From: a virus
Lineage: Duplodnaviria > Caudoviricetes
Virus record (IMG/VR): IMGVR_UViG_3300033076_000478
Coordinates: 1 to 53,856 of that record
Reading direction: 5' to 3' (one strand)
DNA: 53,856 nucleotides
The translations under genes were made by a program, and so were the position numbers. The notes under the pieces were generated by a model that was not told the DNA's origin, searched no databases, and saw only the letters and a program-made list of their open reading frames with translations. Positions 1 through 53,856 of the stretch are shown here, one piece after another; positions within the stretch are counted from its first letter, which is position 1, and every line of letters starts with the position of its first letter.

Positions 1-38
1 GTGACCGCTGTCGTCGCCCTTGCGGTGTGGGTGTTCTC

Positions 39-515
39 GTGATCATCAACGGAATGGATTTGCTCAACGCAGCACCGATCAAAGACATGCTGCCGAACAA
101 GGTGCGCGGCCCGCTGACCAGTCACGGGCTGGCAGAGGCTGGCTACGACATCCGCATCAAGCAGGAGATCATCTTCCGGTCGGACGGCGACAACATGACG
201 GTCAACGGCCGCCGTGGGAGCTTCACGCTGGCCAGCGCCATCGAGGAGTTCAGCATGCCGAACGGGCTGGTGGGCGTGGTGCATGACAAGTCGACGTGGG
301 CGCGCAAGGGCCTGTCGGTCTTCAATACCGTGATCGAACCGGGATTTTTTGGTGGTCTAACGCTTGAGTTGGTGTACCACGGCCGCGAGGAGCTGGTAAT
401 CCCTGCTGGCTCTGGGATCGCTCAAGTCCTGTTTCACAAACTGGTACAGGATGCTTCGTACGATGGAAAATACAACGGACAGTCTACAGACCCCACTCCG
501 TCTATCTTTGGATGA
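39..515 (+). CDS. dCTP deaminase / trimeric dUTPase family protein
   Basis: GYD, DKSTWARKG, VIEPG(F)FGGLTLEL, IAQVLF and YDGKY motifs. GTG at 39 overlaps the TGA (40-42) of a truncated upstream ORF. Confidence 0.85.
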   Translation: MIINGMDLLNAAPIKDMLPNKVRGPLTSHGLAEAGYDIRIKQEIIFRSDGDNMTVNGRRGSFTLASAIEEFSMPNGLVGVVHDKSTWARKGLSVFNTVIEPGFFGGLTLELVYHGREELVIPAGSGIAQVLFHKLVQDASYDGKYNGQSTDPTPSIFG

Positions 516-1095
516 AAACGTAAAGACATGCCGCAAATGCGGCGTGTCTTTTCCGGCAAGCGCCAAGTTCTTTTACCGAAACCCCGGTGGAAGGTTTGGC
601 CTCACGCCTCGCTGTAAGTCATGCGTGGACGAGGACAACAAGGCTTCACTTGCCAAAAGACTTGCCGCCAGTCCTGATGCAGTTCGCGCTCGAGCCAACG
701 AAAGGGCGAAGCGACACTATTGGAAGAACATCGAGAAAAACCGCAAAAAACAGAGGGAGCATCAAGCAAAGAGGCTTGCTGACCCCGAGATGAGAAAGAC
801 AATTCAAGCGAGGAAAAGGGGTGGGGGTGCTAGGTTAACGCCTGAGCAAATCGAAGAGATTTTTCAATCCCAAGGCCGGGTGTGCGCTATCTGCGGATCA
901 GACCACGCTGGGTCCAAGGGAGGGTGGAACCTAGACCACTGCCATAAAACTGGAAGGGTTAGGTTCATCCTGTGTGCACACTGCAACAGGGGGCTTGGAG
1001 CATTCAAGGATAACCCTGAAACGATGAGGAAAGCCGCAGATATGATTGAAAAGATGAACCAAGCCGACAAGCCGGTGGGAGCGATCAATGGGTAA
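508..1095 (+). CDS. HNH homing endonuclease, endonuclease VII-like
   Basis: CAIC...DHCHKTGRVRFILCAHCNRGLG motif, N-terminal CxxC, AT-richer than its flanks. Start uncertain (TTG 508; the ORF opens at 451). Confidence 0.85.
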   Translation: MDENVKTCRKCGVSFPASAKFFYRNPGGRFGLTPRCKSCVDEDNKASLAKRLAASPDAVRARANERAKRHYWKNIEKNRKKQREHQAKRLADPEMRKTIQARKRGGGARLTPEQIEEIFQSQGRVCAICGSDHAGSKGGWNLDHCHKTGRVRFILCAHCNRGLGAFKDNPETMRKAADMIEKMNQADKPVGAING

Positions 1096-1525
1096 GGCTT
1101 CGCAGAACGACTATTGCGCCGAGTGCGGAAATTTCTTCCTGAGGGGAAGCGCTCATGAGTGCGACAAGGCCCTTCCCGAGACCTTAGCGCCCGATCCTTC
1201 CGAGGGGCGCAAGGACGACGCCGGCAAAGCCCGCTATGACCTCCTGCCGCCGGAGCTTCTGGAGGCGGCCGCCGACATCCTGACCTTCGGCGCGGCGAAA
1301 TACGGTGAACGCAACTGGGAAAGGGGCATGAAGTGGGGGCGTCCCTTCGCTGCCTGTATGCGCCATCTCTGGGCGTGGTGGCGCGGCGAAAAGGCTGACA
1401 AAGAGACCGGAAAGTCGCACCTGTGGCATGCTTGTGCATGTATTGCTTTTCTGATAGCCTTCGAGCAAAGGGGTATCGGAACAGATGACAGACCAAAAAC
1501 GAAGAATGGCAGTATGCTGCCCTAG
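1088..1525 (+). CDS. dATP/dGTP diphosphohydrolase domain protein (DUF5664-like)
   Basis: GRKDDAGKARYDLLP...GAAKYGERNWERG...RHL..WWRGE..DKETGKSHLWHA signature. Confidence 0.85.
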   Translation: MGKASQNDYCAECGNFFLRGSAHECDKALPETLAPDPSEGRKDDAGKARYDLLPPELLEAAADILTFGAAKYGERNWERGMKWGRPFAACMRHLWAWWRGEKADKETGKSHLWHACACIAFLIAFEQRGIGTDDRPKTKNGSMLP

Positions 1526-2018
1526 CGCGCCACACCTGTCGAACGGTTTGTGTGCCAAGCACTATCAACGTCGGAAGGCTTGGCTTTCCGGCGTTGCATC
1601 CTCAAATCCGGATGAAATTCCGTGGCTTGATGAAATTGTTGAAAATGAAAAGATTGAAAAAGCAAAGCGTTCTGCTGAAAAACATCTGAAAAGAATAGAA
1701 AGAGCAAACAATAAGAGAACCGCCTCAAAAGGATATCGAAAATACACCACAAAATACAGATACGGTGTATCACAAGAGTTCATTGATGACATGAAGGCAT
1801 CCCAAGGGGGCGCATGCTTTATCTGCGGTGCGGTTGGAGTTCTGTACATAGACCACTGCCATACCACTGGAAAAGTTAGGTCTTTGCTCTGCCCCGGATG
1901 CAATACAACGGTTGGCGTACTCGAAAGCAAGCCCGACATTGTGGAGAAGGCGCGCGCCTATATAGAGAAGTTTACCTTCCAAAGCCGCAAAGCTGGCAAG
2001 GACGACAGGCCCACATGA
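1485..2018 (+). CDS. HNH homing endonuclease, endonuclease VII-like
   Basis: CFIC...IDHCHTTGKVRSLLCPGCN motif, N-terminal C..C...LCAKHY, AT-rich. Confidence 0.85.
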   Translation: MTDQKRRMAVCCPSAPHLSNGLCAKHYQRRKAWLSGVASSNPDEIPWLDEIVENEKIEKAKRSAEKHLKRIERANNKRTASKGYRKYTTKYRYGVSQEFIDDMKASQGGACFICGAVGVLYIDHCHTTGKVRSLLCPGCNTTVGVLESKPDIVEKARAYIEKFTFQSRKAGKDDRPT

Positions 2019-2043
2019 CAAGGATGGCCGTGCCTGATATGAT
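2015..2043 (+). promoter_or_regulatory. sigma70-like promoter upstream of portal
   Basis: ATGACA-N17-TATGAT, followed by a GAGGGG RBS before ATG 2074. Confidence 0.45.
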
Positions 2044-2073
2044 GGCGCGGCCATTATCTTTGAGGGGATCACC

Positions 2074-4401
2074 ATGCCGCTTGTTCCGGGCCTTTCGCCG
2101 TCCATTCGCATGCACGACGAGGAGCAGGCTGATGACGAGATGTCGCCGATGGACGTTCAGGTTCTGAACGCCGACGACGACGTTGACGTTCCTGAGTTCG
2201 CGCAGGATGGTTCGATCCTCAAGATTGACCATGCCGATGGCTCGATCACCCTGAGCCTTGACGGCAAGCCCATTGAGAGCGCCACAGACGCCGCCAACGA
2301 GCCTGCTGGGTGGTTCGACAACCTAGCCGACAAGATCGACAGGGATGAGCTTTATCGCATCGCAGATGACCTTCTGCGGGGCGTGGAGGACGACCTGTCC
2401 AGCCGTGTCGAATGGATTGACGACCGCGCCAACGGCATCAAGCTTCTCGGCCTTAAGGTGGAGCTTCCCGGCGTCCAAGGCGGCCCGGCTGATGGTGCGC
2501 CGGTCGAAGGCATGTCCAAGGTCCGACACCCGATCCTGCAGGAGGCGGTCCTGCGCTTCCAAGCGAACGCCCGCTCCGAGCTTCTGCCTACCGATGGCCC
2601 GGTCAAGATCCGCGACGACGCCAACGGTTCTCCGGTCCTGCGCGACCAGATCGCCGACGCTCTCCAGAAGGACTTCAACCACTACCTGACCGTGGTGGCG
2701 AAGGAGTACTACCCGGACACCGACCGCATGCTGCTGATGCTGGGCTTCGGTGGCACGTCCTTCAAGAAGGTCTACTTCTGCCCGCTGCGGAACCGTCCGG
2801 TCAGCGACAGCGTGGACGCCGATGACCTGATCGTCAACAACCGGGCGACCGACCTGTCCAGCGCGCTGCGGATCACCCACCGGGTGAACCTCAAGGCGTC
2901 CACCGTGCGCCGCCTGCAGATCCTCGGCGTCTACCGGGACATCGACCTGTCGACCCCCAACGAGACGACGCCTGACGCTGCGGCAGAGGCCAAGGCCGCC
3001 CAGCAGGGCATCAGCACGACGACCAACAACCCGAAGGACCGGGACCGCGAGATCTACGAGATCTACTGCGAACTGGACATCAAGGGGTTCGAACACAAGT
3101 ACAAGGGCAAGCCCTCTGGGCTGGAGATCCCCTACCGCGTGACCATCGACGTCTCCAGCCGCGAGGTGCTGTCGATCATCCGCAACTACGACCGGCCCGA
3201 GCCGGGCATGCTGCCCGAGGCGCGTACGACGTTCGTCAAATACACCTTTGTGCCGGGGATGGGCTTCTACGACATCGGCCTGCTGCACATCCTCGGCAAC
3301 ACCGCCAACGCCATCACTGCCGCGTGGCGTGAGCTTCTGGACGCTGGCATGTACGCCAACTTCCCGGGCTTCCTGATCAGCGATGTAGGGGCGCGGCAGA
3401 ACACCAACATCTTCCGCGTTCCCCCGGGCGGCGCGGCGCAGGTCAAGACCGGCGGCCAGAAGATCAGCGATGCCATCATGCCGCTGCCCTACAAGGAGCC
3501 GTCGCAGGCCCTGATGGGGCTGGTGGAGAACATGGCGCAGACTGGCATGCGCGTGGGCGGCACCAGCGAGTTGCAGGTCGGTGAGGGCCGGGCCGACGCA
3601 CCGGTCGGCACCACGCTGGCGATGATCGAGCAGGCCACCAAGATCCTGAACGCCGTCCACAAGCGGATGCACTCGGCGCAGGCCGAGGAGTTCCAGCTGC
3701 TGATGAAGTGCTTCCGGGAACACCCGGAGAGCTTCTGGGACCGCAACAAGAAGCCCACTGTCCAGTGGAACGAACAGCTTCTGCTGCAGGCGTTGAGCGA
3801 CAACGAACTGGTGCCTCAGGCCGACCCGAACACCGCCAGCCACAGCCAGCGCGTGATGAAGATCATGGCGCTGAAGCAGCTGCAGTCGTCCAACCCGCAA
3901 CTCTATGATCAGGTCGCGGTCGACACGGCGGCCCTGCGCGCCATTGGCTGGAACAACCCCGAGCAGTTCTTGGTGCCGGAAGGTCAGCGCAACCAGCCCA
4001 GCCCGGAGATGCTCAAGGGCATCGAGGATCTCAAGATCGCTCACCAGAAGGCCGACGCGGACACCATGCGGGCGCAGGCCGCCATGGCCAAAGCGCAGCA
4101 GCCCAACGCCCCCGCAGCTGGCCCGCAGCAGCCGCAGATGGATCCGATCAAGCTGATGTCCGAGCAGAACAAGGCCCGGCAGATGGAGCTTGCGTACCAG
4201 CGCGATCAGGCCAACGATGAGAACCGCGATCTGGATCGGATGGCGGATCTCCGTCTGGAGCAGATGCGCCTTGACCGGTCCCAGATGGATGACGCCGTCC
4301 GCATGCAGCACGAGAAGGACATGCAGATGGCGCAGCACCACAATGACGTCATCAAGCTGGCCATGCAGATCCAGAACGCCAAGAAGGAGCAGAAGAAGTG
4401 A
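2074..4401 (+). CDS. portal protein
   Basis: 775 aa; HPILQEAVLRFQA, GTSFKKVY, GFYDIGL and APVGTTLA motifs typical of podovirus-like portals; coiled-coil C-terminus. Confidence 0.85.
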   Translation: MPLVPGLSPSIRMHDEEQADDEMSPMDVQVLNADDDVDVPEFAQDGSILKIDHADGSITLSLDGKPIESATDAANEPAGWFDNLADKIDRDELYRIADDLLRGVEDDLSSRVEWIDDRANGIKLLGLKVELPGVQGGPADGAPVEGMSKVRHPILQEAVLRFQANARSELLPTDGPVKIRDDANGSPVLRDQIADALQKDFNHYLTVVAKEYYPDTDRMLLMLGFGGTSFKKVYFCPLRNRPVSDSVDADDLIVNNRATDLSSALRITHRVNLKASTVRRLQILGVYRDIDLSTPNETTPDAAAEAKAAQQGISTTTNNPKDRDREIYEIYCELDIKGFEHKYKGKPSGLEIPYRVTIDVSSREVLSIIRNYDRPEPGMLPEARTTFVKYTFVPGMGFYDIGLLHILGNTANAITAAWRELLDAGMYANFPGFLISDVGARQNTNIFRVPPGGAAQVKTGGQKISDAIMPLPYKEPSQALMGLVENMAQTGMRVGGTSELQVGEGRADAPVGTTLAMIEQATKILNAVHKRMHSAQAEEFQLLMKCFREHPESFWDRNKKPTVQWNEQLLLQALSDNELVPQADPNTASHSQRVMKIMALKQLQSSNPQLYDQVAVDTAALRAIGWNNPEQFLVPEGQRNQPSPEMLKGIEDLKIAHQKADADTMRAQAAMAKAQQPNAPAAGPQQPQMDPIKLMSEQNKARQMELAYQRDQANDENRDLDRMADLRLEQMRLDRSQMDDAVRMQHEKDMQMAQHHNDVIKLAMQIQNAKKEQKK

Positions 4402-7400
4402 ACGACAACGCTAAGGCTATTCGCTCTGCACTTCTGACCGCCCGCCGGGGCAGTGATAGCACAGCGGAAAACATCGCTGACTACGTGGCCGATCTGTTGC
4501 GTCAGGGCCGCGCCAATGAAGTCACCAATGACCTGATCCAGCAGGCTGACCCGCAGCGTCTGCATCACCACTACGTGTCCGGCAACACCGGCCAACCCAT
4601 GCCAATGGACCACGCAAGCCGGATGGCGCGGGCGGCGCAGATGGGGTTTACGGACAAAAGCTACCACGGCACCAAGGCTGACATTCACAGCGTTGGTCCG
4701 CTCCCTGCCAAGGGTACGACGTCCTCGATCTTCGGACCGCAGGATGTTGAGCGTCATGCGTTTTTCTCCTCGCCCGACAAGCGGTTTGCTTCCGATTTCT
4801 CTGGCTTCAACTCCAGTCGCCCCGGGAACCCGAACGTTCACCCCGTCATGACCCGGGGCCAACCCCTCGATCTTTCCGAAGGCTTCACCAAAAACGCCGA
4901 TGCAGACCGGCTGGTTGCGGCTGGCGCTGACCGTGGGTTTGTCCTCAACTACCTCGGAGATCCCGAGACCACTTGGGAACATTTTGACGACCAAAACGGC
5001 AAGGATTTCACTGACATCGCCAAGACGGCTGGATATGGCAAGGTGAACTTCCTTGAGCCGGACGCCGAAGGCCAGAACGTCCATTCCATCGCCAGCCTGA
5101 ACCCCACCGACATCCGCAGCCAGTTTGCTCGGTTCGACCCGCGCCTTTCGCATCTGTCACATCTGTCGGCGTCGACCGGCGGCACGATGGATCTTGCCCG
5201 GGCCGCACTCGCCCGCAAGCGCGCCGGCCCGGAGCATATGCCGCAGAGCGCGTACATGCCGGGTGTGCCGCGTCAGGTGGCTGGGAGCTATGCTGATGGT
5301 GGCAGCGCCTTGCCGAAAGGGTACAGCATTCATGTTGACCCGACGCGCCTTGGCGTTCTGGCCCATTATCGTGGAAAGCCTGTTGGTCAGCTTACGCTGT
5401 CGCGGGACCGCGACACTGGAGATCTTACGGCGTTCCAAATGGCCGTCAGCCCTAAACATCAGCGCAAAGGGTTGATGTCTGCCATGCACGATGCTGCGGA
5501 GCAGGCATTTGGTCCGGTGAAGCCCGATAAGACGCTTACGGATCAGGGCTTTGCTTTCTGGAAGGGTTACCGGCCCGAAGCGGTGTCCGACAACCTCAGG
5601 TTCCATGCTGACAAGCTGATTGGTCAGACGGTAAAAACCCCGTATGGCCCGGGCACCGTGAAGAGTGTTGGCCGCACCGGCATGAACGCCGACCTTACCG
5701 ACCCGGACCGCGCTGGATCTACCGCGTGGGCGCATATCAGGGATAATGAAGACGTTTTGAGGAACGTTGGGGTTGACCCGTCCACGCTGAAATATGCCGG
5801 TGGCGGCGCGGTTGAGGACAGCGACAACTTTCGCAACTGGTTCGGCAACAGCGTGACCCACACCAACGGGACGCCGCATGTCTTCTACCACGGCACCAGC
5901 AAGGACAAGGACTTCACTGGGTTCAACATGGGCCGGCACGGGGTTTGGCTGACCCGGGATCCTGAGGTGGCATCCCAATATGCTGACCAGAACGACAGCC
6001 AAAAGCACGTTTACGAGGGCGGCCGGTACCACAAGGTCAACACCGCAGGCCGCGTCATCCCCCTTTACGTCAAAGCCGAAAACCCCTACCGGGGGGAGTA
6101 TTCCGGGGCTGTGACCGGGAACTACAAAAAGGACCAATCCGACTGGTTCGACCTGCTGCGCCGCAATGGTCACGACGCTTGGATACCGGACAGCAGCAAC
6201 GGCGATCTGGCCGTGGCCCTGAAAGACCCGACCCAGATCAAGTCGATCTGGAACAATGGAAACTTCTCTCCAGCCCAGAAGCATGTGGGGAAAGCTGATG
6301 GAGGACAAGTCGATGAACAAGCTGCCGCCGGAGATCGCGAAGCTGGCCCCCAAGCGGGCGGACTTCCCGGATCAGGAGGAGTACGAGGAGGCGCTGGCCT
6401 TCTTCAAGCACCGGTACAAGCATCTGGCCAAGAAGACCTGATCGGGCTGCCGAAGAACGTCAAGCTGCCCAAGCTTGGCACGTCCATCGTGGCTTCGCAC
6501 GACCCCCGGATCCGCGCCGTAGCCGAGGACTACATGCGTACGGCTGGCATCCCCTACAACCCGCCGAAGACCTACCAGAAGGTGGATCCTGCGCGGGCCA
6601 AGCGGATCGCCGATGCATACGAGGCCATGCCCCACGCCCCGAATGACCCGCTTGTGAAGGCATCGTACGATGCATTGCTGCGGGAGACCAAGGGGCAATA
6701 CGAGGCCATGAAGCGCGCCGGGGTCAATCTGGAGTTCTACCCGGATCCGAACAACGACCCCTACAAGAGCAACCCGCGTCTGGCGGTGGAAGACCTGCGG
6801 CACAACAACCACATGTACGTCTACCCGACCGACGTGGGCTACGGGTCCGGCGAGGCGCTGTCTGGCGCTGACGAGAACCCCATGCTGCGCGACAGCGGAG
6901 AACGCTGGAACGGCAAGCCGGTGCTGTTCAACGACCTGTTCCGCGCCGTCCACGATTACTTCGGGCATGCCAAGGAAGGTGTCGGGTTCCGCGCCGACGG
7001 CGAGGAGAACGCATGGCGGTCCCACGCCGCGATGTTCTCGCCCCTCGCCCGGATTGCTCTTGGCACCGAAACCCGTGGCCAGAACAGCTGGCTCAACTAC
7101 GGCCCGCACGGCGAGAAGAACCGCACCGCGCCGACCGAAGACACGGTGTTCGCGGACCAGAAGCTGGGCGTCCTGCCTCACTGGGTCCACCATGAGGGGG
7201 CCGAGGACTTCATCAGCCCGCAGGAGCGGCAGGAGATGGCCCGGATCTATGCCCGCCACGGCAAGGCTGGTGGGGGCGCTGAGACGGGCGAGAAGTACCC
7301 TGTTTGGACCCGCAGCGAGTTCACCCCGGAAGGGTTCTCGAAGGCCCTCAAATCGTCTCCCTCGGCCTCCACGCTGACCCAGTACGACCCCTCAGAGGTG

Positions 7401-8000
7401 CGGACCCTGTCCAAGGCTGGCAAGTTCGAAGGCTACAAGCTGGCAGGCCATGACGCCTATTTCGGCATCAAGAACGGCGCGGACTACGCCGATGACTACG
7501 GTTTCGAGCATCCAGCCCTGACCGGCAAGGAGAAGGCCCTTGTCGGTGTCGTGAACAACGACAAGAGCGCCAGAGGCGTGGGCGACAGCCTCATGAAGGA
7601 GGCGATCAAGCGGGGCGTCAGCGTTCTGGACGCCTTTGCAGTGCCATCGGACAAGTTCCCGCAGGGCTTTCTGCCCCACTTCTATGGCAAGCATGGCTTC
7701 AAGGAGCTTGGCCGGATCCCGTTCGATCCGAAGTACGTGACGCCCGAGCAGTTCTCCGACATGAAGAAGTCTTGGGCGCAAGCGGGCTGGGACGAGAAGC
7801 GCCATCCGCTGCCTGACGTGGTGATCATGAAGCGGGCTGCCGGCGGCTTTGTTCCGGGCCAGCACCGCCTGACCGAACGCTTCCACAATGGCGGCGCTGC
7901 GGCGCTGATGAAGCGGCAAATCAGGCCGGTCAGCAAGGCTCTGGATTTGTCCCGGCGCGCGACTGGTGCTAGGATGACGCTCAAACTGCAAGGGGACTGA
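4398..8000 (+). CDS. large polyvalent protein: two ART-like domains, two GNAT-like domains, one putative zincin-like domain
   Basis: Two YHGT domains (the second FRNWFG...YHGT...PTQIKS), V.P.HQRKG, HDYFGH..GEE and FYGKHGF motifs; domains are separated by xxGG linkers. Confidence 0.7.
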   Translation: MNDNAKAIRSALLTARRGSDSTAENIADYVADLLRQGRANEVTNDLIQQADPQRLHHHYVSGNTGQPMPMDHASRMARAAQMGFTDKSYHGTKADIHSVGPLPAKGTTSSIFGPQDVERHAFFSSPDKRFASDFSGFNSSRPGNPNVHPVMTRGQPLDLSEGFTKNADADRLVAAGADRGFVLNYLGDPETTWEHFDDQNGKDFTDIAKTAGYGKVNFLEPDAEGQNVHSIASLNPTDIRSQFARFDPRLSHLSHLSASTGGTMDLARAALARKRAGPEHMPQSAYMPGVPRQVAGSYADGGSALPKGYSIHVDPTRLGVLAHYRGKPVGQLTLSRDRDTGDLTAFQMAVSPKHQRKGLMSAMHDAAEQAFGPVKPDKTLTDQGFAFWKGYRPEAVSDNLRFHADKLIGQTVKTPYGPGTVKSVGRTGMNADLTDPDRAGSTAWAHIRDNEDVLRNVGVDPSTLKYAGGGAVEDSDNFRNWFGNSVTHTNGTPHVFYHGTSKDKDFTGFNMGRHGVWLTRDPEVASQYADQNDSQKHVYEGGRYHKVNTAGRVIPLYVKAENPYRGEYSGAVTGNYKKDQSDWFDLLRRNGHDAWIPDSSNGDLAVALKDPTQIKSIWNNGNFSPAQKHVGKADGGQVDEQAAAGDREAGPQAGGLPGSGGVRGGAGLLQAPVQASGQEDLIGLPKNVKLPKLGTSIVASHDPRIRAVAEDYMRTAGIPYNPPKTYQKVDPARAKRIADAYEAMPHAPNDPLVKASYDALLRETKGQYEAMKRAGVNLEFYPDPNNDPYKSNPRLAVEDLRHNNHMYVYPTDVGYGSGEALSGADENPMLRDSGERWNGKPVLFNDLFRAVHDYFGHAKEGVGFRADGEENAWRSHAAMFSPLARIALGTETRGQNSWLNYGPHGEKNRTAPTEDTVFADQKLGVLPHWVHHEGAEDFISPQERQEMARIYARHGKAGGGAETGEKYPVWTRSEFTPEGFSKALKSSPSASTLTQYDPSEVRTLSKAGKFEGYKLAGHDAYFGIKNGADYADDYGFEHPALTGKEKALVGVVNNDKSARGVGDSLMKEAIKRGVSVLDAFAVPSDKFPQGFLPHFYGKHGFKELGRIPFDPKYVTPEQFSDMKKSWAQAGWDEKRHPLPDVVIMKRAAGGFVPGQHRLTERFHNGGAAALMKRQIRPVSKALDLSRRATGARMTLKLQGD
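6313..6441 (+). CDS. 42-aa small protein overprinted inside the polyvalent gene (different frame)
   Basis: GGAGG at 6300-6304, ATG 6313, nearly all codons end in G/C. The host frame over this stretch is a low-complexity linker. Confidence 0.65.
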   Translation: MNKLPPEIAKLAPKRADFPDQEEYEEALAFFKHRYKHLAKKT

Positions 8001-8001
8001 C

Positions 8002-10734
8002 ATGGCGGACGTCAAGCGCGCACTCGATCTGGTGTCTCAATATCAGGATCCGGCCAGCAAGAAGATGGAAGGCTGGAACTGGAGGCCCCTGAAAGACGTC
8101 CAGAACGACCTTGAAGGCCTCCCGAGCATCCCCGGCCACGTCGAGGACTTCGGGGCCTTCATGGACGAGATGGCGCGCAAGGCGTCCACCAAGGGCTTGT
8201 CGCCCCGCGACCTGATCAAGGCCTATGTGATCACCCGATCAAGCATCCAGCGGCGCGCCCAGACGGCTGACAAGCTGCGCGCCGCAGGCTTCCCGCTTCA
8301 TCCGAGCATTTCGGGTCAGGTTCGACCCGAGGGCGCGATGGCGGAATGGCTCAAGACCCCGATTGGCCAGCGCTATTTGGACGCTGCAGAGGTCGGAAAG
8401 GTCGATCCCGAGGCCGTTGCACACGCCCAGAAGGTCATGAAGCCCTTCGGCCTCAACGCCGAAAGCGATGCTCTGCCTTGGGCAGCCCATAACCTGCACG
8501 ACAAGGCCGGCGTGGTGTCTGACATGGTCAAAAGGGCCATTTCCAACGACAGCCCGGTCGCGGAATGGCGCGAATTTGGCAAAAAACTGCACGGGATCGG
8601 CACCGCAAAGGCCGGTTTTGTCGCCTCCATGCTGGGCCGGGGCGATCAACCCACGCTGGACGCCCGTCAGGTGATCCTTCAGACCGGAATGCCGACGTCA
8701 GAAGCCAAAAAGCCCCTCGCCCGGGCTGGTTTTGAGGGCGTGGACCGCCTTGCGGCGCGCCAAACGGCACTGAACCCCAAGATGCAGTCCGGCCTTGAGC
8801 CTTTCCGGCAGCACCTGACCCACCATGCGATCTGGGACAAGGTCGGAAACGAGCAAACCACGCATCAGGATGTCATCGACGCCATGCGGCATGCTGCTAC
8901 TGGCGGGCGCATCGGGTTCTCCACAGGTGGAAGGTCCAATGGTACCCCGAGCGACGAGATCTTCGCCCATGCCATTGCTGCTCTTGGCATCCCCGGTCAC
9001 GATCTGGGCAACATGAACCCGGATTTCCTGAAGGCACTACAGAAGGTCCACACCCCGTTCAGCGCTGACCCTGAAGTGGTGAAGAAAGCCCTCGCCATTT
9101 CTCAGAGCCTCGTCCCGTCCATGAGCGCTAAAAAGGGCGAGAGCAGCGCCTATTACAACGTGGGGCAGAAATTCGCACCGCCGGACGTCAAAACGACCAT
9201 TGGCGATATTCCGGGCGTCAAGCCGCTTGAAAAGCGCCCGATGTCGTGGGAGGACTTTTATCATCAGGCCAAAGGCGGCACCCTGATCAACGTCGGTGGT
9301 GACCGGTCGAACCTTGGTCGCCTGACCCACATCAACGGCGAACCGCTGAACTGGCCGGTCGACCTCCATGCCGGCCCAAAGTACATGTTGGAACCTAATC
9401 CCGGCGCGGTATGGGCAAACTCCGCCGCCCACACCACCTCGTTCAACAAGAAGATCCGCGAGGCTGCCGAAAAAGGCCCGGTTTATGGCGTCTACAGCCC
9501 TATGGGTCCGAGCGCAGTTGACAGTTCGCACAACATGTTCGACGCCCTGATGGCGCAGATCGACAAGAACAAGATTGACCCGGCAGACGCCAAGCTCTTC
9601 GATGATGCCCTGCGCTCGGGAAGCCACATGCCAGACAAGGCTGACAAGCCGAAGGGCGCGGAGGCTATGAAGGGCTGGCCCGGCATTTTGAACCCCAAGG
9701 AAGCCTCCGAGTTTGCCCGCAACCTGCCCGGCACACACCGCTCTGCAATCGTGGGGATGATGGACAAGAAGGGCTGGATGGACAAAGGCTTCCCCAGCGT
9801 GGGTATGACCCGCGTTGCCATCACCGATCCAGAAGTGCTTAAGGCTCCGGGCAATATGTTTGGGCACAGGATTGTCCAGTTCGACCCGGACACCGGAAAG
9901 GCCGAGGAGAAAGCGTTCAAGCACTCCACCTATCAGGAGGCCACGCCCGGAAAGTACGTCGGCGATGTCCCTCTGGTGCAGCGTCAGTACGTCATGCCGG
10001 ACGTCATGGAGAAGCTGACGGGACGCCCCGACTGGCTTGAGAAAGGCTTGATTGCCCATCCTTTCTCTGACCAGCCGACCGGGAGATCGACAATCCGCAA
10101 GATGTTTGAGGAGCAGAAGCAATCCCAGCCGATCAACCAGCGCATGCTGGACAGCATCATGACCGGAATGCAGCGCCAGAAGGAATACGGCTTCAAGCGC
10201 GGCGGCGCGGTCAACCCGACCGATGCCCAAAAGGCCGCAGGCAACTACCGGAAGGATCACATCAGCTTCCAAGGATTACCGATCAGCATCGAGACCCGCA
10301 AGGGACAGACGCGCAGCGGGACCAGCCCTGACGGCCGGAAGTGGTCGGTCAAGTTGCCGTACGATTACGGCTACATCAAGCGCACTGAGGGCGCGGATGG
10401 CGACCATGTCGACGTCTGTATCGGGCCGGATCACCAGTCCGAACACGTATTCATCGTTGACCAGCAGGATCACCGCACCGGCAAGTTCGATGAGCATAAG
10501 GTGATGCTGGGGTACCGCACCAAATCCGAGGCTGAACACGCCTACATGGCCGGTTTCAGCGACGGAAAGGGCAAGCTTCGCATCCAGTCTGTCGTGGGGA
10601 TGCCGATGGCTGATTTCAAACGCTGGATCCGGCACTGCAGCACCAAAAAGCCTGTCAAGGGCCAGTCCCACATCGAACGTGCATTGGCAGCTGCTTCGGT
10701 GTACTCTGGCAAGACAAACCGGGACGCCGGATAA
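8002..10734 (+). CDS. polyvalent protein: HhH-GPD-like domain, unknown domain, inorganic pyrophosphatase (InPase-like)
   Basis: LHGIGTAKAGFVASMLG...TLDARQ; C-terminal PTDAQKAAGNY...YGYIKRTEGADGDHVDV...FDEHKVMLG. Confidence 0.7.
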   Translation: MADVKRALDLVSQYQDPASKKMEGWNWRPLKDVQNDLEGLPSIPGHVEDFGAFMDEMARKASTKGLSPRDLIKAYVITRSSIQRRAQTADKLRAAGFPLHPSISGQVRPEGAMAEWLKTPIGQRYLDAAEVGKVDPEAVAHAQKVMKPFGLNAESDALPWAAHNLHDKAGVVSDMVKRAISNDSPVAEWREFGKKLHGIGTAKAGFVASMLGRGDQPTLDARQVILQTGMPTSEAKKPLARAGFEGVDRLAARQTALNPKMQSGLEPFRQHLTHHAIWDKVGNEQTTHQDVIDAMRHAATGGRIGFSTGGRSNGTPSDEIFAHAIAALGIPGHDLGNMNPDFLKALQKVHTPFSADPEVVKKALAISQSLVPSMSAKKGESSAYYNVGQKFAPPDVKTTIGDIPGVKPLEKRPMSWEDFYHQAKGGTLINVGGDRSNLGRLTHINGEPLNWPVDLHAGPKYMLEPNPGAVWANSAAHTTSFNKKIREAAEKGPVYGVYSPMGPSAVDSSHNMFDALMAQIDKNKIDPADAKLFDDALRSGSHMPDKADKPKGAEAMKGWPGILNPKEASEFARNLPGTHRSAIVGMMDKKGWMDKGFPSVGMTRVAITDPEVLKAPGNMFGHRIVQFDPDTGKAEEKAFKHSTYQEATPGKYVGDVPLVQRQYVMPDVMEKLTGRPDWLEKGLIAHPFSDQPTGRSTIRKMFEEQKQSQPINQRMLDSIMTGMQRQKEYGFKRGGAVNPTDAQKAAGNYRKDHISFQGLPISIETRKGQTRSGTSPDGRKWSVKLPYDYGYIKRTEGADGDHVDVCIGPDHQSEHVFIVDQQDHRTGKFDEHKVMLGYRTKSEAEHAYMAGFSDGKGKLRIQSVVGMPMADFKRWIRHCSTKKPVKGQSHIERALAAASVYSGKTNRDAG

Positions 10735-10751
10735 CCTCAGAGGATCTTCAG

Positions 10752-12035
10752 ATGGACTTCAAATCGCTGCGCGCAGCCAGAACCAAGAAGGCGGAAGACC
10801 GCATCAACAGCAGCGGTGGAAAGGTCGACGCCTCCGACTGGAAGCCTGACGAGCCGTTGGACGCGGACGTCCAGACGGGCGAACGCCCGGTGTCCCGGCG
10901 CGCCTTCAAGGTGGGCGGCAAGGTGGATGGCGAGAAGGCCATGACCGACCTGTCGCGCAAGCCCCGCAAGTCTGGTGGCGCTGCACTGTCGGCCAACAGC
11001 CTGCAGAACCGCGACATGAAGGAAGCCAACGAGGAGCGCGAGGGCAAGAAGCACGTCGGCGGCTTCAAGCGCGGTGGCGTGATCAAGAAAGAGGGCGGCG
11101 GCGCGGCTGACAGCGGTCAGGTGGCCAAGTCTGATGACGACTGGCGCAAGGCCAACCCGGACATCGCCAAGGCGGAGATGGAGAACCTGAACCGCAAGCG
11201 GCCGTCACCCAACCCCTACCGCGACACCATCCAGCCGGGCGTCGAAACGTCCGAGCAGGACGGCATGAAGCGCGGCGGCGCGGCCAAGAAGAAGTACGAG
11301 GGATCGCCCAAGGACAACCTGATCGACGCCAAGATGGCGAAGAAGAAGGGCATGACCCACGCTGAGTGGGAGAAGTCCGCCGAGGACAAGCGGATGGACG
11401 CCAAGGGTCAGCGCGAGATGGATGCCCGCAAGGCCCGCAAGGACGGTGGCAAGGCCGAGAACTGGATTGCTGGCGCGATCAAGAAGCCCGGCGCGCTGTC
11501 GAAGTCTCTGCACGTCGCGGAAGACAAGAACATCCCGATGTCCAAGATCAAGAAGGCCGAGGAGAGCGATGATCCGAAGCTGGCGAAGCGCGCCCGCTTG
11601 GCTGAGACGCTCAAGGACATGCACAAGGCGCACGGGGGCGACTGCACCTGCAAAGCCTGTGGTGGCCGCATGGAGCGCAAGGCCGGTGGTCGTGTCGCCA
11701 AGGGCAAGACCAACATCGTGATCAACGTCCTGCCGCATCCGGGCAAGGCTGCGCCGGAGGCACCGGCTGGCATGGGTCCGATGCCGGGTGCTGCCCCCGC
11801 CGCGCCCCCGCCCATGGCACCCCCGCCGCCGGCCCACATCGGCATGCCTGCAGGCCTCGGCGCTGCCATGACTGGCGCTGCTGGCGCTGGCCCCATGCCG
11901 GGCGCTGGCGCTCCCCCGATGCCGCCCATGATGGCGCGCAAGGACGGCGGCAAGGTCTATCCGAAGATGCGCTTCGGGGCTGGTTCCGGGAAGGGCCGCC
12001 TTGAAAAGATCGAGGAATACGGTAAAAAGGCCTGA
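10752..12035 (+). CDS. Lys/Gly-rich putative internal head protein with 11 xxGG motifs
   Basis: 427 aa, basic and low complexity, WIAGAIKKPGAL block, Pro-rich tail, GAGGA RBS. Confidence 0.7.
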   Translation: MDFKSLRAARTKKAEDRINSSGGKVDASDWKPDEPLDADVQTGERPVSRRAFKVGGKVDGEKAMTDLSRKPRKSGGAALSANSLQNRDMKEANEEREGKKHVGGFKRGGVIKKEGGGAADSGQVAKSDDDWRKANPDIAKAEMENLNRKRPSPNPYRDTIQPGVETSEQDGMKRGGAAKKKYEGSPKDNLIDAKMAKKKGMTHAEWEKSAEDKRMDAKGQREMDARKARKDGGKAENWIAGAIKKPGALSKSLHVAEDKNIPMSKIKKAEESDDPKLAKRARLAETLKDMHKAHGGDCTCKACGGRMERKAGGRVAKGKTNIVINVLPHPGKAAPEAPAGMGPMPGAAPAAPPPMAPPPPAHIGMPAGLGAAMTGAAGAGPMPGAGAPPMPPMMARKDGGKVYPKMRFGAGSGKGRLEKIEEYGKKA

Positions 12036-12059
12036 GGCGTACCCTCCCTGCGCCTTCTT

Positions 12060-12102
12060 GCGGCACCCGGGCTACGTGGCGATGTCACGATCCGGGTGCC
12101 GC
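12060..12102. promoter_or_regulatory. intergenic long stem-loop
   Basis: GCGGCACCCGG/CCGGGTGCCGC (11 bp) enclosing CGTGGC/GTCACG; no U tail. Confidence 0.5.
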
Positions 12103-12120
12103 GCACCTGATGAATGATGG

Positions 12121-12333
12121 ATGACCGATATGCAAACCGCAGGCTCATTGTTTGAGCGCCACATTCTCCACCTTATCGCGGAGAGACGGTCCCAGCTGGT
12201 CGAGAACCTATCAAACGGCGCAGCCATAAAGAGCATGGAGGACTACCGGGCGATCACCGGCAGGATTTCCGAGCTTGATGTGGTGGTGGAGTTGTGCGCC
12301 GAAGCCGACAAACTCGTCAACCGAACCCTCTGA
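12121..12333 (+). CDS. hypothetical protein
   Basis: 70-aa helical ORF directly before the co-chaperonin gene. Confidence 0.7.
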   Translation: MTDMQTAGSLFERHILHLIAERRSQLVENLSNGAAIKSMEDYRAITGRISELDVVVELCAEADKLVNRTL

Positions 12334-12342
12334 GGATTAAAT

Positions 12343-12732
12343 ATGCCGCACATGCCCATGATGCACGAGAAAGACCCCAAGGAAGCCATCCTTGAGGATC
12401 TCGGCGACATCTCCAAGGTCGAACTGTTCCACAATCAGGTGCTTCTGGCGGTCTACATCCGGCCGACCAAGACCAAATCCGGCCTGATCCTGACCGACAA
12501 CCACGTCGATGAAGACCGCTACCAGTCCAAGGTCGGCCTGCTGGTCAAGCGCGGCCCGATGGCGTTCGAACAGGACGACAACTGGTTCTCCAACCTGACC
12601 TTCAACGACCACGACTGGCTGGTATTCCGCCCGTCAGACGGCTGGTCGATCACCGTCAACGGCGTCCTGTGCCGGATCTTCGATGACATCAACATCAAGG
12701 GCCGGGTCGATCACCCCGATGCCGTTTACTGA
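12343..12732 (+). CDS. groES: co-chaperonin GroES-like protein
   Basis: TKTKSGLIL mobile loop, GLLVKRGP, DWLVF, VNGVLCRIFDD. Confidence 0.8.
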   Translation: MPHMPMMHEKDPKEAILEDLGDISKVELFHNQVLLAVYIRPTKTKSGLILTDNHVDEDRYQSKVGLLVKRGPMAFEQDDNWFSNLTFNDHDWLVFRPSDGWSITVNGVLCRIFDDINIKGRVDHPDAVY

Positions 12733-12742
12733 GGGATAAAGC

Positions 12743-13597
12743 ATGTCTGAAGAGGCTCTTGAAGTCGAATTTGTGCCGGATGAACAGCCTGAGGCTCAGG
12801 TTGAAACCCCGGAAGTCATCCCGCCGGAGGATGGCATTGCCGAACTGAAGCGCCAGCTGGAAGCCGAGCGGGCCGAGCGCATTCGCGCCCAGCAGCAGCT
12901 GCAGCAAGCCAACCGTGAGGCCTATCAGGCCAAGAACGAGGCGCACGACACCAACCTGCAGCTGGTGGTCAGCGCCATCGAGACGGTCAGCCGCGACCTT
13001 GAGCTTCTCAGCCAAGCGCACACGGCAGCCCTGCAGAATGGCGACTACGACCGCGCCACCAAGATCCAGCGCGAGATGTCCGCCCACGAGGCCCAGCTTC
13101 TGCAGCTGAACAACGGCCGGGACGCCATGCAGAACGCACCCCGGCCGGCAGAGCCTGTGGCGGCACCGGCAGACCCTGTTGAGGCTCTGGCAAGCCAGCT
13201 GACGCCCCGCTCGGCCGACTGGATCCGCCGTCACCCCGAGTGCGTCCGCGACAGCCGCATGAACGCCAAGATGATCGCCGCCCACAACCTCGCCGTGGCC
13301 GATGGCATCCCGGTGGACAGCGACGAGTATTTCGACGTCATCGAAAGCACCCTCAAACTCAAGGCTGCGCCGGCAAACACCACTGCCGACACCGATGATG
13401 CGTACGCTGCAAAGGTCGTCCAGCGGCGCGATGCTCAGCCCGCTGCCGCCCCGGCAAACCGCAGTTCACCCACCTCCCGGACGAATGTCGTTCGCCTTTC
13501 CAGCGCACAGCGCGAGATGGCGGAGATGATGGGCATGAAGCCCGAGGAGTATGCCAAGAACCTGATCGCCCTCAAGAAGGAAGGCAAAATCCAATGA
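12743..13597 (+). CDS. putative capsid scaffolding protein
   Basis: Acidic N-terminus, coiled coil, C-terminal VRLSSAQREMAEMMGMKPEEYAK; lies in the head module. Confidence 0.6.
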   Translation: MSEEALEVEFVPDEQPEAQVETPEVIPPEDGIAELKRQLEAERAERIRAQQQLQQANREAYQAKNEAHDTNLQLVVSAIETVSRDLELLSQAHTAALQNGDYDRATKIQREMSAHEAQLLQLNNGRDAMQNAPRPAEPVAAPADPVEALASQLTPRSADWIRRHPECVRDSRMNAKMIAAHNLAVADGIPVDSDEYFDVIESTLKLKAAPANTTADTDDAYAAKVVQRRDAQPAAAPANRSSPTSRTNVVRLSSAQREMAEMMGMKPEEYAKNLIALKKEGKIQ

Positions 13598-14106
13598 ACA
13601 ATCGTCCCCCGGTTCGCCCCGCCGCGCCCACCACTGAGATGTCGCCCCGCGAACGCGCCGCCGCCCGTATCGCTCAGTTGCGTGGCCACAACACCGACAT
13701 TGCCGACGAAGGCATGGATGAGTTCTTCATCGAGCCGGGCATCATCCCGGACGGCTGGACTTACGAGTGGAAGACCCGGCTGATCCTCGGCGCGGAAGAT
13801 CCGGCTCACCAAGTGGCTCTTGCCCGCAAAGGATGGGAGAGCGTTCCCGCCTCTCGGCACCCGGAGTTGATGCCGGTCGGCTACAGTGGCAACGAGATCA
13901 CCCGCAAGGGCATGGTCCTGATGGAGCGCCCCTCTGAGATCACCCGGGAGGTCCGCGAGGCCGAGGCCCGCCGCGCACGGCTCCAGATGAAGAACAAGGA
14001 AGAGCAGCTGACCCAGTCCAAGGCCGGCCAGTTCGAGCGCCTCAACAAGGGCGAGGACATGGTCAAGGTCAAGAAGGGGTATGAGGCCATGCCCATCCCC
14101 GAATGA
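13594..14106 (+). CDS. conserved head-module hypothetical protein
   Basis: 170 aa, PDGWTYEWK...GWESVPASRHPE; ATGA overlap with the upstream gene. Confidence 0.75.
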   Translation: MNNRPPVRPAAPTTEMSPRERAAARIAQLRGHNTDIADEGMDEFFIEPGIIPDGWTYEWKTRLILGAEDPAHQVALARKGWESVPASRHPELMPVGYSGNEITRKGMVLMERPSEITREVREAEARRARLQMKNKEEQLTQSKAGQFERLNKGEDMVKVKKGYEAMPIPE

Positions 14107-14303
14107 TCAAGGCGGTCAAGATCTACAACAAGATCGGGCGTCTCCGCAAAGCCATCAGGGCCGAGGGGACGCCCGCCATACAGGCAGCGTGGGACCAGCT
14201 GGAACCTCATGTCTCGGTTTTCTTCAACGCGGAGGGGCGTGATGGGACTGGCGGAAAGGATGAACGCAACAGTGCCGGGTCAGGTGACGTGGGCAAACCC
14301 TGA
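14103..14303 (+). CDS. hypothetical protein
   Basis: ATGA coupling to the upstream gene. Confidence 0.55.
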   Translation: MIKAVKIYNKIGRLRKAIRAEGTPAIQAAWDQLEPHVSVFFNAEGRDGTGGKDERNSAGSGDVGKP

Positions 14304-14487
14304 CCTTGGCAGGCGCTGCAACGAGTGCATTCACATCCAGCTGGCCTCACGGCCGTCCCAGCACAACAGGCACGTCTGCGGGCTGGTGAAGCTGGTGTCT
14401 GGCCGGAGTGGCGTCAACCTGAACGCGCATCGGGCCATCGCCTGTTCGAAATTCGAGGCCATTGACAACAAGTCTGTGACCAAGTAG
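14242..14487 (+). CDS. small Cys-rich hypothetical protein
   Basis: GGAGG RBS at 14231-14235; CxxCxH...C...C pattern. Confidence 0.6.
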   Translation: MGLAERMNATVPGQVTWANPDLGRRCNECIHIQLASRPSQHNRHVCGLVKLVSGRSGVNLNAHRAIACSKFEAIDNKSVTK

Positions 14488-14490
14488 ACA
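14462..14490 (+). promoter_or_regulatory. sigma70-like promoter for the RNA island
   Basis: TTGACA-N17-TAGACA just before the non-coding region. Confidence 0.5.
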
Positions 14491-14536
14491 ATTCGTGTGT
14501 GTGGTCCTCCCCATGCAGGTTGGTTCCCGAGAGGGA

Positions 14537-14558
14537 TGGCAGGCCGGAAAGACGGCCA
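14537..14558 (+). repeat. 22-nt hairpin repeat, copy 1
   Basis: TGGCAGGCCGGAAAGACGGCCA; 21/22 identical to 14815-14836. Confidence 0.85.
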
Positions 14559-14568
14559 ACTCGATTGG

Positions 14569-14643
14569 TGCGAGGTAGAGCAGTGGTAGCTCGGCTGGTT
14601 CATACCCAGCAGGTCGTGGGTTCGACCCCCACCTTCGCAACCA
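14569..14643 (+). tRNA. tRNA-Met(CAT), initiator-like
   Basis: Full cloverleaf: acceptor TGCGAGG/CTTCGCA, D arm GAGC/GCTC, anticodon arm GCTGG-TTCATAC-CCAGC, T arm GTGGG-TTCGACC-CCCAC, encoded CCA. Confidence 0.92.
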
Positions 14644-15024
14644 ACCGCGTTCTGGCGGGCCGTTGATCAATTCGGGATAACCAGTGCGGGCTGGCCCCGG
14701 AAGAAGTTGGCGGTCCTCCAGAACGCGGTTTCAAAACAGAGATGCGAAGGCCTAGTAGCGGGGTGACAGCATGACCCGGCGAATATCCAGAGCATGGCGG
14801 AGGCCGTTAAACTCTGGCAGGCCGGGAAGACGGCCACACCGCCTTCTGGTGGATCGTCTGATAGCCAAGGGGAGAACGGCGTGGCCAGCTGGGATGCTTT
14901 TGGTGAGGCGGACGGTCCTCCTGAGCGCGGCGCAATTACGGCCAAGCGGTAAGCCCGCAATCGGAACAGCGAAACATCTAGGACGTGGCAGATAAGCTGT
15001 CCGGTGCCATCACGAAGCGGGTGG
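14643..15024 (+). ncRNA. putative structured non-coding RNA(s) of unknown class
   Basis: 13-bp stem 14643-14655/14718-14730 extended by G-U-rich pairs, CCAGAG/CTCTGG hairpin, imperfect long-range stem ~14838/~15020; no credible ORF. Confidence 0.5.
14815..14836 (+). repeat. 22-nt hairpin repeat, copy 2
   Basis: TGGCAGGCCGGGAAGACGGCCA. Confidence 0.85.
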
Positions 15025-15172
15025 TATCCGCGCTCAACCATCGTACTGGACACGTTCACATTCACATGTCATATTGCATACATTCTCCCCCCGGTGTGGG
15101 AGACGGCATAATTCCCCGTTCCTTAGTCGCCCCGGTGCGCGATGATGGAACTCCTGCTAAGGAGCATCCGAC

Positions 15173-15760
15173 ATGGCGAACGTCAACGCGCCCTTCGGCT
15201 TTTCTCAATACAGGGGCAATGGTTCCGCGCCGACCTACGAACAGGTCGTCGCCAGCATTGATCCTGCAAGCGCTGCCGCGATCTACTGCAATGATCCGGT
15301 CGCCCCGACCGCCGCTGGGTACATCGTTCAGGCCTCTTCGAACACCGTCCAGCTGGCCGGCATCTTCATGGGCTGCAAGTACCTGTCCGCCTCGCAGAAG
15401 CGCACCGTGTGGTCGCGTTACTGGCCGGGCGCTGACAACTTCAGCAACACCAGCCCGATTGAGGCCTACATCATCAACGACCCGAACTCCCGCTGGCTGG
15501 CCCAGTCGGACGCGACCGGCGTTGACCAGACCGGCATCAACGCCAACATCGGCTTCGCCATCGGCACTGGCAGCACCGTGACTGGCACCTCCGGGGCCTA
15601 TCTGGACACCACCACCATCAACACGACCAACACGCTGCCCTTCCGCATCGTGGGTCTGGACGTGGATCCGCCGGGCGCACCGGGCACCGCCGCTGGGGCC
15701 TACAACCGGGTCATCGTGGCCTTCAACAACGTCAGCACCAAGCAGCTGACCGGCGTGTAA
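15173..15760 (+). CDS. putative capsid decoration/minor capsid protein
   Basis: 195 aa, beta-rich, MANVNAPFGF start, immediately upstream of the major capsid gene, AAGGAG RBS. Confidence 0.65.
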   Translation: MANVNAPFGFSQYRGNGSAPTYEQVVASIDPASAAAIYCNDPVAPTAAGYIVQASSNTVQLAGIFMGCKYLSASQKRTVWSRYWPGADNFSNTSPIEAYIINDPNSRWLAQSDATGVDQTGINANIGFAIGTGSTVTGTSGAYLDTTTINTTNTLPFRIVGLDVDPPGAPGTAAGAYNRVIVAFNNVSTKQLTGV

Positions 15761-15772
15761 GGAGCAAAAGGA

Positions 15773-16684
15773 ATGGCTGTCAATCTTTCCGCAATTAAAG
15801 ACCTTCTGCTCCCCGGCCTCCGTGGCGTGGAAGGCAAGTACGAGCAGATCCCGTCGCAGTACGACAAGATCTTCACGAAGCACAACTCCAAGATGGCCTT
15901 GGAACGCACCGCTGAAATGCGGTACCTCGGCTACGCCCAGCTGAAGACCGAAGGTGGCCAGACCTCGTTCGACAACGGGGCCGGTGAGCGCTTCATCTAC
16001 AACCAAGAGCATGTCGAAATCGGTCTGGGGTATGCGATCACCCGCAAGGCCATTGACGACAACCTCTACAAAACCCAGTTCTCCCCGTCGAACCTCGGCC
16101 TGATCGAAAGCTTCCAGCAGACCAAGGAAATCTACGGCGCGAACGTCCTGAACACCGCCACCACGTTCAACCCGAACATCGGCGGCGACGGCAAGGCCCT
16201 CTGCGCGACCGATCACCCGATTGACGGCGGCACCGTGGCAAACCGCGCGCTGGTCGACGTCGAACTGAACGAAGCGACCCTGCTGAACGGCATGATCTCG
16301 ATCCGGACGAACTTCCGCGATCAGGCCGGCCTGAAGGTCTTCGCCCGTGGCCGCAAGCTGATCGTGCCGCCCCAGCTGGAACCGGTCGCTATCCGCCTGA
16401 CCAAGACGGAACTGCGCCCCGGCACCTCGGACAACGACGTCAACGCGATCATGTCGACTGCCGGCGGCCTGCCGGAAGGCTACATGGTCAACGACTTCCT
16501 GACCTCGGCCGCCAACTGGTTCCTGCTGACGAACATCGACGGCCTCTCCTACATGGAGCGCGTCAAGTTCGAGACCGACATGCAGGTCGACTTCGTGACC
16601 GACAACCTGCTGGTCAAGGGCTACGAGCGCTACTCGTTCGGCTACTACAACTGGCGCGCCATCTGGGGTTCGTTCCCCTCGTGA
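15773..16684 (+). CDS. major capsid protein
   Basis: 303 aa; LLLPGL, GLGYAITRKAIDDNLY, GGDGKALC..DHP, KLIVPP and YERYSFG motifs; strong codon bias; followed by a terminator. Confidence 0.9.
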   Translation: MAVNLSAIKDLLLPGLRGVEGKYEQIPSQYDKIFTKHNSKMALERTAEMRYLGYAQLKTEGGQTSFDNGAGERFIYNQEHVEIGLGYAITRKAIDDNLYKTQFSPSNLGLIESFQQTKEIYGANVLNTATTFNPNIGGDGKALCATDHPIDGGTVANRALVDVELNEATLLNGMISIRTNFRDQAGLKVFARGRKLIVPPQLEPVAIRLTKTELRPGTSDNDVNAIMSTAGGLPEGYMVNDFLTSAANWFLLTNIDGLSYMERVKFETDMQVDFVTDNLLVKGYERYSFGYYNWRAIWGSFPS

Positions 16685-16698
16685 TCGCCTGATCGACC

Positions 16699-16729
16699 GA
16701 AGGGGGCTTCGGCCCCCTTCTTCCTTTCT
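16699..16729 (+). terminator. Rho-independent terminator after the major capsid gene
   Basis: GAAGGGGGC-TTCG-GCCCCCTTC followed by TTCCTTTCT. Confidence 0.75.
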
Positions 16730-16799
16730 GGGCAACCCGGGTTGACCTGACCGCGCCCAGCGGACGCTGCACAGACAGATCAGCCCTATCGTGCAGGAG
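16728..16799 (+). ncRNA. putative double-pseudoknot cis-regulatory RNA
   Basis: Three interleaved helices, the last overlapping the RBS of the next gene (see findings). Confidence 0.45.
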
Positions 16800-16807
16800 T
16801 ACCCCAC

Positions 16808-17257
16808 ATGGGAACCTCGACTTTCTCCGGCCCGCTTCGTTCGGGATCCATCTTCAATACCTCTGGCACCACCCTCGGCCAAGACGTCAAGAATGTCGGC
16901 AATGCCGTTCTGGGTCAGGCCGCCTCCGTCACCCAAGTCCTCGCTCAGTCCACCGAGATCGTGATCCCGGCTGGCAGCTGCATCGTGTCGATTGACGCCC
17001 TCATCACCACCGCGTTCGATGGCGTGGCGTCCACGTTCAACGTCGGCACCACCAGCGGCGGCGCTGAACTGGTGTCTGCGGCTGCTGGCGGCACTGTTGG
17101 CCGTGTCAGCTTGGCTCCCGGTGCCAATGCCACGCGGACTGCCCTGTGGAAGAACACGGGCACGTCTGACATCCGCATTTGGGTCAACTCGACCAATGCC
17201 GGCAACGGCGTGGCCGCAATCGTCGTGCGCTATCTGCAAGCGCAAGGGGTGGCATGA
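16808..17257 (+). CDS. virion structural protein
   Basis: 149 aa, beta-rich, STFSGPLRSG start, downstream of the major capsid gene. Confidence 0.7.
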   Translation: MGTSTFSGPLRSGSIFNTSGTTLGQDVKNVGNAVLGQAASVTQVLAQSTEIVIPAGSCIVSIDALITTAFDGVASTFNVGTTSGGAELVSAAAGGTVGRVSLAPGANATRTALWKNTGTSDIRIWVNSTNAGNGVAAIVVRYLQAQGVA

Positions 17258-17439
17258 TGACCCGTGTCGGCAACAAGAAGCCCTCGATGTCCATCAAGAC
17301 CTCTGCGCCGACCGGGAAGCCCTCCAAGACTGAGGACGTCAGCCCGCATGTGGCCAATGGCAGCAAGACCGTGACCGGTGGTAAGCTGGTTCACGGCATG
17401 GCGCTGATGTCGGTCGCCGCCATGAAGGCGAAAAACTGA
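17254..17439 (+). CDS. small basic hypothetical protein
   Basis: ATGA overlap with the upstream stop; good codon bias. Confidence 0.6.
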   Translation: MMTRVGNKKPSMSIKTSAPTGKPSKTEDVSPHVANGSKTVTGGKLVHGMALMSVAAMKAKN

Positions 17440-17458
17440 GGGGTCTTCGGACCCCTCA
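17437..17458 (+). promoter_or_regulatory. UUCG stem-loop
   Basis: TGAGGGGTC-TTCG-GACCCCTCA followed by a CA-rich tract rather than a U tail. Confidence 0.6.
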
Positions 17459-17486
17459 ACCACACACACATTGAGGTCGAGCGATC

Positions 17487-18233
17487 ATGCCCACCCCCAA
17501 CCTTTCCCTGACCAAGCTTGGCCTGTTCGAGCCTTTTGACCTGCAGGTCGGACGTGGCCAGATCTTTGCCCACGAACTGCTGAACGTTCAGGGCTACAAC
17601 GCCAACCATGGCACGACCTTCCGTGCCGTGTGGGAGAAGTCGGACAGCACGGACTACGTGTTCCCGACCACGTCCTCCACCATGACGTTCTCCAGCACCC
17701 TTGCCGAGACCGTGACGATGCAGGTCACCGGCCTTGACGCCGACTACCTGATCAAGACGGCCACGGTCACGTTCACGGCTGATACGTCTGGCGTCGTAAC
17801 CTCCGGCACGGCCGACTTCTTCCGCATCAACTCGATGCGGATCACCAAGGGCACCTCGGTCGGCGTCATCACTGCCGTCAGCGGTGGCGTGACGTACGCC
17901 CAGATCAACGCTGGAGCTGGCCAGTCGCAGGCCAGCATCTACACCGTGCCCGCCGGCTATACCTTCTTCCTGTCGCGGTCTCAGGCCTTTACGACCAACA
18001 ACGGCACCCAGTTCTGCACCTATCGCGTGGCGTCCCAGACGTTCGTCGGCGGGGTCGCTACCCCGAACACTGTGCTGTCCGCGCCGTTCTCCCAGAGCTA
18101 TTCCTCGACCCGGGTGGTGCCGCGTGGCTATGCCGAGAAGACCGACATCCAGTGGCAGCTGAAGCAGTCAAACGCCGCGCCGGGGTCGATCCAGCTGGAA
18201 GGCTACCTGATCAAGAACGACGGGGCGATCTGA
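17487..18233 (+). CDS. virion structural protein
   Basis: 248 aa, Thr-rich beta protein, FFRINSM and IYTVPAG motifs. Confidence 0.7.
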   Translation: MPTPNLSLTKLGLFEPFDLQVGRGQIFAHELLNVQGYNANHGTTFRAVWEKSDSTDYVFPTTSSTMTFSSTLAETVTMQVTGLDADYLIKTATVTFTADTSGVVTSGTADFFRINSMRITKGTSVGVITAVSGGVTYAQINAGAGQSQASIYTVPAGYTFFLSRSQAFTTNNGTQFCTYRVASQTFVGGVATPNTVLSAPFSQSYSSTRVVPRGYAEKTDIQWQLKQSNAAPGSIQLEGYLIKNDGAI

Positions 18234-18484
18234 TGGCCAAGTCTCCCGCGTGGACCCGCAAGGAGGGTCAGGATCCCAAGGGGGGCTTGAACGCCAAGGG
18301 GAGGGCTTCGGCCAAGGCGCAGGGGATGAACCTGAAACCTCCAGCGCCTGACCCGAAGACTGAAAAAGACGCTGCCCGCAAGAAGTCGTTCTGTGCTAGG
18401 ATGTCCGGGATGCCGGGACCGATGAAAGACGAGAACGGCAAGCCCACCCGCAAGGCCCTGTCCTTGAAAGCATGGAAGTGTTGA
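18233..18484 (+). CDS. small basic phage protein (DUF6321-like)
   Basis: AWTRKEG..PKGGLNAKGRAS...RKKSFCARM...W.C signature. Confidence 0.75.
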   Translation: MAKSPAWTRKEGQDPKGGLNAKGRASAKAQGMNLKPPAPDPKTEKDAARKKSFCARMSGMPGPMKDENGKPTRKALSLKAWKC

Positions 18485-18488
18485 CCAG

Positions 18489-19169
18489 ATGACGACCAGT
18501 GGGACGTATGCCTTCAATCCCGGGCTGGGGGAACTGACCCTCTACGCCTACATGAACATTGGTATCCGCCCCACTGCGCTCCTGCAGGAGCATATGCAGA
18601 GCGCCCGGATGGCCACCAACATGATGCTGTCGCGCTGGGCGAACCAAGGCGTGAACCTGTGGGCCGTCGACCTGATCGAGGTGGATCTGGTGCAGGGCCA
18701 ATCCACCTACCCGGTCGATGACAACACGGTCATGATCCTCGACGCCTACGTGGTGCAGCCGGGCAATGTCGACCGCATCATCATCCCGATCTCGCGTACG
18801 GAGTACTCCTCCTATCCGAACAAGCAGCAGCAGGGGTTCACCACCACCTTCTGGTTCGACCGCCTGATCAACCCGACCATCACGCTGTGGCCGGTCCCGG
18901 ATGGCACGTCGGCGACCAAGCTGAAATACTACCGGGTGCGCCGGATCCAAGACGCCGAGATGTCCAACGGGCAGACGGTGGAGATCCCCTACCTGTGGCT
19001 GGAGGCCTTCGCTGATGGGCTGGCATACCGGCTGGCGCGCATCTGGGCACCGCAGATGGCTGTCGCCCTCAAGGCTCAGGCGGACGAGAGCTATCAGATC
19101 GCGGCCGTCCAGAACGTCGAAAACGTCCAGACCTACATCAGCCCCATGATCGGGGGTTACTTCCGGTGA
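18489..19169 (+). CDS. putative head-tail adaptor protein
   Basis: 226 aa; WANQGVNLW, ISRTEY, LWPVPD and GLAYRLA motifs; position in the module. Confidence 0.6.
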   Translation: MTTSGTYAFNPGLGELTLYAYMNIGIRPTALLQEHMQSARMATNMMLSRWANQGVNLWAVDLIEVDLVQGQSTYPVDDNTVMILDAYVVQPGNVDRIIIPISRTEYSSYPNKQQQGFTTTFWFDRLINPTITLWPVPDGTSATKLKYYRVRRIQDAEMSNGQTVEIPYLWLEAFADGLAYRLARIWAPQMAVALKAQADESYQIAAVQNVENVQTYISPMIGGYFR

Positions 19170-19675
19170 GCTACGCATCCCGCTCTGGCCGCGCACGGAC
19201 ATCCAGCCGCAACCCGCAGGCACACGCGATCTGCGACCGGTGCGGGGGGCGGTACAACCACGTCGACCTGCAGTGGCAGTACGACTGGGCTGGCGCGTCC
19301 ACCGTCAACAAGAGGATCTTGGTGTGCAGCCGGTGCTTGGACAACATGCAGCCGCAGTTGCGCGCCATCATCCTGCCTGCCGACCCTGTGCCGATCCTCA
19401 ACCCGCGCCCCGAGCGCTTCGAGGAGTACGAAGTGGACCGCCGCGTCACCATGCGAAACTCGATCAACCTCCGCACGGGCATCCCGGTCTATGACGGCGA
19501 CACCCGCACCCTGATGGACGGAAACACCCGCGTGACCCAGCAGACTGGCGAACCGCCCTATGGCACGAACCAGAAGCCGGGCACCGATCCCAACGCGCAG
19601 CGGCCTCCATTGGACACTGAACCCGGTTTGCCGTATGGTAACACCACTGTTCCAGAGACGGGTCCGCTGAAATGA
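19166..19675 (+). CDS. hypothetical Zn-ribbon protein
   Basis: AICDRCG...LVCSRCLD..QPQL...NPRP; GTGA coupling. Confidence 0.7.
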   Translation: MSYASRSGRARTSSRNPQAHAICDRCGGRYNHVDLQWQYDWAGASTVNKRILVCSRCLDNMQPQLRAIILPADPVPILNPRPERFEEYEVDRRVTMRNSINLRTGIPVYDGDTRTLMDGNTRVTQQTGEPPYGTNQKPGTDPNAQRPPLDTEPGLPYGNTTVPETGPLK

Positions 19676-21492
19676 GCAATGTCCAAATCCCGAACCTTCC
19701 GGTTGGCCTCACCGTCACCCGGAACGACCCTCTCGAAACCGTTCAATACGGCACTTCTGTCCGCATCAACGCGGGCCAGATCGCGGATCTGGTGACGGAT
19801 GTTCAGCATGCCCGAGAGGCTGATCACGCTCTGGTTGCCGACCGCGCCCTGCTGGCGGATCAGGCGCTCTACTCCTCGGTGGTGCCGGCCGCTGGCGTGG
19901 TGGTGCCGCCCAACTTCCAGTGGCCCCAGTCCGCTATCCCCGAGTTTCCGGTCGCCCGCACCTTCTATGTGACGATGGCCGGCAGCGATGCGAACGACGG
20001 CAAGAGCATCACCAAGCCCAAGGCGACCATCAACGCTGCGCTGGCAGCCCTGACTGCCTCCGGCCAGCCCGGCATCGTCATCGTGCACCCGGGCGACTAT
20101 ATCGTCCAGCCGAACACTGAGATCCCCAAGGACAGCGCGCTTTACGGCTATGACCTTCGCGTGACCAACCTGCGCCTCCCGCCGGGCCAGACGGTCAACA
20201 ACATGTTCCTGATGAACTCAGGCATCAAGGTCCGTGGTTTCAGCTTCCGGGGCCTGCAGCACGACGCCTTCAGCATGGACCCGCTGCATCCCGAGAGCAT
20301 CTCGCCGCCCACCAAGGGCTTCGCCTTCGTCTTCAAGCCGGGTGCCATCATCACCCGGTCGCCCTACATCGCCGACTGCTCTCAGCTGCATGAGTTCACG
20401 CAGGACCAGATGGTTCTGCCCATCGACCGCGCCAACGCGAACGCTGTGTTCACGGCGCAGGCTGGCTACGGCGGTGGCAACATCTTGGCTGATGGCGCGG
20501 TCCTGAGCGAGAACAGCCCGCTGAAGTCTGTCGTGGTGGACAGCTTCACCGCCATCAACCCGAACGGCGTGGGCTACCTGATATCTCACGACGCCTTCGT
20601 CCAGCTGGTGTCCGTCTTCACCAACTGGTCCCGTGTCGGCATCTGGTCGCACCTCGGCGGCCACGTCACGCTGGCGAACTCCAACAGCACCTTCGGCGAC
20701 TACTCCCTTGTGTCGACCGACTACCGGATCATCATCAAGGCACCTCCGGTCTCGAACGTGGCGGTGCACACCACGGCCGCAACCCAGATCACCACCAACA
20801 CCGAAAGCATCATCGCCGACCTGATGGGCAGCCGGTACCCTCTCCAGCCCAACTGGAACCTCCTGACCCCCACCCAGATCGCACAGACCGAGCGCGACAC
20901 CCGCACCTTGCTGCGTCAGCTGACGTACGATCTGGAGAGCGGACAGTACCGCGCCAGCGAGTACTTTGTTCAGAAGCTGGTCAACTGGGATGGCAGCCTT
21001 GTGTGGGCCAACAGCCCGATTTTCACCCAGCTGACCCAGCTGTTCATCGACTGCTGGTCTCAGGTGGTTTTGGCGGTCAACACGTTCGTCACGGATCCGG
21101 ACGCCCGCAGCATGGTGGCGTCCCTGATCGGCATGATCCAGACCGTCACCAACGCCACCGCGACGTCCACGATCCCGGGTGAGAACCCGTACGCACAGAT
21201 CTTCTCGTCCCTGATCGAAGCCAACAACCAGCAGCTGTCGTACGCTGGCGCGGGCATCAACTACAACTCGATGCCTGTCGCTCAGGGCGGCACCGGGGAG
21301 GCCTTCCCGCTGACCACCTTGGTCAAGATCAACGGCGGCCGGATCTATGCCACTTTCAGCACGGAAAATGGCGACACTTACCTTGGGCCGGATCTTCGTG
21401 TAGACTTTGAGCGCAGCACCATCGAAGGCCAAGCGTTCTCTCGCGGCGTCCAGAACATTGCCCTTCCTCTGATCATCGCTCTTGGGGGTTAA
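19672..21492 (+). CDS. tail spike/fibre-like protein (beta-helix-like)
   Basis: FYVTMAGSDANDG...PKATINAAL...VHPGDY pectin-lyase-type opening; RSPYI and FVQLVSVFT motifs. Confidence 0.6.
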   Translation: MSNVQIPNLPVGLTVTRNDPLETVQYGTSVRINAGQIADLVTDVQHAREADHALVADRALLADQALYSSVVPAAGVVVPPNFQWPQSAIPEFPVARTFYVTMAGSDANDGKSITKPKATINAALAALTASGQPGIVIVHPGDYIVQPNTEIPKDSALYGYDLRVTNLRLPPGQTVNNMFLMNSGIKVRGFSFRGLQHDAFSMDPLHPESISPPTKGFAFVFKPGAIITRSPYIADCSQLHEFTQDQMVLPIDRANANAVFTAQAGYGGGNILADGAVLSENSPLKSVVVDSFTAINPNGVGYLISHDAFVQLVSVFTNWSRVGIWSHLGGHVTLANSNSTFGDYSLVSTDYRIIIKAPPVSNVAVHTTAATQITTNTESIIADLMGSRYPLQPNWNLLTPTQIAQTERDTRTLLRQLTYDLESGQYRASEYFVQKLVNWDGSLVWANSPIFTQLTQLFIDCWSQVVLAVNTFVTDPDARSMVASLIGMIQTVTNATATSTIPGENPYAQIFSSLIEANNQQLSYAGAGINYNSMPVAQGGTGEAFPLTTLVKINGGRIYATFSTENGDTYLGPDLRVDFERSTIEGQAFSRGVQNIALPLIIALGG

Positions 21493-21494
21493 TC

Positions 21495-21941
21495 TTGACA
21501 GTCATCACCACCGCCCGGCCCCCGCTGAACCTCTTCGAGGTCGTCCGACTGGAGTTTGGCGACACATGGACCGATCTGTACGACGTGCCCGAGTATCTGG
21601 TGCCCGCTGTCGGCCCCACGCCCGCGTACTTTGTGGCGGCGGCTGTCATCGTCACCAGCATGATGGTCGTCAACACCAGCGGGTCTTCCGCGACGTTCAG
21701 CGTCCAGATCCTCGACCCGCAGAGCGCAAACCCGGATCCCTACAACCCGGGTCCGTACGATGCATTCCCCATCGTGGAGAACATGACTGTCCCCGCTGGG
21801 GGCTTCGTCAATGTCGACCTCAACCGGCAGGTCGTGAAGTCGCTGCAAGTGGTTCAGGTGAAAAGTTCGACCGGCGCTAACCTGACGGCGCATTTCAGCT
21901 TTGTCCTCAACCAGCGTGAGCAGTTCACCATCATTCCGTAA
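21495..21941 (+). CDS. tail-associated beta protein
   Basis: 148 aa, TTG start, good codon bias. Confidence 0.65.
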   Translation: MTVITTARPPLNLFEVVRLEFGDTWTDLYDVPEYLVPAVGPTPAYFVAAAVIVTSMMVVNTSGSSATFSVQILDPQSANPDPYNPGPYDAFPIVENMTVPAGGFVNVDLNRQVVKSLQVVQVKSSTGANLTAHFSFVLNQREQFTIIP

Positions 21942-21953
21942 GGGAGATCCAAG

Positions 21954-22319
21954 ATGATCCTTCAAAACAACGCCCGCAACGCCGCAGTGGATGGCGTCAC
22001 GCCCCTGTGGAGCGGCGGCACGATCCAGTTCTACAACAGCTCGACCCCCGGCACGATCATCGTGACCGTCAACATCCCGACGCCGGCATTTGGCGCTGCC
22101 GTGTCTGGCGTGGCTACCGCAAACGCATTCACCGAGGCCACTGCGACCAACGCTGGTGTGGTCGACAGCTACACCGTGAAAACCAGTGGCGGAGCGGCCG
22201 TGTGTTCTGGTACCGTTGGCATGACCTCGGGCTATGACTTCGTGTTCAGCGACACCACCTTCAACGTTGCCGACCGCCTGCAGATCACCGGGATCACCTA
22301 CACGCAGCCCGCCTCCTGA
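21954..22319 (+). CDS. tail-associated protein
   Basis: 121 aa, AAGGGAG RBS, Thr/Ala/Gly-rich. Confidence 0.7.
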   Translation: MILQNNARNAAVDGVTPLWSGGTIQFYNSSTPGTIIVTVNIPTPAFGAAVSGVATANAFTEATATNAGVVDSYTVKTSGGAAVCSGTVGMTSGYDFVFSDTTFNVADRLQITGITYTQPAS

Positions 22320-22331
22320 GGATAAAGACTG

Positions 22332-23135
22332 ATGGCCCTCACCTACGGAAACCGCGTCAAAGTCAATGCAGCCTCTGCGCCTGCATTCGGCGACTTCATC
22401 CTTGGGTCCGCGCAAGCCGGCTATCAGTCCTTCGCTTCGGCTGGCATCGCCAACGGGAATACGGTTCGCTACGTCATCGAGGACGGCAGCAACTGGGAGA
22501 TCGGGACCGGAACCTACAGTTCGACTGGCCCCAAGGTCGCCCGCACCACGGTCATCCAAAGCTCTGCCGGCGGCACCACGCTGATCAACGCATCGGCGAA
22601 TGCGGTGATCATGCTGACCGTCGCGGCGGCTGACTTCTTGTCGACTGATGGCGGAACGGTCACTGGAACCCTTGTGCTTCCCGCTACGACCTCCATCGGT
22701 CCCGTGTCATCCACTGAGCTTGGATACATTGATGGTGTCACCTCGGCCATCCAGACACAGCTGAACGCCAAGGCTCCGACCGCAAGCCCGACGCTCACCG
22801 GCACGATTGCCCTGAGCGGCACGGTCTCTCTTGGCAGCAGCCTGACCGAAACCGTCTATGCGATCACCGGCACGACCCCGGTCCTCAACCCGGCAAACGG
22901 CACGGTCCAGACTTGGACGCTCTCGAACAACTCCACCCCGTCTGATGGCTTCTCCGCCGGTCAGGCGGTGACCTTCATGATTGACGACGGCACCAACTAC
23001 ACGATCAGCTGGCCGTCAGTGACGTGGAAGACCGGCGGCGGTGTTGCGCCCACTCTAAACACGACTGGCTACACTGCCATCGTACTCTGGAAAGTTGGCA
23101 CCGTTCTGTACGGAGCTAGAGTGGGGAACGCCTAA
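22332..23135 (+). CDS. tail fibre protein
   Basis: NRVK...WEIGTGTY anchor domain, GVTSAIQTQLNAK and PTLTGT fibre motifs. Confidence 0.7.
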   Translation: MALTYGNRVKVNAASAPAFGDFILGSAQAGYQSFASAGIANGNTVRYVIEDGSNWEIGTGTYSSTGPKVARTTVIQSSAGGTTLINASANAVIMLTVAAADFLSTDGGTVTGTLVLPATTSIGPVSSTELGYIDGVTSAIQTQLNAKAPTASPTLTGTIALSGTVSLGSSLTETVYAITGTTPVLNPANGTVQTWTLSNNSTPSDGFSAGQAVTFMIDDGTNYTISWPSVTWKTGGGVAPTLNTTGYTAIVLWKVGTVLYGARVGNA

Positions 23136-23136
23136 A

Positions 23137-24171
23137 ATGATGTCGAAGAAGCTCTTGGGCGGCACCGGCACCTCGATCTCTCTGGCTACCGCCCATGCAA
23201 CGACGCCGTATACCACCGCATACCCATGGACCGGCGCTGGGTTTGGTACCAAGTTCTCGAACCCATCCGTCCTTCTGGGTGGATCGGCGACGTCGTGCGT
23301 CTTCGCGCCAAGCTCAAAATATTTGGCCATTGGCTACACCTCCGCCCCAAACATCGCGGTTTATAACTGGGGGCCTACCGGTTATGGGGCCAAGTTTAAT
23401 GATCCGTCCGTGGTTTTTACTGGGAACTGTAACGGTGTCGCCTTTCACCCGCTAGAAAATGCAATCGCAGCTGCTGCGTCAGGAACTCCATATGTCCATG
23501 CATATGCGTGGTCATCGGCTGGATTTGGATCTAAATTCGCGAACCCGTCTTCGCTTCCCAACTCAAACGCTGATAGCGTTGCATTCTCCCCTGCAGGAAC
23601 TGAAATTGCAGTAACAACCGGAACCACTCCGTTTGTTTTTGCGTACGCATGGTCAATATCCGGTTTTGGGGCAAAGTTTTCCAACCCAACAACTGTCCCG
23701 GCAGGGAACGGACATGGCATTGCATTCTCTCCTTCTGGAGGCGCTATTGCCATCGCTCACTTGGGAAGTCCTTATATCAGCGTTTATCCTTGGTCTTCTT
23801 CCGGCTTTGGAGCGAAATACGCAAATCCCGGCACCATTCCGACCGGCACTGGAAACGGTGTTGCCTTCACAAAGAGCGGAAACGTCATTGCCGTAGCCCA
23901 CTCAACTACTCCATACATCTCGGCTTACGCGTGGTCTTCTGCCGGTTTTGGAGCTAAGTTCTCGAACCCCGCAACTCTGCCCCTATCGACAGCTGGCAAC
24001 TGCTTGGCTTTCTCCCCCGATGAAACTGCTGTTGCCATTGGCATTACAGTTGCTCCATTTGTGTACGCATACGGATGGTCATCTGCGGGATTTGGTGCGA
24101 AGTTTAACGACCCCACTACGACCCCGCCCGACTCGGTTTCGGGCATTGCATTCTCAGGTGAAGTATCATGA
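23137..24171 (+). CDS. 7-bladed beta-propeller protein, candidate receptor-binding module
   Basis: Seven ~46-aa repeats PY..AY.WS..GFG.KF.NP...P....VAFSP; lower GC than its flanks. Confidence 0.75.
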   Translation: MMSKKLLGGTGTSISLATAHATTPYTTAYPWTGAGFGTKFSNPSVLLGGSATSCVFAPSSKYLAIGYTSAPNIAVYNWGPTGYGAKFNDPSVVFTGNCNGVAFHPLENAIAAAASGTPYVHAYAWSSAGFGSKFANPSSLPNSNADSVAFSPAGTEIAVTTGTTPFVFAYAWSISGFGAKFSNPTTVPAGNGHGIAFSPSGGAIAIAHLGSPYISVYPWSSSGFGAKYANPGTIPTGTGNGVAFTKSGNVIAVAHSTTPYISAYAWSSAGFGAKFSNPATLPLSTAGNCLAFSPDETAVAIGITVAPFVYAYGWSSAGFGAKFNDPTTTPPDSVSGIAFSGEVS

Positions 24172-24425
24172 TCGACCTAAAAGCTGAACGCATCAAAATC
24201 CTGACTGAAGCGGCTGCCGGCCGCAGGATGGGCCTCCTGTCCTATCAGATCAACATCGACAATTTTCAGATCGCCATCGCAAAGATCGACGCGTCTGAGA
24301 ACCCCGAACCGCACATGGTTGAGTTCGCCGATCAGCTTCGCGAACTTCTCCAATCCAATATTCGGGAGCGCGACAAGGAGAAACTTCTCCTTGATGTCAT
24401 CGAAGAACAGCTGGCGGAGGCGTGA
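24168..24425 (+). CDS. hypothetical helical protein
   Basis: ATGA coupling, 85 aa. Confidence 0.7.
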   Translation: MIDLKAERIKILTEAAAGRRMGLLSYQINIDNFQIAIAKIDASENPEPHMVEFADQLRELLQSNIRERDKEKLLLDVIEEQLAEA

Positions 24426-24877
24426 TGTACGTCAAGGTTGAGAATGGTCAGGTCGTCGCATTCCCTTACGGGTTCGACCTTCTGCGGCGCGATAATCCAA
24501 ACATCTCCTTTCCTGAGCCTATGCCGGATGAACGAATGGCTGACTTTGGGGTATTCCCTGTCCAGCCGCGTGAAGTCCCTCAGTCGTTCGATCCGATCAC
24601 CCAGAACATTGCTCAGGTTGATCCGGTCCTCGAGAACGGTCAGTGGATCCAGCAGTGGCTTGTGACCGAGGCGACGCCAGAGGAAGTCTCTCAGCGCACT
24701 GAGGGTGTCGCCGACAGCGTCCGGGCGGAGCGCGATCAGAAGCTGGCAGCATCTGATTGGACTCAGCTGCCAGACGTCAATGTCGACAAGCAGAAGTGGG
24801 CCGATTACCGCCAAAAGCTGCGCGATGTCACTGATCAGCCCGGCTTCCCCCTCAACGTGATCTGGCCGACTGTGTGA
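24425..24877 (+). CDS. tail fibre assembly chaperone
   Basis: VRAERDQKLAASDWTQLPD...WADYRQKLRDV..QPGFP..V.WP signature. Confidence 0.85.
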   Translation: MYVKVENGQVVAFPYGFDLLRRDNPNISFPEPMPDERMADFGVFPVQPREVPQSFDPITQNIAQVDPVLENGQWIQQWLVTEATPEEVSQRTEGVADSVRAERDQKLAASDWTQLPDVNVDKQKWADYRQKLRDVTDQPGFPLNVIWPTV

Positions 24878-24933
24878 CCTAGTCCGCTGCGGCATTGCTG
24901 TGGTATTCTGACCACGACATCGGAGGCCACTAA

Positions 24934-25899
24934 ATGTTCAGCGCAACAGAACCGCTTGCCAGTTCCCCAGTATCCGTTGTCGGAACCAGCAAGCTTGTCT
25001 ATGCCGCCGGGACGCTTAGGAACGCCGCCGAGACGCTTTCCGGTACCGCAGCCCGGCGGAAGATGCACTATGCGTCGGCCGGGCTGCTTAATCCAGCCCA
25101 AACCGTTCGCGGCACATCTCAGCGCATTCGCGTCCTGTTCGCCTCTTCTGCTGTCAGGAACGCCCCGCAGCGCGTTGCGGGAACCGCGCTCTATACTCGC
25201 ATCGTCCGGGCCGCTGGTGGCGTTCTGAACGCCCCCCAGACCGTGGCAGCCATCTGCTACACCACGGTCACCATCTACGCATCGTCCGACCTCCTGCAGG
25301 CCATCCAGCTGGTCAGCGGCGGCGGCACGGTGGAGAAGGACATCAACGGCACGGCAGCTCTGGCGAACGCTCACCAGACGCTGATTGGGGCTGGAACCCG
25401 GATCCGCGTGTTGACCGGATATGGCGACCTGACATCCGGCATCCAAGAGATCTACGGATCGGAGTTCACACCGATCTGGATCAAGACCCTCGCGGCCCCC
25501 ATCAACACCTACGAGGTGGCGCTGGTTGACACGTACGAACCGTACAGCACCACCAACCACTTCCTGACCATCTATCAGGTTCCCGGCTACAAAGAGCTTC
25601 AGCAGGACGGATCCTACATCGAGCGCAGCGTCACTGCCGTCATCACGGCAATGTCCGCCTGCACGTCCGAGGGAACCCCGCAGCCCATCGCGATCATCGT
25701 GGTCAAGGTTGAGGGCGTGAAGACCTACTACGTCATGCCATCGTACGATGTACACACCGGACAGCTGAATGTGCTGCCCATGCGCGACTTCAACCTCGTG
25801 ACAGGAGACGTCATTCAGGTTAAGGCTCTGGGCACTGGCGACGTCAACGTCAGCCTGAGCATGCTGCTGAACACGCAGCCTTATTATGAGGTGATATGA
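24934..25899 (+). CDS. tail-associated protein with short repeats
   Basis: Repeated L.N..QTV.G units. The C-terminal domain loosely resembles the 21495-21941 protein. Confidence 0.6.
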   Translation: MFSATEPLASSPVSVVGTSKLVYAAGTLRNAAETLSGTAARRKMHYASAGLLNPAQTVRGTSQRIRVLFASSAVRNAPQRVAGTALYTRIVRAAGGVLNAPQTVAAICYTTVTIYASSDLLQAIQLVSGGGTVEKDINGTAALANAHQTLIGAGTRIRVLTGYGDLTSGIQEIYGSEFTPIWIKTLAAPINTYEVALVDTYEPYSTTNHFLTIYQVPGYKELQQDGSYIERSVTAVITAMSACTSEGTPQPIAIIVVKVEGVKTYYVMPSYDVHTGQLNVLPMRDFNLVTGDVIQVKALGTGDVNVSLSMLLNTQPYYEVI

Positions 25900-26393
25900 T
25901 GCCGGGACCGCTTTGGGAGGCGACAAGGGATCTGCACCACGCCTGTGAAGCCCACCCCGTGGGCAAGGCAATGGCATCGGGACAACCCCCGCTTCACTGG
26001 TACGCCGGATGGTTGCAGGCTCTGCGCGCCATCCACTTGGTCGTGGATCCCACGCTGGATCCATGCCTTCACCGCGTCGACCGTCTCTCTGACGACATCG
26101 ACGCACTCGGCATAGCCGCTGGTACGCCTGATGCGGCCACGGCCTATGCCTCTAGCCTGACAGACGAGAAGCGCCTTGCTGGCGCGGCCTACGTGCTGAC
26201 GGGCGCGCACCTTATGGGCGGCGAAATCATGCGCCGCCGGTTGGAAGGTTTCCCGACAGCCCATCTCACATGGGATGACAGGAAAAGCGCTCTGGTAGAA
26301 CTGAACCGGTTCCGTGAGCGTGAAGACATCGCGGGGGAGGCTGTGGCCTGCTTCCGCGCACTCCTGTCAATCATGGACGAGATCGCCAAATGA
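25896..26393 (+). CDS. heme oxygenase-like protein
   Basis: LWEATRDLHHACE (proximal His helix) and AYVLTGAHLMGGEIM (Gly-rich distal helix). Confidence 0.7.
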   Translation: MMPGPLWEATRDLHHACEAHPVGKAMASGQPPLHWYAGWLQALRAIHLVVDPTLDPCLHRVDRLSDDIDALGIAAGTPDAATAYASSLTDEKRLAGAAYVLTGAHLMGGEIMRRRLEGFPTAHLTWDDRKSALVELNRFREREDIAGEAVACFRALLSIMDEIAK

Positions 26394-26650
26394 CCGAAGA
26401 CCGCCTTGCCCGCATTGAAACGAAGCTCGACCAGATGGCGGAAGCCATGGTCACCATGGCCCGCATGGAGGAGAGGATGGTCACTCTCTTCAAGCGCATG
26501 GATCGCTACGACGACGCCCAGTCCAAGCTTGAAGGCAAGCTTTTGGCCCTCGAGACGGCGTCCGTCAGCCGTGGCGTGATCGAGAAGATCTTGGACAAGG
26601 GGTTCTGGCTGATCGGCGGGGGGCTGCTGACGTGGTATTTGAAACGCTGA
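26390..26650 (+). CDS. coiled-coil protein with C-terminal TM helix (lysis-associated)
   Basis: RLARIETKLD coil and one hydrophobic C-terminal segment; upstream of the endolysin. Confidence 0.6.
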   Translation: MTEDRLARIETKLDQMAEAMVTMARMEERMVTLFKRMDRYDDAQSKLEGKLLALETASVSRGVIEKILDKGFWLIGGGLLTWYLKR

Positions 26651-26871
26651 TCAGAAAATACGTCCGGGTCAAGTCTGCGACGTTCTGGATCGGTCTGGTG
26701 CCGCTTATTGGCGGCATCATCGAACTGGTGGACGCATTTACCCCAATGGGGTATGCTTCTACACTTTCGTATGCTTTGTTTGGTGACGCCTCCCCGTTCA
26801 TGCTGATTTTGACCGGTGCCGGCACCATCACCATGAGGGCTGCGATTAATCCGATGGGGCACCTGAGATGA
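26632..26871 (+). CDS. putative holin
   Basis: 79 aa with two hydrophobic segments, directly before the endolysin. Confidence 0.6.
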   Translation: MVFETLIRKYVRVKSATFWIGLVPLIGGIIELVDAFTPMGYASTLSYALFGDASPFMLILTGAGTITMRAAINPMGHLR

Positions 26872-27311
26872 GGAAGCGCGCTGCGGCGATTGGGCTTGCC
26901 GTCACCCTGATCACCGGGTTTGAGGGCGTGAAGCTGACGGCCTACCGTGATCCCGTGGGCATCCCCACCGTGTGCATGGGTGAGACCCGGGGCGTGAAGA
27001 TCGGCGATACCTACACGCTGGAGCAGTGCAAAGCCATGGCCGCTGGCCGGGTGGCGGAGTTCGCGGCTGGGGTTGACGCCGCTCTAAAGGTTCCAGTCAG
27101 CGACAAGACTTTTGCGTCATTCGTGTCGTTTTCCTACAATTTGGGCGTCGACGTCTTCGCCAAGAGGATAGCACCCCTTGCGAACGCGGGGAGCCTGACG
27201 CAAGCCTGCCGGAAGATGGGCGAATACGTCTACGCCAAGGGCGTGAGGCTGCCCGGTCTGGTCAACCGTCGTCGCGAGGAGGTCAATCTATGCTTGGAAG
27301 GACTGAGGTAA
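26868..27311 (+). CDS. endolysin, GH24 lysozyme (possible SAR type)
   Basis: FEG....AYRDPVGIPTVCMG (E-x8-D-x5-T triad), GLVNRRREE, hydrophobic N-terminus. Confidence 0.9.
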   Translation: MRKRAAAIGLAVTLITGFEGVKLTAYRDPVGIPTVCMGETRGVKIGDTYTLEQCKAMAAGRVAEFAAGVDAALKVPVSDKTFASFVSFSYNLGVDVFAKRIAPLANAGSLTQACRKMGEYVYAKGVRLPGLVNRRREEVNLCLEGLR

Positions 27312-27577
27312 TCGCGGTCATCATTGGCGTGGCGATCATTTCGACGTTCACCATCGGGTACCGAGAGGGTGCCGCGACATCGAAGGACGCGGTGATCATC
27401 TCCCAAAAAAAGCAGATCGCCGCCGCAGAGCTGGCGTCACGCAAGGAGGCCGAGCGTCTTGCTGCCGAGGCTGACAGGGATGCTTTCGCCCACCAGCTGG
27501 AGGATGCCGCAAATGCTCAGGCCCCGTCTTCTGTTTGCCTTCCTGTGTCTCGCGTCCTGCGTCTCAACCAGCGTTGA
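27290..27577 (+). CDS. i-spanin (Rz-like)
   Basis: N-terminal TM segment plus coiled coil, after the endolysin. Confidence 0.7.
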   Translation: MLGRTEVIAVIIGVAIISTFTIGYREGAATSKDAVIISQKKQIAAAELASRKEAERLAAEADRDAFAHQLEDAANAQAPSSVCLPVSRVLRLNQR

Positions 27578-27761
27578 CCCAGTATCACCGCCGCCCAGCC
27601 TCACATCTCGCTGCGCGGCCCCTGTGACGCTGCCACAGCGCGATCTTACGGATCAGGAAGTGGAAGTGCTATGGGGCAGGGATAGGCGCTCCCTGCGCGC
27701 CTGCGGAAGCCAGTTGGATGGTCTGGCTAATTGGGCTATGATGGCCGCCAGCAAGGGGTGA
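27513..27761 (+). CDS. o-spanin lipoprotein (Rz1-like)
   Basis: GGAGG RBS, signal peptide with LASC lipobox, Pro-rich, overlaps the i-spanin. Confidence 0.75.
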   Translation: MLRPRLLFAFLCLASCVSTSVDPVSPPPSLTSRCAAPVTLPQRDLTDQEVEVLWGRDRRSLRACGSQLDGLANWAMMAASKG

Positions 27762-27765
27762 AGAC

Positions 27766-28506
27766 ATGCCGGGACTGACCTACGACCAATACGTGACCCA
27801 GATCGCCCAGATGGCTGTGGTCAGCCCGACCGATCCGAACTTTCAGGCAATCCTGCCGGCGATGATTGACTATGCGAACCTGAGGATCTGCCGAGATCTG
27901 GACCTCATGTTCACGTCGGTCTCCCTTCACGGCAACGGCTACAAGCTCACAGCTGGCAACAGAAACCTGAGCTTCTCCCAGAACCTGCCGGACGGCTCAT
28001 CGTTTGTGGTCAGCGAACAGCTGAACCTGATCCTGCCGCTTGGCAACTCGGACCCTGACGCGGGTGAACGTGTCCCTCTCCTGCCGACCACCAAGGAGTT
28101 TTTGGACGCCGTTTGCGGATCCGCACTGCCGGCAAACCGGGGTCAGCCCAAATATTTCGCGCCCTTCAACGAGACGCTGTTCTTCGTCGGCCCGGTCCCG
28201 GGTGACGACTATTTTGTTGAGGTGGTGGGCACGATCCGCCCCGCGCCGCCGTCCAGCACAAACCAGACGACCTTCATTGGCCAGTACCTGCCGGATCTCC
28301 TGATCATGGCCTCCATGATCTACATCTCGGCCTACCAGCGGAACTTCGGCAAGGAGAGCGATGACCCGCAGATGGCCATGAGCTACGAGACCCAGTACCA
28401 GCTGTTGCTCAAGTCCGCGTCGGTCGAAGAGGCCCGCAAAAAGTTCGAAGCTGCTGCTTGGTCGTCGCAATCCCCGGCGGCGGCCGCAACCCCGACCCGA
28501 GGCTGA
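27766..28506 (+). CDS. tail adaptor / tubular protein A-like
   Basis: 246 aa; ANLRICRDL, GQPKYFA, GPVP and PDLLIMAS motifs. Confidence 0.6.
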   Translation: MPGLTYDQYVTQIAQMAVVSPTDPNFQAILPAMIDYANLRICRDLDLMFTSVSLHGNGYKLTAGNRNLSFSQNLPDGSSFVVSEQLNLILPLGNSDPDAGERVPLLPTTKEFLDAVCGSALPANRGQPKYFAPFNETLFFVGPVPGDDYFVEVVGTIRPAPPSSTNQTTFIGQYLPDLLIMASMIYISAYQRNFGKESDDPQMAMSYETQYQLLLKSASVEEARKKFEAAAWSSQSPAAAATPTRG

Positions 28507-28509
28507 TCC

Positions 28510-30816
28510 ATGCCCCACGCCAGCCTGAAATTGATCCCCGGTGTTGACGAAAACCGGACGCCGGCCCTGAACGAGGCTGCGATCTCCTACAGCAACTTGA
28601 TCCGGTTCATGCCTGATCGGCAGGGCATCGGGCTGCCGCAAAAGCTGGGCGGCTGGCAGAAGTTCATCCAGTCCCCGCTTCCAGAGACCGTCAGGGCGTT
28701 GCATTCGTGGTCTGACACGAACGACAACCAATATTTGGCGGCCGGGACCATCAAGGCCCTCTACACCAGCTTGGGTCAGGCCGGGATGATTGACCGGTCT
28801 CCCCAGCAATACACCATCGACGTCCCCGTGCTGTTCACCACAAACACGACGCCCGGGACCAGTTCTGACGTCCTGATCGAGGACGACGGATCCAACGTTT
28901 CTTCGTACGATGCAATCTTTTTGGAAACGCCTGTCAGCGTCGGCGGTCTGGTGCTTTCCGGGTTCTACCCATGCATCGCTGAGACCGGCGACAGCTATAA
29001 GATCATCGCCCGGAACATCCTTGGCATCCCTGTCTCAGCCACGTCAGACGTGGTTGGCGGTGGCGCTGTCCCGTCCTTCACGACCACCACTTCCCCACCA
29101 TCTCCCAACGTCGAAGTCACGCTGGCAAACCATGGCTACACCCCGGGTTCGACGTTCACCATTCTGGTGCCGACCGAGGTTGGCGGCCTGACGCTTTACG
29201 GGAATTATCTGGTCCTCGCCCAGCCTGAACCCACCGCCGACACGTTCTACATCTCGGGATCCAGCGCCGCGTCCTCTGCGGACACGGTGGAGATGAACGG
29301 TGGCAATGCGCGCATCACGTACTATATCGGGCAGAAGGCATCCTCGCCTCCGGCCGGGTATGGCTCCGGCTCGTACGGCGCTGGGGCTTACGGCACGGGC
29401 GTCACGTTCAGCGCAGGAAGAACCTACACTGGCGTCTCGATCTCCAGCAGCGGGGGCACCGCCACGGCCGTGCTGGCTGGCATGAACGTGACGGCCGGAT
29501 CGACCGTCCAGATCACCGGCACCACCAGCTTCAATTCGACCTACATCGTGAAGACGTCTTCCGACGGATCCTTCACATTCGCAGCGTCCGGCACCCACAC
29601 CGCGCAGACCGGCACCGTGACGGTGACCGACTGGTATTTCGATATGCCAGACACTGCGCTGCCCGACTGGGCGCTGGACAACTGGGGTGAGTACCTGATC
29701 GCCTCGCCGCACAACGGGGCGATCTATTACTGGAACCCCAGCGCCTCCGACCACTGCAACATCATGCCCTACGCCCCTCTGGTGAACGAGGGGTGCTTTG
29801 TGGCCATGCCAGAGCGGCAGATCGTTGCCTACGGATCGAGCTTCACTGGCGTCAAAGATCCCATGCTGGTCCGGTGGTGCGACATCGGCGACTTCGCGGA
29901 TTGGATCGGCACCGTCACCAATCAGGCTGGCTCTTTCCGCATCCCCAAGGGGTCGAAGATCGTCGGGGGCATGCAGGGGCCGCAGCAGGGCCTGCTGTGG
30001 ACGGACATCGGCGTTTGGTCGATGCAGTATATCAACCAGCCCCTGATCTATTCGTTCAACGAACTTGGCGCGGGCTGTGGGCTTGTCAGCCGCAAGGCAG
30101 CTGGCGTCCTATCCGGCACGGTCTACTGGATGTCGCAAAGCCAGTTCTTCCGCCTGAGCGGCGGCGGCGTGGAGGTTGTGCCTTGCCCGATCTGGGACGT
30201 CATCTTCCAGAACCTCGACTTCGATTACATCGAGAACGTCCGCTGCGCGCCCAACAGCCGCTTCGGCGAGATCTCATGGTACTACCCGACCATCTCCAGC
30301 AAGGGCACGTCCACGGAGGGTCAGCCCAGCCGTTATGTCAAGTACAACGCCATCCTGAACCAGTGGGACTATGGCAGCATGACGCGGACGGCGTGGATCG
30401 ACCAAGGCGTCTTCGGGCCTCCGATGGGCACCGGCAACCGCAACTACGTCCAGCAGCACGAGACGTCTCCTGATGCTGACGGCACCGCCATGCTGTCCAG
30501 CTTCCAGACCGGCTACTTCGCCCTGCAGGAGGGCGACCTGAAGACGTTCGTGGATCAGGTTTGGGCGGACATGAAGTGGGGCGAATGGGCGCAGGACCAG
30601 AATGCCTCCGTCCAGATCACCTTCTACGCGGCGGACTATCCCGGTCAGGATCCTCAGGTATACGGCCCGTACACCGTGACCCAGACCTCGCCGAACTTCG
30701 TCACCCCGCGCCTGCGCGCCAGACTGCTTTCGATCAAGATCAGCAGTTCTGACATCGGGTCGTTCTGGCGTCTCGGCAACATCCGCTACCGCTTCCAGCC
30801 CGACGGGAAATTCTGA
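28510..30816 (+). CDS. tail nozzle / tubular protein B-like
   Basis: 768 aa; KLGGW, DNWGEYL, DPMLVRW, TNQAGS, LLWTD, RTAWID and WRLG motifs. Confidence 0.7.
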   Translation: MPHASLKLIPGVDENRTPALNEAAISYSNLIRFMPDRQGIGLPQKLGGWQKFIQSPLPETVRALHSWSDTNDNQYLAAGTIKALYTSLGQAGMIDRSPQQYTIDVPVLFTTNTTPGTSSDVLIEDDGSNVSSYDAIFLETPVSVGGLVLSGFYPCIAETGDSYKIIARNILGIPVSATSDVVGGGAVPSFTTTTSPPSPNVEVTLANHGYTPGSTFTILVPTEVGGLTLYGNYLVLAQPEPTADTFYISGSSAASSADTVEMNGGNARITYYIGQKASSPPAGYGSGSYGAGAYGTGVTFSAGRTYTGVSISSSGGTATAVLAGMNVTAGSTVQITGTTSFNSTYIVKTSSDGSFTFAASGTHTAQTGTVTVTDWYFDMPDTALPDWALDNWGEYLIASPHNGAIYYWNPSASDHCNIMPYAPLVNEGCFVAMPERQIVAYGSSFTGVKDPMLVRWCDIGDFADWIGTVTNQAGSFRIPKGSKIVGGMQGPQQGLLWTDIGVWSMQYINQPLIYSFNELGAGCGLVSRKAAGVLSGTVYWMSQSQFFRLSGGGVEVVPCPIWDVIFQNLDFDYIENVRCAPNSRFGEISWYYPTISSKGTSTEGQPSRYVKYNAILNQWDYGSMTRTAWIDQGVFGPPMGTGNRNYVQQHETSPDADGTAMLSSFQTGYFALQEGDLKTFVDQVWADMKWGEWAQDQNASVQITFYAADYPGQDPQVYGPYTVTQTSPNFVTPRLRARLLSIKISSSDIGSFWRLGNIRYRFQPDGKF

Positions 30817-31157
30817 TGGCATCGCTCTCTGACATCCTCACAGCTTCCCAGAACATCGTCAAAGCCCTGAGCAACCTCGGGACGACGTTCCTGCAGGTTC
30901 AGGGCGACAAGGTCTCAAACGGCATCTCGGCCGCAACCTCCATCTCCTCCGGGCAGGGCCGTCTTGCCCGGATCTCCGTCATCTCCGCCGGGTCCGCACC
31001 CGGAATGGCGTACGATGCAACATCCGCATCTGCGACCACCAACCCGATCTGTTCGATCCCAAACACGGTCGGCATTGTTGAAGTGAACATGCCGACGAAC
31101 AATGGTATCGTCATCGCGCCGGGCACCGGTCAGGTCGTCACCGTCAGCTACTCGTGA
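30816..31157 (+). CDS. virion structural protein
   Basis: 113 aa, coupled to the upstream stop. Confidence 0.7.
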   Translation: MASLSDILTASQNIVKALSNLGTTFLQVQGDKVSNGISAATSISSGQGRLARISVISAGSAPGMAYDATSASATTNPICSIPNTVGIVEVNMPTNNGIVIAPGTGQVVTVSYS

Positions 31158-31164
31158 GGTCAAA

Positions 31165-32295
31165 ATGCCGCTTGTTCCCGGCTCATCCCAGCAGGCCATC
31201 TCCAGCAATATCGCTGAGCTTGTCCAATCAGGCCACCCGCAGAAGCAGGCCGTTGCGGCCGCGCTGAACATTGCGCGCAAGGGCCGCGCTACCGGTGGAT
31301 CGGTCAAGGTCCACTCCGGGCCGATCCACAGTTCGGTGGCGGGCCGCACCGACCATCTCCCCATGCATGTGGCGTCTGGTTCCTACGTGATCCCGGCCGA
31401 CATCATCTCAGCTATGGGGGAAGGCAACAGCATGGCCGGCTTCAAAGTCGCCAAGGACATCTTCTCAGCGCCAGACCGAACCTCTGGGACGCCATACGGG
31501 GCCGAGGGCATGCCGTACGGCGCAAGCATGCCGCACAAGGCTGGAGGCGGCGCTGCGGACAGCGGACGGGCCGCCAGCGCCCCGGTGTCGACGGCAGGCA
31601 AGGCTGTGTCCTCGCCCGCTGCTGCGCCCACGCCCGCCCACAGCGCCAGCTATGAGGCCAACCAGCGGGCCGCTGCGATGTATGCCAAGCAGGACAACGA
31701 CCGGTGGGGCACGGCTATCCCCAAGGGGCTGCAGGGCTACCTGTCCCAGCCTCAGTCCGCGCCCGCGCAAGGTGGCGGCTACACCGGCCTGTGGGACATG
31801 GTGAACGGTGGCGGCCCGGGTGCAGGCTGGCAGCCGTTTGGCCAGCACCAGCAGGCTGGTGAGGCCGGCAATTCCGGTGGGACTGGTTTCTGGGGTAAGG
31901 CCGCTCCCTTCATCGGCGGCCTTGTGGCAGGGCCTGTCGGCTACATGGCGGGTTCCGCGCTCGGCCAAGGGTACAAGGGCCTTGGCGACATGGTGAACGG
32001 CGGCGGACCCGGGGCCAGCGGCGACACTTTCTCTGGCGGCCTCATGTCCAAGGGGCTGAACGGCGTTGGCGTCAACCCGATTGGAAGCTACGTCCCAAAG
32101 GCCGGCGGGGGCAGTACTGATGGGGTTCCGATTGTCGCGGCTGGCGGAGAATATGTGATCCCGCCCGAGGACGTGACGCACATTGGCGGCGGAGATCTGG
32201 ACCACGGCCACAAGATTTTGGATGCCTTCGTCAAGAAAATGCGCCAAAAGACGATCAAGACCCTGCAGCGGTTGCCGGGTCCAAAAAAGGATTAG
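31165..32295 (+). CDS. putative internal virion protein with duplicated D..P....G.YVIP domain
   Basis: N-terminal ISSNIAEL..SG.PQKQAVAAAL block, two related domains, Gly-rich middle. Confidence 0.7.
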   Translation: MPLVPGSSQQAISSNIAELVQSGHPQKQAVAAALNIARKGRATGGSVKVHSGPIHSSVAGRTDHLPMHVASGSYVIPADIISAMGEGNSMAGFKVAKDIFSAPDRTSGTPYGAEGMPYGASMPHKAGGGAADSGRAASAPVSTAGKAVSSPAAAPTPAHSASYEANQRAAAMYAKQDNDRWGTAIPKGLQGYLSQPQSAPAQGGGYTGLWDMVNGGGPGAGWQPFGQHQQAGEAGNSGGTGFWGKAAPFIGGLVAGPVGYMAGSALGQGYKGLGDMVNGGGPGASGDTFSGGLMSKGLNGVGVNPIGSYVPKAGGGSTDGVPIVAAGGEYVIPPEDVTHIGGGDLDHGHKILDAFVKKMRQKTIKTLQRLPGPKKD

Positions 32296-32296
32296 G

Positions 32297-32782
32297 ATGA
32301 TGGATGACGTGGCGGTTCGGACTGCAGTTCTTGATGATTTCCACGAGGTCATGAGGCTGGCAATCAGCGCCACTGAGGAAAATGCCTTCATCCAGCCTGA
32401 CGTGGGCAAGCTTGCACAGCCCATCTATGGCGTCCTTACCAAGCAGATCCCCGGCATCATTGGTGTCATCGGCCCCGTGGGTGGAAAACTCGAAGCTGCC
32501 ATACTTTTGAACATCGGGGAGATGTGGTACAGTGCCGAGCGCATCATCGAGGAGAAGGCGATCTTTGTTGACGCCGACTTCCGGTCTGCGAAGGGTGGAC
32601 GGGCCAGAAAGCTGGCTGAATTTGCGAAGAGCGTGTCGGACGAGCTGGGGTTGCCACTGTCGATTGGTGTTCTGTCGAATGATCGGACTGAGGCGAAGGT
32701 TCGCCTTTATGCCCGTGTATTCGGCGAACCTGCTGGTGTATACTTCCTCTACGGCGCGAAAACCGGTCTGAAAAAAGGGTAG
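32297..32782 (+). CDS. GNAT-like protein of the ejection module
   Basis: IFVDADFRS..GG.ARKL motif A-like segment, RLYAR. Confidence 0.6.
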   Translation: MMDDVAVRTAVLDDFHEVMRLAISATEENAFIQPDVGKLAQPIYGVLTKQIPGIIGVIGPVGGKLEAAILLNIGEMWYSAERIIEEKAIFVDADFRSAKGGRARKLAEFAKSVSDELGLPLSIGVLSNDRTEAKVRLYARVFGEPAGVYFLYGAKTGLKKG

Positions 32783-32786
32783 TCCG

Positions 32787-35700
32787 ATGGGCGGCAAAAC
32801 GGCAACTTCTTCTTCCTCCGTTAGCATTCCGCCCGAAGTGCTTGCGCGCTACAACTCCATCAATGCCAGAGCGGAGAACGCTGCCAACAACCCGTTCAAG
32901 CGGTATGGCAATCAGGCCTCCGACTTTGTCGCCCAGATCAACCCGCAGCAGATGGCCGGCATCTCTGGCATCAACGCTGCAGCCAATTCGTACCAGCCTT
33001 ACATGTCCTCCGCGCTGACGGCCACGAACGCCGGCATGGGTGCTGCTGACCTTGGCGGGCTGGACATCAACAAGTACCTCTCGCCCTACCTGTCTCAGGT
33101 TCAGGGTTCCACTGCCGCCCTGATGAACCAAGCCAACGAGCAAGCGCAGTCCGGCGCTCTTGGCGCTGCAGCGTCCTCTGGTGCGTTCGGCGGGGACCGG
33201 GCTGGCATCGCCGCCGCCAACCTGAACCAGCAGAACCAGCTGGCTATGGGCAAGACCATGGCCGACATCGCCAATCAGGGCTACAACGTGGCGGCTGGCA
33301 TCGCTCAGGGTCAGCAGGCAGCAGATCTTGCGGCGCGTCAGGCCAACCTTGCCCGGCAGATGCAGGGCGGCGCGCAGCTGGCGGGCCTTGGCGCTCAGAC
33401 GCAGCAGCTTGGCCTGCAGGGCGCTCAGGCGCAGATCGGCGCTGGCACCCTCCAGCAGCAGACCGAGCAGGCCGGCAAGGACGCCATGGTCCAGCAGTTC
33501 ATGCAGGAGCAGGGCTACCCCTTCCAAGTCGCCCAGTTCCTCGCCAACATCGCCATGGGCACCGGGTCTCTGTCTGGATCCACCACGACGTCCACCTCGC
33601 CGCGCAACTGGCTCGGCTTTGCGTCTGGCGGCGGTGTGTCGGGGCCGATGTCGGCCAGTCAGCAGCCCATCGGTGGCGCTGGTTACGTGCCAGAAGGCAA
33701 TCTTCCGGTCGGCGGCCTCATGATCGCAGAAGCCCCGCAGATGGAGAAAAAGGGAAGCTCCATTGGTGACGTCTTGAAGCTCATGCAGGCTGCCGGCGGC
33801 ATGGCTTCCGGCGGCGTTGCCGGAAACCGGAAGGGATATTACGACGGTGGTTTTCCGCGAGGACTGACCTCAAATGGTCCTGAGATGCCCACCGAAGCTT
33901 GGGACACTCCCATCCGCAGCGGAGAGATCCCCACCGGAGAAGAGTGGGACATCGCCAAAAATCGTGGGCTGGCTGCGCGCCCGACGATGCCTGAGACGTG
34001 GCACCCCCAAATGCCCACTGAGGCGTGGGATACCCCCATCCGCAGCGGCCAAACCCCAGCTGGCGGTGTGGTTCCGAATGCAAGGCCCAACCTGAATTTC
34101 GAAGAAGCTTGGGACGTCCCTGTCCGCAGCGGTCAGCCTCCGATGCTGAACTCTCCGCGCCCCATGCCCGGACCCGCTGGTCAGGCGGCCTTGAATTTGG
34201 CAGCCGCTCGTCCGCAGCCGCGTCCTGCCGGTCTCGGCGCTGCTCAAGTTGCGCCCGCACCCACCGCTGATCTCGGCGCTTCTGGATCTGATGTCGTTCC
34301 AGCAAGGCCTTCTTCTGATATGATGGTGGACACCGGCAAAATCCCGTCCGGAAATCTTGCTTCGGCGGTCCCGCTTGACAAACAGCTTGGGTACATGTGG
34401 CAAGAGCTTCAAAGTCCGCAGTATAATCGCTTCCTGAAGAGCCAGTTTGCCACTCCCGGCGATGCCGCTATCTCATTCAGAAGCATTTACGAGGGCGCTG
34501 CCCCTGATGCTGACAGGATGCGTATTTCTTACGCCAACGACGTCTACCGCGCCGCCCAGTCCGGCGACTTGTCCAAGCTTCCCGAAAATGCTCAAACGGC
34601 ATACAACTTCCTGATCCAGCAGGGCGCAACTCCAGTGCAGGCGGCTGGCGCGGTCGGCAACTTGATGGTCGAGAGCTACTCCCGGGTTGACCCCAATGCG
34701 TTCAATCCTGATGACAAGGGCGGCGTATCATTCGGCATCGCTCAATGGCATGATCCGGCTCGGCTGAATGGCCTTTTGGAGTACGCTGGGGTTGATCCTA
34801 GCGTCTTGAGAGGTATGCCCGCTTCAACCCCTGAAGGCCGCTACTATTCCACCGGTGTCGGCTCGAATGATGGTGGCCTTGGCGCGGCCAATATCAACGC
34901 GCCCGCGCAGCAGGGTTCGCCCGGCATCTTCGGATCCTCAAAGCCTTGGGACCAGCGGAACTTCATCGGGAAGTTCTTCCACAACCCCAACGGATCTCTC
35001 AACTCGAACGCCGTCATGGCGCTTCTGAGCGGGCTTGGCCGCGCAGCCGAAGCTCCCACCGTTTCTCCGCTTGGTGCGCTGATTTCCGGTGTTGGCGCTG
35101 GAAGCGACACTTATCGCCAGCTGCAGAAGCAGGCTGCAGACATCGAGCAGACCAAAGCTCAGACCGAGCAGACCAAGATCCAGTCCACCGCCCTGCGCTT
35201 CTTCAAGCCGGAAGGCGGTCAGGCCATGGTCATCCTGCCCAACGGCCAGCCTGTCAGCTACTGGGACTTTATGTCGAACCCCGCCATGCAGTCTCAGTTT
35301 GGTCCGCAGGAGGTTGCATCCGTCAGGGCGCAGGCTGCCGCATCAGGGGTGGCCGCACCGGACGCGCAGCAGCAGGGCGCGGTGTCGAACAACATCTTCT
35401 CCGACAAAACCGGTCAGGCAATCCTTGCCCGGGAAGGCAGCTACACCAACGGGCCAAATTATGACGCCGCAATCGCTCAAAGCGCACAGATCCGCGCTGG
35501 TGTGAATGCTGACGCCACGTCCGCTCTGGGCATGCATGACAATACCGTGGAACAGGTCAGGGCGATCTCCGACTACCTCGCCCAGCCTGCTTCCATGCAG
35601 CCCGGCGCTCTTGGCGAGGCCCGCGCCCAGATCGTGAAGTATGTAAACTCCATGCTGGCCGGCATTCCGGGATTTGGGCCAAACTACTTGGGGAACGCCG

Positions 35701-36182
35701 ATACGGATGCTGATGTGCTGAACAAGATCCGCACCGCAGCCGCCACGGTTGTCGCTCAAGGTGCCGATCAGAGCAGCGCTCAGGCCCTGATGACGATTGC
35801 GAACGGCATGCCCAACGGCAACATCACGCCGGATGCAAACGCGGCGATCATGGCCAATATCCTTGTCCAGCAGCAGAAGGCCATCGACAAGGACCGTCTG
35901 TACGCGGACTATGCAGAGCAGACCCCCGGCAAGACCGTCTTTGGTGCGGCGGAGATGTTCTCCCGCCTCAACGGACGGTACGATGCCGAGCGCGATGCGA
36001 TGCAGCGCCTTGTAAAGATCGGAGGCACACGTTCTGCGGACGGGGGGCACACCGTGATGGAACTGCTGACCTCCGGAACCTTGTCTCCAGAAGAAGCTCA
36101 AGGCCTTATCAGCACAGCGCTCGGCGGCAACGCGCCGGACGGCATGTATCGGTACTTCATCCCGTATCAGGCAGGGGGTTAA
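32787..36182 (+). CDS. ejection/internal virion protein with phage-tail lysozyme domain
   Basis: MGGK start, Gln/Ala-rich GAFGGDR region, AAGAVGNLMVES...GIAQW lysozyme motifs. Confidence 0.75.
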   Translation: MGGKTATSSSSVSIPPEVLARYNSINARAENAANNPFKRYGNQASDFVAQINPQQMAGISGINAAANSYQPYMSSALTATNAGMGAADLGGLDINKYLSPYLSQVQGSTAALMNQANEQAQSGALGAAASSGAFGGDRAGIAAANLNQQNQLAMGKTMADIANQGYNVAAGIAQGQQAADLAARQANLARQMQGGAQLAGLGAQTQQLGLQGAQAQIGAGTLQQQTEQAGKDAMVQQFMQEQGYPFQVAQFLANIAMGTGSLSGSTTTSTSPRNWLGFASGGGVSGPMSASQQPIGGAGYVPEGNLPVGGLMIAEAPQMEKKGSSIGDVLKLMQAAGGMASGGVAGNRKGYYDGGFPRGLTSNGPEMPTEAWDTPIRSGEIPTGEEWDIAKNRGLAARPTMPETWHPQMPTEAWDTPIRSGQTPAGGVVPNARPNLNFEEAWDVPVRSGQPPMLNSPRPMPGPAGQAALNLAAARPQPRPAGLGAAQVAPAPTADLGASGSDVVPARPSSDMMVDTGKIPSGNLASAVPLDKQLGYMWQELQSPQYNRFLKSQFATPGDAAISFRSIYEGAAPDADRMRISYANDVYRAAQSGDLSKLPENAQTAYNFLIQQGATPVQAAGAVGNLMVESYSRVDPNAFNPDDKGGVSFGIAQWHDPARLNGLLEYAGVDPSVLRGMPASTPEGRYYSTGVGSNDGGLGAANINAPAQQGSPGIFGSSKPWDQRNFIGKFFHNPNGSLNSNAVMALLSGLGRAAEAPTVSPLGALISGVGAGSDTYRQLQKQAADIEQTKAQTEQTKIQSTALRFFKPEGGQAMVILPNGQPVSYWDFMSNPAMQSQFGPQEVASVRAQAAASGVAAPDAQQQGAVSNNIFSDKTGQAILAREGSYTNGPNYDAAIAQSAQIRAGVNADATSALGMHDNTVEQVRAISDYLAQPASMQPGALGEARAQIVKYVNSMLAGIPGFGPNYLGNADTDADVLNKIRTAAATVVAQGADQSSAQALMTIANGMPNGNITPDANAAIMANILVQQQKAIDKDRLYADYAEQTPGKTVFGAAEMFSRLNGRYDAERDAMQRLVKIGGTRSADGGHTVMELLTSGTLSPEEAQGLISTALGGNAPDGMYRYFIPYQAGG

Positions 36183-36185
36183 CAT

Positions 36186-37985
36186 ATGGCCATTTCAGAT
36201 TGGACGCTTCCTCAAGGTGGCAATGAACCCAAGGCCCCCACCGACTGGTCGAAGGTCTTTCCCGGCCTGTCCGGTGGCGCGGCCACATCGGCCGAACAAA
36301 CTGCTCCAGCCGTACCCCATGCTGCACCCCAGACTGATCAGATGGTCAGCAAACCCGCGTCTGATTACGAGAACATGGGCATAGGTGATGTCCTGTCTCA
36401 GGCTGTTCAGAACACGCCATCCAGCGCAAAGCGTGTGTTCTCTGGCCTCTATCACGCAGCGACCAACCCTTCCGAAACCCTGCAGGGTCTTGAACAGCTT
36501 GGCTCAGGCATTGCGTCCAAGGCGTCTGGCGCTTTGGGGGGCGAGAGCCACCCCGAGAAAGAGGGCGCTCTCAACGCCCTGCTGAACGAATACGCCGACA
36601 CCTACGGATCTTGGGGCGGCTTCAAGAAGCGTTTGGCCGAGGATCCGTTCTTCATCGGAATGGATGCAGCGTCACTTATTCCCGGCGTCGGTGGCGGCCT
36701 TAAGGCGGCTGGTGTTGGCGAGAAGGCAGTCAACGCGCTGAACATCGCAGCGAAGGTTGCGGATCCTATTCAGGGCGCTATTGCCGCAGCGAAGATCCCT
36801 TCGAAGTTGGCCGGTGCGGTTGGCAAGAGCGCCGCATCCGCTGCTTCCGGTGTTCCGAAGGTTGCTTTGGACATGGCTCAGGAGATCGGCAGATCCGGCG
36901 ACAAGGCCGGTCAGGAGGTCTTCAAGAGGTTTGTTGGAAAACAGGGGAACCCTCAAGAAATTGCCGACACTGCTGTCAACGCGCTAAATGAACTCAAGCA
37001 GAAGGCAAGCCAAGAATACCTCACGTCCCGCGCCGGGATTGCCTCATCCAACGTTCAACTCCCCATGGGGAAAATCGTTTCGGCGATGAACGATCTGGAG
37101 AATTTCGTCAACACGCACGGCACCACCACGCGCTTCAATGCTGCCCGTAGCGCCATGGCTGACGTCAAAAACCAGATCCAAGACACCATCAACAACATCG
37201 GAAATAATCCTCGCGTTGCCACCATGGAGGATCTTGATGTCTTGAAGCAGTCCATTCAGGACATCGCCCAGTCCTTTCGTGGCACCAGATTTGAGGGGAA
37301 GTTCGGATCTGTCGCAGGCGCAGTCAAAGACACGATTGCATCCCATGATGCTACGTACGCCGGAATGATGGAGCGTTACCAAAACTGGATCGAGCAGATG
37401 AAGGATCTCCGGCAGCAGCTGGTGGGAAGCGCAAACGCTGGCGACAGCACACGCATCGCGAAGCTGATGAAGGCCTTGGGGAATGACCGAAAAATGGACC
37501 TCCTCAAGATGCTTTCCTCCACGCAAAGCGGAAAGTACCTTGCCCACATGATCGCCGGAAGTGCGCTGTCCAGCTGGTTCCCATCCCGCATTCAGGGTCT
37601 GGGAGACCTCCTGCTGGGTGGCGGCCTGTACCAGCTTGGCGTCCACCCTGCAGCCGTGGCTGGCGGTGCCCTGCTGGCCTCTCCAAAGCTTGGTGGGAAG
37701 CTTGCGTACACCGCCGGGGCTGCGGGACGGAACATCGACCGCTTCACGCCGCAGGCGTACGTCAGCAACCCCCTTTCGATGATTGGCAACCAGTCCGGCG
37801 ATGAGACGGAACCTCAGGCCTACAAGCGTGGTGGCCGTGTCTCCAGCCATGAGGCTGCCGCAGATCAGTTGGTGCGGGCGGCCGAACGTGCTAAACAGGG
37901 TCAAAGCGCTGCGACCGAAGCCCTTCTCCAGCAGCCCGACAGCGCCATCGTGCAGGCGCTGGAAGTCGCAAACAGGAGCATCTGA
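36186..37985 (+). CDS. internal virion (ejection) protein
   Basis: 599 aa, Ala/Gly-rich and helical, ASPKLGG, terminal YKRGGRV. Confidence 0.65.
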   Translation: MAISDWTLPQGGNEPKAPTDWSKVFPGLSGGAATSAEQTAPAVPHAAPQTDQMVSKPASDYENMGIGDVLSQAVQNTPSSAKRVFSGLYHAATNPSETLQGLEQLGSGIASKASGALGGESHPEKEGALNALLNEYADTYGSWGGFKKRLAEDPFFIGMDAASLIPGVGGGLKAAGVGEKAVNALNIAAKVADPIQGAIAAAKIPSKLAGAVGKSAASAASGVPKVALDMAQEIGRSGDKAGQEVFKRFVGKQGNPQEIADTAVNALNELKQKASQEYLTSRAGIASSNVQLPMGKIVSAMNDLENFVNTHGTTTRFNAARSAMADVKNQIQDTINNIGNNPRVATMEDLDVLKQSIQDIAQSFRGTRFEGKFGSVAGAVKDTIASHDATYAGMMERYQNWIEQMKDLRQQLVGSANAGDSTRIAKLMKALGNDRKMDLLKMLSSTQSGKYLAHMIAGSALSSWFPSRIQGLGDLLLGGGLYQLGVHPAAVAGGALLASPKLGGKLAYTAGAAGRNIDRFTPQAYVSNPLSMIGNQSGDETEPQAYKRGGRVSSHEAAADQLVRAAERAKQGQSAATEALLQQPDSAIVQALEVANRSI

Positions 37986-39373
37986 TGTCGACCACCACCA
38001 ACAAGTCCCTGACGCAGCCGGTCCTTGGTTCGACCTCTCCGAACTGGGGCACCCTCGTCAACGCGGACCTCGGCATTCTGGACAGCGTCCTCGGCAACGC
38101 CGCGACCTTCGCCACGCTGACCGGCGATCACGTCCTGACGACCGACGAGATCCAGTCGATGTGCGTCAAGACGTCGACCAGCGCGTTCACCGGCAATGTC
38201 ACCCTGACCATTCCGTCTGGGGTGGCAGGTCAGTGGGTGGTGATGAACCAGTCGGCTGCGTCGTCGTTCACCCTGACCGTCCGCAGCGCGAACGTCGCGA
38301 CCACCAAGAACGTGACCGTGGAGCGCAACTCCGTACGGTCGATCTATTGCGACGGAACCGACGTGTTCTACGCGGACACGCCGTTCACTGGTGTCGGCAC
38401 GTCTGGTCAGGTCATCTACAATGACGGCACCAAGCTGGTCGGTTCTGACGATCTGCTCTTCGACGGCACGAACCTGTCCATCGGCAAGACCGCCTCGATC
38501 TCCTCTTCCACCACGTCTGGACCGGGTCCGTACGTTGCAACCGTGACCTTCCCGGGCACCAAAGTCATTCCGGTCGGGTCGACCGTGACGGTCGGCGGTG
38601 TCACCCCGTCCGGCTACAATGGCAACTGGGTGGTCACCTCATCATCGGCCGGATCCGTGACGTTCTCGATCTCTGCGGCCCTCGTCAGCGGATCTGGTGG
38701 CATCATCTCGTACGGCGATCTCTCGGCCGACTACGTGGATGCCAAGGCGATCAGAACCAACACCTTGGAGGCCAATTCCGCCTACGGCAACATCGTTGCC
38801 ACCGGCCCGCAGGCCGCAGCCGGCACAGCGAATGAAGTTCTCCTGTCGCCCTTGGGAGCCATGTCGTTCCTGCAGGCCAACAACCTCAATCAGGGCGCTG
38901 CTACCGACTGGACTGATGATACCTTCACCACGCTTTCTGGTAACGTGAAAGAGTTCATCGGCATCCCAAGTTGGGCAAAGCGCGTCAAGATCATCCTGAA
39001 GGACGTTCGGTCGAACACCGCCAGCGACATCATTGTTCAGGCCGGATCCTCGTCGTTTTCAACAGCTGGATATGCGTCATCTGCCGGCGGCATCAATGGC
39101 GGAACCGGGCAAAACTATTCCACCTCGGGCATCGTGGTCACCTTGCCGTCCGCATCGGCAAACCCGCACAGCGGAATGATCACCTTCGACAAGCTGAACG
39201 GAAGCAATACTTGGGTCGAAAGCGGATCCCTGATGTACACCTCGACCGGGGCTATCGTCATGTCTTCCGGTTACACGCCAGAGCTTTCCGGCGCGATGGA
39301 TCGCATCAGGATCAAGATCACCGGATCCTCGTACAACTTCACAGCTGGCACTATCGGGGTTGTTTGGGAATAA
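37985..39373 (+). CDS. tail fibre-related protein
   Basis: WG..VN.DL N-terminus, YCDGTDV, GIPSWAKRV C-terminal domain. Confidence 0.65.
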   Translation: MSTTTNKSLTQPVLGSTSPNWGTLVNADLGILDSVLGNAATFATLTGDHVLTTDEIQSMCVKTSTSAFTGNVTLTIPSGVAGQWVVMNQSAASSFTLTVRSANVATTKNVTVERNSVRSIYCDGTDVFYADTPFTGVGTSGQVIYNDGTKLVGSDDLLFDGTNLSIGKTASISSSTTSGPGPYVATVTFPGTKVIPVGSTVTVGGVTPSGYNGNWVVTSSSAGSVTFSISAALVSGSGGIISYGDLSADYVDAKAIRTNTLEANSAYGNIVATGPQAAAGTANEVLLSPLGAMSFLQANNLNQGAATDWTDDTFTTLSGNVKEFIGIPSWAKRVKIILKDVRSNTASDIIVQAGSSSFSTAGYASSAGGINGGTGQNYSTSGIVVTLPSASANPHSGMITFDKLNGSNTWVESGSLMYTSTGAIVMSSGYTPELSGAMDRIRIKITGSSYNFTAGTIGVVWE

Positions 39374-39626
39374 CGCCCTGAGATCCCCGCTCCTCGCTTG
39401 CCTCAAGCTTGACCTTGCCGATGTGCATGGTGTTCAGGATCATCGGACCCACTGGGAAGAACCCGAAGCTGTCGGCCTTGCGGTAGAACTCCTGCACCAG
39501 CAGGAAGTCGTTCTCCTGCAGGGCTTCCAGAAACTCCTCCATGCTGCCTGACTGGTGTTCACAGACGACCTGATGAACCAGTTCGCCCTTGCGGGACGGC
39601 ATGTTGAGGGTGATCAAAAAGCGCAT
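39351..39626 (-). CDS. hypothetical protein
   Basis: MRFLITLNMPSR start, coupled to the upstream stop. Confidence 0.7.
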   Translation of the reverse strand: MRFLITLNMPSRKGELVHQVVCEHQSGSMEEFLEALQENDFLLVQEFYRKADSFGFFPVGPMILNTMHIGKVKLEASEERGSQGVIPKQPR

Positions 39627-39874
39627 CAGGTTTTCCCGTTCATGAATTGACGCCACACCTCTCGCTCGATGTGGGGGCGGATCAGCGCGGGCAACCGATC
39701 CAGAGCTTTGCGGCGTTTCTCCTTGTCTCGTATCGCGAGAACGGACTTCGCGCCATCGAAAATGTACTTGCTGCAGGCGGACTGGATCCCGGGTTCCTCG
39801 CTCTCCAGTTCAACCTTGCCGGTCAGGACCGCCTTGATGCGGTCGCTGGGGCGCTTATCGCCCCAGATAGACAT
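39626..39874 (-). CDS. hypothetical protein
   Basis: 82 aa with GGAGG RBS upstream. Confidence 0.65.
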   Translation of the reverse strand: MSIWGDKRPSDRIKAVLTGKVELESEEPGIQSACSKYIFDGAKSVLAIRDKEKRRKALDRLPALIRPHIEREVWRQFMNGKT

Positions 39875-40256
39875 GGAACGCCTCCCACGCCGCATCCACC
39901 CCAAGGGCGATGCATGTGAAGCACCCTGCTGCCTTGGCGGCCCTGAGATAGTCCAGCTGCGCCTTATGGATGGAGGACAGGGTGTGGTCGCGGCGCTTAA
40001 GCTCACAGACGAACGCAGGAGCGCCGGGGATGATGATGTCGGTGGCCCCTGTGGTGAGACCCTCCGACTTCTCGGTTGCAGCCTGCAGCAGCGTCCTCTT
40101 GCCCTCGTTGCGGGCATGGATGGCCAGTGCCCCGTGGGTGGTGGGATATTCGCGGCGCAGGCGAGAGAAGAAGGTCACCTGTTCCAGAACCTCCTTGGGG
40201 CACGGACCCCGAAAGTCCGTGTCCCCGTAGATCGCGATGTCAGTTGGGAGCTTCAT
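39855..40256 (-). CDS. VRR-NUC family nuclease
   Basis: H..NEGKR...EGLTTGATDI...ELK...Q PD-(D/E)xK motif. Confidence 0.8.
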   Translation of the reverse strand: MKLPTDIAIYGDTDFRGPCPKEVLEQVTFFSRLRREYPTTHGALAIHARNEGKRTLLQAATEKSEGLTTGATDIIIPGAPAFVCELKRRDHTLSSIHKAQLDYLRAAKAAGCFTCIALGVDAAWEAFHVYLGR

Positions 40257-42024
40257 CCGGTTTTCCATTGTAAGCGAAGACCCGGTAGAAACCGCTATCG
40301 GGGTCTTTCTGATAAGTAATCGTCTCCGGGGCATCATCGCCAAGAGCGTTCAGGTTTGCAAGTTCAGTCCGCTGGAAGCTGTTCTTCGGCTCCTTCATGA
40401 CCCAGTACGAGAAGGACCGGTAGTTCGTCACCACGTCGCAGCGCCACGTCTCCTTGCCGCTCAGGGCAATATGGCTGCGCTTGCTGAAGAACTTCACCTC
40501 ATCGGTCTGGCGGCGGGTGGGATCCTTCTTCAGGGCCTTGAAGTCGATCCGCAGCTTCTCATTCGGGTCGACAATCTCGCCCTTGCACTCGATGCAGTAC
40601 CGGGCCGCGATGTCGTTGTCGGCCTTGCAGTGAGGGCAGGGCTTGAACGTCCACCGGTATCCGCATTGCACCCGGTCACCTGCCAAGCGGATCAGGGAAC
40701 GGCAGCGGCGACCAAAGTGGGCGGGGATGGCACCCCAGTCCGAGGAGATCCGCTGGCCGTCCAGATCGAGGAAATATCCGTTCTCGTCAATGGCGTATCC
40801 TTCGTTGTTCGGGCGGGCGGAGAACTCGTTTTCGGCATCGCAGTCCGGGCAGATGCACTTGATGAAGACTTTCTCCTGATCGCCCTTGGTCACTTCGATC
40901 TTGGGGTGGAAGACGTCGCCATCGGGGCAGTGGCGGGGCAGGTTCTCGGCGTAATCGAGGATCAGGCAGGTCTCCTTGAACTCCTCCACGCGCAGGCCCC
41001 GGCCGATGATCTGCTGGAGCAGGCCGACGCTCTCCGTGGCGCGCAGGATCGCGATCAGGTCGACGTGCGGCGCATCGAACCCGGTGGTCAGGACGGACAC
41101 GTTCACCATATATTTGATCTGCTGGGCCTTGAAGAGGCGAAGGATGTTGTCGCGATCAGACTTGGGGGTCTCGGAGGTGACGATGGCGGACAGGCTGGGA
41201 GGCAGGCTCTCCATCACCTCCTTGGCATGCTGCACCGTGGCGGCGAAGATCATCACGCCGCGCAGGAAAGCGGCCTTGCGGACGATGTCTTCAACGATGG
41301 CGGCGGTCTTCCGGCCCTGCCCGTGGTATGCACGGTCGATGGCGCTGACGTCGAACTGCCCACGGGAGTTCAGCTTCATGTCCAGCGTCTGGTACCCGTC
41401 CACGCTGATCTCGCCAATGGTCGGCCGGGTCAGGAAGCCCTGCTCGATCAGTTCGTACGCTTGGATCCGGTAGACGCAGGCGGCGAAGTAGGGATCCTTG
41501 GTCTGGTCCTCGCGCACCGGGCTGCCATCCGGCCACTGGGCGAAGATGTACCCGCTCCCCATGCGGTAGGGGGTGGCCGACAGGCCGATCACGCGCAGGT
41601 TGGGGTTCTGTTCCCGGATGGCGTCGATGATGTTGCGGACGGTCGGCGTGATCCCGTGGCACTCGTCAACCACGACAGCGGCGAACTGGCTGCCGAACCG
41701 GCTGATCGAGTTGTTGACGGTGCCCGGGGTGCCGAACACCACCGGGTGCCGCAGGCTCTTCTGCCCGGCGCTGGCGGAGAAGATCGAGCAGGGGCTGCCG
41801 GTCATCTTGAACTTCTCGGCGTTCTGCTTGACCAGTTCGGCGCTGGGCGCGAGGCACAGGATGTGCTTGCCCTTCGACATGGCGTGGATCGTGTCGGCCA
41901 CGGCGGCGATGATGTGAGACTTCCCTGCGCCAGTAGCGGCCTCGATCAGGCACGGTGACCGGTCCTTCTTGATCCACTGGATGATGGCGTCATGGGCTTC
42001 TTGCTGGTACGGGCGCAGGGTCAT
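40240..42024 (-). CDS. SF2 DExH helicase (RadD-like) with Zn fingers
   Basis: LRPYQ, ATGAGKS, DECH, SATP, LTTGFD and QIIGRGLR motifs. Confidence 0.92.
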   Translation of the reverse strand: MTLRPYQQEAHDAIIQWIKKDRSPCLIEAATGAGKSHIIAAVADTIHAMSKGKHILCLAPSAELVKQNAEKFKMTGSPCSIFSASAGQKSLRHPVVFGTPGTVNNSISRFGSQFAAVVVDECHGITPTVRNIIDAIREQNPNLRVIGLSATPYRMGSGYIFAQWPDGSPVREDQTKDPYFAACVYRIQAYELIEQGFLTRPTIGEISVDGYQTLDMKLNSRGQFDVSAIDRAYHGQGRKTAAIVEDIVRKAAFLRGVMIFAATVQHAKEVMESLPPSLSAIVTSETPKSDRDNILRLFKAQQIKYMVNVSVLTTGFDAPHVDLIAILRATESVGLLQQIIGRGLRVEEFKETCLILDYAENLPRHCPDGDVFHPKIEVTKGDQEKVFIKCICPDCDAENEFSARPNNEGYAIDENGYFLDLDGQRISSDWGAIPAHFGRRCRSLIRLAGDRVQCGYRWTFKPCPHCKADNDIAARYCIECKGEIVDPNEKLRIDFKALKKDPTRRQTDEVKFFSKRSHIALSGKETWRCDVVTNYRSFSYWVMKEPKNSFQRTELANLNALGDDAPETITYQKDPDSGFYRVFAYNGKPDEAPN

Positions 42025-42050
42025 TTTGGTCTCGCTTGGTGGTTTTGTTC

Positions 42051-42078
42051 TTCTTATCACATTTTATTGTGAGGTCAA
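42051..42078 (-). promoter_or_regulatory. promoter for the helicase operon with a palindromic operator
   Basis: Minus strand TTGACC-N16-TAAGAA; TCACA-N6-TGTGA at 42057-42072. Confidence 0.5.
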
Positions 42079-42087
42079 CGACAAATC

Positions 42088-42912
42088 CTATTCGAGATGC
42101 ATCGTACGATACGAACACCAGCCGGTCAGGTTGGCGTGGCGTTCGCCGGGCGTCGGGGTTGCTACATGCTCGAATGGCGACAGGTGCCTCTGGGTGCTAA
42201 GAAGGTCGGCCAGAGCCAAGTCCTTCTCAACGCTGGGCGAGGTGCCGTCGTGGTTCAGGTAGCTCACCCGCGCGCAGCGGGCGGCGCTGACCAAGGGGCG
42301 GTTCCCATTGTCGTAGGGAGTGTGCCAGCACTCACGCGGGACATGACGCGCCGTGGAGGCCTGCATGGCCTCCCAGATGGCATCGGCAAGCGCCCGCATG
42401 GTAGGGTCCGCAGCTTCATGGCGGCGCAGGTCGAAGAAGTTGCTCCACTCAGTCGCGGTGATGATGACCGAGATGTGCCCAAACGGCTCCAGCAGGCGGT
42501 TCACGATCTGCTTGTGCAGGCCCAGCTTGTGGGCGTCCCATGCGGCGTCCACGGCGCGGTCACGGGCCTCCAGCCACATGCCGATGGCCTCCTCCTTGCG
42601 CTCGATCTCATCGCCGGCCTGCATGCCCCTCTGGTTGCGGCCCCAAGCCGCCGGGAGCGCGGGATCATCCATGACATCGGCGATCATGCGCTCCACCGGG
42701 ATAGCCCTGCTGGAGCTTGCGCTGCGCGAGAGCATCGGGTCGTTCATCAAGCTGATCTCCTCCATGACCTCAATCTGCATGTCATCTACCCGCATGATGC
42801 GGTGGGTTTTGGTTTCAGCATGGATGAAGCGCGGATAGCGCGCCTGCACTGAGAACAGATCGGGGCACCCGGCGTGAGTGCTGCGCCTGATCACTTGAGC
42901 AGAGATGGTCAT
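42088..42912 (-). CDS. thyX: FAD-dependent thymidylate synthase
   Basis: YPRFIHAE..THR, SRSASSSRAIP, NRLLEPF, NFFDLR, ARCARVSY and HLSPFEH motifs. Confidence 0.85.
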   Translation of the reverse strand: MTISAQVIRRSTHAGCPDLFSVQARYPRFIHAETKTHRIMRVDDMQIEVMEEISLMNDPMLSRSASSSRAIPVERMIADVMDDPALPAAWGRNQRGMQAGDEIERKEEAIGMWLEARDRAVDAAWDAHKLGLHKQIVNRLLEPFGHISVIITATEWSNFFDLRRHEAADPTMRALADAIWEAMQASTARHVPRECWHTPYDNGNRPLVSAARCARVSYLNHDGTSPSVEKDLALADLLSTQRHLSPFEHVATPTPGERHANLTGWCSYRTMHLE

Positions 42913-43139
42913 TTCTTGGACACCTTTCTGGTTCCTACGGTGAGAGAGGTCCACGCGCCGGGCGCGTAGTCGGCGATGACGTTGCTGCCGTCCTTGGCGT
43001 TGTGGAGGCAAAGGGAGCCGTTCGGCTTGATGGTCCTGTAGGTGGCAAAGTGGACCACGATCTGACCGTCCGAGCAGTGGACGGCGATCTTCTTGGCGGC
43101 AGGCGGTACGACGACCTTCTTCTTGAAGAGGCTGATCAT
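42909..43139 (-). CDS. hypothetical protein
   Basis: 76 aa, coupled to thyX. Confidence 0.65.
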   Translation of the reverse strand: MISLFKKKVVVPPAAKKIAVHCSDGQIVVHFATYRTIKPNGSLCLHNAKDGSNVIADYAPGAWTSLTVGTRKVSKK

Positions 43140-43140
43140 G

Positions 43141-43785
43141 TCAGACCTTCTCCGCCTTGGGGCCGATGGCCGCGATCAGCTTGCTCAGGCGCAGGCTGAT
43201 CTCTTTGACCTTGCCCCGGGCCTCCACCATCTCAGAGATGGCGGAATTGGCGTTGGCGAGGGCGCGGTCAGCCTTGGACATCCAGTCCTTCACCTCCTCG
43301 GACAGGGTGACCAGTTCGTCGTTGCCGTCCGGGCCGAACATGTCCTCGCGGATCGCGGCAACCCAGCCGGGCATGATGCCGTTGCCGAGCATGTCCGAAA
43401 TCGTCTTGTCCGTCTCGGCGTCACGATAGCGCTGCTTGGTGACGTCGTACGCCTCCTCCAGTGCGGCCACGATGAACCGCTTTTGGTCCCGTGTGGGCTG
43501 GCGCAGCGGTGCGGATGCAGTGGTCATGTCGGGTTCCTTTGCTTCTGGTGCGGGTTTCCTGCGCTGCGCCTCACAGTTGGGGCACAGCAGCTTCTTCTTG
43601 ATGTAGGTCCATCCGGTCGCGGTCAGCTTCGTGATGGCCTGAGCCTCGTTGACCGCAGGGGCCTCTCCAACTCGGATCTTCTCGGCAAAGTCGCACTTGA
43701 TGGTCTCTTGGTGCCCGCACTTGCCGCATGTGCAGGTGGCTATCGGGTGGCCCCGCAAATCTCTGCCTGCGATGAATTGGTTCAT
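43141..43785 (-). CDS. Zn-finger hypothetical protein
   Basis: CGKC...CPNC and Y.D.ETD...GWVAAIREDMFG. Confidence 0.75.
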   Translation of the reverse strand: MNQFIAGRDLRGHPIATCTCGKCGHQETIKCDFAEKIRVGEAPAVNEAQAITKLTATGWTYIKKKLLCPNCEAQRRKPAPEAKEPDMTTASAPLRQPTRDQKRFIVAALEEAYDVTKQRYRDAETDKTISDMLGNGIMPGWVAAIREDMFGPDGNDELVTLSEEVKDWMSKADRALANANSAISEMVEARGKVKEISLRLSKLIAAIGPKAEKV

Positions 43786-44006
43786 TTTCCGATCATGCTC
43801 CTCAGGGCTTTAGCGTAGAACTGACCCGGGCTTGCACCATCTGGAACCTCATGCTCCTCACAGAACTTGGCGCAGTATTCGACCACGTCCTTTCTGCACT
43901 TCTCCAGCTGGCGGCGCAGGTTGATGTTGATATTGCGCTGGCGGATCAGTTCCCGCTCACTGGACCTCAGTTCTGAGATCCAGCAGGTCAATTTCTTCTT
44001 CTCCAT
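43782..44006 (-). CDS. hypothetical protein
   Basis: Coiled-coil ORF coupled to the downstream gene; start at 44006 or 44015. Confidence 0.55.
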   Translation of the reverse strand: MEKKKLTCWISELRSSERELIRQRNININLRRQLEKCRKDVVEYCAKFCEEHEVPDGASPGQFYAKALRSMIGK

Positions 44007-44196
44007 ACCGGACATCCTGAAATCTGGGTTGGGATACGCGCAGGCGACCGGTCCAGCCTTTCGCCTTGCACACGGCAGAGACCGTCTTGACCGACACGCC
44101 GATCTCGATTGCGATCTCTCTTGCGGAGCAGTTCCACTCCATCGGTTCCGCGAACCGCCAGATACGGAATGCAAGAGCCTCGGTCTTTGCGCTCAC
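43957..44196 (-). CDS. HTH DNA-binding protein
   Basis: SAREIAIEIGVSVKTVS HTH motif; GTGA overlap. Confidence 0.65.
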   Translation of the reverse strand: MSAKTEALAFRIWRFAEPMEWNCSAREIAIEIGVSVKTVSAVCKAKGWTGRLRVSQPRFQDVRYGEEEIDLLDLRTEVQ

Positions 44197-45059
44197 TTCA
44201 CGACCCAGTAGCTGGAGGGCTTGCCGCGCCACTTGCTCAGGTCAGCATTGGGGGCAAGCTCCTTGACCGCCTTGGCGTAGGAAATCGCACCCTCCTTGCT
44301 GATCTTGGTCAGCTTCTGTCGTCCGATGATGGCGTTCCTGCCGCCTACCATTTCGACCAGCTCGGCCAAGATCTCCTTCTTGCGCTCCGCCGCCCGCGCC
44401 TCGGCGTCCACCATGTCATTGTACTCGGCCATCATCTGGAGCGCCCGGGGGTTGTCGATGATGACGCGCCGCTCGGCGAGGTGGTCTGCCGGGTCTTCCT
44501 CCAGAAACTCCTCGTAGAAGGCCTGCAGCTTCGGCAGGTTCTGGTTGATCCAGTCTTGATTGAAGTCCACACGGGACAGGGCGTTGTCGTTCGGCGTCCA
44601 CTGCCAGAACAGGCAAGCCTCACGCCCAGTGACGAACAATTGAACCTGCATCTGCGCGTAATAGTGCGGCTGGTCCTCTATGGTCTTGAACGGCACTGGA
44701 GCGGCATGATCGCGCAAGCCAAAGGGGCACTTGATCTCCAACAGCATGTCGCCACGGATGTACCCGTCAGGGCTGGCACCGAGCCACGGGAGATCCGGGT
44801 GAACGACAAAGGGGGCCGGCTTTACCTCGAAGCCACATTTGTACTGGAAGTCTTCCTTGGCTTCCTGTTCGTGTGTCTGGCCCCAGCCGGTGGCGATGTT
44901 GCCGACAAACTCACTGGGCGCGCCATGTGCTGCCCGCACCATCCGGCGCATGGCTTCATCTCTGGTGCAGTTGGGGTCAAGGCCAAGGATGGCCCCAACC
45001 ATGGATCCGGTGACGCGCCCCTTGCGCGCCTCGAACCACTCGGGCGAACGCTGTTCCAT
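44193..45059 (-). CDS. YqaJ/lambda-type exonuclease
   Basis: EQRSPEWF..RKG, LGASPDG, EIKCP and YYAQMQ motifs. Confidence 0.92.
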   Translation of the reverse strand: MEQRSPEWFEARKGRVTGSMVGAILGLDPNCTRDEAMRRMVRAAHGAPSEFVGNIATGWGQTHEQEAKEDFQYKCGFEVKPAPFVVHPDLPWLGASPDGYIRGDMLLEIKCPFGLRDHAAPVPFKTIEDQPHYYAQMQVQLFVTGREACLFWQWTPNDNALSRVDFNQDWINQNLPKLQAFYEEFLEEDPADHLAERRVIIDNPRALQMMAEYNDMVDAEARAAERKKEILAELVEMVGGRNAIIGRQKLTKISKEGAISYAKAVKELAPNADLSKWRGKPSSYWVVK

Positions 45060-45061
45060 TA

Positions 45062-45439
45062 TTAATTTCCCCAGTTGTCGTACAGGACACCCTGAAACAG
45101 GGCAATGCGAGCTTGCTTGTCACGAAGGTTCAGAGCCTTGGCGGCTGCAGTGGCAACACGCCATTTGGTGAAGTCAACATAGTTGTCGACCACGATCAGG
45201 TTGACCTCCCCGGAGCGGAATGTCCGGAAGTTCAGCTGGTGATCATAGCTTTCATCGGAACCTGTCGTTTCGACCCATCCGTCGTCTTCAATCAGTGTCG
45301 GGCTGCCAAGGTTCAGGATCACAAAATCGACATCAGTGTCCATAACGGGCGGATTGCAGATCTCCCTGCTGCCGGTCATAAAATGCTGCAACCCATTATT
45401 GACCATCCACTCGGTGGCGGTCTTCTGCGAGTATTCCAT
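45062..45439 (-). CDS. putative minimal nucleotidyltransferase
   Basis: TGS-x9-DTDVD pol-beta-like motif, FR.G.VNLI. Confidence 0.5.
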   Translation of the reverse strand: MEYSQKTATEWMVNNGLQHFMTGSREICNPPVMDTDVDFVILNLGSPTLIEDDGWVETTGSDESYDHQLNFRTFRSGEVNLIVVDNYVDFTKWRVATAAAKALNLRDKQARIALFQGVLYDNWGN

Positions 45440-45501
45440 GTGTTTTCCTCAGGTTGGTTGGTTGGTGGTGGGAGGGGCCTAAACCCCTCCCGGGAGATCC
45501 A

Positions 45502-46116
45502 TCAGAAGGGAATTTCATCAGAGAAATCGCGGTTGGCCTTGGCAGCCTGCGCGGCGCTGTTGCGGTGCGCGTAGTCCTGCTCCACCTTGGCGCGCTCGAT
45601 CTCCTGCTGGGAGGAGATGGGGGCGCTCTTCGGGGACACCGCGCCAACCCAGTTGCCACGGGCGACCTCGCCGGTCATCTGGTCTTTCATCGACCAGACC
45701 ATCAGCTTGATGACCATCGGCTTGTTCGTCAGGTGCAGGGTCAACGCCTCATCGGTCGGCATGACCGGCTTGGCCAGCAGCTTGCCGCCCGCATTGGCGT
45801 CGATGGCACCCAGCATGCGCTTGGCCTTGTCACGCTTCTGGGCGACCTTCTCGGGCTTGGCGCGGGGATCAGCATCCAGAACCCAGAGCTTCTGGAAGAC
45901 CTTGCGGTTCTCGAACTCATCGGGGCGCAGGACTGACCAGCGGAGCGAGATGAAGCGGTTGCCCTGCTGATCCTTGTCCCACTTGGCTTCGTCAATCGCC
46001 GCGAGGACGGAGGTTTCGGCCGGGATCGGCTCAAGGTTGCCACCGCCGGCATCATGTTCGCCAGTGGAGGTTTGGGAGACGTCTTCGCCGTCGGAGAGGT
46101 TCCAGAAATCGCTCAC
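45502..46116 (-). CDS. single-stranded DNA-binding protein (DUF669-like)
   Basis: Follows Sak4; acidic DEIPF C-terminus; NRKVFQKLWV. Confidence 0.7.
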   Translation of the reverse strand: MSDFWNLSDGEDVSQTSTGEHDAGGGNLEPIPAETSVLAAIDEAKWDKDQQGNRFISLRWSVLRPDEFENRKVFQKLWVLDADPRAKPEKVAQKRDKAKRMLGAIDANAGGKLLAKPVMPTDEALTLHLTNKPMVIKLMVWSMKDQMTGEVARGNWVGAVSPKSAPISSQQEIERAKVEQDYAHRNSAAQAAKANRDFSDEIPF

Positions 46117-46883
46117 TTTGCTTCTTCCTTCTTGCTGTTCATGAACTGGGCGAGGGGGTTCTCGCCGATTTTGACCGGGATCGGCTCACTGATGCCGAAC
46201 CGATTTTTGGAGACGTTGGCGGCCATCGCGTGGCACACCAGTTCGCGATCTCCGGTGGAAATCGCTTTTTTCACATCGCCGTCGCCCTTGGTGAAGGTCT
46301 CGAGGCGGAGGAAGCCCACCAGATCGACGTTGTCGACGTAGGGCTGCATGGACTTCTCGTTCATCCGCATGGTGTAGCGGGTGAATGAATTGCCGTCTGG
46401 CGGGTTCACCGTGGAGGTGTCCGCATGGGACAGGAACACGACGTTCATGCCACGGTCAATGAGGTACTCGCACCCCTTGCGAAGCCGGCGGTGCATGCTG
46501 GAAACCATGTTCGGACCAGCGCCCCAGCCGCCCAGAGCCTGATTGATGCTCTTCGGCTTGTTCGGGTCGCTGTCGACCACATAGTCGACAAACATGGTGT
46601 CCAGAGTGGAGACGGTGTCAACGACCAGCGTCTCGTACGGGTGATCCTCCTTGGCCAGCGCCCAGATCTGGGGCCACAGGTCGTCGGGGGAGGTGAGGAC
46701 CGGAAACGCATCCGGCATGACGACCGGGCTGTTTTCGATGGACTTCAGGCCGTCTTCGGAGCGAATGAAGATGGGCTTGGGGAAGCAGGCTCCGATGGAG
46801 GTCTTCCCGAGACCGGCCTCGCCGATGATCGTGGCGGCGAGGGGGCGGGGCTTCGGTTTCGAGATCTGATTGAGTACGCTCAT
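46113..46883 (-). CDS. Sak4-like AAA ATPase (ssDNA annealing)
   Basis: GEAGLGKT Walker A, TLVVDT Walker B, SKNRFG. Confidence 0.85.
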   Translation of the reverse strand: MSVLNQISKPKPRPLAATIIGEAGLGKTSIGACFPKPIFIRSEDGLKSIENSPVVMPDAFPVLTSPDDLWPQIWALAKEDHPYETLVVDTVSTLDTMFVDYVVDSDPNKPKSINQALGGWGAGPNMVSSMHRRLRKGCEYLIDRGMNVVFLSHADTSTVNPPDGNSFTRYTMRMNEKSMQPYVDNVDLVGFLRLETFTKGDGDVKKAISTGDRELVCHAMAANVSKNRFGISEPIPVKIGENPLAQFMNSKKEEAK

Positions 46884-46908
46884 GTTTTCTCCTTCTCAAC
46901 GCCATTGA

Positions 46909-46936
46909 CCCTACGGACCATTTGTGGGATTGTCAA
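46909..46936 (-). promoter_or_regulatory. leftward promoter in the divergent control region
   Basis: Minus strand TTGACA-N17-TAGGGT upstream of an AAGGAG RBS. Confidence 0.5.
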
Positions 46937-46965
46937 CACACGAACTGAACCAAAGGAACAAAAAA

Positions 46966-47175
46966 GTGTCCAAGAACCCCGAAATCCGTGCTGTTATCAA
47001 CGAGCATCTCGTGCGTATCCGCGAGGCCCTCAAAGACCGCGTACATGTGAAGGTGGCGGAGGCGACTGGTTTGCATCCGAACACCATCAGGAATATCGTC
47101 AACAACCCCACCCAATCCTTCTCGATTTCGACCATCGAGAAGCTGAACGCATATCTCTTCCCGAACAAGGGCTAA
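46966..47175 (+). CDS. Cro-like HTH regulator
   Basis: KVAEATGLHPNTIRNI HTH motif; AAGGA RBS; divergent position. Confidence 0.75.
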   Translation: MSKNPEIRAVINEHLVRIREALKDRVHVKVAEATGLHPNTIRNIVNNPTQSFSISTIEKLNAYLFPNKG

Positions 47176-47178
47176 CAG

Positions 47179-49482
47179 TTGATGGAATACCGCATCTTTT
47201 GGGAGGCTGGATTTCGCGTCTTTGGGCTTTACGGCCGTGGCAAGGACGGGAAATGTGAGTGCGGGAACCCCAACTGTCCTGAGAAGTCCCTGTTCAAGCA
47301 CCCCCGGGTGTCGAACTGGCAGCATACGCCCCACTGGTCCGAAGAGCAGCTCGAGACCATGGAGATGATGGGCCACTTCAAGACCGGCTACGGCATCAGC
47401 ATGCGCGAGACCCTCGTGGTGGACGTGGACGCCCGCAACGGTGGCATGCAGAGCTATGCCAAGCTGCTGGAGGACGTGCCATCGGTGGCGTCCTCCGGCC
47501 TTATCGTTAACACCGGATCCGGGGGCGGATCGAAGCACCTGTTCTTCAAGGTGCCCGAGGGAATGGCGCTGGTGTCGCGCCTGCCCCAGTACCCCGGTCT
47601 GGACTTCAAAAGCGGCGCGGCCTTCGTGGTCGGCGCTGGGTCGATGCATGCCAGTGGGGCGCGGTACGAGATTGCCTACGGCAGCCCTGACGACATCGAC
47701 ATGGCACCAGATGAATTGCTGGAGCTTCTGAAGGTGCCGGAGCGGCATCGTGCCGACGTAGGCGGCCGGTCAATCGACGTCTCGCACGGCGACCTTGAGG
47801 AAATGCTCAGGCACATTCCCAACAACGATCTGGACTATGACCAGTGGGTCAAGATCGGCATGGCCCTGCACCACGCTACAGGCGGCGCGGCGTTCGAGCT
47901 TTGGGACAAATGGTCCCAGCAGTCCTCGAAGTACGACGACACCGCCATGTCCAACAAGTGGCACAGCTTCGGCCGGTCGGCCAACCCGGTCACGCTGGGG
48001 ACGCTGATCCACTACGCCGAGCAGGGCGGCTACGTCCAGCCGGTCACCTTCACGCCGGACAAGGAGTTCGACTTTGAGGTGCCGGAGGAGTTCTCCAGCC
48101 CGAAGGCCATCGACATCTCCAGCTTCGACCCGCTGCGGCCCCCGGGCTTTGCCGGCAAGCTGGCGACGTGGATCGAGAGTCGGACACGCCGGAAGCGCGA
48201 GACACTGGCGTCCATGGCCGCGATCTGGGTCATGGGCGTGGTCTTTGGCCTGCGGTACCGCGACGACCGGGACCGGGCGATCCCCAACCTGTTCCTGTTC
48301 AACGTGGCAGGATCCGGGTCCGGCAAGGAAGGCATCATGCAGGCCTGTGCCGAGATCATCAGCATCTGCGGGATGTCGGCGGCTGTGCATGGCACCATCA
48401 AGTCGGAGCAGGAGATCACCCGCAACCTGACCCGGCACCAGATGGCGACCTACCTGATAGACGAGGTGGGGTTCCTGCTGCAGAAAATCGACGGCGCGAA
48501 GAAGTCCGGTGCCAGCTATCTCGAGGGCGTCATGGGACTCCTGATGTCGGCATATTCGAAGAGCGACAGCCGGCTGATTGTCTCGGGCGACATGAAGGAA
48601 GACGTGCGCGCCCAGCTGATGAAGGAGTTAAGCCAGCTGAACAAGGCCATGGATGAGGGCGAGAAACCCCACCTGCTGGAGCGGGCGAAGGCGGTGGAAC
48701 ACCAGCTGGACACGCTTGACGAGGGCATCGACAGGCCGTTTCTCGCGATCTCTGGCTTCACCACGTCGAAGAACTTCAGCACTCTGGTCAATTACGAGGC
48801 CGCGACGACCGGCATGATCGGCCGGTCGATCCTCGCCATCGAGCAGGACACCGCGCCGCCCACCAAGAAGCGCTGGAAGAAGACCGAGCTTCCCGAGGAC
48901 ATGCGGCAAACCATCCTCCAGCTGGTGCATGGCGGGCACTTTGACACGACCAAGAGCCTGAGCCGCCGGGTGGAGAATTATGCCGAGCGGATCGAGATCC
49001 CCACCACGCAGGAGGCGAACGACCTGCTGGACAACATCATGGACCTGTTCGACCGGTCGGCGTACGAACACAAGTCCTCCACCGGGCTGGAGGCGCTCCA
49101 CCTGCGCGGCTACGAGCAGGTCACCAAGATCAGCCTGATCCTGTCGATCCCAGAGGGTGTCCGCACGGCAGAGAACGTCCGCTGGGCATATGGCCTCGTC
49201 CGCCGGGACATCGAGAAAAAGATGATGCTGGTCTTGGCGAACGACAACGAGAAGTCGAACCCAAGCCGGGCGCTGCAGATGAGCATCGCGCAGATGCTGG
49301 ACGGCGAGGATGGCGAGACGCTGGGCGTCATCGTCAACCGGCTGGAGCGGAAGTTCAAGAAGGAAGACATCACCGCCTGCCTAGAGCGGATGGTGGCGTC
49401 CAAGATGATCTCCAAGGAAGAGAAACAGCACCGCTACAACAAAAAGATGATCGTACGATATAAACTCGTACATTCCGCTTGA
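47179..49482 (+). CDS. primase-polymerase with PriCT-2 and C-terminal P-loop helicase-like domain
   Basis: VVDVD..NGG, TGSGG..HLFF, YDQWVKIGMALH...W..WS, AGSGSGKE and IDE motifs. Confidence 0.88.
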   Translation: MMEYRIFWEAGFRVFGLYGRGKDGKCECGNPNCPEKSLFKHPRVSNWQHTPHWSEEQLETMEMMGHFKTGYGISMRETLVVDVDARNGGMQSYAKLLEDVPSVASSGLIVNTGSGGGSKHLFFKVPEGMALVSRLPQYPGLDFKSGAAFVVGAGSMHASGARYEIAYGSPDDIDMAPDELLELLKVPERHRADVGGRSIDVSHGDLEEMLRHIPNNDLDYDQWVKIGMALHHATGGAAFELWDKWSQQSSKYDDTAMSNKWHSFGRSANPVTLGTLIHYAEQGGYVQPVTFTPDKEFDFEVPEEFSSPKAIDISSFDPLRPPGFAGKLATWIESRTRRKRETLASMAAIWVMGVVFGLRYRDDRDRAIPNLFLFNVAGSGSGKEGIMQACAEIISICGMSAAVHGTIKSEQEITRNLTRHQMATYLIDEVGFLLQKIDGAKKSGASYLEGVMGLLMSAYSKSDSRLIVSGDMKEDVRAQLMKELSQLNKAMDEGEKPHLLERAKAVEHQLDTLDEGIDRPFLAISGFTTSKNFSTLVNYEAATTGMIGRSILAIEQDTAPPTKKRWKKTELPEDMRQTILQLVHGGHFDTTKSLSRRVENYAERIEIPTTQEANDLLDNIMDLFDRSAYEHKSSTGLEALHLRGYEQVTKISLILSIPEGVRTAENVRWAYGLVRRDIEKKMMLVLANDNEKSNPSRALQMSIAQMLDGEDGETLGVIVNRLERKFKKEDITACLERMVASKMISKEEKQHRYNKKMIVRYKLVHSA

Positions 49483-49507
49483 CGGCCTTGCCACAAGTCT
49501 TTATGAC
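49479..49507 (+). promoter_or_regulatory. putative promoter
   Basis: TTGACG-N17-TATGAC before an AAGGAG RBS. Confidence 0.4.
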
Positions 49508-49535
49508 TTAACTCACAAGAAAAGGAGTTCCGAAG

Positions 49536-50102
49536 ATGGAAATGTCTCGCAACCGCACCGTCGAAATCGCGCAGCGCCTGCGTACCGTGGCAAGCTGGAA
49601 TGACTTCGCCCGCGACCTGCTCTCCGACATGGAGCATGGCCGCGTGGTGACCGCGAACCAGCTGATCGCCGCCGAGCGCATGATGGACAAGCTGGACGCC
49701 CGCAAGGCTGCGTCGGCCCCCGCCACCGTCGACCTGTCGCGCATCCGCGTCATGTTCGAGGCCGCCGTGGCCAGCGGTCACGACCGCCCGATCTACCGGG
49801 CCGAGGGCCTGAAGATCACGCTGGCTCCGGCCACCGGCCGCAACGCTGGCTGCCTGTACGTCGTGGATCTGGACCGCGACGAATATCAGGGCAAAGTCGA
49901 AGGCGACCAGTTCAAGCGCGTCGGCACCGCCTCTCCCCTGACCCTCCCCGCCCTGCTCCGTATTGCTGCGGATCCTCTCAAGGCCGCCATCGACTACGGC
50001 CGCCTGACCGGCAAGTGCGCCTGCTGCGGCCGCAAGCTGACCAACAAGATCAGCGTGGAACTGGGCATCGGCCCGATCTGCCGCGACAACTGGGGGTTCT
50101 GA
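49536..50102 (+). CDS. DUF6011-like Zn-finger protein
   Basis: C-terminal CACCGRKLTN..S...GIGPIC. Confidence 0.75.
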   Translation: MEMSRNRTVEIAQRLRTVASWNDFARDLLSDMEHGRVVTANQLIAAERMMDKLDARKAASAPATVDLSRIRVMFEAAVASGHDRPIYRAEGLKITLAPATGRNAGCLYVVDLDRDEYQGKVEGDQFKRVGTASPLTLPALLRIAADPLKAAIDYGRLTGKCACCGRKLTNKISVELGIGPICRDNWGF

Positions 50103-50326
50103 TGTCCAAGAAAGAATACGAACAGCAGTTTTCGACCGTGAACATCACCACCATGGATGGTCACATCATCACCTTCGTGATGTCCGCCGGCCCCCGGCTG
50201 ATGTCCTACGTCACCGAGGAGGCCAGCAGGTCTGGCTTCCTCACCCTCAGGAACGACGAAGTCGGCACGGCCATCAGCGTCCCCACCTCAAACATCCACA
50301 ACATCGAAGCGAGGCTCCTGAAATGA
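50102..50326 (+). CDS. hypothetical protein
   Basis: TGATG coupling, 74 aa. Confidence 0.65.
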   Translation: MSKKEYEQQFSTVNITTMDGHIITFVMSAGPRLMSYVTEEASRSGFLTLRNDEVGTAISVPTSNIHNIEARLLK

Positions 50327-50712
50327 TCACCATCGCAGCTGCAACCTGCCTCGCCCTGAACGTTTATTTCGAGGCGCGGGATCAGGATCTGGACGGCCAG
50401 CGCATGGTCGCCGAGGTCACCATGGAGCGGGTTCACCGCTCCGGCTTCCCCAAGAGCGTCTGCGCCGTGGTGTATGAGCATGGGGCGTTCTCTTGGACGG
50501 AGGACGGCAAATCTGACCGCCCCAAGGACGTCTATGCGTGGCTGCAGGCGCAGGCCATCGCCAACGAGGTGCTGCTGTATGGCTGCACCCTCTGCACCGG
50601 GGCGCTCTACTATCACACGTCCAGCACCTACCCGGACTGGGCCAAGGACATGGACTTCATGGGCGTGTGGGGCGACCACGTATTCTACGCGCCGAAGGGA
50701 GATGACGAATGA
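50323..50712 (+). CDS. cell wall hydrolase, SleB/Hydrolase_2 family
   Basis: CLALNVYFEAR...VA.V...R.....P..VC.VV....FSW...GALYYH...P.WA...G.HVFY. Confidence 0.9.
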   Translation: MITIAAATCLALNVYFEARDQDLDGQRMVAEVTMERVHRSGFPKSVCAVVYEHGAFSWTEDGKSDRPKDVYAWLQAQAIANEVLLYGCTLCTGALYYHTSSTYPDWAKDMDFMGVWGDHVFYAPKGDDE

Positions 50713-51005
50713 GCGACGATAAATTGATCCGGCGCAGGGATGCGCTGAAATTTGTAGAGATGGGCGCGGACTGGTGGAACGCTCATGAGGCCATCTCTGC
50801 CCTGCCCACCGTCGATCCTATGGACGACCATCGCGTCAAGGCGCTGATCGCCCGCGCCGAAGCCGCCGAGGCTGCGCTGCGAGAGGCGGCTGGCCTGCTG
50901 GCGTGGTGGCAGGAATATGACGATGGGACAGCCTCTGGATACGCCGCACAGCGTACGGCTACGACCGCCTTCATCGCCAAGCACAAGGAGGCCGGCCGTG
51001 AGTGA
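50709..51005 (+). CDS. hypothetical protein
   Basis: ATGA coupling; ARAEAAEAAL coil. Confidence 0.65.
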   Translation: MSDDKLIRRRDALKFVEMGADWWNAHEAISALPTVDPMDDHRVKALIARAEAAEAALREAAGLLAWWQEYDDGTASGYAAQRTATTAFIAKHKEAGRE

Positions 51006-51198
51006 CGACTGGAAAGGCGAGGACAAGATCCGCCGGGTGCCCACCAAGGAGGAGAGGATCTTCGGCACCAGATCTCTGGCGTCCAGCATATCCCACAAAC
51101 GGCGCACGGCAGCCGGGACGAACATGTCCCGCACGAACGGGTACTGGTCCGACAGCATCAGGATCTGGCACCGCATCTACAATTCTGAGGAGGTCTGA
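50998..51198 (+). CDS. hypothetical protein
   Basis: GGAGG RBS, GTG start. Confidence 0.55.
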   Translation: MSDDWKGEDKIRRVPTKEERIFGTRSLASSISHKRRTAAGTNMSRTNGYWSDSIRIWHRIYNSEEV

Positions 51199-51199
51199 C

Positions 51200-51382
51200 A
51201 TGAGTGGAAAATCGAAAGCATGCGAAGCGCTGCGGGCCGCCGGGTACCTCGCCCTGCCCCGCTGGTGGGTCACGCAGGACCAGTTCGACGTCATCGAGAG
51301 GATGGCCAAGGGCAACCGCGATGAGGTCTACCGGATCAAATATGAGGCCACCGGAAGGCACTTCATCGACCCCCGAGACTGA
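51200..51382 (+). CDS. hypothetical protein
   Basis: GAGGAGG RBS, 60 aa. Confidence 0.65.
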   Translation: MSGKSKACEALRAAGYLALPRWWVTQDQFDVIERMAKGNRDEVYRIKYEATGRHFIDPRD

Positions 51383-51392
51383 CAAGAAGTTG

Positions 51393-51421
51393 TTGCACAT
51401 TCCACAGCGCTGCTGTATTAA
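51393..51421 (+). promoter_or_regulatory. sigma70-like promoter
   Basis: TTGCAC-N17-TATTAA in an AT-rich intergenic region. Confidence 0.5.
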
Positions 51422-51456
51422 ATGAACATCCTGACCCGCAAAAAGGAACATCTGAA

Positions 51457-51870
51457 ATGAACCCCGTCGACATCAAGAACAAGCTTGCGTCACTTGAACA
51501 GCAGGTCCGCGACCTCGGATACGTTCGCGTCAGGGCGAGCCTGTACATCAACTTCCTCAACGAAGGGATGTCCGTCAGCGTCGAATATCGCGCAGCTTCT
51601 GACGCCCGCGCTGAAGATAAGTTCATCCACTCTTCCTATGAAGCTGGATATGACGCCCTGTTCGAGAAGGTCGAAACGTTCATCAAGAGCCTTCCCCCCA
51701 TCGCCGAGAAGCGCAAGCAGGAGTTCATCGCAAAACTTGGCAGCCTCCTCGAAATGGGGCGCGAGATCGGCATCGAGGTCGACTTCATCAACCCCCTGAC
51801 GGACATGATGAAGAAGCTGTCCTCCAACATCATCACCAAGGTCGAAGACGAAGTGGAATTGCCCTTCTGA
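51457..51870 (+). CDS. hypothetical protein
   Basis: 137 aa, AAGGA RBS, acidic ELPF C-terminus. Confidence 0.75.
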   Translation: MNPVDIKNKLASLEQQVRDLGYVRVRASLYINFLNEGMSVSVEYRAASDARAEDKFIHSSYEAGYDALFEKVETFIKSLPPIAEKRKQEFIAKLGSLLEMGREIGIEVDFINPLTDMMKKLSSNIITKVEDEVELPF

Positions 51871-51899
51871 TCGACACCACGCCAGCAAAGGAGATCCCT

Positions 51900-52103
51900 A
51901 TGGCAAACCAGAACGTCCTCGAAATCAAGATCAAGGCCCACCTCGTGGTGGGCAAGTCCCTCGATGAGGCGCACGAGGCGCTGTCCATCGCGAAGAACGC
52001 GCAGGAGACCGGCGACTACACCGACCTGCTGCGCCACGCCAAGGTGCTGGAAGTCACGGTCGACCAGCGCACCCGTCGGATCGCCGACGAACCCACCGTC
52101 TAA
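51900..52103 (+). CDS. hypothetical protein
   Basis: AAGGAG RBS, 67 aa. Confidence 0.7.
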   Translation: MANQNVLEIKIKAHLVVGKSLDEAHEALSIAKNAQETGDYTDLLRHAKVLEVTVDQRTRRIADEPTV

Positions 52104-52126
52104 CCAACACCCAAGGGAGACCACAC

Positions 52127-52564
52127 ATGTTCGGAAAACTGTTCGGCAAGAAGGCCGAGGCTGCGGTTCAGAAGTTCTCTGGCCGCACCGACTTCCTCGA
52201 AAGCGTCTGTGCTGCGGCGGCCCTGATTGCGGCCGCTGACGGCGAGATCGAGGACGCCGAGGTCAAGGCCACCATCAAGGCCGTGAAGGCCAACAAATCG
52301 CTGGCTGGTGGCTTTGACCAGTCCACCATCGAGGCCACCATCAACAAGATGCTGGACCGCGCTGGCGGCGGCCGTGTGGGCCGCATGGGCCTCTGGGACG
52401 AGATCCGCGAGGTCTCCAAAGACCCAGAGATGGCGCAGGCCGTGGTCCTCACCGCGCTGGACGTGGCAGAGGGCGATGGCGAGATCGAGCCGGCTGAAAA
52501 GGCCGTGCTTGACCGGCTGGCCAAGGAGCTGTCGGTCGATCTGAGCCGCCTGATGGCCGCCTGA
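52127..52564 (+). CDS. terB: TerB-family protein
   Basis: ALIAAADGEIEDAE...VAEGDGEIEPAEKAVL duplicated acidic motif. Confidence 0.85.
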   Translation: MFGKLFGKKAEAAVQKFSGRTDFLESVCAAAALIAAADGEIEDAEVKATIKAVKANKSLAGGFDQSTIEATINKMLDRAGGGRVGRMGLWDEIREVSKDPEMAQAVVLTALDVAEGDGEIEPAEKAVLDRLAKELSVDLSRLMAA

Positions 52565-52704
52565 TGGGCCGCCTGATCACGGGGGTGGCGGCCACGGTGC
52601 TGGTGATCGTCGCCCAGACCATCTTCCCCTTCGCATTCGACTTCGTGTCCACGCTGGCCGTCTACGGCCTCGGCGTGGTGGTCGGGGCGACCAAAGCAAA
52701 GTAA
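52564..52704 (+). CDS. small two-TM membrane protein (46 aa, absent from ORF track)
   Basis: TGATG coupling to terB; MGRLITGVAATVLVIVAQTIFPFAFDFVSTLAVYGLGVVVGATKAK. Confidence 0.65.
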   Translation: MGRLITGVAATVLVIVAQTIFPFAFDFVSTLAVYGLGVVVGATKAK

Positions 52705-52708
52705 CCGA

Positions 52709-52726
52709 GGGGGCGTTCGCGCCCCC
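52709..52726 (+). promoter_or_regulatory. UUCG stem-loop
   Basis: GGGGGCG-TTCG-CGCCCCC with a weak tail. Confidence 0.5.
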
Positions 52727-52742
52727 TTCTCAACATCTGGAG

Positions 52743-53036
52743 ATGAACGTGAAGAAAGTTATCAAGAACGGAGACCGCTACGTCGTCACGAGCGGCTACG
52801 ACAAAATCGAGTACATGGAGGTCCGCTCCCGTACGCCGAACGAAGAGGCGGCGTTTGCCATGTCGATGATCGAGAAGTGGGCGCTGGGGGTGGGCCGTAA
52901 TGAGGCCCTCATGAAGCCGGAGGAGGCCGTGGAGAGGGCCTTTACCATTGCCCGGCTGACCTACCAGCACATCAAGGACAACCGCATGTCTACGCCCTTC
53001 CCTATGGCCAAGGTGTTCGGCAAAGATGGCGAATGA
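52743..53036 (+). CDS. hypothetical protein
   Basis: 97 aa, GGAG upstream. Confidence 0.65.
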   Translation: MNVKKVIKNGDRYVVTSGYDKIEYMEVRSRTPNEEAAFAMSMIEKWALGVGRNEALMKPEEAVERAFTIARLTYQHIKDNRMSTPFPMAKVFGKDGE

Positions 53037-53054
53037 GATCTGCAGATTTGAATG

Positions 53055-53088
53055 AAAGAAGGGGGGCCTCGCGGTCCCCCTTTTGCTT
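53055..53088. terminator. bidirectional terminator between convergent genes
   Basis: A-rich lead, GGGGGGCC-TCGC-GGTCCCCC stem, TTTTGCTTT tail. Confidence 0.75.
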
Positions 53089-53501
53089 TAGAGCCTGATC
53101 AACTCGTCAACCGGATCCGGCTCAGAGAACTGGCGGAAGGGGAAGAAGAACCGGCCATCCTCCAGCTGGTCCCATGTCACATCTACGGTGCCAGCCCCGT
53201 CCTTAGTCGCGATCCTGTCTCTGATCTTGGCCGGCATCATCACCGTGAGGCAGTTCCCTGTTGAGTTTGGGCTGAGCTTGCGGTTCCCAGTCGGAGACAG
53301 CTCCAGCGTGAACCCATCTGCCGACATGTAGAAGTTCACCGCCATAATGTCACCGGCAATGCACAAGGGCACCACCATATAGGCCGTCTTCTTTGGGCCA
53401 TAGTCCCGCACGGCGAAGGCTTGCCGCTTCTTCCTGCCGGAGCTGTGCTTCCAGAAGGGTTCGTCGTCGTCTCTCTCGATCAGATGCTCGTCGGTGTTCA
53501 T
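53088..53501 (-). CDS. hypothetical protein
   Basis: Open ORF ending at the terminator; start at 53501 (GGAG upstream) or 53531. Confidence 0.65.
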   Translation of the reverse strand: MNTDEHLIERDDDEPFWKHSSGRKKRQAFAVRDYGPKKTAYMVVPLCIAGDIMAVNFYMSADGFTLELSPTGNRKLSPNSTGNCLTVMMPAKIRDRIATKDGAGTVDVTWDQLEDGRFFFPFRQFSEPDPVDELIRL

Positions 53502-53531
53502 ATTAATCTCCAGATTTTCGAAGTACTGCAT

Positions 53532-53856
53532 TTAAGTTTTTCTGCTCGGTCGCATCAACCCCGCCAGAGTACATAATCACTGCAGGGGGTGGATACGCAG
53601 GATCGTGGGTACCTACTTTTGGATCAGGGCGCTTTAATAATAAAGGCCCTTCTCTATAAGAGAAGGATATATCTCTCTATCATAATATTTCTCCTTGAGT
53701 CCTTAAGTGAAAAAGTGCCTATCAGAGATCCCTTGGTCCTGTCTTGTGTCGGTCGGTGACTGTCTCTCAGGGAGAGGTATCTTGGTACTGGGGATGGATA
53801 GATGTTGCGTAGGTACTCTTCTACTTAAGTACGCACTATTTCCCTGCAATATCAAA
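53532..53856. other. AT-rich non-coding region
   Basis: Sharp GC drop, no ORF of 60 aa or more, short inverted repeats. Confidence 0.6.

Follow-up and report, generated by a model that had tools for sequence, protein, structure and literature searches.

The window analysed here is the whole of a 53,856-nucleotide stretch of phage DNA (Caudoviricetes, IMG/VR record IMGVR_UViG_3300033076_000478), and the features of the locus under study are collected in Table 1. A long gene on this ~54-kb phage record (a virus contig) encodes P0001 in the main frame (F0). It adjoins the portal protein gene, which places it in the head-morphogenesis module. P0001 qualifies as a polyvalent protein, because a GNAT domain (Pfam, residues 314–370), an ART-PolyVal domain (Pfam, residues 489–620), the domain carrying the HDYFGH motif, and a C-terminal region matching phrog_2563 are united in one polypeptide. 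Between the ART-PolyVal and HDYFGH domains, the same strand contains a second, much shorter open reading frame in the +1 frame. GGAGG at positions 6300–6304 is followed by an 8-nt spacer and an out-of-frame ATG at 6313, from which translation yields MNKLPPEIAKLAPKRADFPDQEEYEEALAFFKHRYKHLAKKT before the stop codon. The +1 frame is also open for 30 codons upstream of this ATG. Over the same bases the main frame stays open and reads KADGGQVDEQAAAGDREAGPQAGGLPGSGGVRGGAGLLQAP onward.

Table 1 Features of the polyvalent gene locus and of the gene nested in it
Feature	Position	Strand	Description
Portal protein gene	2074..4401	+	phrog_1216 portal protein, E 1.3e-27; directly upstream of the polyvalent gene
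Enclosing polyvalent gene (P0001, F0)	4398-8000	+	1200 aa, GTG start; ORF list and translation
ART-PolyVal domain (P0001 489-620)	5862..6257	+	PF18760, E 3e-13; upstream of the nested gene
KADGG linker codons of the main frame (F0)	6288..6312	+	Contain the Shine-Dalgarno-like GGAGG and the 8-nt spacer
Probable F0 passenger linker QVDEQAAAGDREAGPQAGGLPGSGGVRGGAGLLQAPVQASGQEDLI	6306..6443	+	Nested bases read off-frame; open, not conserved as protein
Nested gene	6313-6441	+	42 codons, +1 frame; ATG 6313-6315, TGA 6439-6441
Conserved core of the nested protein	6349..6423	+	25 codons, P13 to H37; from alignments
HDYFGH domain (P0001 683-938)	6444..7211	+	Uncharacterised phage polyvalent-protein domain; phrog_3170, unknown function
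Invariant HDYFGH motif	6951..6968	+	Domain residues 170-175, within helix 162-176; invariant alignment columns

The initial annotation had drawn attention to the GGAGG placed 8 nt before an out-of-frame ATG, to the unusual codons of the KADGG linker, and to the genome-typical codons of the nested frame. All of the elements it described are present in the sequence. Among the [AD]GG sites of the enclosing reading frame, GAT GGA GGA occurs at KADGG alone; those beyond the nested span are written with GGT, GGC, or GGG, and QAGGL, which lies within it, reads GGC GGA. GGA accounts for 16 of the 125 glycine codons of the enclosing frame. Of its 33 out-of-frame ATGs, only two are preceded by GGAGG or AGGAG, and ATG 6313 is one of these. 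The GC fractions at codon positions 1/2/3 are 0.62/0.31/0.95 in the nested frame and 0.95/0.62/0.31 when the same bases are read in the main frame, so that third-position GC is 0.95 versus 0.31; the flanking parts of the polyvalent frame have 0.62–0.64/0.45–0.46/0.72–0.84. The length of the nested frame is by itself unexceptional in DNA of 61% GC. Since longer +1 reading frames occur in the same genes, including this one, length was dropped as coding evidence for GC-rich loci.

Database searches assigned the peptide to no family. Neither Pfam (E ≤ 1), PHROGs, nor NCBIfam gave a family for the 42-residue peptide, Pfam gave none for the 72-residue stop-to-stop translation of the +1 frame, and the ESM Atlas gave no usable match. 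In a search of PDB sequences with the peptide profile, the best hit was a consensus TPR protein (E 0.077, 16 residues), followed by an anti-CRISPR chain (E 0.13); both were treated as chance matches. A TPR repeat identity was rejected, as no Pfam family was found at E ≤ 1 and the peptide forms a single long helix. When modelled alone with AF2, the peptide reached a pLDDT of 83.1, with its main helix at residues 21–34.

The peptide recurs in related loci. Of the 88 HDYFGH loci in the first set, 44 gave the peptide in tblastn and HMM searches; it was invariably in the +1 frame, 104–215 nt ahead of the HDYFGH domain start, and did not occur at any other place within the roughly 6 kb covered at each locus. 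The tBLASTn comparison that the initial annotation had proposed returned a peptide both conserved and linked to this domain. All loci retrieved together include 48 non-redundant nested ones. In each of these, as in the window, the whole frame is contained in another gene of the same strand, in the +1 register, and F0 is free of stops. This constancy of relative frame in 48 of 48 related loci takes the nested frame beyond chance. The domains upstream of the nested gene vary by locus (ART-PolyVal, Phage_L5_gp82, GGDEF, or none recognised), and the link to the ART-like domain that had also been considered is therefore unsupported.

An independent start signal accompanies the peptide. As judged from sequence, a Shine-Dalgarno-like motif precedes the start codon in 45 of the 48 non-redundant loci (30 of 30 in a smaller set), a count somewhat inflated because, where a locus offers several candidate starts, the best one was taken. 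In these 45 loci, the start lies 3–15 nt after the motif and is ATG in 36, TTG in five, and GTG in four. Among the other out-of-frame ATGs of the same genes, the baseline is 199 of 1367 (15%). In the alignments, the core follows the motif P-K/R-R-x-D/N-F/Y-x-S/T-x-E-E-Y/F/W-E-E-A-x-x-F/W-F/Y/W-x-H/N-R, and conservative replacements (Y/F/W, K/R, and D/E/N) appear on diverged nucleotides, down to about 50% identity of the domain; P13 and E26 of the peptide are invariant, and F30/F31 form an aromatic pair. The frame is also retained in genomes of 36–46% GC. It is the longest +1 reading frame in a 1004-codon gene at 36% GC (L055), and at two further low-GC loci (L048 and L066) it extends to 163 and 149 codons, respectively, and is the longest in the gene. 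At four loci where the leader is short (L022, L024, L026, and L031), main-frame start candidates are nevertheless present upstream of the nested frame in all four. No free-standing small gene was found before an HDYFGH gene; every nested locus has the embedded form. A divergent copy of 69 aa (HMM E 1.8e-7), with AGGAGG-N5-ATG at L106:1112, is carried by a cultured phage, Planktothrix phage Pag-Yong1 (OL906435.1). Of deposited phage records, MW202675.1 was checked for annotation, and it lists only the enclosing frame.

Selection was compared between the frames over the conserved core, as the initial annotation had suggested. The pN/pS ratio in the nested frame was 0.56 over 30 aligned rows and 0.40 over the 18 close rows, versus 1.18 and 1.49 in F0; the F+2 frame gave 1.10 and 1.08. 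The entropy of the core by codon position of the nested frame is 0.88/0.95/1.33, the third position being the most variable, and the flanking domain has 0.68/0.60/1.48 by F0 codon position, with the F0 third position the most variable. F0 is kept open all the same: it has no stop in the nested region in any of 30 loci, and F+2 has at least one in 26 of the 30. When synonymous codons were redrawn with the nested protein preserved, F0 stayed open in an average of 11% of cases, and with F0 open in 30 of 30 loci versus the roughly 11% expected, the fusion protein is real. Both frames are thus under selection, the nested one for its amino acids (pN/pS 0.40–0.56) and F0 for staying open (pN/pS 1.18–1.49). 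The switch of pN/pS, of the most variable position, and of third-position GC to the nested frame indicates that F0 reads the small gene off-frame as a linker. Its translation over these bases appears to be a Gly/Ala/Pro-rich, disorder-like linker, a supported reading that agrees with the earlier description of this stretch as off-frame filler, if a filler kept free of stops.

Taken together, the conserved peptide, the Shine-Dalgarno-like motif with its start codon, and purifying selection confined to the nested frame argue strongly, from comparative evidence, that 6313–6441 is a real small gene, as had been proposed at the outset. Could the +1 frame instead be untranslated, a relic of an ancestral frameshifted segment or the by-product of an RNA or DNA element or of codon bias? 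The evidence for coding is comparative or predicted, and high GC makes long off-frame reading frames common, both of which leave room for such an explanation. Against it stand purifying selection at the amino-acid level in the +1 frame only, with conservative replacements, the survival of the frame in 36–46% GC genomes, and the conserved start signal. The nested region also shows neither an Rfam family (the only row at E ≤ 1 is an lncRNA at E 0.85, a chance match) nor excess RNA structure, its minimum free energy not being below that of shuffled sequences (z +0.57). We regard an untranslated frame as highly improbable.

A further possibility is that no ribosome initiates internally and that GGAGG stimulates a programmed +1 frameshift, so that the polyvalent protein would also be made as a truncated isoform with the conserved helix at its end. 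Shine-Dalgarno-like sequences within genes stimulate frameshifting in prfB and dnaX, and the open +1 frame upstream of ATG 6313 would allow it here. A frameshift, however, has no need of the start codon that follows the motif at 3–15 nt in 45 of 48 loci. Moreover, the aligned loci have no common slippery heptamer or stall site, as judged by eye, and the nested-frame stops upstream of the start vary in position and are often only a few codons away, as at L003, L010, and L044. Such a frameshift seems very unlikely. A −1 frameshift fusing the peptide to the HDYFGH domain was also considered and rejected, as the nested stops are spread between −44 and +46 nt, counted from the domain start, and have no site in common.

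The HDYFGH domain immediately downstream is predicted to be well folded (AF2 pLDDT 86.9, pTM 0.87). It had no match in Pfam (LPD families included), NCBIfam, or PDB sequences, and Foldseek against the PDB returned no row at E ≤ 1e-3. The possibility of a zincin-like metallohydrolase with a metal-binding His motif was considered: in a VIA-align comparison with 48,161 chains, the best rows were YbeY (7y7o_A, Z 2.8, rmsd 4.0, 105 aligned) and abylysin (4jiu_A, Z 2.6, rmsd 4.2, 88 aligned), both far below a meaningful Z. All matches in BFVD are phage polyvalent or uncharacterised proteins, and those in the ESM Atlas are unnamed viral clusters only. The predicted fold is accordingly unmatched in these comparisons, which does not imply that it is novel. 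Its invariant residues of catalytic appearance are H170, D171, H175, K177, E209, and R211.

Co-folding of the nested peptide with the HDYFGH domain gave an ipSAE of 0.77, and the best of three controls gave 0.01. In calibration, 58 of 80 solved complexes and 2 of 110 mismatched pairs attained this ipSAE mark, counts that are approximate here since our own alignments were used for the co-fold. Three runs had at least 78% of their contacts in common, with a partner pLDDT of at least 81. The predicted contact surface on the domain comprises residues 103–111, 163, 167, 181–187, 213, 217, and 227–239, beside the helix that bears the HDYFGH motif. Residues conserved at 90% or more make up 13 of the 30 contact residues versus 73 of 256 overall, a marginal enrichment (p = 0.048). 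H170, D171, H175, K177, E209, and R211 are absent from the listed contacts. These models support binding of the nested peptide to the HDYFGH domain. The initial annotation had suggested a possible cognate inhibitor of the ART-like or HDYFGH domain and co-folding as a check; the strict linkage and the confident placement (0.77 versus 0.01 for the best control) favour the HDYFGH domain as the predicted partner.

The motif is not confined to the HDYFGH loci. A motif-only scan of viral contigs found 17 loci, all 17 with the motif in the +1 frame and HDYFGH right downstream. Among motif loci from metagenomes, 28 of 39 are without HDYFGH downstream, 21 of these having at least 600 nt in which its absence can be seen, and 16 of 24 examined are free-standing. 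Free-standing genes encode 59–70 residues (L114, L118, L119, L121, and L147), the motif is fused in frame to Kinase-PolyVal at two loci (L133 and L138), and it stands at the N- or C-terminus of other proteins, including P0122, P0073, and P0089. A protein profile search gave 253 matches at E ≤ 1e-3, mostly of 43–200 residues, so gene callers have independently predicted such small proteins. For motif proteins that carry additional C-terminal domains (P0061 type), no relative turned up when viral and metagenome contigs were scanned, Pfam gave no family in 8 of 10, and cluster look-ups supplied a single name, a Sphingomonas hypothetical protein. Since free-standing homologues exist, the embedded short frame is apparently the more ancient. 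We infer that the small gene comes from an older family that has free-standing members, and that the polyvalent reading frame later read through it off-frame. The earlier suggestion that the small gene was absorbed into the fusion is supported indirectly, by the free-standing homologues and the unconstrained enclosing frame, although no locus has a free-standing copy before an HDYFGH gene.

This distribution bears on what the peptide does. The occurrence of the motif away from HDYFGH weakens the reading of the peptide as a dedicated inhibitor. The nested gene is also absent from 35 of the 79 non-redundant HDYFGH domains, and a quick tree requires at least eight gains or losses of it, at least two of them forced by well-supported branches; the domain must therefore function without it in many phages. 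One could accordingly argue that the gene is real and its product does not act on HDYFGH at all, the motif being a general docking or targeting helix of phage effectors, such as a packaging adaptor or host-factor binder, that sits in a leader tolerant of overprinting and travels with it as one module. The metagenome loci without HDYFGH, the free-standing genes, the terminal and Kinase-PolyVal fusions, and the many HDYFGH domains without a nested gene would all suit this explanation. Counting against it are the viral contigs, where HDYFGH lay immediately downstream of the motif at 17 of 17 loci, a position and frame constant across 48 of 48 nested loci, and the co-fold at 0.77 versus 0.01 for the best control. 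We consider it improbable, although less so than the frameshift.

We favour the explanation that the nested gene is genuine and that its product binds the HDYFGH domain, and as a whole we judge this to be probable. Ribosomes translating the main frame of the late mRNA would read the nested stretch as a flexible linker that joins the ART-like domain to the HDYFGH domain. A separate set of ribosomes would initiate at GGAGG-N8-ATG and release a free peptide of 42 residues, whose main helix would dock in trans on the conserved surface of the HDYFGH domain. More speculatively, the peptide may keep the effector domain from acting inside the cell that makes it, and packaging or ejection of the polyvalent protein would then strip the peptide away. 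To this candidate role, regulation by a cis-encoded partner serving as a "safety catch" or inhibitor, we give somewhat less than an even chance. The most extended version is rather unlikely to hold in all its parts: an out-of-frame intragenic safety catch, acting as an antitoxin or pro-peptide in trans, for an injected effector enzyme of unseen fold, with P-x-R-x-x-F-x-S/T-x-E-E-F/Y-E-E-A-x-G-Y/F-W as a widespread docking module that matches small proteins to effector domains of polyvalent proteins and occurs nested, free-standing, or fused.

The closest analogue is the lambda Rz/Rz1 pair, in which a larger phage gene likewise contains the whole of a small one, encoded on the same strand in the +1 frame and equipped with its own start. 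Embedded genes of the Rz1 type are usually missed by gene callers, as here. The products of Rz and Rz1 bind each other, whereas binding in the HDYFGH system is a prediction. The enclosing gene here is a multi-domain virion effector gene and not a lysis gene like Rz, and the nested product is predicted to be a soluble helical peptide, unlike the Rz1 lipoprotein. Furthermore, it is the nested frame that appears ordered and constrained at this locus, with a disorder-like linker in the enclosing frame, in contrast to Rz/Rz1. Spanin genes also occur in overlapped or separated arrangements, but beside HDYFGH only the embedded form was found.

A second likeness is to the Rpn nucleases, for which a small protein encoded inside the longer gene of a potentially toxic enzyme has been proposed to restrain that enzyme (as described in PMC10400941). 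As with these intragenic antitoxins, a small protein is encoded here inside the gene of a potentially toxic enzyme, although restraint is hypothetical in the HDYFGH system. The Rpn small proteins reportedly reproduce the C-terminal part of the long protein exactly, being read in its frame. The nested product here differs from this RpnS type in being read in the +1 frame and having no residues in common with P0001.

Iyer et al. (2017) proposed that polyvalent proteins are delivered with the DNA and possibly need processing or activation (PMC5512222). P0001 resembles the proteins they described in its multi-domain layout with ART-PolyVal and GNAT and in its place beside a portal gene. The HDYFGH domain has no match among the Pfam LPD families that stem from their work. 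In the main text of that paper the words "overlapping", "frameshift", and "linker" are absent, and no nested gene is described there. Full-text literature searches likewise returned no description of a nested gene within a polyvalent protein gene, which is not proof of absence. Overprinted viral genes, as treated in PMC8227390, yield two proteins from one stretch read in different frames, one frame ordered and constrained and the other disorder-like. The present locus departs from overprinted viral genes in general in that its long enclosing frame appears to be the newcomer over these bases and the short one inside it the older.

Because embedded genes go unreported by gene callers, the nested family is invisible in phage annotation. 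The locus is a clean and deeply conserved case of dual coding in which the off-frame passenger is the long gene and not the short one. A predicted dedicated binding partner provides the first functional handle on a widespread, uncharacterised polyvalent-protein domain. Should the peptide prove to regulate this domain, it would illustrate the way in which phages stop injected effectors from doing harm during assembly, and the "antitoxin within toxin" theme would gain an out-of-frame variant. Further pairs of effectors and partners may be marked by the broader motif family, whose members are free-standing, nested, or fused to a polyvalent-type kinase.

Comparative sequence evidence shows the stretch ahead of the HDYFGH domain of the polyvalent gene to be dual-coding, with a conserved internal ribosome-binding site and start and with selection on a nested 42-aa peptide. 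The SD-like motif, its spacing and the out-of-frame ATG are present in the window as the initial annotation described. The codon choice behind the motif was also correctly noted: GGA makes up 16 of the 125 Gly codons of the polyvalent ORF, and beyond the nested span [AD]GG sites use GGT, GGC or GGG in every other case. The nested codons are genome-typical, as claimed, with GC of 0.62/0.31/0.95 at codon positions 1/2/3, a pattern that resembles real genes of the window; the same bases in the main frame give 0.95/0.62/0.31 and encode a Gly/Ala/Pro/Gln-rich string. ORF length is no argument for the nested gene, since the GC-rich polyvalent gene contains other +1 ORFs that are longer.

The enclosing ORF, in a 53,856-bp virus record of ~90% completeness (CheckV), encodes a typical phage polyvalent protein. 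Short strings resembling [YK]-A-[DG]-G-G repeat at its apparent domain boundaries, and of the five copies that at residue 634 alone makes an SD for a nested gene. The next gene (8002-10734) encodes 910 aa, probably a second virion-packaged multi-domain protein; its C-terminal domain of ~150 aa matches PHROGs for minor head protein, virion structural protein, DarB-like antirestriction and endolysin.

Coordinates of the nested ORF, its enclosing gene and related ORFs (window positions, or positions in fetched loci with L handles)
Feature	Location	Description
Portal gene	2074-4401	phrog_1216; upstream neighbour of polyvalent ORF
Polyvalent ORF, 1200 aa	4398-8000	GNAT, ART-PolyVal, HDYFGH region, C-terminal region
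ART-PolyVal domain	residues 489-620 of 1200-aa ORF	domain match
HDYFGH region, 256 aa	residues 683-938 of 1200-aa ORF (6444-7211)	invariant HDYFGH motif
[YK]-A-[DG]-G-G-like strings	5286-5312, 5787-5813, 6288-6314, 7257-7283, 7830-7856	residues about 300, 467, 634, 957, 1148
SD-like GGAGG	6300-6304	from K-A-D-G-G linker codons GAT GGA GGA
Nested ORF, 42 codons	ATG 6313; TGA 6439-6441	+1 frame; ATG 8 bases past GGAGG
Long nested ORFs	L048:1544-2032, L066:2510-2956, L101:2156-2644	149-163 codons; additional conserved helical N-terminal part
Free-standing ORFs, 61-69 aa	L118:824-1018, L119:460-642, L147:836-1033, L121:2462-2668	no overlapping long ORF
Motif fused in frame to Kinase-PolyVal (PF18762)	L133:390-1421, L138:254-1285	344-aa protein; motif N-terminal, kinase C-terminal

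Of 50,697 phage records searched by tblastn with the peptide, one holds a real match, MW202675.1 (E 5e-7; 35 aa aligned at 65.7% identity); five further records had E values of 4-5. There the peptide lies in the +1 frame of an annotated 847-aa ORF, with AGGAGG-N8-ATG before it and the HDYFGH domain just after. In their N-terminal parts, this protein and the window protein are unrelated. We also collected loci by the domain itself (80 of 91 confirmed viral loci, plus 6 taken from species genomes) and scanned 88 sequences with the peptide profile. It matched 44 of the 88, always in the +1 frame and 104-215 nt ahead of the domain, with no further match on the two strands (~6 kb per locus); 28 of these matches are in sequences from which the profile was built, and two of the 44 sequences without a match have too little upstream sequence for judgement. 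The reverse scan of viral contigs with the motif alone found 17 loci, 15 of them on contigs new to the domain-fetched set, and all 17 have the motif in the +1 frame with HDYFGH immediately downstream. Within the phage sequences covered, these scans show adjacency to HDYFGH to be obligatory.

When all sets were pooled, 48 non-redundant nested loci remained, all in the +1 frame and none with a main-frame stop within the overlap. An SD-like motif lies 3-15 nt ahead of the start codon in 45 of them (36 ATG, 5 TTG, 4 GTG), a count somewhat inflated because the best candidate start was chosen per locus; one of the other three is truncated by its locus end. The baseline at other out-of-frame ATGs of the same genes is 199/1367 (15%). 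In one locus of 36% GC (L055), a 1004-codon gene has no +1 ORF longer than the nested one. The nested ORF is also embedded in the four short-leader loci examined (L022, L024, L026, L031; HDYFGH gene leader of 100-125 codons), since main-frame start candidates lie upstream of it. The initial annotation was largely right that the gene is real and goes with HDYFGH, and wrong on a link to the ART-like domain: the upstream domain is ART-PolyVal in the window and L010, Phage_L5_gp82 in L014 and GGDEF in L032, and none was recognised in 6 of the 10 nested loci scanned, while HDYFGH is the constant downstream domain.

The nested ORF reaches 135-189 codons in certain lineages (L048, L066, L101, and also L100, L088, L098). 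Over the extra N-terminal region of the first three, the main frame has conserved stretches as well, and this region may be a longer dual-coding zone.

Entropy and substitution patterns indicate which frame is selected. Thirty non-redundant sequences align without gaps over a 25-codon core, where entropy at the three nested codon positions is 0.88/0.95/1.33; for main-frame positions in the flanking domain it is 0.68/0.60/1.48, so the wobble periodicity shifts to the nested frame across this stretch. Nei-Gojobori pN/pS in a contiguous 19-codon block is 0.56 for the nested frame over all 30 rows and 0.40 over the 18 closest rows, versus 1.18 and 1.49 for the main frame (F0) and 1.10 and 1.08 for the third (+2). 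Nested-frame replacements are conservative (Y/F/W, K/R, D/E/N) on well-diverged DNA, a pattern that extends to loci with ~50% domain identity and 36-46% GC. Neither an Rfam match for the nested stretch nor an unusual RNA structure able to account for its conservation was found. Over these bases, the small protein alone is constrained as protein. The view of the main frame as filler stands in this respect, but that frame is kept stop-free: it has no stop in any of the 30 loci, the third frame has at least one in 26, and synonymous redraws preserving the nested protein leave the main frame open in a mean of 11% of trials. With one frame kept open and the other constrained, both products matter. 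A nested frame from which nothing is translated would fit the uninformative ORF length, and beside the conserved start signals and peptide-level selection it is the reading we find hardest to credit. A +1 frameshift isoform that includes the peptide is a very improbable reading beside the conserved SD and start codon.

The HDYFGH region has no match among Pfam, NCBIfam and PDB sequences, and its sole PHROG match is phrog_3170, of unknown function. Its fold was predicted confidently with a 27-row alignment (pLDDT 86.9, pTM 0.87). Invariant columns number 49, a large share of which are polar; among them are N163, D164, R167, H170, D171, H175, K177, R183, E187, H194, E209, R211 and Q213-S215, and the pattern looks enzyme-like. 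Foldseek with the predicted fold found no PDB chain at E<=1e-3, and the best VIA-align scores against 48,161 chains (Z 2.8, YbeY; Z 2.6, abylysin zymogen) are too weak for meaning. In BFVD this fold recurs in many phage proteins that are polyvalent or uncharacterised, and gp205 of Rhodococcus phage E3, which carries the annotation 'structural protein', contains the domain. HDYFGH is a widespread phage domain with a predicted fold unmatched in the PDB searches run. Within it, a 60-codon Pro/Arg-rich ORF in the +2 frame (7013-7195) has the sole other out-of-frame ATG of the polyvalent gene with a strong upstream SD-like motif; this ORF looks like chance.

For the peptide alone, prediction gives helices at residues 6-9, 21-34 and 36-41 (pLDDT 83.1). 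Co-folding placed it on the HDYFGH domain with an ipSAE of 0.77, versus 0.01 for the best of three controls; at least 78% of contacts agreed between runs, and partner pLDDT was at least 81. Of 80 solved complexes 58 attain this ipSAE mark, as do 2 of 110 mismatched pairs; these counts calibrate the result only roughly, since our own alignments went into the co-fold. Predicted contacts involve peptide residues 25-37 and N-terminal residues 1-4, 7, 9, 11-13, 15 and 17, and domain residues 103-111, 114, 127, 129, 163, 167, 181-184, 187, 213, 217 and 227-239. Contacted N163 and R167 share helix 162-176 with the HDYFGH motif, and G181, F182, R183 and E187 belong to the invariant loop directly after it. 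Conservation of at least 90% is found in 13 of 30 contact residues versus 73 of 256 domain residues overall (p=0.048). The catalytic-looking H170, D171 and H175 are absent from the contact list, so the co-fold lends no support to active-site occlusion.

When 1.84 billion representatives were searched with the peptide profile, 253 proteins reached E<=1e-3, most of them 43-200 aa long. Some are the nested ORF called on fragments (proteins P0003, P0004, P0006), and in others the motif forms one terminus of a longer protein; a few multi-stretch matches (P0076) were rejected as TPR-like false positives. A motif-only metagenome scan gave 39 loci, 11 of which have it in the +1 frame ahead of HDYFGH; the domain is absent downstream in 28, of which 21 have at least 600 nt there, enough to show it. 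Sixteen of 24 examined loci are free-standing (no overlapping same-strand ORF of at least 100 aa), with five such ORFs of 59-69 aa. The small gene is shown to belong to a real protein family not limited to overprinting, and its free-standing and fused relatives support a polyvalent ORF reading through a pre-existing small gene. Neighbours of these relatives include HNH-HIT, C-5 DNA methylase and FGase genes. Loci that have the motif without HDYFGH make an inhibitor dedicated to that domain less convincing; a docking or adaptor motif of general use would suit them, and is unlikely beside the constant pairing in phage genomes.

The HDYFGH domain can occur without the nested gene, which is found in 44 and absent from 35 of 79 non-redundant domains in a quick ML tree. 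Presence and absence require at least eight changes, at least two of them forced by well-supported branches; the nested gene is thus old and repeatedly lost, repeated gain being the less likely alternative. A motif-negative clade (L046, L047, L049, L052, L053, L054, L084) has unusually long open +1 frames of about 70-200 codons that reach into the domain (about -290 to +139 nt relative to its start) and share a 'PETE.DG..A..LR' string; these could result from conservation of the main frame, or represent a distinct nested ORF. The Planktothrix phage Pag-Yong1 (L106, OL906435.1:1011-4727) has a divergent nested ORF. Its record, OQ594354.1 (Synechococcus phage MinM2) and PP438419.1 (Planktothrix phage Pra-JY27) have equal length (65,014 bp) and match statistics under different names and hosts, and may be one genome in three deposits.

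The closest known arrangement is lambda Rz1, embedded in the +1 frame of Rz, the two products binding each other (PMC6139136); the likeness lies in the +1 embedding and in partner binding, here predicted. Unlike the Rz1-in-Rz type, the nested gene occupies a linker within a multi-effector virion protein, its enclosing frame acts as passenger, and the adjoining domain is its predicted partner. The words 'overlapping', 'frameshift' and 'linker' do not occur in the main text of the polyvalent-protein survey (PMC5512222). Full-text literature searches found no description of this nested gene. Embedded out-of-frame genes are already known; new here is one in a polyvalent-protein linker. The small antitoxin genes of Rpn systems are reportedly in frame with their long gene, unlike the nested +1 ORF. 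As 'antitoxin within toxin' genes (PMC10400941), they are conceptually close to the nested peptide. Internal initiation probably releases a free 42-aa helical protein, which would bind the neighbouring HDYFGH domain in trans, as the co-fold predicts. More speculatively, and as a possibility we hold tentatively, the peptide would act as a putative regulator or inhibitor, holding the effector domain in check up to the time of packaging or ejection.
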